From Owenia fusiformis (taxonomy: Eukaryota), in assembly GCA_903813345.2 (NCBI GenBank), contig CAIIXF020000001.1, positions 25,730,001 to 25,794,000 on the forward strand: 64,000 nucleotides of DNA. The letters are read 5' to 3'. The first letter of the stretch is position 1, and every line of letters starts with the position of its first letter. The notes under the pieces were generated by a model. It saw only the letters and a program-made list of their open reading frames with translations. It ran no database searches and was not told the origin of the DNA. Position numbers and translations under genes: made by a program. This document shows, in pieces, positions 1-64,000 of this stretch.

Positions 1-3000
1 AATGGAAGTAACACGTGGCACACAAAACATCGTTCTGCATTTATTCTCATCGTTCCAAAAATGGAAGTAACATGTGGCACACAAAACATCGTTCTGCATT
101 TATTCTCATCGTTCCAAAAATGGAAGTAACATGTGGCACACAAAACATCGTTCTGAATTTACTCTCATCGTTCCAAAAATGGAAGTAACATGTGGCAAAC
201 AAAACATCGTTCTGCATTTATTCTCATCGTTCCAAAAATGGAAGTTACATGTGGCAAACAAAACATCGTTTGCATTTATTCTCATCGTTCCAAAAATGGA
301 AGTAACATGTGGCACACAAAACATCGTTCTGCATTTATTCTCACCGTTCCAAAAATGGAAGTTACATGTGGCAAACAAAACATCGTTTGCATTTATTCTC
401 ATCGTTCAAAAAATGGAAGTAACATGTGGCACACAAAACATCGTTCTGCATTTATTCTCATCGTTCCAAAAATGGAAGTAACATGTGACACACAAAACAT
501 CGTTCTGCATTTATTCTCATCGTTCCAAAAATGGAAGTAACATGCAGCACACAAAACATCGTTCTGAATTTATTCTCATCGTTCCAAAAATGGAAGTAAC
601 ATGTGGCAAACAAAACATCGTTCTGCATTTATTCTCATCGTTCCAAAAATGGAAGTAACATGTGGCACACAAAACATCGTTCTGCATTTATTCTCATCGT
701 TCCAAAAATGGAAGTAACATGCGGCACACAAAATATCGTTCTGAATTTATTCTCATCGTTCCAAAAATGGAAGTAACATGTGGCAAACAAAACATCGTTC
801 TGTATTTATTCTCATCGTTCCAAAAATGGAAGTAACATGTGGCACACAAAACATCGTTCTGCATTTATTCTCATCGTTCCAAAAATGGAAGTAACATGTG
901 GCACACAAAAAAACATCGTTCTGCATTTATTCTCATCGTTCCAAAAATGGAAGTAACATGTGGCACACAAAACATCGTTCTGCATTTATTCTCATCGTTC
1001 CAAAAATGGAAGTAACATGTGGCACACAAAACATCGTTCTGAATTTATTCTCATCGTTCCAAAAATGGAAGTAACATGTGGCACACAAAACATCGTTCTG
1101 CATTTATTCTCATCGTTCCAAAAATGGAAGTAACATGCGGCACACAAAACATCGTTCTGAATTTATTCTCATCGTTCCAAAAATGGAAGTAACATGTGGC
1201 AAACAAAACATCGTTCTGCATTTATTCTCATCGTTCCAAAAATGGAAGTAACATGTGGCACACAAAACATCGTTCTGCATTTATTCTCATCGTTCCAAAA
1301 ATGGAAGTAACATGTGGCACACAAAAAAAACATCGTTCTGCATTTATTCTCATCGTTCCAAAAATGGAAGTAACATGTGGCACACAAAACATCGTTCTGC
1401 ATTTATTCTCATCGTTCCAAAAATGGAAGTAACATGTGGCACACAAAACATCGTTCTGCATTTATTCTCATCGTTCCAAAAATGGAAGTAACATGTGGCA
1501 CACAAAACATCGTTCTGCATTTATTCTCATCGTTCCAAAAATGGAAGTAACATGTGGCACACAAAAAAAAACATCGTTCTGCATTTATTCTCATCGTTCC
1601 AAAAATGGAAGTAACATGTGGCACACAAAACATCGTTCTGCATTTATTCTCATCGTTCCAAAAATGGAAGTAACATGTGGCACACAAAACATCGTTCTGC
1701 ATTTATTCTCATCGTTCCAAAAATGGAAGTAACATGTGGCACACAAAAAAAACATCGTTCTGCATTTATTCTCATCGTTCCAAAAATGGAAGTAACATGT
1801 GGCACACAAAACATCGTTCTGCATTTATTCTCATCGTTCCAAAAATGGAAGTAACATGTGGCACATAAAACATCGTTCTGCATTTATTCTCATCGTTCCA
1901 AAAATGGAAGTAACATGTGGCACACAAAACACCGTTCTGCATTTATTCTCATCGTTCCAAAAATGGAAGTAACATGTGGCACACAAAACATCGTTCTGCA
2001 TTTATTCTCATCGTTCCAAAAATGGAAGTAGCATGTGGCAAACAAAACATCGTTCTGCATTTATTCTCATCGTTCCAAAAATGGAAGTAGCATGTGGCAA
2101 ACAAAACATCGTTCTGCATTTATTCTCATCGTTCCAAAAATGGAAGTAACATGTGGCACACAAAACATCGTTCTGCATTTATTCTCATCGTTCCAAAAAT
2201 GGAAGTAACATGTGGCACACAAAACATCGTTCTGCATTTATTCTCATCGTTCCAAAAATGGAAGTAACATGTGGCACACAAAACATCGTTGTGCATTTAT
2301 TCTCATCGTTCCAAAAATGGAAGTAACATGCGGCACACAAAACATCGTTCTGAATTTATTCTCATCGTTCCAAAAATGGAAGTAACATGCGGCACACAAA
2401 ACATCGTTCTGAATTTATTCTCATCGTTCCAAAAATGGAAGTAACATGTGGCAAACAAAACATCGTTCTGTATTTATTCTCATCGTTCCAAAAATGGAAG
2501 TAACATGTGGCACACAAAACATCGTTCTGCATTTATTCTCATCGTTCCAAAAATGGAAGTAACATGTGGCACACAAAAAAACATCGTTCTGCATTTATTC
2601 TCATCGTTCCAAAAATGGAAGTAACATGTGGCACACAAAACATCGTTCTGCATTTATTCTCATCGTTCCAAAAATGGAAGTAACATGTGGCACACAAAAC
2701 ATCGTTCTGAATTTATTCTCATCGTTCCAAAAATGGAAGTAATATGTGGCAAACAAAACATCGTTCTGCATTTATTCTCATCGTTCCAAAAATGGAAGTA
2801 ACATGTGGCACACAAAACATCGTTCTGCATTTATTCTCATCGTTCCAAAAATGGAAGTAACATGTGGCACACAAAACATCGTTCTGCATTTATTCTCATC
2901 GTTCAAAAAATGGAAGTAACATGTGGCACATAAAACATCGTTCTGCATTTTTTCTCATCGTTCCAAAAATGGAAGTAACATGTGGCACACAAAACACCGT

Positions 3001-3260
3001 TCTGCATTTATTCTCATCGTTCCAAAAATGGAAGTAACATGTGGCACACAAAACATCGTTCTGCATTTATTCTCATCGTTCCAAAAATGGAAGTAGCATG
3101 TGGCAAACAAAACATCGTTCTGCATTTATTCTCATCGTTCCAAAAATGGAAGTAGCATGAGGCACACAAAACATCGTTGTGCATTTATTCTCATCGTTCC
3201 AAAAATGGAAGTAACATGTGGCAAACAAAACATCGTTCTGCATTTATTCTCATCGTTCCA
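1..3260. repeat. 59-bp satellite array, about 55 copies, running off the left edge
   Basis: Unit AATGGAAGTAACATGTGGCACACAAAACATCGTTCTGCATTTATTCTCATCGTTCCAAA repeats head-to-tail with period 59. It shows point variants and occasional poly-A expansions, with no spacers. Confidence 0.98.
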
Positions 3261-4170
3261 ACTACTCGTCATTTTAATAATTAAAACATGAATCAAGAAT
3301 TTCTAGGCCTTTCGTACTCCAGAAATATCAAATCAAAAATATATGATATTACTTACCTGTAAATATCTTTTAATCGTGTCCTGAGGCTATCAGCTAGTAA
3401 ATTTTTTCAATTTAACTTATTTACTTCCTTTCTATTATTATTCTACTCACTAGGCCAGGAAAAGGAATAATACGTTTCCCATCCCAAACTTCCAAAATTG
3501 GACTAGGCAGCTTGTGTAAAGACTAGGGTTTAAAAAATCCGTTATACATGTATTTCTTAATAGGTTTGTCAGAGCGAAATCAATTAGAAAGATAAAGGAA
3601 TGAACAGAGTGAAAGATGTCTGAAGCTTTGCATGCCTTCGGAGAATGAATCTCACTTGATTTATTCCATTCAGTTCTGACGACGGGATGTTCTCTTATCT
3701 TTAGCTGCATGGCAAGCAAGGTGACAACAAACAAACGTTTTTCTTGCCTCCCCTGACTTTTTCATGTAATCACTTAGGTTATTTTTACTATTGTATTACT
3801 TTTTTCTGTTTGCAATTGTTGCTGCATTAATCAGAAATATAGCGTAAACAAAATATAAAATAAGATAATAATTCTTCGAAAACCAAACTAACCTGGCATA
3901 TACATATTAGACAACACAATTTATATCAATACTATGCTCTCATAATCTAAAATCCAATTTTATAACTGTTGCGTTGTTGATGAAAACAACGTTTGGAAAT
4001 GTCACTTTGACACAAAAAGTTGCATTGGCTTTTACGATAAGACATCCTGTCTCGTAATATTTTGAAAATTGTACACAAGGCATGCTCATTATTTCAAGAA
4101 AACAATAAGGTGTGAGTGTGAGTACCGTAATCCAACACCAAATTCGAAAATTCAGAACGATACCCGGCAC

Positions 4171-5026
4171 TAGTCATATAAATCTGACCCTCGTATGATG
4201 TTATTTGTTGTTATTTTTTCTGATTTGGATATTTATTTTTTCTTATTTTCTTGCATACAAGGGTCATACACACTCCGCGCATCTAAATTGCGGGAAATGC
4301 TTTCCTGGCCTGTCTACCCAACCAAATTCACACAAATGATAAATAAATGTCTTTGCTTCAACTATAAAGTATTTAATCTTACCTTAGACACGTAAAACGC
4401 TTGGTAATTGAAGACATATAAGCATGCCGCTTGAATTTTAAAATTTTTTCATTTTGCCATGCCAAGGTCACTTCCGGGTTAATCTGAGTCTAGATGTAAA
4501 ACTATATCAAACGAAATCATAAGTACTTGTTACACGAAGATTCAGTTGAAAGGGAAGCAGTGTCGTTAAGAAGGGAAGTTATTTGGAAAAGTTATTGTTT
4601 CAAAATGAGAAAAGTAATAAGTATAAGAGAACGGCTTTGGAATCGATCTCTGTGTAATAAATAATTATGATTCCGTTTCGATACATGTTTTACATTTAGA
4701 CTACCGGAAACAGCATTCAGCAACATGGCGGGCGATAATGAAAATATAATTCAATTGATCATATTTCGTCAATTATCAAGCGTTTTACATGTCTAAGGTA
4801 AGATTTAACACTTTAATGTTGGAACTAAATAATTACTCGATAATTTGTGTGACTTTGGATAGTATGGTAACTATGGTTACCGAGACAGGCCAGAAAAGCG
4901 TTTACCGCAATTTGTTCCATATAATATCTACGACGGTGTATGCAAAGAAAATGATAAAAAATAAATATCCAAATAAGAACAAGAAATATCGAAGAACAGC
5001 ATACAACGGTCGGATTTATATGACTA
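4171..5026. mobile_element. Non-autonomous hAT-like DNA transposon (MITE)
   Basis: TIRs TAGTCATATAAATCTGACC / GGTCGGATTTATATGACTA, 8-bp TSD CCCGGCAC on both sides, and further internal inverted arms (about 4372-4410 vs about 4769-4808). Confidence 0.85.
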
Positions 5027-5381
5027 CCCGGCACATATGGCGTTCGTGATCAACTATGAAACGCTTACCCCCCATAGTGTTATATATCAAAATGTACCTG
5101 TTCATATAGGGATTCAATTGATCTACATCAATTTATTGGGAGTCAGGTTACTTTTTGAGATATCAGCGTCCATTTATTGTAACTCGCGTTTGCTAACATC
5201 GCCTCAATTCTGAGACCACGGGCCAAACGCGTAGTAAACATGATCACGTCGGAACTATTTTGACCTACGTCGCTATTTTCGTAATTCAAATGAAAGTTGA
5301 AATCCTCCTCTTTATTTTGATACCAAATAGTGGCATACTAGGTACCCTAGAAGCCAACTATGGTGTTATTTAGAACAAAAC

Positions 5382-5945
5382 TTACTCACGTCGAGAGCTA
5401 CCATGTTAGATTTTGAAAGTATAGCTCTCCATCGTGAGGATCTCCCAGCTGAAGAATTGTAACATCTTAATTTGATCAGCGCCAGTCAACGGCTTGCTGT
5501 TTGTCTCAAACTGTAGCCTACATATGGGCTCATATGTGTCTACTTTCCCCGTGCATGTAGGATCGCGGATGTGCTTCTATGGCGATCAGGAGTTCTAATC
5601 GTTTTTTGTTCGATACCCATTTCCAATATGGCGGTTAAACGGAAATACTATCGACGCATGCGCAACTTGGGAAACGTCAAGCCGCCATATTGAATATACC
5701 TGGCCAAAACTTTTGACACGACCAATAAAATGAAGTCCTGATCGATACATAGGGTAGTGAGACGTTCTATAGTTGAGCTGAATGAAAGATGGCGATGTAG
5801 GATACATTTTCAGGTATATAATGTGCAACATGAGTCAGCTGAATTCCCTGAAATTTTCTTTGAAGTCAGGATTCTAAAGATGTTGATCCTAGCGATAGAG
5901 AGCTATACTTTCAAAATCTAATTAAGTAGCTCTCGACGGGAGTAA
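5382..5945. mobile_element. Non-autonomous TIR element with 8-bp TSD
   Basis: TIRs TTACTCACGTCGAGAGCTAC...TTAGATTTTGAAAGTATAGCTCTC / GAGAGCTATACTTTCAAAATCTAA...GTAGCTCTCGACGGGAGTAA, flanked by AACAAAAC on both sides. Confidence 0.8.
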
Positions 5946-6545
5946 AACAAAACCACAAGTTTTTAAATGGACTATATATAGACTATATACTTTTGGCGGA
6001 TGGATATGGAACCTCATACCATAATACGTGACATTTTACTAAATGTGAGGTCATCACGACATATTTGAGGGAGGTTGATTCATCCCATTTTAAAGTTACA
6101 CTTGATCCAAATCAATATTGCATTCCTATTCCTGATAGGCTTTCCCTTTCAAATATAGATATTCAATATCATAATATAATCAAATGCTTTGAACTTTAAA
6201 ATTCTTACCTTGACAAGAGATACTAATAGTGACAAATGAGGATTGACAGCCATTAATCAAACTCGATCTTCCATTGACCGCATGGTACAATTTATGAGGT
6301 TCAAAAGTGCCATTGACGACATTCGACATTTTTTCATAATTTTTATTTCAGGTTAAACAGCATTAAGATGTACATAAATACAATTGCAACTTACACATTA
6401 CAAGGTTGTTGAACTCTTAATATTGCGTTTAGGTCATGTGCTTTGTACAAGTAAGATTATGTTCGAAATCATCATTTTATTCTGTCATATTTCGAAACAA
6501 ACATACAGGTATAATGTATTTCAGTAAAGATTGCTGAATTATTTA

Positions 6546-9067
6546 TTAATTACAAGATTTGCAATATCCAAACAATTTGGTTCTAGAACCCCTGTGAAAA
6601 GATGACCTTCTATAACATGAGCCAGATATGCAGCCTGAATCCGATGAACACACTCCGTTGCACACTGGGGAGACACATTCTGCTAAATGACACCGTCCAG
6701 TAGAACAGTCGCTGTCCTCTTTGCATTCTACGCATTTCCCATATGAGCATTTTTGACTGTCTGGACAGTGGGTGTCGTTGTAACATTGGACGCACCAGTT
6801 GTGAGCACCAGCTTTGGAACAAAACCCGTCGACGCAATCTTCATCTGAGTCGCACTCTTCACATCTGTTGTCACTCGTACATACCTAATATTAGGAAGGT
6901 TATAGGCTAATGGCACACTTTACAACTTTTACTAGAGAACGTGAACCTGGCAGGGTACCATGAGACGAGCGATCTGAATGATACGATACAACGTGAATTA
7001 AAGTAAAATTGTTATCATACTCGTAATTTTCATACAAACCTCTGAAACAATGAAATTTCCTCGATTTTTAACATTGTTTGTTATTTAGCATTAGGCGAGG
7101 CATCAAAAGATCGATGTGACGTCTGATAGAAAACTAAATAAATCTAATTTGGGGAGGGGGTCAAAGCTATTTCACTTTGCTATCCGACAAATTCCAACAT
7201 TTAAATTGTTTGCAATTTCGACTCGAAATGCCTTGGAATGGTTTATAAATAAAGACTTTACCTGATGCCTTCTTCACCAAGATGCATGCAACATGGAATA
7301 TTATGCCTGTTGTTGTTGGCACATCTTTTAAGAATTATAAATAACTTATAGTACTGCCCCCGTGAAAGTCAAAATTGAGTCGCTAAAACATGTGGAAAGT
7401 CCGCGATCAACTTTCATTGTATTTAGTTTTGAGGGGGAGGGGGTCCAAATCAAAACTAGATTTATTTAGTTTCCTATCAGACATTGAACTTTTGATGCCT
7501 CCCCTTACCAAAACCGATAAGGCAAAACAATCGTATTCATTCTGACTCAAATTGGTCGAGTGCCCGAGCGCTCGAGGTTACCCTAGTGAACGTGTAATAT
7601 TACTCTCGGAGATTACTGCCCCTCTCAGCACCTTATAACAACTAAACCTATTTTCCTTTTATCTCTCTTCTCCATCAGGAAAGTGATTCTTATAGTCTAG
7701 GAGCGAGCAAAGAATTTGGTGATTGCAAAAAAATAGATATTAACTCTTTCAACCACAATGGGTAAAGTGAAGAAATCCACCATGCTTTTTACAAGAGACT
7801 TTGTGGCCTTAGCAACACAACAGTAAATAATTATGTTGTTTGAACTCCATGGTTATGTTAACGTTTTCTGTTTGAAGTCTCCAACCAACTATATTTGAAA
7901 ACAATGTCAACCTTCTTTTTTACATTATATATTTTTCGTTGATTTTTAATGTCAAACAGGAGAATGTATTTGAATTGCAGAGAGAATATACTTGTAAATA
8001 TTTATTTTGGCAATCAACAAAATTTCGAATGGAAGTCGGTGTCCATCGGTATATTGGAACCTTAGTGCAATTTGCACTACTAAATATGTTAAGGATTTGA
8101 CAATTTTTTGTGTGGTCGATAGATCTTTTGTTATTGTGATATCTTTGCGAATTAACATGGAAGGGAACAATTAATTCTTACCAAAACCACGTTTATATCA
8201 ACTTAATACCATACGAGTGAAACTCACCATTGCTGCTTTGCAGTGATCATCCAGTTTACAAGCTACGCAATCGTTATCTAGACAGTATGCTTCATCGTCG
8301 GCAATATTTGGAAATATTTTCGGCAAATATTTGCGTAAGTGGATTTCCCCTCTACTAGGACAGTCATCGTCCACTCGACAAGCCCTGCACGTCTGATTTA
8401 AACAGATGCCACTTTTGCAATACTGAAACAAAGCATTTCCTTTTGACTATTCCACAGGTATTTATATTACACGTAAGAAGATGCATTCGTTCGACTTCCG
8501 TTCTTAAAAGAGAGGTTCGTCTTCAGTTTAACTAGATTGGCTTTGGGGAGACGGGGTTCTTATATAATTTTTAATGTGAAATTTTTTCAATGTAAAACTA
8601 AGCTTACCTCATGTGATTTGCATGGTTCCCCGTCAAACTTATAACGGCGGCATATGTTTCGATTGTTACAAAAGTGGTCTTTGGAACAAGTCCCGTTTTT
8701 GCAGAGATGGTTCACAATCGCTTCTCTTCTCGATCCAGTATGAAGGCGCCCATCTACACCTAAGGGTTCGTGGACAGTCAAAAACACAAATGTATCATTC
8801 AAAAAACACAACCGTATAATCAGTTATATAAAATACATAAAAATAGGCATTCAACCAATAACTACTATTAAAAATTTCATCGTTAGGATCTCAGCCTTAT
8901 CTCAATTCTTTTCTCAATGTTGAAGGTTTGAATACAGTAAGATTCATATGGGGATAGAGTATCAGAAAGATTGTAATAGACGACTTCGATAATTATATGT
9001 TCAAAAGCTTACCTAAATCCTTTATGAACATCAACATGAACATTCCAAGAAATAATTGTTGAATCAT
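6546..9067 (-). CDS. Secreted cysteine-rich repeat protein, paralogue A (about 246 aa)
   Basis: Exons 9067-9013, 8759-8608, 8422-8228, 6884-6546, all GT-AG and in frame. Signal peptide MIQQLFLGMFMLMFIKDLGVDG; eight CxxDxxC..C..C modules, 34 Cys; ends FHRGSRTKLFGYCKSCN*. Confidence 0.85.
7094..7504. mobile_element. MITE, PIF/Harbinger-like, in intron 3 of paralogue A
   Basis: GGCGAGGCATCAAAAG...GTCTGATAGAAAACTAAATAAATCTA is inverted against TAGATTTATTTAGTTTCCTATCAGAC...CTTTTGATGCCTCCCC; TTA flanks both ends. Confidence 0.7.
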
Positions 9068-9222
9068 TGTCACGTTTTATATGAGTTGTCGAGGATCAAA
9101 ACTACCTAAAACCATAAATAGAACGTAACAGAAGCCACTCAAAAGTTCGCTATCATAAATAAACGTTTTTCTCGTCATCTTCCTGACTGATCACATATAT
9201 AAATAATATTACACTGTATGTG

Positions 9223-10925
9223 CAGTGATCGCCTATTATTACAAGTGCGTGAGTAATGACTCGACAAGATTCGCAAAATTCTAAATGTCGGAGGAAATGT
9301 ATGCTTGTTTCTCTTTTCTTTACCATTGTAATATTATTTCACATATAAATGGTATTTCATATGCTCTATAAGAGACCAAGAATCATTTGGCAAAAGGATT
9401 CAGTGATTGGCTTAACCGAAATATCTGAACTGAGTTGATAAATTAGATTACCAAAACCACAAAACCAACATGGTTAATATACATAATACTTAACATTCCA
9501 TGCATACAAGACGTTCCAACTCCCTTCAATACCGAGTAAAGAGGATGTTATGAAAAATAATTATGATCAGACAAGTGTGAGAGTTTACCATTTGGATTCT
9601 AATATGCTCTTTGCATTTCAGAGTGCTTGGATTCACATGTTATTACTGTCCTTCTATATGAACTCCTAAATCCCCAAACATTATTAATCACATTGGAGAA
9701 CATCGTACCTTGAAATCAGAGGGTGAAATTCCCGACCATGTCTTATTATTTTGTCACAGATTGATTGAGGATTTCAATGAATGAGATATCTTATTGAGCC
9801 TAGATTATGCACTTCCTATGAACTAGGTAAATAGAACCTGGTCAGTCAGCCTCTATCTTGATTCTCAAGGTTTTAGTTTCTCCAACTTGGAATTCGAAGA
9901 TGGTCAACCTTATAAGTTAAGGGTGTGATTGAATAGACCAATGAAATTGTCAATGACATCAAACTGGAAAGCGAGTATGTTCGACAATAGATCATTCGAA
10001 ATACAATTGAACCTTTGTAAGTGAAACGCCCTTGGTGATTTAAAAAATTGTTCCACTTGGGAGGTGTTCCACTTCACATGTCGGCCAGATCGTATCTAGC
10101 AGTAGGGTAACCTCAATATTAAAACCGTATTTTCTATTCAGGTCTGTGTCTGTACGTTCTACATACGATCTGGTTGACTTCTGTGTTCCACTTACGGAGG
10201 TTCATTAACATGGAGTAAATGGGCCATGGGACTGTAAAAAATATTCCACTTGTGAGGTGTTACGGTTAAAGAAGTGTTCCACTTAACAGGTCTACTGTAC
10301 AGATCATTAAAGGGTAATTGTAATCAAACCTAAAGACAGGAAAATTAAACGAAATGTACGCACTCACAGTGATGATTTTATTTAATGAATAAGTGAACGG
10401 TGATTTTGATTTTTCCCAAACAAATGTTCTATTTGGTTTCGGACATAAATTCTGTGAGAAACCCCATTTTTCTTCTGAGATGATCAAAACCAAGTATTTC
10501 TGCGTGTCTGGTCTGCTGAAACGCACACTTAGGCTGATCCATTAATTTCTGTGTTCAAATATTTATTCCATGTTATTAAGAGGAAACGTGAATTTTATCA
10601 TGGTCAAATGGAAGCCCATAACCCAACTTAAGTACAAAAAATTAAAGAGTGTAAAATGTTCTTTTGTTTTTGATATTTTAAAGCTTTTCAAATAAAATAA
10701 CACATATTATATCGCATTTATATCTTTACATCATAAATTCCATCACATATTAGAAAAATTGTGAAACTGATATATGTTTTTCAAAGCATATGGGTCTTCC
10801 GGTGCCTACAAAATCACCAGTAGCCTGCAATATAAACACAAATAAATCATTTTAAAATAACCGTTACAATATATTTAAATTTTGCGGATCTTTACTCACG
10901 CACTTGTAATAGTAGGCGATCACTG
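9223..10925. mobile_element. Tc1/mariner-like non-autonomous element between paralogues A and B
   Basis: TIRs CAGTGATCGCCTATTATTACAAGTGCGTGAGTAA / TTACTCACGCACTTGTAATAGTAGGCGATCACTG; TA on the right flank; no intact transposase ORF. Confidence 0.75.
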
Positions 10926-11229
10926 TATATACAGTGTATTACCCTTTATGAAAGGTAATTTTAGTGATTTGAAACCGTGCAGTATCCACGGTATACCTTA
11001 TTAGCGTAATACATTGGGTAATTACAAACGTTTTACATATGTAGATACATATGTCATATGAGCCTGGTTTAGTTCAAATATCAAAGTAGTTTATAAAGTA
11101 GTAGTTTAATTCGATGAAAACTAAAAAATATGGAAATCGAAACTTCCCTTCCGCCTTCTTAAATGCGAAGGTGACGCCCGTAACCGTTCCTTGAAACTGA
11201 CCAGTGATATTGTGGTATTGCTCATTTCC

Positions 11230-12000
11230 GAAATCATATTAACATGGCACTGCTTACTTTCAGAATCTCATTAATCTTCGCGTATCTTCATTTGCCAGAA
11301 ATAACATAATTATTTAAACATGGAACAACTTACTTTTGAAAATCTATCAAAATCTTTGTGAAACTTGACGTGTAACATTCCCCAGAAGTATTGTATTGCA
11401 AACATATTACTTACTTTCGGAATCCTCTAAAAATCATCAAGTTAGTATCATCATTTCCAAAAAAATGTAAACATGGTACTTCTTACTTTTGAAATCCTAT
11501 TAAAATCACCGTATAACCTTATTCCAAAGAAGTATTTTTAAATTACTACATAAACATGGTACTACATACTTTCGAAATCATACTAAAATATTTGCCTGTT
11601 CTGTGTTGATTTTCCAAGAAGTATCGTAAATTGTATGTGGTACTAAGCTTACTTATTAGTTTTGAAAATCTGTCAAATCGTATTGAAATCATACGATTTA
11701 CTTTCTAAATCAAATTAATTTCGTTCAGCATCTTCAATCCCCAAGAGTTTCGTTAATTGCAAACATGGTACTACTCACTTCAAGTTTCAAAATTAAGATC
11801 TTTCGCGAATCTTATTTCCCAAATGTATCGGATTGTAGCATTGTAAACATGAAGAACTTACTTTCGAAGTCATATTAGAATATTGACGGATCTTCATCTC
11901 ATAGATAAAAATAATCTGATTTTTTTACAATTATGGTACTACATAATTTTGAAAATCTAATATTCATCCCCATAAGTATCTGTATATACGGTGCTACTTA
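11230..12000. repeat. Degenerate tandem repeat, unit roughly 70 bp
   Basis: Recurring AAACATGGTACTACTTACTTTCGAAATC...ATCTTCATTTCCCAGAAG-like motif, about 10 diverged copies; boundaries approximate. Confidence 0.6.
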
Positions 12001-12471
12001 CTCTTGCAATGCAGATTCCTTGGTCCAATGATACAGTCTATATCAGTAAAGCAATTTGTTCTTTTAGACAATCCAGATGATTAATTTATATATAACAGTC
12101 GACTCCTTTATAAAGTTCACTTTGACTTTGACGTATTCATTTTTTCTCAAGGTATCAGGACAGTAAACATAACAAAATTAATATCTTCTTTAATTTGCAT
12201 TGTAATTAATATCTACTTCATTACAATAAAGGGGTCGTGTGCCTTATGTGACTCTGAAAACATATACAAACAAAAGAAATAATGAAAATAAACTATAATT
12301 TGAACAGTTTGAAAATATTTGCTAAGAACGTTTTTTAATAATAATTTGCACTTGATATGCTTTTTGCTAAGCAAGTCTATTTCAAACAGAAGGTGGCATG
12401 ATTTTTTACAATTTTCCGAAACTAATATAATTCTAAAGAGCCTATTTATTGCTAGCACATTAAAAAATGAA

Positions 12472-14996
12472 TTAATCACAAGATTTGCAATATCCAAATA
12501 ATTTAGTTCGAGAACCCCTGTGAAAAGATGTCCTTATATAACACGAGCCAGATATGCAGCCCGAATCCGACGAACACACTCCGTTGCACACTGGTGGGAC
12601 GCATTCTGCTAAATGACACCGTCCAGTTGAACAGTCGCTGTCCTCTTTGCATTCTACGCATTTCCCATAGGAGCATTTTTGACTGTCTGGACAGTGGTCG
12701 TCATTGTAACATTGGGCGCACCAGTTGTGAACACCAGCTTTGGAACAAACACTGTCGCCACAGTCCTCGTCTGAGTCGCACTCTTCACATCTGTTGTCGC
12801 TTGTGCACACCTAAAACAGATAAGTGAATGCAGCATGTTTTGCAATGCACCAACTTACTTAATGTATGACAATGGTCGTCATCACATTCACAAACAATGA
12901 TTTAGGCCGCACATTACAGACATGTATACAAAGTCCATGGTATGAAATCTCGAGGACGTCTAATAAAGGAGCTGGTAGCACGCTATAGCGCAGCGATATT
13001 TGACTTAACATTAACATACCTACATATGTTCCCTTATAATTTTTATTATAACCGTTTAATATACTTCCGGTTATTATAACCGTTTAATATTCTTCCAGCT
13101 TTTTAGGCTGAATTATGCCTGCCATTAACAGAGGTAAACAAATTACCAAAAAATAAAATCCCAATTTTTCACAATTTGGAGTACACAATTTGGAGTAGAC
13201 ATGACATGCCCTTGGAATATATGAACATTACAATACCTCTGTAACATTCAATTAGATATAAATCTTACCTATTTGTTATTGTATTACATAGTTTTATAAA
13301 ACATGAAGAATAATTTGTTGTTTGACCCCTTGCGATTATATGGAAAAATTCTGGTAATAAAATGTTTTAAATGGTAAGAAAACTAATATGTTCCCAATCA
13401 TAAATTACCTAAATATTACACACAATTTTGTTGAATCTGCTTGGCTCTTGGCTCATATTTGAAAAATCAAACAAAATCTGAAAAACACACTTGCGTAATT
13501 ACACCAATTAAACACCGACATCTACAGTAAAATTATAGTATATTATTATATTATGATGATCCATTTTTGTTCGTATGCTTAGAATAACGGTCTGTGTCTT
13601 ATAAAATGTATAAAAGTTCGAATCAAAATATTTACGTTTTTTGACCCCTTGTGATGAAAGACAATTTTCGACCCGAAAGCCAGAATTTTTTTTCGGCAAA
13701 TAGTATTTTAAAAGAATCGAGACATATGCACCTCCATAGATATTGCTTTAAATGTTGCTGCGCTATAATGTGCTACGGATCTTTCATATTCGGAAGTCAT
13801 ACCATGGACTAACAGGGTCGCAGTGGGTCTTTAGTCAGGGGGTTCCATCGCTAAATTTTTTTTCGGTTTTCAGTCAGGGAGGTGCGGTCAAATTGATGCA
13901 ACTTCCTTCAATAAATGCAAGAAAAGTTTCAGATAAATACCTTTGTCTCTTGTGTCATATTGGCAATTTCAGAGGACACGAAGACGTATCCAGGAAGATT
14001 TTCATATCAATTCGTAAGTAAATAGAAAAATGCAAGAATACTAAATTCTTATCAGAAACGCATCTGCATTGCATTGTCCAGATCATTTCACGAGTTCACT
14101 AGAAATCTATACGATTTTGGAATTGAATTTGACCGAGTCGATTCTGTGTAAGGAGTATGATCCAAATAAGCACCAACCATTTAATATTAAAATGATACAT
14201 CTACCTGTCCCTTTTGGCAGTGACCGTCCTGTGTACACGTCACACATTCGTTATCAAAGCAGAAGTTTACGCTTTGGTGATCAGCAAATAGTCGACGACG
14301 AAATATACGTTCTCCTTTACTGGGACAGTCAGCATCTACTTTGCAAGATCGGCATATGTTGTTTAAACATATACCACTTTTGCAATGCTGAAATAAGGAT
14401 ATGAATAATATTACATAAATGTCGAAAATAAGTTTTAGAGAGAAAACTAACCTGCACACTTGAGAAATAGCCTAATAATGTCATTAGGTAAGATTTGAAC
14501 TATTTGCGCATTTAAAGTCATGTTAATGGAACATTTATATTATTCATTGTACTCAACACACACCTACCTCACACTTTTTTCATTCAGGGAATATTCCCTA
14601 TACGACACCTACCTCACTCTTCTTGCAATCTGCCCCATCGTATTTAGTATCTTTGCATATTTTGCTTTTGCCACAGTACTCCCCTTTTGAACAATCGTCT
14701 GCATCATTACAACCTTTCTGGAACGTACCTAGACGTCCATCAACACCTTAAATCCGATATACGGAGTCATTCACTTGAAATTGTACATCATATAGTAATC
14801 CAAGCATAACTTTTATTGTTAATCTCGGCAATAACCTTCATCGATAACAACGAGAGGATTTCTTTACCTTTTTAGAAAATCAATTTTATCCATGCGTTTC
14901 TTGACTTGATTGTCTTCATATTTTTTTTAATTTTCACTTACCGGACTCACCTATGAACATGACCAAGGATACCACTATAAATACTTGGGGAATCAT
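12472..14996 (-). CDS. Secreted cysteine-rich repeat protein, paralogue B (about 236 aa)
   Basis: Exons 14996-14942 (alternative ATG at 15002), 14746-14613, 14387-14205, 12810-12472, GT-AG with the same phases as A. Signal peptide MIPQVFIVVSLVMFIGESGVDG; 34 Cys. Confidence 0.85.
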
Positions 14997-15214
14997 TATC
15001 ATGATTGGTAGTTTTCAAAGCTTCAGACACCTAAAGCCAAAAAATGGAATTTCAAGATTCGTTTCAAGCACTATCGACAGTTGGGAAAGGATATATAAGG
15101 GTTATGTACTGGGAGGTTTTGGATACAGGGTTTATCCCAAGGGAAATATGTGTATATACACATATTCCCCGATGGATAAACCCTGTATCCAAAACCGACT
15201 GTGCATAACAGGTG

Positions 15215-15534
15215 TATTCCATACCTACTAAGGTTCTAGGTATATTCTTATATATCAATATTGTCTTATGAAGTTCTGATAAAATATACAACGTTCGTAA
15301 GTTTGAAATACAATCTTTATTTCAATAACACTAAGAGTAACTTTACATGCTTGAAATAAATTGTGGTGAACATTAAACAATATCTTGAGTTTTTATCAAT
15401 TCCAGATTTTTTAGGAGCGGGACCGGTATGGATACAGGCTGTATCCATCCCGCCCCTCTCCTCAGTTACAGATCCCTAGATACAGTATTTATTCCCGCTC
15501 GTTATGTACCTAGAACCTTAGTAGGTATGGAATA
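15215..15534. mobile_element. Short TIR element (MITE) upstream of paralogue B
   Basis: TATTCCATACCTACTAAGGTTCTAGGTA is perfectly inverted against TACCTAGAACCTTAGTAGGTATGGAATA. Confidence 0.7.
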
Positions 15535-16345
15535 CTACTAAAAAGTATATGTTTGACCGTCGTGTATTGTATTCCCATATGTCACATTATAAGTAAGATA
15601 TGAACGTTTTCAAGTCAACGTTATTTTCGTTATCGCCCGGTTGGGTGCAAACAGGCGCACGGGGGCTTTCTTTATATCCCCGAACTCCTTTCGCTGGGAT
15701 AATTAGCCTAGCTGAAACCTCGGTAACGTTCTATAAAAACTCTGGTAAATATTTTTGAAAATTTTAACTTAAAAAATCCGTACTTCAATACAATACAAAG
15801 AATGCTTTAATTTTTAATCGGTGAGAAAACACACTTTTTCGAAGTGAATTTGACTTAAATATTGCATTACACAATACAATTGAATACTTACTCAATATGT
15901 TAAGAATCCTTGTTTCCGTGATTAGTCCAGTACTAGAATAGTATAAAGCGAGCTCATTGGAATTGTATTGTTTTGGCATAGTATAGGCTTTGTTAGCTTT
16001 CTCTTTTTATCGTTATGGGCTATATGTTGCTTACGTAATTAGTTTACCATTATACCGTAGAATTACTATTTATTTATTTAAATTGTGGCAGTCAAACAGA
16101 GTTCGCATGGCGTGAAAAATACATTAAAATGTTTATGATAGCCAGAAGAAAACAGGTGTAAATTGGTGTTTATCTTCACAGGTAGCTAATGCTCGATGTC
16201 GGACGTTATGTCATCATTGGGATAATGGCTAGTAATCATTTCATACATTCCTGATACCTCCAGTCCCTGAACTTATGCATTCATTTACTGCAGTAATAGC
16301 GTATATGTTGTTATACAAATAGTGACTGCCATTGAGGAAAATAGT

Positions 16346-16769
16346 CGAACTCCTATGCAGTGTCTCGGTATAGACACTGCGGCGGGCAGATTATGGAATC
16401 CCCAAAATTTGGGGAAGATAGTCCCCCTTTTTTGTCACAGTTGTACTTGTTTTTCACACAACTTATAAATTATATGTTCTTTTATGTTCACCAATAATTA
16501 TTTTGTCAAAATATTCCAAAATCAAGAGGAAATAAGAGGAAATCCCCGCGGAAGGAATTCTGAGTAAAAGTTGTGTTGATAAAAGTTTACCGCACATGTT
16601 GTTTATTAGTTAATACGCGCAATTCAACCAATGAAATTGTTTAAATTTTACAATCACGCGACCTGAGCATGGGACTAGAACCAATCACGTCAGTTGTTTA
16701 TTACGATGTTACCATGCTTACGGTGAGATACCTGCCCGCCGCAGTGATATATCACTGCACGGGAGTTCG
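16346..16769. mobile_element. Non-autonomous DNA transposon with 9-bp TSD (MULE- or AcademH-type); second copy at 30542-30748
   Basis: Ends CGAACTCC / GGAGTTCG, subterminal hairpins (GCAGTGTCTC..GACACTGC; GCAGTGATATATCACTGC), TSD GAAAATAGT. Confidence 0.8.
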
Positions 16770-16784
16770 GAAAATAGTGCAAAG

Positions 16785-18426
16785 TATCTTTCCGGATGTT
16801 GGCCGAGGGAACATGGTAGTGGACAGGATATTCCCGTGGGGAAAATCTTGTCACTATTTGTTTTATTGTTTTGCCTCTTCTTATTTTTATTTTTCTTCTT
16901 TTTTTACTGATCACGTTTTCTCAACAACTATAAGGTATCTATCTATTCAAGACTAGTATATGACAATTAAGATATAATATCTAGTTGGTGGGAAATGGGG
17001 TCGACTTTTTATTTAGGTCAAAGGTCAAGAACTAGGTCAAATCTTGTGTTTTCACTATTTTACCACTTTTCTCAGTCGTAAGTTCAATATTTTTTCTCGG
17101 TCTTTTTTCATCATGTTAGAAACAAAGCTAATTCTGAAAGGCAAATCGTTTTTTGATTACCCTTACCGATTTTGATTAATTGCGTCCGAAAAGTAAGTCA
17201 CAACAAAATATTCTCCAAATTCAACATGTGAGCTATGAAATATATTTTCTTAGGAATCCAAATCCAGCTGCAAACAAAATTTCGATCCAACTTCCGGTTC
17301 CGGTTTGGCATTTTGAAAGCTCGAAACTCGCTATTTTGGTGTCCAATGTTAAGTCAATGGAACTGAAAAAATTATGAATTGTAAAAACACGAGATTCAGA
17401 CTAGATGCAGTCAACTTAATAGAAGCCTACACTAGAAGCGGACCTAAAAATTTTGCTTTGCTTCAAAAGTTGGGTACTAAAAACCCTAGGTCAAAATCTA
17501 GAACAAATCTATAGTTTTTCCTTATTTTTGCGATACTGACACTACACTTTAAGATATAGTTCGAAATTTTGTCTGCAGGTAGCGAAGAGTATGCTTATAG
17601 TGTTAGCCTGCTGCCGTCAGAGGGTATTTTGACCCAGTTTTGAGATATGGTGTCTGAAAAGTAGGTCAAAATAAAAAATGCTCCAAATGTAACGTATGAG
17701 TTATGAAATAAGAGGAGAATTTTCTGAATCTGCAAACTAAATTTTGATCCGACTTCTGGTTCGGAAGTTATGGCGCTTTGAAGTTTCAAAAATCGCTATT
17801 TTGGTACATCCCAATGGGACCAAAGAAATTTTTGAATTGTAAAAATACGAAATAAAGACTGAGTACAGCTAAATTTAATGAAAATCCAGAATAGAGCGCG
17901 TCCTCAAAATCGACTTTGTCTCAAAATTTGAAAACTAAGAGGCATCGGTCAAAATCTAGGTCAAATTGATAGTTTTTGCTTATTTCTGTGATTCTGACAC
18001 TACACTTTAATAGCAAAGAGTATCCTTATAATGTTAGCCTTTTGCCGCCAGAAAGTATTTTGACCCGCTTTTGAGATGTGGTGTCCGTAAAGTAGGTCAA
18101 AACAAAACCTTCTCCAAATTGAATGTGTGAGTTATGAAACAAAGGTGGAATTCTCTCAGGAATCCAAATCAGAAATCCAAATTGAAATCAAACTTCCGGT
18201 TCAGATTCTACGCCAATTTGAAATTTTGAAAAAATCAATTTGATGGTATCCCGATAGAATGTCAAGAGTATTGAAGACAATATTGAAAAAAAAATACCTC
18301 TCTATCCTGTCCTATCAATCTGTCCTGTCTGTCTTTCCGTCCATTCGCCTGTCTGTCTGTCAATTAAGAAAATATGTCATCGGGAGTCTGAGAAATTGAA
18401 CTTGTTCAATTTCCAATGTCCAGTTA
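16785..18426 (+). mobile_element. Helentron-associated non-autonomous element (HINE/DINE-1-like), same family as 26782-28272
   Basis: Extensive similarity to 26782-28272 (e.g. TCAAAGGTCAAGAACTAGGTCAAA), internal tandem blocks, CTGT microsatellite, 3' hairpin GAAATTGAAC..GTTCAATTT. The 5' boundary is approximate. Confidence 0.65.
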
Positions 18427-18770
18427 TATATACTCCATATGTACTCTTTAAACAAAAACAACATGAAAAGTCTTTTAATTTCAACTGTTAATGCTTACAG
18501 GTTCTTAAAGGCATTTTGCCATTTAACTCCTATAATCCCAGCTAGCAGGGAAGATAAAAGGTACATGTACTAATGACTGGTCACGTGACCTAACTTCTAG
18601 AATACATAAGGGGTGTATAATATTATAAATAACCGTTGGTAGTACGATTTCAACTAGAATGTGACTTAAGTTTCTGAAATGTGAGTTCCTGCCTGGAATA
18701 TTAGCTTTTGACCTTTACAAGAGAGTAATGGCTCAAATGGCATTGAGATACGAATATGTCGTGAACTTAA

Positions 18771-18910
18771 TGCCTTGGTCACATTTGCTCCGATTTTCAC
18801 TGCGGCGCCCGGCCGATTGAGAATTTTGTTCAGAATTGAATACAATATTGAATAAAACACTCAATCGGCCGGGCGCCGGCCGATGGATTGGAGCATATGT
18901 GACCCAGGCA
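18771..18910. mobile_element. 140-bp palindromic MITE, Harbinger/Tourist-like
   Basis: TGCCTTGGTCACATTTGCTCC...CGGCGCCCGGCCGATTGAG / CTCAATCGGCCGGGCGCCG...GGAGCATATGTGACCCAGGCA; TAA/TTA flanks. Confidence 0.7.
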
Positions 18911-19594
18911 TTAGCTACTTGTAATCAAAACTTTACATAAATAACATTTAGAATGACATGATTGCACCCTATTTATGAGAGCACTAGAACAAGCGTTGTC
19001 CCTTTGACATCCAGAAATATACTTGGACGTGTTTGAAGAACATAAATAAGGGTTATGTACCGTGAGGTTTTGGATTTGGGGTTTATCCACAGGAATGCAT
19101 AATAGGGATAGTAGGGACCGAAGCTTTCTTTTCAATTACCGGAAGTGGGAAGATATGCCCGGGAGCGGGAGATATGGAGGTTATGGATATGGAAACCCCA
19201 AAATCAGGATTCGGGATATATCTTACCAACTCTCCCTAAAACTCTACTGGGCACAGGATAAAGCAGATTTGTAAAAAGTTGTTTTTTCATCAGCGGGTAG
19301 GATATAACTTTAAGATATATAATATCTCCCTATGTCATAATGGCTGTTCGCATGATGGTGCATTTTTGTACCGTTCGCATAATTAAGCAATGGCGACAAA
19401 CGGGATAAACAGATCAGATCTACATTCGGTTCAGGATATTGGGATTATCTCATGGCCAATAAAATATATATATGCCTCGAGATAATCCCAATATCTCGAA
19501 CCAAATGGTGGATAATCTCTATATATCCCTGGTATATCAACCTTTCTATTTGTAACAAATAGTTTCAGTCTAAGTTCAACAATTCTATATCTAG

Positions 19595-21908
19595 TTATTC
19601 CATTTCACAAGGTTCACAATGACCAAATAATCTTGTCCTTGAACCCCTGAAAAAAGATGTCCTTATGTAACACACGCCTGATATACAGCCTGAATTAGAC
19701 GTACACGATCCTTTACACACAGGAGCCTCGCAGCGTGTTGACTGGCAGCGGCCACTAGCACAGTCGATGTCCTCTAGGCATTCTACGCAATGTCCATAGG
19801 AGCATCTTTGACCGTCTTGACAGTGGTCGTCATTGTAACATTGGGCGCACCTATTTTCAGCTCCAGTTTTTGAACAAACGTTATCTTCGCTACAGTCATC
19901 GTCTGAGTCGCACTCTTTACATGTGTTGTCACTCGCACACACCTAAATAAGTATTCATTCACACATTTTCATAAAAATGGTTTCAGTCCTTTCGACCAAT
20001 GTTAACCAATTTGTCATCAACATCTCAAACTATCTCGCGTGGAAAATAAGAGTCTATGTTCTATACCTGTCCAGTTTCGCAATGATCATCCTGTACACAT
20101 GCCACACAGGTGTTTTCTTGGCAATACTTCTTTTGTTCATCGTCTAGTCTGTGCATACGTTTTCCTTTACTTGGACAGTCATCATCTACATTACAAGCCT
20201 TGCATTCACTGTCCAAGCAGATACCACTTAAGCATTGCTGAATCAAACAAAAACGTAAAATATTAGGTAAATATCGTATAAAATACGTATAAAATATACT
20301 ATTGTAACGACCCTTGGGCACGTCCGTCGGGGAGCTGTAGTCGAGCCAGATACTTATGATATATGGAATATTTATATTCGCTAAATCAATTTTCCGTTCT
20401 GTAAAAACATTTATATATTTGTTACAGCGAATTAAGTTTTCAAAATAGCCAATGGATTAAATCCCTTAATACTTTGTGCATTAAATTACATATCTTATTC
20501 ACTAAATGATATATGTTTTGCGTAAACTGTTATGGTATTCCTTAAGAGTAATACATATATGCGTAATACCGAATTTCCATTTGAACCCTTATCGAAATAA
20601 GTTTGTCTATATTTACCAAATTATTTATTTTTCAATAACAAAGTTAATGCTATTTACCGAAAGCTAATTTGCTATTTACCGAATGCAATAATTAAAATTA
20701 AACCAATATTCGATAAGTTTCGTTGTTGTTCGATATTTTGTCACATGACCTCGAGTTTTGCAAAATGGCCGCGCAGCTATTCAACATCGTTTTCATATAT
20801 CACGTGACTGAAAGTTTCGTAAAGTATCGAAAAATAACGAAATTTATCGAATGTGGCATTCGGTATTTACCGAATATAAATAAGTTAAATACCGAATGTA
20901 TAAGTAACAATTGAATTACATGTGCGCTAAGGAAAACAAATTGAATCGCTGCATCACACAAATACATGTATAGATATCAAAAGTAAATGCAAACACAAAG
21001 AACAAGTGAAACTGTTCAGCGAATATAAATTGTATCGATTATTATATTCGATAAAATAAAAAACATTCGATAGATTGGGTGAAGGTTTGGTAAATTGTTT
21101 GTTTTATTTGGTATGTATGGAATATTTTATGTACCGAATAAAGAAGCAGTTTAAACACCATAGATACTAGACTCGAAAAGGAGTATGCTAAATTCAATGC
21201 CCCGTAAGCGAATCGAGCCCACGACCTCCCGCTCTCAGTCAGACGATCTACCCCTGAGCCATAAAGGCTAGCAACTACAGCTGAGACTGTAGTAGCGACT
21301 TTCTATCGAAGGTCATTACACTATACTAATATGCTAACGATATAGTCTGGGCTTGGCAAGATGCTATGTGTACAAGTTACATAGCATGCATGCCACTTCC
21401 CCGATCCCCCGAACCCAACCCTACGGGCCTGCATTTCAAAAATGAGTTTTACCTCTTCCTTTTTACACGTTACACCATCAAACTTCAGTGGGCGACAGAA
21501 ACCTAGCTTGCTGCAATATTGCCCTTTACCACATTCCGTTGTACAAAAGAAAAATAAACTCTTTAACCCAACTTCATTGCTATTACGTCGAATTTGCGAT
21601 CGACGTAAATTCTTTACAATTGTTGATGGTTGAAAGGAAGTTCGTGATCCTTTCCTTAGACCAGCAGCTTGCCTGGGCCTTTTAATAGAGCTGGCATACA
21701 CTGCTCTTTCTTCAGTGGATCGTAAGCACAAAACTGCAACAAATTCAAATGAGAATATTTTTGGAAATGAAATATTACGATACCATTGCAATTTACTTTG
21801 AAGATAATATATATAGTCTGTGTGAAACAACTTAAGAGTGACTAGTGACGTACCAACTGCCGTTAGAGACAAAAGTAGGAAGGCTACCACAAATTGTCGA
21901 AAGCACAT
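19595..21908 (-). CDS. Secreted cysteine-rich repeat protein, paralogue C (about 284 aa) with a basic pro-region
   Basis: Exons 21908-21854, 21733-21453, 20237-20067, 19942-19595, GT-AG with the same phases as A and B. Signal peptide MCFRQFVVAFLLLSLTAVVLC; about 60-aa Arg/Lys-rich segment with KR/RR sites; same Cys framework; ends FFRGSRTRLFGHCEPCEME*. Confidence 0.85.
20303..21320. mobile_element. TG...CA element with 4-bp TSD containing a tRNA-like sequence (solo-LTR/Helenus-like, or Ginger-like)
   Basis: Ends TGTAACGACC / GGTCATTACA; CTAT duplicated at 20299-20302 and 21321-21324; lies in intron 2 of paralogue C. Confidence 0.6.
21199..21268 (-). pseudogene. Degenerate tRNA-like sequence with Pol III A/B boxes
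   Basis: Minus strand GCCTTTATGGCTCAGGGGTAGATCGTCTGACTGAGAGCGGGAGGTCGTGGGCTCGATTCGCTTACGGGGC. A-box TGGCTCAGGGG and B-box-like GGCTCGATTC are present; the stems are partly broken. Confidence 0.65.
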
Positions 21909-22222
21909 GATACACAGAATCACAATTCCCTGGATCTGGAAAAATAATAATTACGTTTAGGGTGTCCCATAAGTAATGGTACGTTTGTTATCAACGGATT
22001 CTTTGATAAGAAAACAATATGAAAACACCAAATAAACATCAAAATGATCGTTCCTGTCCGGATAGATCAGAACAAATTCACTGCAAATGTTTGTCCGATA
22101 AAAATAGTCGGGTGGACAAGTGCATACAATGCATGCATTGATTCAATGGAAGTCACACTTGCCCATCCCGGAGTGAGTGACTATTATAAATGTAAATTTA
22201 AAATAGATCTTTTCAGGTCTTA

Positions 22223-22640
22223 ACTGTCTTTACTCCAATGGTGAAGTGCTAGAACTCTCTAGTGTCTTTATTTCAATGGTAAAGTGCTAAATATATCTAG
22301 TGTCTTTATTCCAATGGTAAAGTGCTAGACCTCTCTAGTGGTCTAGTGTCTTTATTCCAATGGTAAAGTGCTAGACCTCTCTAGTGGTCTAGTGTCTTTA
22401 TTCCAATGCTTAAGTCCTAAACCTCTCTCTATAGTCTTTAATCCAATGATGAAGTGCTAGACCTCTCTCTCGTGTCTTTATTCCAAGGGTGTACTGCTAA
22501 ATCTCTCTTTTGTCTTATTCCAAAGGTGAACCACTTTGACTCTCCAGTGTCTTTACTTCAGTGGTGGATTACTATTCTTCCATGTCTTTATTCCAACGTT
22601 TAACGACGAGCACTTTCCGGTATCTTTATTCCAATTGCGA
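22223..22640. repeat. Degenerate minisatellite, unit about 38 bp
   Basis: Repeated GTCTTTATTCCAATGGTAAAGTGCTAGACCTCTCTAGT, about 10 copies decaying rightwards. Confidence 0.8.
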
Positions 22641-25600
22641 ACGTCTAGCACTCTTGTGAACGACTTTTACTCTCACTTGCCTTCAATCCAATAAAGAACC
22701 ACAAGTGTTCCTTTGTGTTTTTACTCAAAATAGTTTGAACGACGAAAAAGTCTTGAATAAAGCGAAACATCTTTTTTAAAAACTTACCAGTTCGCCCAGT
22801 TGAGCTAAGAAAGAAATACCATCCTTCTTAATATTACATACTTAATCATAACTGTAATAAAAAACATCTCGATGCAAATAAACAATAAGTGTCCCTGAAC
22901 AATGCACATACACAACATTTTAGTTATTTATTTGTTTTTACTGCTGTTTTATTGTTGTGCTATTTGTTTTTATTTGTTTGAGACAATTAAACTTATCGAA
23001 CTTATCGTGTAAGTTAGTAAAAATAGTAAAACTGCATAACGTGGTATTAAGAGCGAATATATAAATCGTTTTGAGAGAACTTTTGTAGGACCAAGGAACA
23101 ATTTTTCATAAACACATTTGTAAAATAAAGTTGGTTGACATCTTTTCTTCAACATGCATGAATTAGTGATATCAACATAATTCAGTAGGTCTCAAATGAA
23201 TAAATTTCAACAAAACAAGCGTACAAATTTGCTGAACTTCTAATCAAACTGTTCTGCATGTCAGGATTTTACATGGTTAAGCTCGTTTGTATTACCAAAG
23301 CCATTAAGATTTCCTCGAATAAAGTATATATCTGGGGTATTTTTGGAAAATAAACATGACAAGGAATGATATGAGCTCCAAATATTCTAAAGTTGAAACA
23401 ATTTTCGTCAAGGTGAAGCAGCAAAGTAATTGCTGGATCTGGTTATGGCTTTACAAGCAAGAATCTAATTAAGAGTTTTTTGTGAGCGGAAGTCATTGCC
23501 ACGGAAATATTATTCATAAAAAACAAGACAAACTAATTTTAGATTGCTAATTAGATTGACAAAGCTTATGCAGTGGATATAACGTGTGTTTACATCCTGC
23601 CCACTTAAACATTTGCAAAGCTGAATCTATTTGGAAGTATTTTAATTGATTGAATAATTCACCAGTCTCCCACCATTAAAACATATTGATGACAATATCA
23701 CATGATACCTGCATACACGAAGAAGTTACCAACATGCCCTTTTTCACTAATACAAAACTGGAAGACCATTCTTCATTTTCATAACGCAAAAAATCTTCTC
23801 ATTTCAACATCTTACGCATCTTATATCTTACACATCTTCCCGCACATCAGTCTTACATCGTAAAGTGACAGTAAAGAGAGTGAAAATTATAAAATAAATT
23901 TTCGAAAAACATGCTAATGATACAGGTGGCACGATTCAAGGGAAGCCGAATTTTGGATTTTACATGTAATGAAACTGATTTTTGATAATTTAAATAGGAA
24001 TATAAATCTATCCCAATACAATATATCTTTTAATTCTTGATTAACAGGTATTTAAGAATTCATTCATCCAATAGGAATCATGAGAATGGTAGCATTTCTC
24101 GATTTTTGCAAATATATATATATTAATAATAATGTTTTAATAATCATTTGGAATAGGCCTCTTTAACCATTGTTCGAATCCTCTGATCGGAATAGGCCTT
24201 TTTTGTTCGAATAATCATATGATCAGAATAGGTCTCTCTAACAATTGTTTGAATAATTTTATGATTACATGTCAAGTGTGGATCAGAATACGATTTCTGA
24301 TGACACAATTTGATTGGGCTAGATCAAGAACCGACTCTCGTCTAAAGAATATGGGCAAAATCTTATTGTTGCAAATGGTCGAATGTAATAATCCTACATG
24401 CCCTGTATAAAGACAAATGGGAAACCGATATTGACCCTCACATAATTAAACATGACCTAGATTAATGATGGGAATCTGTTTTCTCAGATTAATTACTCTG
24501 TTTAATGAGGTTCTGTATCTTAAATCCAATTTCAGAAAAAAATCTATGGAATTACATTTCTTTCAATATTATGCATAGTACGTTGAATTACAGCTTGAAA
24601 TAATCACTGAACTAAAACATTTACATGTAGTTGTTTTTAATAAAATACATTATATTTATTGTTTTGCCACGAACTCTATAAATCTAGCAAGTGAGCATGT
24701 ACATTGTATGTATGTTTGAAATGTATCTTTGTACAAATAATTGTAAACGTGATATGCAATACAATAAAATATCATAATATAAAATAACAGTCTACTGTAA
24801 TGAAGTAAACGTAGTGATAAAACAATTCATAAATAATATGAAATAATAAACAATTCAGCAGTTATAAAATGGCCTTTGTTTTCAACAAAAAACAACATTA
24901 TCTCCTTATTAGATCATAAGTCTAACATCAAGAACATATCGATTTTTGCAATACTACAGTTACAAGCTTGAAAAACTCCTAATATGGGTTTTTCTGGTTT
25001 GTACAAGGACTACTGTATGTGAGTCATTTTTTGATTTAAGGGAAACTATAACAAATTTTAACATTATATGATCAACATCAGACCTGTTTTTCCTTTTAAA
25101 TTATACATTATTCCATCAAATTTTACCACTCCGTATAATATGAAATATTATGACTACACAAATTATAACAGAAGTCTGGCATAGAGAGATTCATGAAAAT
25201 ACCATAGAACTATAGAATCTGCCATTTCCTCTTTTATTCCTCATTTACTATTCAACTCAATCTCTTATTAATAAAATCTGGATTTCCAATAGCTATTCTC
25301 ACAGTATTAGCATATTTAATATAGCTTCTTCTTTTTTCATACAGGTACATTGCATTCTTGACAGAGGACTCAGTCTTTTCAGATCAACCTTCCTTCTGCC
25401 TACCCAAAATTACATTACAATAGGCATTAAAAGATGCTTCATTCAAAAATCTTAAAAACTAAAACTGAGTTTTTACCCCTCAGCTACCTCACTTAAACAT
25501 AATCGCCAAGATAAAACGTTCCGTGTTGGTAGGTGTTCACTACATATACAGAGAGGGTAATTTATAAAGAAGTCAATAGAGTATGTGTGGAGGAAGAGTG

Positions 25601-26000
25601 TCCACTAAAGACAGGTGTCCACTAGAGACAGGTGTTCACTAAGACAGGTGTTCACTAAGACAGGAGTTCACTAAGACAGGTCTTACTGTATACATTCCTA
25701 CACTGACTTTCCCCTTATCTAACCATATTAACTGATTAATGGGTTGATCCTCATTAAACAGTTCATTATTAATCATTGTTGGGACAAGACTCAATCAATA
25801 ATTTAATAATAACTGTTTACTACAAGATCTCATCATTTTATGATTATCATAGGGTTTCCATCATTCTCATATTTCACCTGACAGTTGATTTCGAGATTAA
25901 TGTCACACTTGACAGCTGACATCAAGATTAATGTCTATGTGACAGCTGACATAATGATTAACGTCACCATGATAAATGTCATCATGAATACTGCCCCGAC

Positions 26001-29000
26001 TTATACTTGTATTCCAACAGCACCAGATGATTGCACAGCTGAAATGGAAAAAGTGATATCAATATTTATGAACAAGGCACAAAGGAAACAATATTACATC
26101 CAAATTATGGCAGTATGAACAAAACCTAGTGAGCTGGAGTAAATTTTGATGAAGCTTAAAGTCCAAAATGACCACATGTACATACAATTTAAAATATGAA
26201 ATGCTGAACAAGAATGGCAGGACAAATGGCTAAATAATTCAAAATGGAAGTCAGTACTAGATTTCTTTTGCCAAAATGGTAAACTTAAATTAATCCAGAA
26301 TACCTAAAAACTATTTAGTAGATTTCATACCAAGAAGCATTCCTGAAAATTTTCGATCAATCCGTCAAGCATTTTGTATAGAAATGACACCAGCCAGCAA
26401 GCTAATCAGTATTGTACTTTAAAGTACGGTAACTTATCCAGGTCTTAATTTTTGATTTATTAAGGGCATCCAGGTATATTGATTTCTATATCAGTTTTGT
26501 ATAGCATGTAGTAAACTGACATATGGGTAAGTAATGCCATGCAATATTATCTAACAATATCTGATTTTAAGCAAGCACTATTCAATCCAATACAAGTATA
26601 TTGATCTGACATCTTTCAAAAGCAATTTCATTGATAAATAATTAAATATAAAAATCATAGGTCACTGACTTACCGGTAGTTTTTTATTATTGCTCTTCAA
26701 AAAATAATTACATGTTTTTGTTGCTAATTATGTACCAAAGTGCAACAGAAATATATCAAAAATCCCATTATTTGGTATAATTAGACTCCAGATTGAAAAT
26801 CTGGAGTCTATTGTTCTCGTCAGTTTTCTTATTCTTCTTCTTCTTCTTCTTCTTCTTCTTATTATTATTATTCTAAACCAGTTTTCTCAATAACCATAAA
26901 ATGTTCAGTAAAGTCAGTCATTTGGTCAATTTAGGTCCAGAATCTAGTTCCTCGGAAATTGGGTCAAATTTTTATCTAGGTCAAAGGTCAAGAACTAGGT
27001 CAAATCCAGTACTTTGTCACTTTTTTCGATTTTCTCGGTCGTCCTTCAATATTTTCGATCCAGGTTTTTTTCATTGTGTTCCTTATAAAAAAGTAGGAAA
27101 CCTAGGTTCGATTTAGTTTTTTGATATCTCAAACCGATTTCGAGATATCAGTGTCCGAAAACGAGGTCCAAAACAAAGTTCTCCGAATCAAATGTCCAGG
27201 ATATTAGTCTTATAGAAAATTTTCTCAGGATTCCGAATCTGAAAACGAAATTTGGATCTGACTTCCAGTTCGGAAGTTATGGCGTTTTGAAAACTCAAAA
27301 ATCGCTAAATTTGGTGCCCATGTTAAGTCAATGGGAAAAAATATTTTTTTGAAGTGAAAAATACGGAATATAGACTGAGTTCAGCTTCATATAATCAAAG
27401 CCTTTAAAAGAAGGGGACCTCAAAAGCCATCTAGCTTCACAATTTGGACACCCAAATGCCTAGGTCAAAATCTAGGTCAAATTCATAGGTTTTCCTTATT
27501 TTTTCGATTCTGACACTACACTTTAATTATATTCTTCGAAATTGTGTATACATGTAGCCAAGAATATGCTAATAGTGTTAGCCTTTTGCCGTCAGAAAGT
27601 ATTTTGACCCACTTTTGAGATATGGTGTCCGAAAAGTAGGTCAAAATAAAATGTTCTCCAAATTGAATATATGAGTTATGAATTAAGGGTAGAATTCTGT
27701 CAGGAATCCGAATCTGCAAACCAAATTTCGATCCAACTTCCGGTTCGGAAGTTATGGCGTGTCCGAAAAGTAGGTCAAAATAAAAAATCTCCAAATTTAA
27801 CGTATGAGTTATGAATTAGGGGTAGAAATTTGTCAGGAATCCGAATCTGCAAACCACATTTCGATCCGACTTCCGGTTCGGGAGTGATAGCGTTTTAAAA
27901 TTTCGAGAAAAATCGATCTGATGGTATCCTGATAGAAAGTCAAGAGTAGAGAAGAAAATATTGAAAAATTCATCCATCCTTCCTCTCTCATCCTACCCTA
28001 TCCTTCCTATCTATCCTTCCTTCATATCTTTTCCTTCCTATCCTTCCTATCCTATCCTTTCTTCCTATTCTATTCTATCCTATCCTTCTTTCTTATTCTA
28101 TCCTATCGTTCTTTCCTATTCTATCCTATCCTACCTTCCTATTTTATTTATCCATCTCTTTCTAGATGACTCAGCTTATTCTGGATGACTCGGCTTATTC
28201 TGGATGACTCGGCTAAAAAAAGTCTAGATCTGGAGTCTGAAATTGAACTTCGTTCAATTTCCAAAATCTAGTTACTATTACTATACTATACTGTGTGGTA
28301 TCACAATATTGATATGTCCTAAGCCTGAACACTCATCAAATCATTTTTCCTAGCTACAGCATGCCAGCTTCTACCAGTGTAACTAACTTGCATAGCTGCA
28401 GGAGATATATCACTTACATTTGGCAGCTTTAGGGTGTTATCCAATGGCAACTGGAGATATCTTACTTAAATCTTGCAGTTATGACTGCATCAGATATTTG
28501 ACTTATGTTAAGCATTAACAGCTACGAATGTAATTCCATGGCTGTAGGAGATATCTGACTAACATTTCCAGCTAATAATGTTATCCCATGACTGTTTAAG
28601 ATATTTGACTTACATTTAACAGCTACGAGTGTAATCCCATGGCTGTAGGAGATATCTGACAAACATTTCCAGCTAATAATGTTTTCCCATGACTGTCAAA
28701 GATATCTGACTTACATTTAACAGCTACGAGTGTAATCCCATGGCTGTAGGAGATATCTGACTAACATTTCCAGCTAATAATGTTATCCCATGACTGTTGG
28801 AGATATTTGACTAACATTGAACAGCTACACACATAATCCCATAGCTGGTGGTGATATTTGACTAACATTTCCAGCTCATAATGTTATCCCATGACTGTTG
28901 GAGATATTTGACTAACATTGAACAGCTACACACGTAATCCCATGGCTGCTGGTGATATCTGACTAACATTTCCAGCTAATAAAATTATCCAATGGCTGTA

Positions 29001-32000
29001 TAATATATTTGACTTACGTTTGGCAGCTAAGAGTGTTATCCCATGGCTGCATGAGAGAGAGGTCACTTCAAGTGTCTCATCTAAGAGGTCCAGAGGAAGC
29101 CGCACTTGTTTAGGTATCCCAGAATCTGGATCATTCCTCCCAAGCCTCCCCCTTGCTGGTTTACCCCATGAGTATATCTTCCCTTCTATAATACACAAAT
29201 AACATTTCATTACCTTTAACGAAACATTGTAAATCAGAATCATTAATTCTGTAAAACACTCAATTCAAGTTGGGACTCAGGTACAGACATGGAAGTTGAC
29301 AAGGGTGGGCAAAAGTTATATAGCTGGATTATTAAGGCAGTTTTGGCAAAATCTGTGAGAAATCCTCTCAAGAACAATATCTTATCTTGATAGTAGGATA
29401 AAATCAGCCCATATTACTGAGAGATATTGGAGTGTTCTAAATTTGGAGTGGATAAGTCAAAAATGTTTATGATCAATCAATCCCAGGATTGAGCACTGAA
29501 TGGGAGGACATCATCCAATTATAAGTCACTTGACCCTAGTGAGCGGGAAATCACAAATTTTGGAGAACAAAACATTTTTTGCTTCGTTAAACTTGTACAC
29601 CATTGTGCTTGGGGAGTTGGTATTTCAGATTTGTAAGTTTTAATTATTAACATTTCAATCCATCTATATTGCTTTAAGTACACTAGTCCTCCCTCTTGCG
29701 TTGAAAGATATTGTGGGCTCTATTTCAAAAAAAATGCTGGCCAATATTCTAAAAATTAGGCTTTTGTTGAAAATGAGGCCTGTATGAAGCTGCTAAATGG
29801 GCATTTTAGGAGTACAACAGTATGAAAAGTTATGTGCACACAGCACATTCAACAAAACATTCTAAAATTGATTTAACGTTCTAGCTTGAGGTCTTTAATG
29901 ATTTGTACAATGTCATCAAATTATTACTGAGTTACTAAAAATGTAATAGTGTGTTTTGCGGGATTAATAATAAAACTGATCATACTTTCAGTGATGGCGA
30001 CAGTGAATGTATCTCCACAGCCAACATGTGTAACACGCTCCATCTGTAATGTCTTCACTAGGCCTGGTGATCTATCTGGACAGACATCATGGCCTAATTG
30101 GCCAAACTGGTTAGTTCCAAATGTGTACAACTGGCCATCCTCTAAACAAGAACAGAAGTTAATAATTTTATAGCAACTTTTCCAAAAACAGTTAGGCTAT
30201 TATGTAAATCTGAAAATTTATGTTTCTCCTCAAAACACAAGAATTAGAAATACAGCAATTATACAACTATTTGAAAAGAAAGGTAATAATTAGTACTAAT
30301 AATTAGTACAGTAAATCAATAAAGGCCACCTCTTTCATAATGTATACAATCCCTACCTGATATTGCAGCAGTATGTGACGTCCCCATATCCACAGACTTT
30401 ACTGAAATATCGCCTATAGGTGGGGCAGTGACTAGAGTAAAACAATTCACCTCATCAATTTGTTGGACTTTGCTTCCAGTTGTAACATCAAGACTGAGTT
30501 TGTTGAACCTAAGATAAGTGTAAAGAAGTCAATTAGATATGCAAACTCCCGCCGCAGTGGTATATCACTGCGGCGGGCAGGTATCTCACCGTACAACTGA
30601 CATGATTGGTTCTAGTCCCATGCTCAGGTCGTGTGATTGTGAAAATTGACCACATATATGATGAAAAGGGGAACTATTTTCACCAAATTTTGGAGATTTT
30701 CTTCATCTGCCCGTCGCAGTGTCTACCGAGACACTGCATGGGAGTTCGTTAGATATGTAAATCAAAGCGTACATGACTAAAGTTGAAAGCATGATTGTCT
30801 CAATTTTCTTGTTAATTCTGATGGCTGTCTTGTAAAAAGTGTGAATCACCAAATAAGAGCAGGCACCAAATATACCCAGTTTACAATACATGTATTTAGT
30901 AATACCTGTTATTTCCACAGCAGAGCATCTTTCTCTCTAAGGTTAACACAACGGAGCCATCTACTCCACAATGTACAGAGCATGGCTTGTATTTCTCAGG
31001 CAGGGGCACCTCCTGGGGACTGTTATGTGACTCTTGACTACCTAGACCAAGCCTCCCTGGAATATTTTATCATTTATCATCATATTGACATAGACGTAGA
31101 GAATTGCATGTATAACTGTAGAAAAACACTTTTAATTGGGACTTATGGGAACCCTGTATACACCTATACAAGCGTGCATACTTCTACCGCTTTTATGTTT
31201 TTAGGTTTGCTAAGTGAAAGGTTCATTTAATGATGCAGGCCAACAAACCTAATAAATTACATTTGGACAAGGGAGTAAATGTTCATCATTATGATTTTGA
31301 TTTGTTATTACTCTCATCATTCCAAGTATTTAAGCTTACAAAAGGAGTTGGGTAAACTAGCAACAGAGAGTGCCCCAATTGAAGTGTGAAAAAACTTTTT
31401 TTAAGAATAGGAGAAAAAAACATCAGAAATGCATAGATTGAAGTCTATATTTTTGGGTAGTATTTTTTAAAAAATTTAGAAAAAATTGTTACGGTGTCTG
31501 GAGACCTTCAAAGAGGGTGGGGGCCAGAAGGAAAAAAATTCACATATTTTGCAACCCTCTTGATGAATTCCAATTTACTCAGCTATGAATGAATGTTTTT
31601 GATTTATCTGTCCAGGATTATATAAATATATATTTATTTGATCCACAATACAATTGATTTAAACAATATGTACAGTTTAGAGGTAAGTAAAGCTTTGAAA
31701 GGACATTTCATGCTGAGTCTGGGTGACATTTTTATTCACTGGAGGTAGTAATCCTTTGAGTGTTTTCACATAGAGCATAACAAGTCTCCACTCTAATAAG
31801 TGCTTCTTTAGTTACATAAATGTTATATTGTTGCATACAAAGAATAATTTTGATGGAGACTTATTATGCTCGATGTGAATTTTAGAACTTTATAGAAAAT
31901 TTTGCCTGCCATTTTTGTTGATTATTCAAAATGGCCAAATGCTATTCATGCTGCATATGTAGGAAGCAGGTAAATTCTCCTAGAAAACGGAGAAAGGTTA

Positions 32001-35000
32001 CAAAAGATTTAGCTTCACAAGTCAAGAATGCCAAAGTGGTTATATGTGCACAACATCTGAATCAGGTAGTTCAAGTGATGATGAGTAAAACTAATCAGAA
32101 AATGTTTCATTGTTATTTCATTAACAAGCCAATGATGAAATGTGTTGAGATTTTAGATGTTTTTCACCTTTTAGGTGATCTCCAAGAAGTGATTATCTCC
32201 GTTATGTGTACTTACTGTTTCCTAGACATTATCAGAATGATTGATAATAAACTGAATAGTTGCTTTAAAATTATGTTGAATAATATCATTATGTTGAATT
32301 ATAATATATACAGTGTGTGTTTAGTGTGTGGTTTTTAGCATACCATATGTCGCTAACAGGAAGCAGGACATATTTTTCATAAAAAATAAACATTACTTTA
32401 GAGTCAAATCATAAAATGTACATTCTGAATTTAAATGAATTAAAAATAATAAAGTATTTTCATTATTTTAGGTACTTTTGTTCTCTTTCAGTGTTGCGTG
32501 GGAAGGGCGGAATATATTAATATAAATATCTCATTATTGGCAAATTGCCAATTTACTATATATTGTAATTCCAACCTCTATGAGACTAAATTCCTACAGA
32601 TATTTGTGATATTTTAACCAAAAAAGTATATTTTGGTAGAAAATAATGAATTTTTTTAATTTGACCTTGACCTGGGGAATATGACCTTGACCTAAATTTT
32701 CATACATTTTTGAAACACATATATCACATAGATTAATAAAATAAAGAGAAAACTTGAAAATCAGGTGGGGCTTAAAATGGCCTTGTTTACCCAACTCCTT
32801 TGAACCAAATCTATCAACTGGTAAATAAATAATTGAATTTTATTTGAGTTAAAATTAAGATTTTGGATATTGAAACATTGGACCTATCTCTAACGGAAAT
32901 GTTAAGACATGCAAAGAACTAACCATTATCTCCTCGCCCCCATGCAAATACTTCATGCTCATTGGTCACTGCAAGGACATGTGATGCACCGCAAGACACC
33001 TGAGCAACCTCGTAACCTAGCAATGCTTCAACAATTTTAGCCTGAAAGATGTGTTTGTGCAAACTGTAAAGTCTGTAAGATAAATGCAGCATACAATTTA
33101 CTGTAAACTGTAGGCTAAAATACTGTTGCATTTACATAATCAAAGAAACAATTTTACATTCAATGTCACTCAATTTATATGAGGACTGAATCAGGTGCTA
33201 ATAAATTATATGTTTATCAGGAAGTAATAAGTATACAGAATTCTGACCTGTGAAACATCATGGTGATTTCCATGGCCTAGGCATCCATTAGCACCACTAC
33301 CAAATGTCATTAGGATACCACGATCTGGAATATCACAGGAAATTGAAAATAACATTTCATAATCAAGATTCTTCTCAAGTCTTTCAATATTAGACCTCAA
33401 CTGTTAGTATATTTGCTTGTAAATTGACTTTAATGTTTAAATGTTTAAATAGATGTCACATTATACATATTACTAGTGTCTGAAAAAAGGCAGGGCATAG
33501 TGAACTCAAATTATGATGGATTTATAAAAACTATGTTATAAGGCAATGCAAATGATCAAGTATTCATTTTTGTGATATTCAAAAATATTCAATAGTAAAA
33601 TATCCATTTGCAATTTCACTTCATATACATAGTATATAAACATATATCAAAAAAAAACATGTATAACAAAACAGACCAAATATATATTATATATTTGATC
33701 TGTTTATGTTCTCATATCCCTCGCATGATTTTTCATGTATTGTCATTATATTGCATATTTGATATAACATTCAAAATGCAATTTTGAACATTTTGAAGAT
33801 TTTTGAACATTTAGAGCTTTTAGAGTTTTCCCAAGCAGAAAATGTTCTCTAAATGTAAGGAATATTTAATATTTCAGCTTAATTGAGAAAGTTAGTCAAA
33901 GATAGAAGGTTGAATTTTTGGGCCTACCCTTCATTATCTTTATGATTTCTCATTTATGAACCACAAACATTTACATGTACCCTACCTGTCAAGCAAGCTG
34001 TAAAAAGATCGCCACAAGCTACATGTTGTATTGCCACAGCTGACTGGCCCTCCAGATAGCGGGGCACAAATGCAGGACATTGAGAGCCATCTATTGCACC
34101 AGGGATATCTGCACCAATACCTGGGGCCTAAAAATAAACAATAATTTAAATACACCTGAACAGTGCAAGGAATATAAACATGTTAGTGAAGTAAATATAC
34201 CCATTCTCCAAACTTTGTCTTCAAAATGAAAGAGAGAAACAACCCTAGACTTAGGATGGATATGTAAATATGACTGTCAGATAGACTGTTACTGAAAACC
34301 ATTTAAGTGCCTGATAATAAGGTGGAATGTATGAGACACCTACCTCCCACACAAACAACCTGCCATTTTTAGTCACAGCACCTTTCTGTGAGCGTCCCGT
34401 AGATATCTGAGTAATTTGTGTGTCTGAGCTAGGAACTGGTAGCTTGTTGGGGGTCATGATGCCTCCACCCCAAGTGTATACAGAGCTGAGGGCCTTAGAC
34501 TGGAGCACATCTTGGGGGTCAAGGAATATCCCCACTCCAGTGCCTAGAAATACATATGAAATAACATATATCTAAAATTAATTTTCAAATTGAGATAGTC
34601 AATTATTAGAAAAACATAATTTCTTGATATACTCTTCTGGGATCTCTTGAAACATGATGGTACACAAGTAACACACAAAAACACTCCATTTTAGATGCAT
34701 ACCACTGGCGAATCTTGGGGGGGGGGCAGAAAAAAAATTGGGCCCACAAAAATTTTGGGTGAAAAAAGGCCTTAAGGCCCCAATAAGTGGGCCTTTTTGG
34801 TCATTACTGGGCCTTTCAAGGCCTTATTTTTTAATTTCAGGCCAAATTTTGAAGAAAATGGGCCTCAAAATTTGGGCCCACTTTTGGGTTTTAGGGGCCC
34901 AGATTGTTTTCTGCCATGAATGAATTTATAACCATAAAAGTATACCAAGGGAGGAAGGAAGAGAGTAAACAAGCAAACAGTGATTTCACAAATCATTTCA

Positions 35001-38000
35001 CTCTTAACATTGCCCTACCATATGTTGACTTAAGCTTGATCAAAGAGATCAAAGAGCCCTCAAATTATCTTATGCATATTTTATACAATTCAAACACTTG
35101 AGATATTTGGTTAAATATTCATCTTCCTTGATCAGGTATCAATTTATTGGAAACAGCAAATTAAATCTACATATTCATATGTATTCCAATACAAGCAATT
35201 CCAATTATGTAATATCAATCCAAAGAAGGACAACTTTAACATCTGCTTCTTACAAAATTGTTCACAATATGACATCATTAATTTAAATCAACAACATAGA
35301 AATAATAGAGAGGAAGTCCATTGACATGTATCTATTCTCGATGGCAGAGGTTAAATGCAAAAGTCTTGGAGTCATTTTATCACACTAGTAAAATCAAATT
35401 AGAAAAATGTAAGCAATGATACTATAATAATTGATAATATGAAAAATAAACTTGCAATAAAAGACAATAAGAGTATAAAAAAAGTAAGTATAAGAGAAGC
35501 ATATTGTCTTGGATAACGAGTCAAGAAAAAAGACTTAACTAATGACCATACATATTTCATTTAATGTGATTAAACTGTATTATGGCATTGCCTACTGCCT
35601 CAACACACAGCAGCAAAGAAACAAACCATCTGGACTCTATATTGGAGGATGGAAAACTAGAGAAAACATTCCTAGATTTCAGTGGGAAAACAACAGCACA
35701 TGGATGTGGACAAATAGCAAAAGCAAAGTATAAGATATTAAAGCTTATCTGGATGGTCATATTTTTTGGAGCACTGTCATTTGCTACATACAGCTCTGGC
35801 ATAATGTTTATGAAGTACTATAAATATCCAACGAAAGATGTTGTTTCCCTTACCTATGATGATTTGGAATTTCCATCAGTTACATTTTGCAATTTACAAC
35901 CATTTGCTCTAAGCAGTACAATAACATTTTCACCAGATGATATCCTTGGGCCAAATAACACACTGACTGCATTGCTGCAATTCATGTTCAATGTTAGAAG
36001 TATTTTCATCAATCCTAACAAGCTAGGGCTTGGTGATATGTTCCAGAGATATTTAAATAGGATCATATCTTATCAATTTGTTTATGAGAATGTAAATGCA
36101 TATGAAACTGAGCCATATGTACATGATTTGAAAAATTTCCTGATCGGTTGTACTTTCAAAGGGGAGCAATGTAACAGAAGCATGTTTGTACTTCAGAAAG
36201 ACAGCCACTATCACAACTGCTACACTTTCAATGGAATTGGCTCTAATAACTTCAACAAGAATGTATCCAAGACTGACCCAGGCTCAGGGCTAAGCTTAGT
36301 TGTCTTTACAGATACATATACCGACACTTTAACATCGGACCCAGGTGTTATCTACAATCCATCAGACCCTACAAGCGGCAACAATGGAATCCGTGTGATT
36401 GTACACAGTCCAAAAACCAGGCCTGCACCAGTGGATAAAGGTTTTGATGTCCCTAATGGTTTTTCAACTACAGTAGCATTGCGAGCCACTAGGAGAACGT
36501 TGCTTACAGAACCACATGGTGATTGCACAACTGACGCATCAAATAAAGGTACTGAGTATCGTTACACCACTGACATCTGCTATGAGCAATGTCATCAGGA
36601 CATCATCACTCAAAAATGTGGATGTAAGTCATCTCATTTTATTCCTCCAAGAAATGAGACAGGTTTTCAATATTGTGGAAAACTCAACATAACAAACCTT
36701 CTTTCAGGAGATGATACGAGTAAAGAAAGTATACTGGAGGATTTCACACATCTGGAATGTGAGAAAAGTGTGATTGATACATTCTGGTCTAATGTTACGA
36801 TGGTCTCTAAATGTAACTGTCGACCACCTTGTAACAGTACATACTATATTAAGACAACATCACAAGCTGTATGGCCAAATGAATTCACACAACAAAGTTT
36901 CTACAAAACCTATGTGAATATCACTGACTCAACTGCACGTCCAAATATTCTATTCCAAGGTCTCACCCCTAAAGAGATCAAAGATAGAGGACTCATTCAG
37001 AAAAACTTTCTGAGGTTAAACATCTATTTTGAAGATTTACAAGTAGAAGAAACATCCCAAGAGGCTGATTACCCAATCACACAAGTGATATCAGACATTG
37101 GAGGGAACATGGGATTTTATGTGGGCGTCTCTGTCATTACACTAGTGGAGTTCCTCTCCCTTATTGGAGCCCTTCTCCTCATCTTCTTTAAGAGTTGCAT
37201 CAAGGCAGGTGGGAAACTTAGGGAAGCCAAAGTATCAGATGTGAACATTCAACCTGCACATTCCCTTGAGAATAAACTAGGGGCTCAATACACATATGAA
37301 TATAAAAGCTACAATGATATGATATCCAGATAAAAATGGTATGAAAAGTGGGGATACACAGAACAAAATATCATGACAATAGACATGATAGATGATGGCA
37401 AATACAGTCAGTAAAATGTGCATAGCGTATGGAATGACTTTTACATTTTTGGTGAAATTGTTCCATTATAATGAAATAAGATGTTCCTTATAGAGAGGAT
37501 TCATATTTCACACCAATTATTCTGTTTGACAAAGAATATTGGCATCAAAGATGTATCAATATGATAGAACAGAAAACGATTTCAAGTAAAATTACTAAAT
37601 GGATAATTTTATACATGAAGTTTGTATGAACACATCCTCCAAAACATTGTTTACTTTCTTTGTACAGACATTGAATGGTATTTCTTGATAATGAATTGGT
37701 GTTTATCTGATTACTAAAAGATGCGGAGCATCCTATTTTGGCAACTTAAATGTGTTGTTAGTTTACATATTTTCGTTTAATTCATGCTGAGCACAGCTTT
37801 ACGGTTATGATTTCATAATCTCTTACATGACAAACAGTTCTGATCAGTTAAAAATCTTAACGATAAAAATTTGCTCATGTGAAATCTAATATTGAAGCAA
37901 TTTTTTTCAAATATTTCGACCATAAAATGTCATTTATCTTGTTTTGTTTAAACCTTAAAATATATTTCAAACATATGATTTTCATTTCAACTCTTCATTG

Positions 38001-41000
38001 GTCCTTAAGTTGTTTTAACTTTCTACCTTGCACATAACAACTTCTTATTTTGAGTAAGGACACTTATTCTGACTCAGGAGGTTAACTTTTTTCACAACTC
38101 ATTAAAAATTGCAATTACAGGGTGTCTAATTTACCAAAAAAAAGAATATCAACAGCACAGTAAACCAATCAATATTTTCAAACATTTTCACATGGTCATG
38201 TATCCAAAGCATGTAAGTTTTCTCCTAAATGCTTTTAGTTCAGTCTTACCTTTTTGATGCTTTAACCCTCTACTTTTTACACCTCATGATCAATGTAACC
38301 TTCTCATGTTACCTCCACACACTTGTGATATCTGCATCATGCATTGATGATTTTCTGCATGCTGCATGCTCAGAGGTGATGTGCCTCAGAGATTTCAATG
38401 TTGGGTGAGCATTGATTTAGCTTAGTTAGTTCAGAGATTTATTAGCAATTTAAAATGTGTGAGATAGATTTGAACACTATTGCGAAGGAAAGTGTATAGT
38501 TAACAAAGATGTAATTATATACTAATGATATTCAGAATAATTAATAGACACAATGGATACTGTACAAGTTTTCCCAAGTACTCTTGACAAATGATACATA
38601 TTATTATGTAAACTAGAGCAAGAAGTAAAAGAAATCTAATCAGAAAAGTAAAAAATGGATGTTTAACAATTAGAAACACAGTATTTAACCATTGTTAGTT
38701 TGGATAGTATTACATGAAGTCTTTGCCCCCTCTATCACCAGAGTGAACTGTTAGTGATACTACATCACATGAAACTCATATTATGTGGTATATCTCACCT
38801 TTTCCTGTATAGCTACTGGTCCTATGTACAATCCTTTGTTTAGCACCAGACATACTGGACAGAGGTCGTTGAGTCCTACAATCAATTTCAACAATACAAT
38901 AAAGTACTATCAATAAACCTAAACAAAACAATAAAGTACTGTCAATCAACCTAAACAAAACAATAAAGTACTGTCAATCAACCTAAACAAAACAATAAAA
39001 TACTGTCAATCAACCTAAACAAAACAATAAAGTACTAATAATGGCTCCTGAACGTCTGACACATTGAAAGTATGCCAGTGCCATTCCTACAGAGAAATTC
39101 TACATATACGTTTGGCAATAGTATCATCAACTTACTTGCATGGAACCATGCCCATATCTGTGTACATATAGAACAGATGACTGATAACCAGTGGGTCAGC
39201 CATAATGTGGTTTATATCTGGTCGTTTATTAGGATCCAAATGGAGCATACTAAGAATCAAGGCCCTCAACTCTGGGCTGTATTGGTCAGATATAGGAGAA
39301 AATGTACCACGCATTATTTTCAATATTAATGCTGGAAGGTTCTGAAATAACAAATGCAACCTACCAGTGTGAACTTCCTATTTATATATTTATATACGAG
39401 GGTATATCATAAAGTTCTCATAATATCTCTCTAATTTTTTTATTTTTCAATATATTCTGATGAATTTTTCACAGAATGTGTAGTTTAGAATGCTGTATTA
39501 ATCTATCAAAAAATATTTGGTATAACAGAAATATTATTTAAGAAATGGTTGCCATAGTAACCAGAAATCAAGGCACCCGGGGCAAATAAGAAATCGTGCA
39601 GGAATAGCCCCAACTAACCATGTTTAAATGCATAATAAATTATCAAATAAGCTATGAAGCACATCAAATTGTTAAACACCATGTATTCTTGACTGTTTTG
39701 AACTATTATAATGGTCATGTGAATTGTGTGATCTCATAATGGATGATTGTAATGCTTCATTAGATGTGATGTTAGACGCTACAACTGTTTTATCAAATAT
39801 TCCAAGGAAAGTCGATTTTCCACTTTAGTTCATCTTAAATAAATAATAGACCACTCATAGGGTGTAATTATGTTGATATCTTTGCAACATATTTGTTTCA
39901 GATCATCTTTAGTATGAGAAAAGGATTTTTCTAACTAAACTAAACTTTTTATCAGTGTGAATATTATTTTTCTGATGATCCCTGCATCTATGCATTATCT
40001 TACTCAGTCATTTCTGATCATTAAGCTTTGATTCTCAGAGTCTGGTATCACATCTAATGAAGCATGAAAGCATCCCCTATGACACCACACAATCCACATG
40101 ATCAATTTATTTTATAGAAAAAAGCATTTAACAACATATTCAAGTTAACATTTTAATGTGTTTGGTAATTTATGAGAGTTTATTATGTATGTAAACAAGG
40201 TTAATTAAGCTCATTCTCTCAATTATTTTTATTTGCCCCGGGTGCCTTGATTTATGGTTACTATGGCAACCATTACTTATCTAATATTTCTGTTATACCA
40301 AATATCTTTTGATAGATTAATAAAGTATTCTATACTGCAATTTCTATGAAAATTTCATTAGATAATATTGAAAAATAAAAAAATTAGAGAGATATTATGA
40401 GAACTTTATGATATACCCTCGTATATACTTTTTTTTAATTCATTTTTTCTTACATTTTTGAGTAAATTAAATGCTTTTTATTTTTTCCAAATCAAAAATG
40501 ATGTAAAACTGAAAGAAAACATTTTCAAATGTATTGTCTAGTATTACTAAATACATAGAGAAAAAATATTGATCATGAATATAAACCTGAAAATATATTT
40601 TTATATTACCACTTGTAGGAGATCTTACCCCAGCTTCAAATGCACGTTTTAGACTAGCAAGTTCATATAGAACACACCCCAATGCCCATATGTCGCTCTT
40701 CTGGTTATATGGCTTCCCTTCACATAACTCAGGTGAAATATAGCAAGGTGTTCCAACAACCTAAATCAAAATATATTAAATGCATATAGAATATCTAAGT
40801 ACAAACGAAGTATGAGCAAACGGACACCTCTCTAAGGTGAATACTTGTTCTCATGTCATGTCAAATCTCAAACGGGTAACTGTTAGTTCAGTATTTTTTT
40901 ATGGTCAGAGATAATTGATTATGAAACTGACCAGCTTGTTGAAATTAGAAATTACAATGTAAATGGTAAACAAAGCACATTAAATGTATTAACTTACAGT

Positions 41001-44000
41001 ATATGCTTTACTTTTACTACTGAGTACTTTTGAGATTCCAAAATCGCCAATTTTGATAATTTCTCTCTTCCTGTCCAGCAGTATATTTTGGCTTTTCAGA
41101 TCTCTGTGTAAAATTTGTTTAGAATGGACGTGTTGAAGTGACAGCAGCATTTGGACAAAGTATCGGAGAATATCCTAAAATCAGAAAAAATGGCTGCATT
41201 GATTGTTGAAGAGTCGTCCTTGTGTTTTCAAATGACACCTTTTCTTATTTCTTTATTCTATTTATTGTTATGCTTATTGTTACTGGTGCAAGATGTCTAA
41301 ATTAAATGTGCAGACAATATTCACTTATCATATCTTAACTGTCAACCAACAGAAAAACATTGTTAATTTAAAAATAAGTATTTGTTATAAAGAGGCAACT
41401 GCTCCAAATGAACAAGATGATTTAAAAGATTGTTAGGTAATCATATTTGCCTCAAACATTTATATAAACTAGAACAACAACTCCATTGAGTACCAAATCC
41501 CAACGAACAAATTATAAATAAATCTGAAATACAGGGCCATGAAATACATGGTATATATGTAGACTAGATTATAGGTATATGTTGTGTGAATATACTACTA
41601 AAATATCAGTAATACCTATTGCTTTGGTTGAAAATGAAAAACAGATTTCCGTGAAAATGTCTCGCCAATATTTGAGAGGTGGCCATCTTAAATTAAATTG
41701 AAAACTATTCACCATTATACTAATGAAGAAAATCAGAACACTAATATTTAAGTTGATTTCTATATGGACGGAATGACTTACAAATGGACAGAGGGCTTCA
41801 CTTTATCCCAACTAAACTTTTAAAAGGGTAGTGCAGGATGGGAATTGCTGACCTTTTAAAATAATATTGTGAGAATATTTGATTTCAAATGTGTCACGCT
41901 GCTTATTAGGTAAATACTTTTTTCAGACTTTGATACTTTCAGAAAAAAGGTTTGCATCAAAATAAATTTTTAAAAAATTTGAGTCATTTATGATCAGAAT
42001 CATAAAGGCTTCTCTTTGAAATCCCAATTCATATTTACAATTTATATTTATATTTCTCAATTTATATTTGTCTTACATGCTCTTCTAAAAGCTGACCATT
42101 TCTTTGTTGTGTAAATTCAAACAATGTACCACCTAGAAAAAAGATGGGTGAAAATGATACATTGATACAATCATATTAGAAAACAGTACAGACTTGTCAT
42201 CCATGTTTCAAACAATAACACATGTACAAATGTAACTTCATTTGGAAATCATTTGAAGCCATTGTTTCTATTGTGAATACAAATATTTAATCATAAATAT
42301 TTGCCAGCAGTTCAAATGTTAATCGAAATGTCTGCAAAAGTTAAATGTAATTTAATACACAATTTTAATATTTTCATTTGATGACAAGACTGTCAGGATA
42401 AACACAGTGATTAGATTAAATGTGCTCTGCCATTCAAAATCTTAACTCAATATGTAAGATGTGCATTATTACTCAAAGTGCAATAAACTCATTTAAAGCA
42501 TGACTACAAGTCAATGTTATTTACTTACAATACATTTACAGTAACATAGTCAATACAGATATGCTCTATAAAATGTTTATGTACCTACCTTGAGCATATT
42601 CCATAACTATCATAAGAGCTTTATCCTCAAGAAAATTTTCATAATACTCAATAATGTTTGGGTGATCCAACATAGACAGGACCTTGACCTCATTTAGTGC
42701 AGCCTGGCGTTCCTCTTTAGTCATTTGCTCCACAGGTATCTGCTTAATGATGATCAGTTTTTTATCACTTAATCTCCTACACAAGAACACCGTGCTAGAA
42801 ATATAAAGAGTTAAAATCAGATCACATAAAGCCTAAATGCTTCTAAAAACCCTGCATTACTGGTAGGTTTATCAAAGGATTTTTTGCATTTTGCCCTTCC
42901 ATTTCTTCATTCCCAATGCACATGTGCTTAGGATAATTCAAAAATTTTCCCAAAATTTTCAACAATGTATGACATTTGCTGTGGTCTGTGGTATTTTTGT
43001 CATTTAGAGAAAAAAATGACAATCTCAAAATATGAGCCTTATTCATAGTACTGCTCTCAAAAACTGTTATGCTACTTAATTTGGCACTATCTAATATTAC
43101 CAATTTGTCAAAATCAGAAAATTGGTGGAGATTTAATTTGGCGAATTTAGCAGGTCTAAATACCTGTGAGATACCTCAAACTGTGTGACTAGAAGAAATA
43201 CCAGACATCTTGTCCTTTCTTGTACTTCCCTCGTTGTGGCTCACTAGAGAGTGCTCCCTAGACTATATCCTATTTAGTCTGAATTATATTCAGACTATAA
43301 GGCACCTATGTTAAAGTTTGGTAATATGAAATATTTGTTTACATAGGAAGTGCTATTCAAAATGGCCGATTGGTAAAATTAATTTGAACATTTGTTACTT
43401 CAACTAGCTTTATTTCCACTTGACAATATGCTGTGTTACTTTTTATTGCATTTAATTGTACCTTACTATTTAATTGAAATTTTGTAATGTTCATTTTATT
43501 GAAAGAATGGTTCCTCTAATTGATAATTTTGTGCAAAAAATTTCACTGCAATTTCCACAGGAAAGTAGTACATCATAACAGACTGACTTCTAGTCAGTCT
43601 GTTGGATACATACTAGAGTGCTCCCCCTTCTGACCCAAGTCAGAATCAACATATTTCACGTCTTAATTCAATTCAGTGTTTGAAAAATTTCAAAAATTGC
43701 AGAATAACTGAGTGGGCATGCGTGGGCAGACAAAAAACGGAAACTTGGGATTCCCGTGGATTTTTTCTTAAAAATTGGCAGGGGCATGAATGCAAATAGC
43801 CAAATTAAAACAGCCACCGAAATTAAGTGGGATAACAGTAACAGTGAATAAACGAACAATATAGATGGAGATATGAACTCACATTCTAGACAGAGATACA
43901 CAAAGGAATGTAAATATAAGCATATTCATAAATAACAAGTGAGAAAAACCACAAGTGAAAACACGTAAGTGGCTTCATAGCTCAGGCCAGAATAAAGAAA

Positions 44001-45507
44001 CCAGACCCATAGCTACTGGCCAGGAGGGAGCTAGAGGGGAAGCTTCTTGGCCAGATACATGTATACAGAAATCATGCAGTTTTTCACCATTCTGAGCACT
44101 TATGGCATGAATTTTTAGCTACGGGCAAGTAGGACATTGAATGACGTCATTTGTCTGTTGATTTGACCAATCAGCGAAGATGTTTTCTCAATACACATTT
44201 ACATTATCGAGATATGTCTTCTCTGAATCCATGGGTTTCCCCTAGACTGTATCCTTCGTCTGAATAAATATTCAGACTGTAAGTCACCTATTGTAAAATG
44301 TGGTGTCGTATAAATATTACAAATAAGTTTGTTTAATGATAAAATGATTACCTTATGAAGAACTCACAATATTATTTTTTCGTATATTGTCCTCTTACTG
44401 AAGATATTCATAAAATGTACAGACGCTTCTTGTAGCGAAGCCATTGATTAGGTCAAGCCATTTTGGCAATGCCAATTCTCACGATAAACGAGATTTAGCC
44501 AGTGACGTCAGTCTATTTGTAAACAAATAACACGTGGAGCGGGAGCAACATTACGGAAGCGTATTGCTAAATTCCATTTGTGCGGGAATTTATTAGATCT
44601 AGTCATTTATTATCATTATCCCGATTAATTTTCTTCATTTATAGTAAATAGAGCGGAAATATTCATGAAGAAGGCCGAGGTAATCAAGTGGTCATGTGTT
44701 GTCAAAGTTCAAAATTTGCATATCTCGTTTGGATCTCGTGAACTCAAACGTCCTTGACATTGATTTCGCGATCTACTTATGAACACATCCTGAAGTTTCG
44801 GTGAGTCTGAACATTTCATTATTTTATATCAACTTGTACCCGCCTTATACAAATATTTTTGCTTCTAGTTTAAGATGAACATCTCTTCAACATATTCACC
44901 AATTTTCAAGGTGAACATTCTTATAATAAACGAGAAATTAATGTGCAAAAAATATCACCGCGATTTCCATAGGAAATATATCAATCATAACAGACCGAAT
45001 ATTATATTCGGTCTGTTGGATACATACTAGGGTTTCCCCTCTTCACCCTAGACTATATCCTATTCAGTCTGAATTATATTCAGACTATAAGGCACCTATG
45101 TTAAAGTTTGGTAATTTATAATATTTGTTTACATAGGAAGTGCTATTAAAAATGGCCGATTTGGTAAAATTAATTTGCACATTTTTACTTCAACTAGCCT
45201 TATTTCCACTTGACAATATGCTGTGTTACTTTTTATTGCATTTAATTGTACCTTACTAATTAATTGAAAATTTGGAATGCTTATTTTATTGAAGAAATGG
45301 TTCCTCTAATTGATAATTTTGTGCAAAAAATTTCACTGCAATTTCCACAGGAAAGTAGTACATCATAACAGACTGACTTCTAGTCAGTCTGTTGGATACA
45401 TACTACTCTTCACCCTCTTCTGTTGATTGAACCTTTGAAAAAATAAAAATACAGTCTCACCCATATGCTCCTCTTCCAACCACTCGAATCTTTTCATACT
45501 TGTCCAT
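26001..45507 (-). CDS. NEK8: Serine/threonine kinase NEK8 (NIMA kinase domain plus RCC1 repeats), about 700 aa, 16 coding exons
   Basis: Exons 45507-45461, 42794-42589, 42132-42077, 41174-40998, 40760-40629, 39341-39136, 38875-38799, 34543-34344, 34127-33986, 33324-33248, 33041-32924, 31056-30906, 30508-30357, 30141-29986, 29185-29018, 26038-26001 (last exon least certain). Motifs: [36 protein letters not shown]1-type WGRGDNGRLG and [10 protein letters not shown]. All junctions are GT-AG and in frame (2103 nt). Confidence 0.93.
26782..28272 (+). mobile_element. Helentron-associated non-autonomous element (HINE/DINE-1-like) in the last NEK8 intron
   Basis: 5' palindrome TAGACTCCAGAT-TGAAA-ATCTGGAGTCTA, TTC/TTA microsatellite, internal tandem blocks, TCCTA microsatellite, 3' subterminal IR ATCTGGAGTCT followed by hairpin GAAATTGAACTTCGTTCAATTTC and CTAGTT. 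Confidence 0.75.
28395..29050 (-). repeat. 50/51-bp minisatellite (101-bp dimer) derived from the NEK8 exon-15/intron-15 junction
   Basis: About 13 units resembling GATATTTGACTTACGTTTGGCAGCTAAGAGTGTTATCCCATGGCTG, the plus-strand sequence of the exon end and donor site. Confidence 0.85.
30542..30748. mobile_element. Internally deleted, inverted copy of the 16346-16769 element
   Basis: Ends CAAACTCCC / GGGAGTTCG, same subterminal hairpins, 9-bp TSD TTAGATATG. Confidence 0.8.
35582..37333 (+). CDS. Intronless DEG/ENaC-family amiloride-sensitive channel subunit (FaNaC-like), 583 aa, nested antisense in NEK8 intron 7
   Basis: Pre-TM1 TTAHG motif, TM1 [24 protein letters not shown], Cys-rich thumb, [11 protein letters not shown]2 [20 protein letters not shown] with GxS filter; one uninterrupted ORF. 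Confidence 0.95.
   Translation: MALPTASTHSSKETNHLDSILEDGKLEKTFLDFSGKTTAHGCGQIAKAKYKILKLIWMVIFFGALSFATYSSGIMFMKYYKYPTKDVVSLTYDDLEFPSVTFCNLQPFALSSTITFSPDDILGPNNTLTALLQFMFNVRSIFINPNKLGLGDMFQRYLNRIISYQFVYENVNAYETEPYVHDLKNFLIGCTFKGEQCNRSMFVLQKDSHYHNCYTFNGIGSNNFNKNVSKTDPGSGLSLVVFTDTYTDTLTSDPGVIYNPSDPTSGNNGIRVIVHSPKTRPAPVDKGFDVPNGFSTTVALRATRRTLLTEPHGDCTTDASNKGTEYRYTTDICYEQCHQDIITQKCGCKSSHFIPPRNETGFQYCGKLNITNLLSGDDTSKESILEDFTHLECEKSVIDTFWSNVTMVSKCNCRPPCNSTYYIKTTSQAVWPNEFTQQSFYKTYVNITDSTARPNILFQGLTPKEIKDRGLIQKNFLRLNIYFEDLQVEETSQEADYPITQVISDIGGNMGFYVGVSVITLVEFLSLIGALLLIFFKSCIKAGGKLREAKVSDVNIQPAHSLENKLGAQYTYEYKSYNDMISR
38890..39038. repeat. 32-bp tandem repeat (about 4 copies) next to the NEK8 exon-7 acceptor
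   Basis: ATAAAGTACTGTCAATCAACCTAAACAAAACA repeated. Confidence 0.85.
39397..40421. mobile_element. Mariner-like foldback MITE in NEK8 intron 5
   Basis: TA|CGAGGGTATATCATAAAGTTCTCATAATATCTCTC ... GAGAGATATTATGAGAACTTTATGATATACCCTCG|TA, with inverted arms of several hundred bp. Confidence 0.88.
43259..43615 (+). mobile_element. AcademH-like non-autonomous element, 357 bp
   Basis: TAG...CTA termini (TAGACTATATCC / GGATACATACTA), subterminal hairpins, 10-bp TSD GAGTGCTCCC; near-identical to 45049-45405. Confidence 0.75.
44243..45029 (+). mobile_element. AcademH-like non-autonomous element, 787 bp
   Basis: TAGACTGTATCC / GGATACATACTA termini, the same hairpin architecture, 10-bp TSD GGGTTTCCCC. 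Confidence 0.75.
45049..45405 (+). mobile_element. AcademH-like non-autonomous element, 357 bp
   Basis: Near-identical to 43259-43615; 10-bp TSD CTCTTCACCC. Confidence 0.75.
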
Positions 45508-46204
45508 ATTGACTACTTAGTGTAAAACCTTGTAATGATTACTAAATCCCGGCATATGTAAGAGCCACATGACTTTTATTCAATTTTATTTGAGCGAGTT
45601 GTAGAAAATCAACAAAATCAAAACTTTTCAACATTTTCTCCGATGAGAAAACAATATCACTTTTGATAACCCAATATTTCTTCTCACAATTTTAGTCACA
45701 ACTATTTTACATTATTATTGTCAAAACAAGAATTATATAAGATTTTATTTATTACACCGTTAATGATGTAAATCACTGAGATGAATGACCAATAAATCAT
45801 GCTATTTTATTCAGTCCGGTTATAACAATCTGGTTCTATTTTATATTTATAGATGTCACCCAAGAAAAACAAACTTGGACACATAACTTGATTCACTTTC
45901 CATTTACCACCTGAGTGATAAATCCTAAGTGGCACATTGATTAGTTATCTAATATTTGATGATTAAAAAATTTGAACTTTTATTTGAAAAATGGTGGGAG
46001 CTGACAACTTTTTTTCAATATTTGTAAAGGTTTTAATGGTGAAAATTAATGCATTCAATCAATCAAAAGTTTTTTCAACGTATCATTAAGTATTAGTTCA
46101 TATACCTTTTTGTGTACGATTTTATGTATACTAGTAATCTAAATCAAATCAGACATGCATGTGTAGGCATACCTTTTTACCATGATTACTGATGTTCATA
46201 AACA

Positions 46205-46634
46205 CAGGCCTGTCAACTGTCCCGCAATTTGCGTATTTGTCACGCATTTGCTGAAGAATTTGAAGTCACGCCAGTTTTTTTTGCGTGACAGAAAATGTCA
46301 CGCAAATACGCATTTTCCCTGGTAATTGTCACGCAAAAATATTTCTGTAGAAATTTTTTCGAAATATGTTTACGATACGGTAAAAATACGAACGTCTGAA
46401 AAAAACCGAACGCAATTTGTTCGGATTTGTCACGCGAATCCCGTATATGTCACGCATGTTCATTGGAAAAATTTGAGGTGATCAAAGTTTGGCAAAGGTG
46501 CTCAAACTTTGGCCAAAGGTGTTTAAAAGTTGGCCAAAGGTGTTCAAAATTTGGACAAAAGTGTTCAGATTTGGACTTAGGTGTCCAACATTTTGAAGTC
46601 ACTCATATTAGGTGGTCCCAAGTTGACAGCCCTG
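46205..46634. mobile_element. hAT-like MITE
   Basis: CAGGCCTGTCAACT / AGTTGACAGCCCTG termini, repeated TGTCACGCA subterminal motifs, TAAACA on both flanks. Confidence 0.7.
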
Positions 46635-47495
46635 TAAACATGATAAATGATGCGTAAATTTACACTACTGGAGAATTATAGTATGATGTAATTCATGAGA
46701 TGTCCATAATAAACGAGATGGGACCTCTAGCCAAAGCTAATTTAAAGGGTTCCGATAAGCATCCCGTATAAAAACAATATGGCGGCTCCAGGCGAATCGA
46801 CTGGATCAGTCCATTTTTAAGAAATAAGGGGACTTCTGTAAAATCCAGTTTATTGAAATTGTCTTTGAGATAAAGTAATCCGTTTATAATGATTTTGAAA
46901 ACATTATCCATAGAGTGATTGCGTTCAAAGAATATGTACAACACCCAATACTAAATCCTTGTATTAGAACTGCTTTGTTTCATTTGTAGGATATTTCATA
47001 TACCAAGCTGTGTGCTATTACGTTATGGGGAAATTTAGATGTCAATTTTTCCTTATTATACACAAATAGAAGATCCTGAAACTTCACCCATAAATGTGGA
47101 ATTGATTTGTCAAAATAAAAATCACCGTTTTATAAATATGTGACGATCTATAATATACTTATGCTATATAACAGTTAGAAGTGTTGACACAACGACCTCG
47201 AGCCTGTGAACCCTTGAGTATTATTCCGGGATCGGGCCTTTTATACTAAACGGTGAGCAACACTAGAAACGAGCGTTCGATTTGCTAAACGATATGCGTC
47301 ACCCTTTAATATCTAATAATGAATATCATGTTAATTAAAAGCGCAACGCTTTGTAATGTATAGAATAGTGCAAATCGATAAAACATGATTAGAAAATCAG
47401 ATTTTGACAGATTTGTTCATACGCCACCAATTATCAATATGGAATTCTAACATTGAAAATTTCAGATTTCTAAAATGTTACACATTTGGTACGTT

Positions 47496-48684
47496 TGTGG
47501 AAGCCCAACTGTTCTGTGCTACCCAAGTGTTCTGACTCTTGCCCAACTGTTCTGACAACCCAAGTGTTCCGAGATCGCTTATTTTATCATATCTTATAAT
47601 AGACAAGATGCGAGTCGAAAATATCTTGACTTACGTCAATAAATATTCAAAATTCAGTCAAAGTGATGTCATATTTGAAATCTATCATGTAAAAATACAT
47701 CTGAAAATATGGTTTCAAAAATTGTTTATCAACTTTGAAAATTTAATATTTTTTGAAAATGTGATTCCAGTTCGGGTTGATTCCCCATAGACCCCATCAA
47801 AATCACAAAAAGTGAAATATCTTTTCTTGTATTGGACATATAACATTTTCTTTTACTGGACATACTTTAGTTTGCATAACCATTCGATACATAAAGGCTA
47901 TATAAGAATTGAACCACTAAAACAGATGTAATTTAAGTTAAAGGAAGCTTTCTACTATACCCGCCATGCTATCTGACCCGAGCGAGCCACCTGGTGGTGA
48001 AACTGGTAACTACCTACTCGTATTTGCGTTATTCACAAGAGAGGGTGCAAAAAATAAAAGTTTGCTGGAAAAATGCCACGATGAAAAAAGAGAGTCCTAA
48101 AATGTTGGCTTGTTGAAAGTTTTGACCCCAGTTTTTTTAAATCGGTGCCCATTTTCCAAAAATGCTGAAATTGACACCTGGTGTAAAAGAAATTATGGTC
48201 CCCTGGGGATAATGGTCCCCTTACCTTACGGCCCTAACTGGCCCTGACTGTGTATAAATAATAAGGAAAATAATTGTAATTAGGTCACCATATAAATCAA
48301 TAGAGAGTAGGACCAAAAGGACCACCTACCCTTTTACACCGGCCTATGAATATATTGATATATTCTGTCTAAATATTCTATTGCTCAGGAGTGTCCCATG
48401 GTGGAAAAGTCGAACAACCGGGCCTTTTACATTCCCCAATGGGTACACTGTTAGTTTATATGAATAAATGGAAAGCCTTTTGTGCACGAGGCAGCCACAT
48501 TATTAGTGGTTTCATTAGCCTAGTTTCAAGTCACCTCTGTAGAAACCTAAAATTGATATTAGAAATTGAAAATCACCGTATCAAGTTTATTTGATAAAAT
48601 AAGTAAACCCGGAATACCTTGGCCAAGTCAGAATACTTGGGCAACTGGAATACTTGGGTAGCCCAGAACATTTGGAGCTTCACA
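47496..48684. mobile_element. TIR element with CCCAAGTGTTC subterminal repeats
   Basis: TGTGGAAGCCCAACTGTTCTG with repeated CCCAA(G/C)TGTTC on the left; inverted GAATACTTGGG repeats and CAGAACATTTGGAGCTTCACA on the right; TACGTT in both flanks. Confidence 0.6.
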
Positions 48685-49685
48685 TACGTTTATACATCTA
48701 TCAGTTTATAGTGTCCCAAAAGTGATGGTAATCATTGGAATATGGATTAGGGAATTGGTGTCATGTAAAAGCTGGATTGAAGCAGGAGTTTACAAAATAT
48801 GGAATTTCCTTTAGGATCATTTGCCATTGCTCTCTTACAATTAAAGTTGAATTAGTTATGAATTATCAGATTATTGTTTTAATTGACTTTTTGCCCATGG
48901 GCCTTTGATTAGGTTTTTACCATTTAGTTTTGGTAAACTTTCTCAGTTATGATGGAATCTTCATGAATTTTGTTACATAATATTCACTCCGCGAAACAGC
49001 GTATAACTTCAAAACATCAACAACTTTGAAATCATGGAGTTTTATTCTGTTGTATGTCTAGGCACAGGCACGATTTAATCTCGAGTCTGATGCTACGTAC
49101 ATGATGTAAGGTATTGTATGTACACCATGATCTCATGCTATACTGAAGATTTCACCTTCATTGACAATGATTGAGGAAGTTATTTCAAAATTAGATAACA
49201 TAGTTTGTCGCATTGTACATGTAGCTGGATGCAAGAGCGCTACCCCAAAAAATTGAGTCATATTGAGGATATTATCATTTTATTTTCTAGTACTAGTTTA
49301 CTGTTTACCAGTAATATTTTAACAATTGAATATGACTGGGAAAATGACAGGAATGCTCTTTACCGGAAACTTTTCACTATTTAGTGAGTATAAACATATG
49401 TTTAAGGACAAAGATATAAGACTTCATTACTATTACAGTAACAGTATGTTGATTTCAAGCTCATAGAATGGAACACATATGAAGCTCCATTGTTACAATG
49501 TTTGCAGAATATATACTGATCACAGAATTTCATATTTTTCAATTTTTTTTAATCCACGCTTTATTGAACTGCAATTTAACAAGCAATTTCAATCAAATAT
49601 AGTGGTGGTGTTTTATATTTTTTTAGGTTTAGTCACTAAAATGTTTGCTTGTTGTACAGTCTCAGGTGGTGATGGCACTGGCAGA

Positions 49686-52271
49686 TTATCGCTTAGACTT
49701 GAAGTACTCATTGAGAACATCCAAGGCCTGTGTTTCTTTGCCATAATCCTGGAAGCACAACATGTTCAAGTTTATATACATGTACATGTTTAATTGTTTA
49801 TTGGTTCATTTGGCAATTTCAACATTTTCTGGATAATTTGGCAAATTAATCATCTTGAAATATTACATAATCATATTTCATAACTGTGTATTGACAATGG
49901 TCTTTAAGTTAAATAGCCATACATAATTTGTTTACTTATCTTTCTTCTGTCTTAGAATTAATACATTCAAAATGGTCTATTGTGAGCTTAAAAGGCAACT
50001 CAGATAAGACTTTGTGAGCTAGTCGGAACAAGTTCTCTTCAGTGTGATATTCACTCAAAGCGAGCTGGGATTATCCATACATCATTGTTGCCTTCAAATG
50101 CTAATAGAAACAATTCCAAACCTTACGGCTCAGATGCTACTATCTCAATGTATACTGACCTTAACAACAACGCAGCTACAGCTAACAACCTTTCTTGCCT
50201 TGCCTTCTTTGTCGATCTTGCAAAGACCAGCCCACTCTCCTAGCTTCTTATTGTCCTCAACCTAAAATGTGAACAAATCCACATTAGTTCAAGATACATA
50301 ACCCTACATGTTAAGAGTAAAAATGATGTTATTCATCCAATATTTTTCACAAATGACCATCTTAAACGTTATAAAGTGAACAGTTTCTGTTCAAACAAGC
50401 TAAATTTTTGTTTGTCCTCAGTGGGGTTCAAGCTAATCCTCATGAATTGTTTATTCAGAAGAGGGAGCATTGTCTTCATCATTGGGCAAACATCCTGACA
50501 AACACCCCAAATATTTGCAAAATGTTTTATCATAACTGGAACACTAAGTGAAAAATAATTCACAAGCATGATATAAATTGGGATTTATTTGTCATATAAA
50601 ATATTTATATAGGCCATTTTAGAGCAAAATGAACCATTGGTGAAAAAACATATGACCAGAAAGTATTAGTTCTAGTTTACCTTCAAGAGGTTGATTCCAT
50701 GTTCAGCACAGAGAGCTTCAACAAGTTTGACATACATGGGTTCGTCACAGTTGTTAGCGAGGATACACAAATGAGCTTGACGCCTAAAATAAAGACAATC
50801 ATGTATTTAGTGAAAACTAAACTGATTCCATTGATTGTTTGAGATCTTCAAGAGTTCAATAGAGACCATTTATTATTAAGCAGACATACATCCAGTACAA
50901 TAGCATTTTGAATTTATGTTTGTCCTCAGTGGGGTTCAAGCTAATCCTCATGAATTGTTTATTCAGAAGAGGGAGCATTGTCTTCATCATTGGGCAAACA
51001 CTATTTGATAATCAAAAATTTTCATGTTGAAGTGTTTTACAAGATTATTTTTCCACAATTCATTGACAACTTGCAAAACGACTGGGTTGTTTGTTGTAAA
51101 ACCTAATAAAAAGGAAGCAATCAAGAGACCACCGTACAGTATCATATAAAATAATACTAATTCACATTAAAATAAGTTTTACCTATGTGCACTAAACCAT
51201 GTGGACTAGGGATTTAGGAAATTTCAGCCATAGCAATTTATGTCAGAATAGCATCAAAATAGAGAGGCAACACATTAACTAGCCAATTCAAGATGCGTGC
51301 GAGTGTATTTTTCCATAGGTCAGAAACTGCACCTTGTTTTGACGGTTTAATTGACAAACAACTCAAATGAAATGTACTCTACAGCAAAATTGTAAATGTT
51401 TGGAACTTCTTTGAATTTAAAAAATAAGCAATCAAATGACTTTATTCCAACGAAAAATGGAAACATATGTACAAGTCCTAACTGAGTTATGTATAATGTG
51501 CAGAAAAGCTGTGGCCTTTTGTAATTTTTTCGAAAACAACATGGCAGAGAAGCATCAAAATATAACAAGCCACAGATATGATAGCTAAACTACAAAACAA
51601 ACGTACACAGGATTTGGCAAGGGGGATTCACTTGCTCAGAATGGTGAAAACTGCATAATTTTGGAAGAATTTTAGGCCAGGGGGATTACGCCCAAACCCC
51701 CCGAACCCCCTTCCTGGCTTCGGCCCTGTACCGATTCAAATAGCGTAAAAATGGATTGGTAGAGTGGTTGTAGCCACAGGAATTCGTTGAGAGTTTAACA
51801 TAAGTCAACAAAACACTAGCACAACATATATCAAACTTACTTGTCAAGTGTCTTAGCACATTCATGGAGACCTCTTGAGAGTCCATCATGGACCATTGCA
51901 TTCTTCAGTACCTCCTGAACAGCTGTGTTCATATCCATTGGGCCAGAGTCGACTGCAACAGGTGCTGCAGCAGCTCCGGCATCATCTCTGTAATGGGAAT
52001 TAATCCATTATCAAATAAACAATACCATCACGTTGTAGGGATTACTCAAACCGATAGATTTTTCCAATAAATGTCACTGAAATTCTGAACGTGGCCCATA
52101 CCAATAATAACTGGTTTGAACCCAAGCAGATGAAATGGTGGATACATTTTACAAACACCATACTGTCACACAACACAATGCAGTATAATACTATTTTAAT
52201 TTCATGTAGAACTCACGAATCTGAATGAAAATGTTTTTTTAAAGAAATTCTTACCCTTCCGCATCAGACAT
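49686..52271 (-). CDS. RPS12: 40S ribosomal protein S12 (eS12), 143 aa
   Basis: Exons 52271-52255, 51987-51841, 50783-50681, 50261-50160, 49748-49686. Protein MSDAEGDD...[51 protein letters not shown]...[39 protein letters not shown] on the minus strand near 49560. Confidence 0.97.
49994..50092 (-). ncRNA. Candidate box C/D snoRNA in the last RPS12 intron, target unassigned
   Basis: Terminal stem GGCAAC/GTTGCC, box C-like ATGATGT, internal CTGA, box D CTGA adjacent to the 3' stem. Confidence 0.6.
50409..50492 (-). ncRNA. Box C/D snoRNA, SNORD100-like, copy 1
   Basis: TGTTTGCCC-A-ATGATGA(C)...TGCTCCCTCTT-CTGA(D')...ATGAGGA(C')...CTGA(D)-GGACAAACA. The D' guide is complementary to the conserved 18S AGAGGGAGC segment. 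Confidence 0.85.
50917..51000 (-). ncRNA. Box C/D snoRNA, SNORD100-like, copy 2
   Basis: 84 nt identical to 50409-50492, in the preceding RPS12 intron. Confidence 0.85.
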
Positions 52272-52426
52272 GTTGGTCAATTTTTGCGGACGTCCTTCTG
52301 AAAATAGACATAACAACACAATATATATGTTGGTTAGTATAAATAAATGGCATAAACTCAAAACAAGTGACCGATGATACACAGAAGCAGAGATATTTTG
52401 AGATATTATGGATTATTTTCACTCAC

Positions 52427-52462
52427 AATGATGCCTGTTAAAATCTTAAACGGAAAAGGAAG
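52427..52462 (-). promoter_or_regulatory. RPS12: RPS12 non-coding first exon with 5'TOP/TCT-like start
   Basis: Minus strand CTTCCTTTTCCG...CATT followed by a GTGAGT donor; matching acceptor near 52298 just upstream of the ATG exon. This is the typical ribosomal-protein gene layout. Confidence 0.7.
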
Positions 52463-52814
52463 TTGCAAGGTGCACGTGATGAATTATGGGAAAATTTAAT
52501 ACTGAGCTACAGGAATACATCCGTATCTTCTTCTCATTTGTAACAGAGGGATGAAAAAGATACGTCTTAATATCATTCACGCGAAAATATTTATTGTTAG
52601 GTATACATTTCAAATGTAAAACAATATAATAAACGTATTCAATAAACCTAATGGTCTGCCCACTTATTTACACTGTACAAAAAAAGAAATAATTCCCCGG
52701 GAACAAAGTATATCTTAACTTCTATATTCTATAAGTGGGCACTGGCGGGTCCAGAAGCTAACAGGCCTTGTTGCCACTTTAAATTGGTAACCGTCGTATA
52801 ATAAAATAATGATT

Positions 52815-53864
52815 AGTAGCCGAGACAACACAAGTCCCAAGTCTGTCTTTACTCTCATTTCTTCACTTTTAAAAGTTAAGTCACCACTTGCACTGCATGC
52901 ACATTCCTTGGAAATTTCCTAACATACTTAGAATTTCATTGGTTTTGAATTTTGATTATAATGTATTTGTTAAAAATAGGGAAACATTTGATTTTGATTG
53001 GCCTATAACCCAAATTTGCCATTTTGTAACAAATGCAACATTTTGACGAAATTAATAAAATTCACTACTTTTGGTGTAATGAACTCCAAAATGACCAAAT
53101 GTTTTCTTATTCAGCACAAATGTAACTCTTTTGGGTAGTTGAGACATTTCCGAGAAAAATGGTATGCAGAAACGGGGCCAAAAACGACCAATGAACTGAG
53201 ATGTCTGCATTATTTGAGATTTTGGCATGTTTCAATGGCCTGATAAATGGATGGGGTAGGGGAGTGGCATAACTTTTGAGCTTATTCCAGTTACCATGAT
53301 TTTAATCAAATGAATGATATTTGGTATCACTCTTAAAGCTTGTAATATGTGCTTAAATTTGGTACCCGTATTATGACATCAAATTATATATTATGACATC
53401 ACAGTGGTACCAAAACGACCTTAAATGATGTAAAAAGAAGCACCAAAATGCAGCAAAATAATGGTACGACTCAGACATTCTTTTGACAATTCACTACTTG
53501 CCACAATCGATGAATGCATTTCTCATTGCGGTACTCCCAATGCACGATCTGATGACTGGCAAAAAATAAGTGATAGTTATTCAAATAAGATTAGATACAC
53601 CATATTGTATCTGCCATTTATAACTTGGAGTTTTATAAATATTGTCAAAATGTTGCATTTGTTGCACAAAATGGAAAATTCTGAGTATAGACCAATCAAA
53701 ATCAAATGTTTCCTTATATTTAACAAAGAAATAATCAAAACCATTGGAATTCTATGTTAGGATTTTTCCAAGGAATTTGCATGCAAAATGTGGTGACTTA
53801 ACTATTAAAAGTGAAAAAATGAGAGTAAATATACAGACTTGGGACTTGTGTTGTCTCGGCTACT
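52815..53864. mobile_element. Non-autonomous TIR element of about 1.05 kb
   Basis: About 70-bp TIRs AGTAGCCGAGACAACACAAGTCCCAAGTCTG... / ...CAGACTTGGGACTTGTGTTGTCTCGGCTACT. Confidence 0.8.
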
Positions 53865-54882
53865 CATATGATAATTAACATAATTATCAATCCGATTGTT
53901 AATTTATGTACCGTAATATACGGCACTATAACATAAGTTGTTACATGTAGTCAAGAGATGGTACCAATCACAACTATATCGGACATAAAAAGTTAAACTC
54001 AAAGATGCAATGTTTTTGTGCCATGGCTACGGCTAGAACAGCAGAATGGCAGCCACTTCACCAATCGGGAGAGACGTACAGAGACTCACCATCATACCCC
54101 GGATCATACCATTAATCCGCCTGCCATTAACCACCTTCATATTATCCATCTCAGTCAAGTTACAGTTTTCATATTTATTCACAGTTAAATTTTATTTACA
54201 GTTTACATGTAACTCATTTATAGTCACTTATATTTGAAAAATACATAAAACTAAAAACTAAAAGATAAGAAATTGTACAGGGGGCATCGGTATTTTATGA
54301 AAAATAAGAAGAACTAAAAAGTTTTAGTAAACATGCTGAGTTTTTCCATAGTTCGTCATGTATTTTATTTTTGAGCATGTGCTTTCTACAAGTTCATCGC
54401 CGATATAGTCAGCTTTCCAACCGGTAAGTTTGTCCATCAGTGATGTGTACAAAAATTACTTTACCGTCACTTTGAACTTTACCTTTCCGCGGTATTACTC
54501 GGATTGTGTTACATTATCTAATACTGCCATTAAGGATAAATCTCACACCCAATGCCTTTCCCAAAAACCCAGTGATCAGATCAAAATAAGGTACGGTTAT
54601 AGCACTGGCTCGTAAGTGAAACGTTTCGTGCACAAAAACAGGACTAGTTTAAGCCCGGAGTTTAAGTCAAAATTTAATTTCGAAATTGAATAATTTTTAA
54701 CACGTACAGACGCTAGCCGCGGTAGATAAAAGTCCTAGTACTTTTCATCTTCCTTGCAAGCAGGGGATTTAGGACTTCTCAATAAATTAGTTCATTTAAT
54801 TCATATCGTCGACATGTGACCATAGATAAGCCAATGGGCATCCAGAATACACGTCACGGTGCGGTACCCAAACTACGTGCGA

Positions 54883-55511
54883 ACTATGTACGCAGCTTTT
54901 AACCCTGACAAACTGCGCGCATATTTAAAAATGGCAGACGGGGAGGACACGACTCCCATAAGAATAAAAAGTACTGGAAGAATACAAGCTAGGTTTTCTG
55001 TGTAAATTCATTAAGCTATGTGGAGACTAGCTTACTTTACTACAAGTAGCACTCGTTTTTTCCTGATGTAAACCTAGTTATCTCAATAAAAGGTTCCTAA
55101 GGAGCTTTCGTGTTCAAATTATACAGTGTTGCATCATAATGGCTGTTTGTTGTAGTTTTAAGTTTTCAGCCCTTGTGTTTGCATATACTGGGAGAAACGA
55201 CTGCTGCACATAGTTTAGTAATATAGTATTTTCTTTTTTCTGTGAAAAATGCGATATCTTAACTTATGTGTCGGTAATCGAAAGACCGATGACAATTTTT
55301 TATTAATCTGCTTATATTTTAAAACCTACGTTCATCTAGACATAACCTTCGCTATCACATGGTAGAATCATATAATCGCCACCAAATAGACGTATGAAAC
55401 TATATATAAAACAATGGAGAATAAATGTCTTAAAATGACGTTTGAAAAAACTTGTATGATGCAGTGTTTATATCCGCGCAGTTTGTCAGTGTTACAAACT
55501 GCGTGCATAGT
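54883..55511. mobile_element. Non-autonomous TIR element
   Basis: ACTATGTACGCAGCTTTTAACCCTGACAAACTGCGCG is inverted against CGCGCAGTTTGTCAGTGTTACAAACTGCGTGCATAGT. Confidence 0.65.
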
Positions 55512-56615
55512 GTTAACTCTGATGTGTTAGTGATCTGTTTGTGCTGTTGTTGATCTCAAACGAAAGATCAGGGAAATACTATGAAGATCAAAAGCGAGAC
55601 TTCATTTAAGCATGTTGTTCTTTTAATATTTGAAATGTACATGAAGTTCCATTTTTGAGGGGCTGAAAATCACTTCTTCTGTTCTTGGAATTATTTCCAG
55701 GAGTGGATTAACGACTTTCGGTTTTATTTCCATCATGTACAGTATGCTTAAATTAGTACTTTTTGTAGAGTATATTTTACCTTGTAAGGTCGATGCGATA
55801 TGTAACTGACACTCTATCCACACCTTTGCATTCGTTCGACTTCCGAATTCTTAAAAGAGAGCTCCGTGTTCATAGATTATTGTAGTTTAACTAGACTCTG
55901 CACACAGGGTACACCAGGTTAACAACCGATTTGTTCCTTCGTTTACATTCTTTTTGGAAACAATATTGCGAGAGTAGATTTACTTTTATATATTTTACAT
56001 AGTGAACCATTATTACAATTTTTCGGGTTTTACAATTATCATGGGCTCTACCATAGAGCCCATGCAATTATTCAGCTGGGCAAAGTGATGAAAGTACTGA
56101 AAACTCGGATCTGTAGGATAAATAAAAATTCATAAATATTGTATACAGTCGATTGTTGATAATAATATTATTGATAATATAGTATTGTAATTAATGAAAA
56201 TGAAGAACAAGCACAGATACAATTTTTGCAAGTTATTGAACCTTTGTATTTTTATTTCATTAGTGTATTTTCATTTCATATTCTACATGCATAATTCCTT
56301 TCATTAGAAATACCTAATTGGTGATCTTACCTCTTATGAAAACTGTTTACTAGATTTTACGAGATAAGCACAATAACATGAGTAATGAGTATGAGGTAGA
56401 GGTAGTGTTACAATTTTTTTTATAAATAACAATTTTGAAACCATGATACATTTTTTCTGACTATATAGAGACTATGTCAACAAATATCTGCTTACATATT
56501 GACAATGTCAACGTCTCTGAGGCTTAATAGTCGACTTACACAGAGTGGACCACTGAAGGTCTTTACAGGTTTCACTGTATTCACTAATGTTTAAAGTCTA
56601 TTGTACAACCCTGCA

Positions 56616-59600
56616 TCACCTGGTGTTCACAGCATCAGAGTTCAAGATCATTTTCAATATTTTATCATTTTTCTCTTTTTCTTCTTTTTCCCCATATAAT
56701 GGTAAAAAGGATATAATACCATTGACAAGAATAATTTCTGTTGACTGAGACTCTAAGTATTTGATATTCTTCCTGATATATTGGACAACTGTCTCTATTT
56801 TCTCTGGTTCATCAGTGTCCTTGTTGAATACATTACGCCAGATGGCACCACTTAGGATGTAATCATCACCAAGGAGACCCTGGAATATAAAAATATCACG
56901 ATAGATTGACTTTCTACATCCTAGGTCTATGGTAGTAATAACATTGTATAAAAACGATATGCTTTTTTGAAACATCTCTGACATTTCAGTTAAAACACAG
57001 TTACACTACAGGGTGACCAGAAAAAAGTGGACCATTGTTTTTTCTTTTAACTACCACATTAATGCCATGATTAGCGTAGAATCAAAGTTTGTCTTCAGTG
57101 CCAGGGAGCACATATGAAACATGTCCTATAATGGCCATCAAATAAAAATAGAAGGAGATTGACATTTCATTGACATTAAAACTTCCACATCTGTTAAAAC
57201 ACCGACACATCTGATAGCACACTAACCCATCAGATACAACTCAAGTTGGCACACCAAAAACAACTTACATACCTCATCATAACCAAATAAAGCTCCCTGG
57301 AAATGCTCATTCAATTGTTGCACCCCACTCTTCCTTACTGTGGAAGATACTCCCTCCTGAAACAATATGTCACATGGATTAGATATAATATAGCACAAGT
57401 AGTGAGAACAGGTATTAACGGAATACGGAACACACATGTGGCAATATTAATTAAAACTCAAGGCAATCACATAGAATATGAAGAAGTTCACATGCTATAG
57501 TAGAATTAAAAGTTGGAATTGTAACCACAGCGAATAATACAAATTTAGATATTCTCGTCAAATAGTAAGATCTTTCTCACCCCAATCTTCTTTGACCTGA
57601 CTTCGATGTCACTCCAGAGAGCCTGTATGAGTTGATTCCTAACATAGCGCCCTTCTCGACCCTCTGAGCCAAGCCGCACCATTATCATCCTGCAAAACAC
57701 AGTGCAAAATCAAAATTGAACTGAACCAAATATCTATATGGATGAAAACACCAGGTATACAAACAACACAAAGAAGACTACAATTTATACAGATTGTGTA
57801 CTTATATACCAGTATACTATAATAACAATTCTGTAAAAACATACTTCTATTCTGAACACCAACAGGTTCCCTAATATGCAATCCATTTATTGCAAGTATA
57901 GCAACGGAACATATTGTATAGGAAAGATGTTACGGTTCAGGCCCTTAGCCAAGGGGGTTTGGTGAGTTTGAGCACAAGGGTAATATGAAAAGTTCAACCA
58001 CCTAAATATAGTATATCATGACTTAAAAAGATGCTTTGGAAATTTTCTGAAAAAAGTTATTGGTATTTTAATTTTTGAATAGTTGAATTTCCGCCATTTA
58101 GTAGCAAAGGTTTAAATTTATTGACCATCAAATATAACATTCAAATAAAGGCCTATATGTGTTGAAAAGAAGTGTTTATCTTTTTGTTTTGTTTCTCTAC
58201 CATTGGTTTCAATGAGAATTTACATTTTTAATACCCTTTTCTCTGAACCACTTTTCTGCGTTTGTGAGTTCATTTCTCTCTTATTCTTCAACCAATCTTC
58301 TTAATTTTTTCAACATAAAATAGATTTGGGAGTATGGTATCTATTGGTGTGCAAATACTGCTTATTAATATATGCAGGTGACAACAAAAATTTAATTGAA
58401 ATAAGTTAACAATTTTTCGAACAAAGAGTCCTTCAAAATCACCATTTTTAAATTAAATTGAAAAGTTTCACATACCACCCTTTGATAACATTAGGTAAGA
58501 CTATAATATAAACCAAAGTGGTTTAAACTTTATATGGGGCCTTTAAGGGAATTTTCTTATATCCTGCCATGTTATCTACCCCGAATTAGCCACCTGGTGG
58601 TGAAACTAGCAACTACCTACTCGCATCAGTGTAATTGGCAGAAGATTAGCAGATGAATTATTGCTTGTGCTATTACCAAATTCAAAACTCCAGCGAGCAC
58701 ATAGATTTCAAAATCTGATGACTTACCATAGATGCAGTTCTGTCATTAGAAACCATGAGTTAAATGTATCTGGTAATCCTAATTCTGAAAATATAGGGAT
58801 TCAAAAGACAAGTAGTACGTACAGTAAAGTACCGGTATATGACATACTGTAGCCTATATACTATACAGTTACATGATGCTGCTGTTAACATTCAAAAGAT
58901 CCCAATGAAAAGTCAGGGAAACTGATAACCAAGAAATTACATTCTAGACTAGACTGTGGAATTTAGATGAAAGTTTCATTCTATGCAGCACTTACCTTTA
59001 ACAAAATAATCAGAATCTATCAGTTCAACTGCACACATATACAACCGGTATGCACCCCAATACATTTTCTGAAAAGCAATTGTTGTATAGATTAAAGTGG
59101 CAGCAACAAAATCAGTAAAAATTTGAAAGCAATCTTTTCAAAAAGCATAGGAATGTTTCCATTGTAACTAATTTTACTGTCTGAAAAGGAGAATTTAGAT
59201 CATCAAATATGGATATTGTCAGAGATTAGGATGCAGAGAATCCAAAATCATTTGAATAAAATTGAAATGGGGGACACTATTGCCATGCAACCCATTGAAC
59301 TATTGAACCTTTTAGAAAAATAGAAAGACTGTATGACAAGGAATGTTGTGAGCAATATTACAGTAGGCTCTTTCAAAATTGTGATATTTCAGAAATTTAC
59401 TCTCAACTTTTCTCTCGTCAGTGTTACAGTTGCATCTTAAATATGCAGATTTGATCTCTAGTTTTCTACATACATTTCTATTTCCACTTCCAAAGATGAA
59501 GTAAATAAATTTAAAATTAGAATTTAGAAGCCAGTTGGAAAATATTTTCAAATAATTTTGTATACGCTACAATTTAATTTCACAAAAAAGGAGGATATTA

Positions 59601-60676
59601 AGCTATTTCATTATTGGTCTATGCTCAGTCTATTAATGTACTTACAGCTTTTGGATATCTCATGGGAGTCATTCCAAGTTTATCTTTTACTTTCTCTGTT
59701 GCAGTGGCAATTACACCATAGTTTGTAGCAGGCACATACATGCAGTCCATCTAGAGAAAAGCAGTAAAGTGCTAAGAACATGTATATCACATAAAATAAT
59801 GGAGTACTGTGCTATAATACAACAATACATTTCTGATACTTAATGTAGGACTCATGAGATTTTCATCATGAAACACCAATTCCCTGATCATTACCATTGG
59901 TCGTGAGTGTAAAATCACAGGCTTTCAAGAGAAACCCCATGGTAAAATGTTTTAGAGGTTGATTAGATATCGAGTCTCTTATCTAAAAATGAATGATTTC
60001 ATTAGATACGAGAATCAATATCTAGAGATTGTAATAGAAAGGGTTCAAGCAACATCCCCCTGGGTAAAGGTTTTTCAAAATCATGCAGTTTTTTTACCAG
60101 TCTGAGCACATGTGAATTTGGGCAAAAGTTGTCGAATGTAAACACCCCTCTGGAATTTTTGAAATGTGAGCCCTTTCATTGGCAAAATTTGGCGACGGCC
60201 CCACTGTCAGATCCAGTGGTTGTTTGGACCGTTTAGGGCATTATTTGGCATTTTTATCTTTAATTTATTTTTTAACTGGCCAAATTATCAAAAATGGGCT
60301 TCATATTTTCAAAATATTCGCCCATTTTTGGGTTTTAGGGGCCCAAAATGTTTTCCCTGCAAGCGCTCTTGACTCAAAATTTGCCCCCCCCCCTTGTTAT
60401 CTTGTTGATCCGCCAGTGGGTCCTGTGCAACATATTGACGTATGATCTTTCATTATTATATATTATAGTAGACTAAGATGGCAGACCTTCTAAATATCAT
60501 GGGGTGGCATATGCACATCAAATAAATTGAAATAATGGCAAATAATTGAATGGGCGATAATAGAGATAAAATCATACCTTTCTGGTGTAATGGTTCAAAA
60601 CTTGATATTTGACGCTAGGTCGATTGCAAGTTGCTTGTTTTATGATTGTTTGTAATGCCCTACACCTCCGAAACAT
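56616..60676 (-). CDS. UQCC1: Ubiquinol-cytochrome c reductase complex assembly factor 1 (Cbp3 family), about 263 aa
   Basis: Exons 60676-60578, 59750-59646, 59068-58996, 58784-58727, 57689-57581, 57356-57273, 56879-56616. Motifs [23 protein letters not shown] and GALFGYDEGLLGDDYILSGAIWRNVF; basic N-terminus MFRRCRALQ resembles a mitochondrial presequence. Confidence 0.9.
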
Positions 60677-60933
60677 GTTTTTAGGTTAAAAATAGCGACG
60701 ACGAAGTAAAAAGAGAAGAGTTTTTATTTTAAAGTTTCGTAAGTTTTCAAAGCCGCAGCACTCTTTAACAAATTTTAATTTTATCTGAGATTTTCGGGAC
60801 TTTTCTCTCTAGATAATACGACAAATAATTCAAAGATCCAATGCATATGCTTCTAGAAAAGCATTTTGTGTGCAATAATTAGCTCACAAAATAGGAAAAT
60901 ATCTAGGTCAATTGTCAATGTTGAAGGAACATC
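60677..60933. promoter_or_regulatory. Putative bidirectional promoter/5'UTR region shared by UQCC1 and MRPL53
   Basis: Divergent ATGs only 257 bp apart. A plus-strand GTAAGT donor near 60739 and an AG acceptor near 60906 suggest an MRPL53 5'UTR intron. Confidence 0.6.
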
Positions 60934-62486
60934 ATGCATTCTCAAAAACATTTGACAAAATTGTTGAAGAATCTCTCTTTAGCGCAAATTAAAAATGTTA
61001 AGGTGGAGTTTAATCCTTTCCATTCAAAGACTAGATCTATAAGGTATGTAGCTATCACAACTAAATAATTTAAAAGACTAAGAATAACTTGTACAAAGTT
61101 ATTCAAAAAAAATTTCTATTTTTGGTGGGTGATAATTGAAAGTCAACTCAAAGGGCAAAAGTCCTGAACGTCCCTACAGGTTGTCAATCTGATTATAATA
61201 TCTATGGGAGAATTTTCCACGCCTGACAAACTAAATGACCCACAGTACGGACTGGAGTGAACATATTAGCGAAACTTGGGTAAAGTGAGGGCCAAAAATA
61301 AATCTCAACCTTCAAAAGTTGTCACAATTAGCTAAATTCTAAGACTCCCAGAATGCAACATCAGTTAACTTTATTTACTCGTGACAGATTTCAAAATGGC
61401 GGAACGTCTTTTGAAAGCTGGCACGTGTCATGTTGCATTCTGGGACCCAATCCACATTGGGGCGCAATCGGGCTCTAAATTCACCTCAACATTTGAAGAG
61501 TCGGCATTAACATGTGAATATCCACTTCAAATTTTTAAGTTCTTATTTGTCATTATGGACACAAATTCCACTATATGTGGACTTACTAGGACAGAGAAAA
61601 TAGAGCACTGAATACACTGAGGTGAGAATTTATTACATGTGCGACAGCATGTACTTTCTTAGCTTTTGTAATTCTTTATGTTCCCAACTGTAGATGTCCA
61701 TTTATAACAGCACAGAAAATATAAATTCAAAAAATAAAGTTATTTCTTTATTTTCTGAATCATGCCTAAATTAGCTCATCTTGGTGAGTGGAACTTGCAC
61801 AACTGTCATGGGCGTAGCGCTATTTTTATGAGTGCAGTAAAATTTTTAATGTTTGGAACTACTTTGAATTTAAAAAATAAGCAATCAAAGGACCATATTG
61901 AAACAGTATATGTAAAAATAGAAACATTTATACATGTCCTAACTTTTGTATATTTTAGTTTGATTTGTAGTTTAGCTATCATATCTGTGGCCTCTTATAT
62001 TTTGATGCTTCTCTGCCACGTTATTTTCGTAAAAATTAACATGGCGAAAACTCCCTAAATTACAAAAGGCCACAGCTTTACTGCGCATTATACATAACTA
62101 TCTGAAATATACAAAAGTTAGGACAAGTACATATGTTTCTATTTTTATATGCTGTTGCAATATAGTCATTTGATTGCTTATTTTTTAAATTCAAAGTAGT
62201 TCCAAACAATTAAAATTTTACTGTAGAACACCACCACCGGAACATGAGTTGAGCGAAGTGAAAAAAGAGCGTCCAGGGTGGTCTGGGGGGGGGGGGGGGT
62301 TCTCCCAAATCAGGTCCTATGTCAGGAAGAAATTTCTTTTTCATTTTAATATGAGACCAATTTTGTGTTGCAGAGAATTTCTCTTCCAAATAAGCGCCCA
62401 GAGGGTCAGAGAGACAAACAATAAATGCAGTTTGAAAATAGATGTCAAATCTGATGGATCAGACCCAAATGTTGATGTCAAATTTG
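60934..62486 (+). CDS. MRPL53: Mitochondrial ribosomal protein mL53, partial (first two coding exons; last exon not found in the window)
   Basis: Exons 60934-61043 (MHSQKHLTKLLKNLSLAQIKNVKVEFNPFHSKTRSIR) and 62374-62486 (EFLFQISAQRVRETNNKCSLKIDVKSDGSDPNVDVKF), GT-AG and in frame. Matches the recalled L53 pattern F.PF....S.R.FL......VR.TN..C....DV..DGS.P.VDV.F. Confidence 0.85.
61835..62223. mobile_element. Palindromic Tc1/mariner-like MITE; partial relative at about 51380-51600
   Basis: CAGTAAAATTTTTAATGTTTGGAACTACTTTGAATTTAAAAAATAAGCAATCAAA and its inverted copy ending at 62223; a similar sequence lies in an RPS12 intron. Confidence 0.75.
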
Positions 62487-62894
62487 GTAAGATATCTTTA
62501 GATCATAGTTTAGATGTGGAAGTTAATTATCTGGGTCAGATCCTTGTATTTTTGTGACTGATGAGGTACATAGGTGTTTGTTTGACTCTTTATAGTTTAA
62601 GGCATGTAGAGATTTTTCAATGTTGACAAGGATCTTGAAATATTGAAGTGAATTTCTCATATAACTTTCACCTACTTTTGCAGAAAAAAAGAAGGAACAA
62701 CATAAAACTAGTATAATCAATTAACTTTAAAATTAACTTTCGCCAGTCTATATTATTAGTTTGCCTCACATGCATGTTCATGTTTATTAAAATTGGATCA
62801 AAAGATCTAAGTGTCCTGGACCATTATATTTATTAAGAGCAAAAAAGAATCAAATGTTTTGGTGATGGAAGTGGTATATCAAGCATATGGTCAT

Positions 62895-64000
62895 TAGGGT
62901 GGCTCAAAATAATTTTTTTTTGGAAATGTTATGCTCCCTACGTGAATCGAGTTGCATTTTGGGGTTAATATCACCTGTGATTTTTTTCAAATTTTTTAGT
63001 CAACTTTTAGGGGTCCCCCACAGCCTTTGAAGTTTGCCCATAGGCTTAACATTAGTGGGCGTCGCCCAAAATCGTACTTTGTTGAAGTTTTCTTCTAGAG
63101 TGATTTATATATGTTGTGTGAAGAAAAACAACATTGTATATGATATTATTAGATGTTTAAATCATCATATTACTCTGTTTCATCATGTGAACTTATATAA
63201 AAGGTTATACTTACAATATCCTATTAACAAAATATTAGGTACATTCGACCAGTATAATTATTTAAACAAGTACAGTTTTAGAGAATCATGTCTCATATAT
63301 GATTTGGTATTGTCATTATAATGGTTTAAACTGTAAAAGGTATATTCATTCTTGACATTCAATGTTTTAAACATGGTTCAGATCAGATTTTCTTCCTCTA
63401 TGATCTGAGCGTTCAGCACATACATTGTCATGATGCGCCGCGTCACAGGTCATTTGAGATATTCCTGCAGATGATACCAGAACTTGAGACCGTGAAGAGG
63501 TGCTGTGGTTGTCAACGGGGCACTTAAGAAATACCATCCGTAGAGACAGACCACAAATCCCACAAGTTGTGTTATCCTCTGCAGTTGCTGTGGAGTAAGT
63601 TGGACAAATAAGTGGCTGAGCATGAATATCTTCAAGAGGTTGAGACTCTTCCCCATGAACCTGACATGGTGGTAGGCTCCAGGTTGGTCGCAGCTCTTGG
63701 CAGTGTAAGACAGAGCAAGAGAGGAGAAGCAGGAGCTTGCTACAGCACTGCTCAACATCCCATGGCCTGTACAATTTGCAACTGGCAAACCAGGACAGCC
63801 TGAATTCAACCCAGTTGCTGCTTGATTAGGCAATGTTAAACCATCACTAGCAATGTTTGTAACTGAGAGATCTTGGCTCTTATCGTGACAATGTATGTGT
63901 TGTGCGCTCAGAGCAACTTATATTCAAACCCAGAATTTCTGTCAAGACCTGCATTCTGAGAATGATCCAGCTGAACAAGCAGTGAAGCTGGTACAGGAAT
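62895..64000 (-). mobile_element. Decayed hAT-superfamily (hATm-like) transposon end with transposase remnant
   Basis: Terminus TAGGGTGGCTCAAAA at 62895. Minus-strand peptide PGAYHHVRFMGKSLNLLKIFML...YGWYFLSAPL...APLHGLKF resembles the PGAxHxARWMxKxxYxLKI motif, and DNVCAERS in another frame resembles NDxAER. Interrupted by stops and frameshifts. Confidence 0.55.

Follow-up and report, generated by a model that had tools for sequence, protein, structure and literature searches.

Two identical 84-nt units with the anatomy of a box C/D snoRNA lie in consecutive introns of the gene for ribosomal protein eS12 (RPS12). We consider it likely that both copies are intron-encoded orthologs of SNORD100/HBII-429 that guide modification of the equivalent of human 18S G436 and that the second copy arose by cis-duplication. 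This proposal builds on observations of sequence anatomy, intron positions, both copies in several DNA data sets, and guide complementarity.

In the mechanism that we propose, each copy would be set free as a box C/D snoRNA from its spliced RPS12 intron and would act as the ortholog of vertebrate SNORD100/HBII-429. The D' antisense element AAUGCUCCCUCUU, which is followed by CUGA, would pair with the universally conserved 18S sequence GAGAGGGAGC, such that the nucleotide at position 5, counted upstream from box D', would face the first G of GGG, and fibrillarin would then 2'-O-methylate the human 18S G436 equivalent. On the D side, a conserved ACCC motif may give additional, noncatalytic base pairs with 18S a short way upstream of this target. 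The second copy would have come about by cis-duplication into the neighboring intron, by one of the routes and on one of the time scales weighed below, and one host transcript could therefore yield two snoRNA molecules.

A duplicated unit in consecutive introns of RPS12

The window, which is the whole 64-kb stretch of DNA that was analyzed, was found by a repeat search to contain one direct-repeat family, a 90-nt block whose two occurrences, 50403-50492 and 50911-51000, differ by 1 mismatch and are spaced 508 nt apart. Within this block, an 84-nt core matches at 84 of 84 positions at 50409-50492 and 50917-51000 of the minus strand, as evidenced by blastn against the window. The next best blastn match is only 13 nt long, and thus, there is no third copy of the core within the 64-kb window. 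Outside the repeat, identity falls at once to 0.15 to 0.45 (ungapped, 20-nt bins), and a gapped comparison revealed that the 90-nt block is the sole similarity between the two snoRNA-bearing introns. The original prediction of an exact 84-nt duplication with unrelated flanks is borne out by the repeat search, the two full-length blastn matches, and this drop in flank identity. The block of identity opens exactly at the first stem nucleotide and runs 6 nt beyond the last stem nucleotide, with matches at 5 of these 6 positions; the 3' flanks of both copies have [A/T]AAATT in common. Also, three DNA runs (X1 to X3) display no variants within either unit and single-nucleotide polymorphisms in the flanks (e.g., at 50497, 50598, 50600, 50644, and 51071-51081). 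The lack of variants inside the units is not significant alone, because the units amount to only 168 nt in total.

The host gene was delineated by splice joints from RNA run X21, all of which read CT..AC on the plus strand (GT..AG on the minus strand), as well as by S12 protein exons recovered from stop-to-stop frames. Three exon translations match successive segments of the Pfam profile Ribosomal_L7Ae/L30e/S12e, and the largest exon has 37 PDB matches, all 37 of which are named eS12. The RPS12 coding sequence is 432 nt long and encodes 143 amino acids plus the stop codon. At the 5' end of the gene, 1782 reads with a loose end at 52297 map to 52427-52444 and thereby expose a 5'UTR exon and intron 1. 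The parts of the gene, from its 5' end, are as follows:

49535..52460, minus strand: eS12/RPS12 host gene, six exons; the 52460 end is approximate
ends at 52427, minus strand: RPS12 exon 1, 5'UTR, from loose read ends
52298-52426, minus strand: RPS12 intron 1, GT at 52426, pyrimidine tract upstream
52255-52297, minus strand: RPS12 exon 2, ATG at 52271-52269
51988-52254, minus strand: RPS12 intron 2, 2483 junction reads
51841-51987, minus strand: RPS12 exon 3
50784-51840, minus strand: RPS12 intron 3, 1057 nt; joint 50782>51840 (cut +1), 1797 reads
50681-50783, minus strand: RPS12 exon 4, 103 nt, coding, between the two snoRNA introns; Pfam Ribosomal_L7Ae/S12e, 39.8 bits
50262-50680, minus strand: RPS12 intron 4, 419 nt; joint 50259>50679 (cut +2), 2447 reads
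50160-50261, minus strand: RPS12 exon 5
49749-50159, minus strand: RPS12 intron 5, 1907 reads
about 49535-49748, minus strand: RPS12 exon 6, stop codon at 49688-49686

Introns 50262-50680 and 50784-51840 are parted by the 103-nt coding exon, and the two copies therefore lie in consecutive introns. That these introns belong to RPS12, as had been predicted, is confirmed by the X21 splice joints (1797 to 2483 reads each) together with the eS12 matches in PDB and Pfam. Intron 3 also contains a hyperabundant interspersed repeat at about 51319-51722.

Anatomy of the unit

The two copies and the elements of copy 1 are as follows:

50409..50492, minus strand: SNORD100-like box C/D snoRNA (predicted), copy 1, RPS12 intron 4; Rfam SNORD100, 23.2 bits
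50917..51000, minus strand: SNORD100-like box C/D snoRNA (predicted), copy 2, RPS12 intron 3; all subfeatures at copy 1 positions +508
50492-50484, minus strand: copy 1 5' terminal stem strand, UGUUUGCCC
50482-50476, minus strand: copy 1 C box, AUGAUGA, unit positions 11-17
50475-50459, minus strand: copy 1 D' guide, 17-nt spacer ending AAUGCUCCCUCUU
50458-50455, minus strand: copy 1 D' box, CUGA, 17 nt after box C
50443-50437, minus strand: copy 1 C' box, AUGAGGA; an 11-nt loop separates D' and C'
50436-50422, minus strand: copy 1 D-side element, UUAGCUUGAACCCCA, 15 nt
50421-50418, minus strand: copy 1 D box, CUGA, unit positions 72-75
50417-50409, minus strand: copy 1 3' stem strand, GGACAAACA

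The unit thus has C and D boxes, a terminal stem, and, between the outer boxes, D' and C' boxes whose spacers are of guide length, and it lies in the sense orientation within a spliced host intron, which is the usual arrangement for animal box C/D snoRNAs. The terminal stem, UGUUUG..CAAACA, is closed in the MFE fold of the isolated 84-nt unit. Judged by its sequence, this unit qualifies as a canonical box C/D snoRNA. Read depth over the two units in X21 is 0 and 1.68, versus 900 to 3000 on the exons; these values say nothing either way on expression, because the library is an mRNA-type cDNA library and the predicted snoRNA is a nonpolyadenylated RNA of 84 nt.

No sequence feature tells the two copies apart. 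All of the boxes and the complete terminal stem are present in both, both occur without variants in the DNA of three studies, and their distances to the 3' splice sites are similar, with copy 1 ending 147 nt upstream of the intron 4 site and copy 2 ending 133 nt upstream of the intron 3 site. These features make it rather improbable that there is one working copy, probably copy 1 in intron 4, with the other being a recent and undecayed duplicate that is poorly or not processed and effectively neutral. Nevertheless, such a scenario would account for the complete identity, which is expected of a very young copy, and it draws further support from how unlike the two introns are (419 versus 1057 nt, the longer one with a high-copy repeat) and from intron 4 being the ordinal position of the snoRNA in chicken and mouse. 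We favor two working copies.

Probable assignment to SNORD100

In Rfam, both copies score best against SNORD100 (RF00609), at 23.2 bits and with E values of 0.0041 (101 nt) and 0.16 (4 kb), while the next family scores 16.6 bits. Two lower-scoring matches of the same clan were suppressed by cmscan in each scan. The original prediction of a SNORD100-like RNA is borne out by SNORD100 being the best-scoring family, but both copies are far below the RF00609 gathering score of 58 bits; correspondingly, a gathering-threshold scan of the whole window reported no family. In view of this score, we call the unit a putative functional and syntenic ortholog of SNORD100 and not a formal RF00609 hit.

The likeness lies in particular elements. 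Guide GCUCCCUCU matches the Rfam consensus at 9 of 9 positions and is followed by one spacer nucleotide and CUGA, with the register unchanged. Moreover, the C' box UGAGGA agrees with the SNORD100 consensus, so that the claimed resemblance of the D' guide and C' box to this family stands. On the D side, ACCC is kept relative to the consensus, and the rest of the element differs.

Weak Rfam matches to RT-4, SNORD103, TtnuHACA10, ceN63, and similar families were taken as chance. Rfam searches of the RPS12 introns yielded no SNORA33- or SNORD101-like match in any of them at E values up to 10. The fold of intron 2 is no better than that of shuffled sequences (z of -0.92; 40 of 200 shuffles at least as stable), and an H/ACA snoRNA in this intron is consequently unsupported.

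Predicted pairing of the guide with 18S rRNA

Eukaryotic 18S sequences were fetched from metagenome contigs via a 21-nt motif; this motif lies downstream of the proposed target, at a distance of ~20 nt, and circularity is avoided because it does not overlap the target. At least 97 18S loci were retrieved, of which 3 with <70 nt upstream were left out, and 94 were scored. Among the matches listed, AGAGGGAGC is at the expected place in 86 of the 94 environmental loci and is preceded by GG in all 86, and the next two bases are CU in 81 and AU in 5 of them. Of the remaining 8 of the 94 listed, seven loci differ from the 9-mer by a single change or deletion, and L086 is unrelated at this place.

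Guide positions 1 to 10, counted from box D', pair with 18S GAGAGGGAGC, with one G.U at position 1. In the environmental 18S sequences, guide position 5 faces the first G of GGG, which corresponds to G436 of human 18S. The human HBII-429 duplex is drawn at the same 18S site and is labeled 436 in the portion of the source used (van Nues et al. 2011, PMC3116282). Among the matches listed, the duplex is 10 bp long in the CU loci and 12 bp long in the 5 GCAU loci, the latter because this guide has UGCUCC in place of the GGCUCC of the vertebrate consensus. An 8-nt signature, which we take to be typical of animal 18S, occurs in 15 of the listed loci, including all 5 with AU and only 10 of the 81 with CU. 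In 15 of these 15 animal-like loci, the predicted site is the best or tied-best match to the D' guide, with L006 being a tie.

Shuffling provided a measure of how unusual this complementarity is. Shuffles of the 13-nt guide reached the observed run score at some place in the locus in 1290 of 5000 trials for L011 (10.7 kb, CU) and in 1582 of 5000 for L056 (10.0 kb, CU), versus 44 of 5000 for L029 and 27 of 5000 for L063, both of which carry the AU variant. Complementarity by itself is therefore not very strong evidence, being weak against the common CU variant and unusual only against the GCAU variant. For this reason, the case for SNORD100 rests on a conjunction of the 9-mer, its register, the C' variant, the host gene, and the published target.

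It is that conjunction which weighs against reading the unit as a genuine box C/D RNA whose likeness to SNORD100 is convergent or whose main target is another one (i.e., an orphan or a UUAGCUUGAACCCCA guide). A 9-of-9 guide in register, the unusual C' box UGAGGA, and a shared host gene are unlikely to coincide by chance, and we give this alternative very little credence, despite the subthreshold Rfam score, the ease with which shuffled pyrimidine-rich guides find 10-bp partners in rDNA, and a D-side element that is unlike the vertebrate consensus except for ACCC.

The D side may contribute to the pairing of a SNORD100 ortholog with its target. UUGAACCC pairs with 18S GGGUUCGA over 8 bp, with one G.U, at a place 15 nt upstream of the G that is predicted to be methylated. 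This pairing is present in 15 of the 15 animal-like loci listed, extending to 9 bp in L056 and being weaker in L092, and GGGTTCGATT is the commonest 18S word at the D-side partner place (61 of 94 loci among the matches listed). When only +-30 nt around the target are considered, 81 of 3000 shuffled 15-mers equal the D-side pairing; for +-60 nt, the number is 182 of 3000. HBII-429 is among the human snoRNAs with conserved extra pairing in the part of the literature used (van Nues et al. 2011, PMC3116282), and a supplement to that paper draws the pairing as CCCACUGU versus 18S GGGUGACG, further upstream. Thus, the extra-pairing partner of human HBII-429, as drawn there, is GGGUGACG, whereas the best partner for the unit described here is GGGUUCGA, and ACCC is common to both. 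We regard extra 18S pairing by the ACCC element as suggestive only.

Both copies in independent DNA data

DNA run X1 (Logan contigs) shows the 84-nt unit as a separate unitig with a depth of 172.9, which is joined via 30-nt overlaps to four flank contigs with depths of 64.8, 76.6, 76.6, and 72.5. The depth of the unit unitig, ~2.4 times that of the flanks, fits about two copies, although depth is not a copy number. Contigs of X1 cover all four unit/flank junctions. X1 may be the source sample of the window, and independent support is provided by the junctions in X2 and X3. X2, which comes from another study, has a 538-nt contig (50463-51000) that starts at the edge of copy 1, crosses exon 4, and takes in the entire copy 2; another of its contigs leads from copy 2 on into intron 3. 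X3 represents a third study and covers both copies on their low side. Unit/flank junctions are therefore present in DNA contigs of three studies, which argues that the duplication is not an assembly artifact.

Such an artifact, which the original prediction had named as what would undo it, is scarcely credible: an exact short repeat at a spacing of 508 nt is a pattern that misassembly can yield, and X1 is perhaps the same sample as the window assembly, but the junction contigs of X1 to X3 carry both copies, X2 and X3 contigs (including the one of 538 nt) join the unit to distinct flanks, the unit unitig has ~2.4 times the flank depth, and the exon between the copies is single copy and spliced to both of its neighbors by thousands of reads.

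Origin of the duplicate

The original prediction attributed the precise duplication to RNA-mediated copying or to conversion between introns. A search for target-site duplications found no direct repeat of at least 6 nt between the 40-nt flanks of copy 2, and around copy 1 the only such repeat is TGTTTG, a hexamer that belongs to the stem motif. Neither copy has a poly(A) tail next to it. Recent retroposition (snoRT) is disfavored because an A-tail and a target-site duplication are absent and because the two copies share a 3' hexamer. A duplication of an arbitrary DNA segment is argued against too, since the borders of the repeat coincide with those of the functional unit. The absence of retroposition hallmarks leans toward conversion, the second of the two predicted routes, or a DNA-level event.

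As to age, the data fit an older duplicate, with decayed flanks and a unit homogenized by gene conversion, slightly better than a recent copy. We would give an older duplicate held identical by gene conversion nearly an even chance, while a recent copy is a serious contender at somewhat short of even.

A more far-reaching reading, which is possible though on balance doubtful, combines an old cis-duplicate, its copies in introns 3 and 4 of this single-copy ribosomal protein gene being held identical by ongoing gene conversion, with coevolution of guide and rRNA and with a shift of the ACCC partner. Were this joint reading true, the U of the guide (UGCUCC versus GGCUCC in vertebrates) would be the counterpart of a lineage-specific change from C to A in 18S (GGAGCAU); the duplex would have been lengthened from 10 to 12 bp; and the ACCC extra-pairing partner would have moved from GGGUGACG, as in human, to GGGUUCGA.

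Comparison with known systems

Prior work already covers the snoRNA family, its target and host, and cis-duplication, and this locus is an incremental, duplicated example of them. The 18S Gm436 target and the RPS12 host of human SNORD100, both of which the original prediction had named, are in print in the sections of the literature used (PMC3412847 and PMC3511168). The predicted conservation of the host-snoRNA pairing across bilaterians is correct as well, yet published: a sponge ortholog of SNORD100 resides in RPS12, and the association extends from basal metazoans to vertebrates, according to the portion of that survey on which we draw (Perina et al. 2012, PMC3412847). The same portion describes the 18S target G436 as conserved and SNORD100 as not found in RPS12 of the intron-poor protostomes Drosophila melanogaster and Caenorhabditis elegans (PMC3412847). 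The present locus adds a data point to an association between snoRNA and host gene that ranks among the most stable in animals. If the annelid label is right, a protostome retaining SNORD100 in RPS12 would also fill a gap, considering that the only protostomes that the 2012 survey sampled are intron poor and lack it. An annelid snoRNA study was not among the matches listed in the literature search, which also found nothing relevant on concerted evolution of intronic snoRNAs in host genes. Two identical copies set against random flanks offer a small, clean test case for the concerted evolution of intronic snoRNA paralogs.

Compared with vertebrate SNORD100/HBII-429, the unit has in common the box C/D class, GCUCCCUCU in register, UGAGGA, ACCC, the RPS12 host, and the predicted G436 target. 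The differences are that the vertebrate guide reads GGCUCC and the guide here UGCUCC and that the D-side element here is shorter and otherwise unrelated. In chicken, RPS12 intron 4 is reported to hold one copy of HBII-429, whose 5' antisense element measures 10 nt, and RPS12 intron 3 to hold U101 (PMC2653536); in mouse, Snord100 is placed in RPS12 intron 4 and Snora33 in intron 5 (PMC10287158). On these accounts, intron 4, with copy 1, is the SNORD100 intron of chicken and mouse by ordinal number only, and the single HBII-429 of chicken contrasts with the two copies found here. With SNORD100 in RPS12 of sponges and other metazoans, as far as described in the text used, the unit shares the host association, guide, and predicted 18S target. 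In plants, snoR30 (RF00046) guides Gm390 of Arabidopsis 18S, the homologous position, and is paired with HBII-429 (Gm436) in clan CL00073, the clan of SNORD100, in the portion of the work used (Hoeppner and Poole 2012, PMC3511168); an RPS12 host for snoR30 is not reported in the sources used.

Finally, cis-duplication into a neighboring intron is established in nematodes, platypus, and sponges, according to the part of the survey used (PMC3412847), and is uncommon in mammals (Hoeppner et al. 2009). The cis-duplicate pair of H/ACA snoRNAs in RPL13A of the sponge Suberites, as presented in the text used, likewise occupies neighboring introns, but its members are 94% identical, versus 100% over 84 nt here. 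Among the intronic paralogs described for nematodes, platypus, and chicken in the same material, copies in neighboring introns are highly conserved in sequence and structure, as are the two SNORD100-like units of this RPS12 gene.

A predicted box C/D snoRNA in RPS12 intron 5 and other features of the host gene

The minus-strand RPS12 gene that hosts the two identical SNORD100-like units contains additional features, located as follows.

Features of the RPS12 locus
49994-50092, minus strand: second canonical box C/D snoRNA (predicted from boxes and stem in the sequence), in intron 5
50493-50515, minus strand: 5' flank of copy 1, directly upstream of that copy
51319-51722 (approximate): hyper-abundant interspersed repeat in intron 3, recognized by contig depth
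52298-52470, minus strand: first exon and first intron region, from splice evidence

The flank of copy 1, the SNORD100-like unit in intron 4, includes UGUUUGUC, a perfect complement to the 3' stem strand of the 84-nt unit, as well as GGGGUG, which pairs with the D-side ACCCC in the predicted fold. Copy 2, in intron 3, has neither UGUUUGUC nor GGGGUG. Judging from sequence, these elements could affect the processing of copy 1 or could have arisen by chance.

At the 5' end of the gene, exon 1 is untranslated and ends at 52427, and intron 1 spans 129 nt. The pyrimidine tract upstream in this region, CTTCCTTTTCC, resembles a 5'-terminal oligopyrimidine start, which is typical of ribosomal protein genes. 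The locus is also polymorphic: a 5-nt insertion (TGGTG) at 49678 in the 3' UTR is present in a contig from DNA run X1 and in 370 of 1,915 reads from RNA run X21, and several common SNPs are distributed across the 3' UTR and exon 5 (e.g., 50220 G>A, in 1,836 of 2,757 reads).

The intron 3 repeat reached summed contig depths of 2 × 10^4 to 1.8 × 10^5 in X1, versus ~70 in adjoining sequence, with numerous variant contigs and internal joints; its RNA coverage was low and bidirectional.

The predicted intron 5 snoRNA has a GGCAAC/GUUGCC terminal stem, a C box (AUGAUGU), and a D box (CUGA). Its 5' guide, UAAUCCCAGCUC, is the same as that of the plant snoR69Y consensus and, in at least 20 of the environmental eukaryotic rDNA loci retrieved, is complementary over 10 bp to GUGAGCUGGG, a word of the large-subunit rRNA. 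An Rfam scan returned 17.8 bits for snoR69Y (gathering score, 45) and 20.4 bits for TtnuCD4. A variant of this snoRNA with three differences forms an 81-nt unitig in the DNA runs; its depth of 388.8, versus ~65 in the flanks, makes it likely that the genome carries further copies at other loci.

Comparison with mouse RPS12

One report places the H/ACA snoRNA Snora33 in mouse RPS12 intron 5 (PMC10287158). By ordinal position, then, the same intron holds an H/ACA snoRNA in mouse, whereas in O. fusiformis it holds the predicted box C/D snoRNA.
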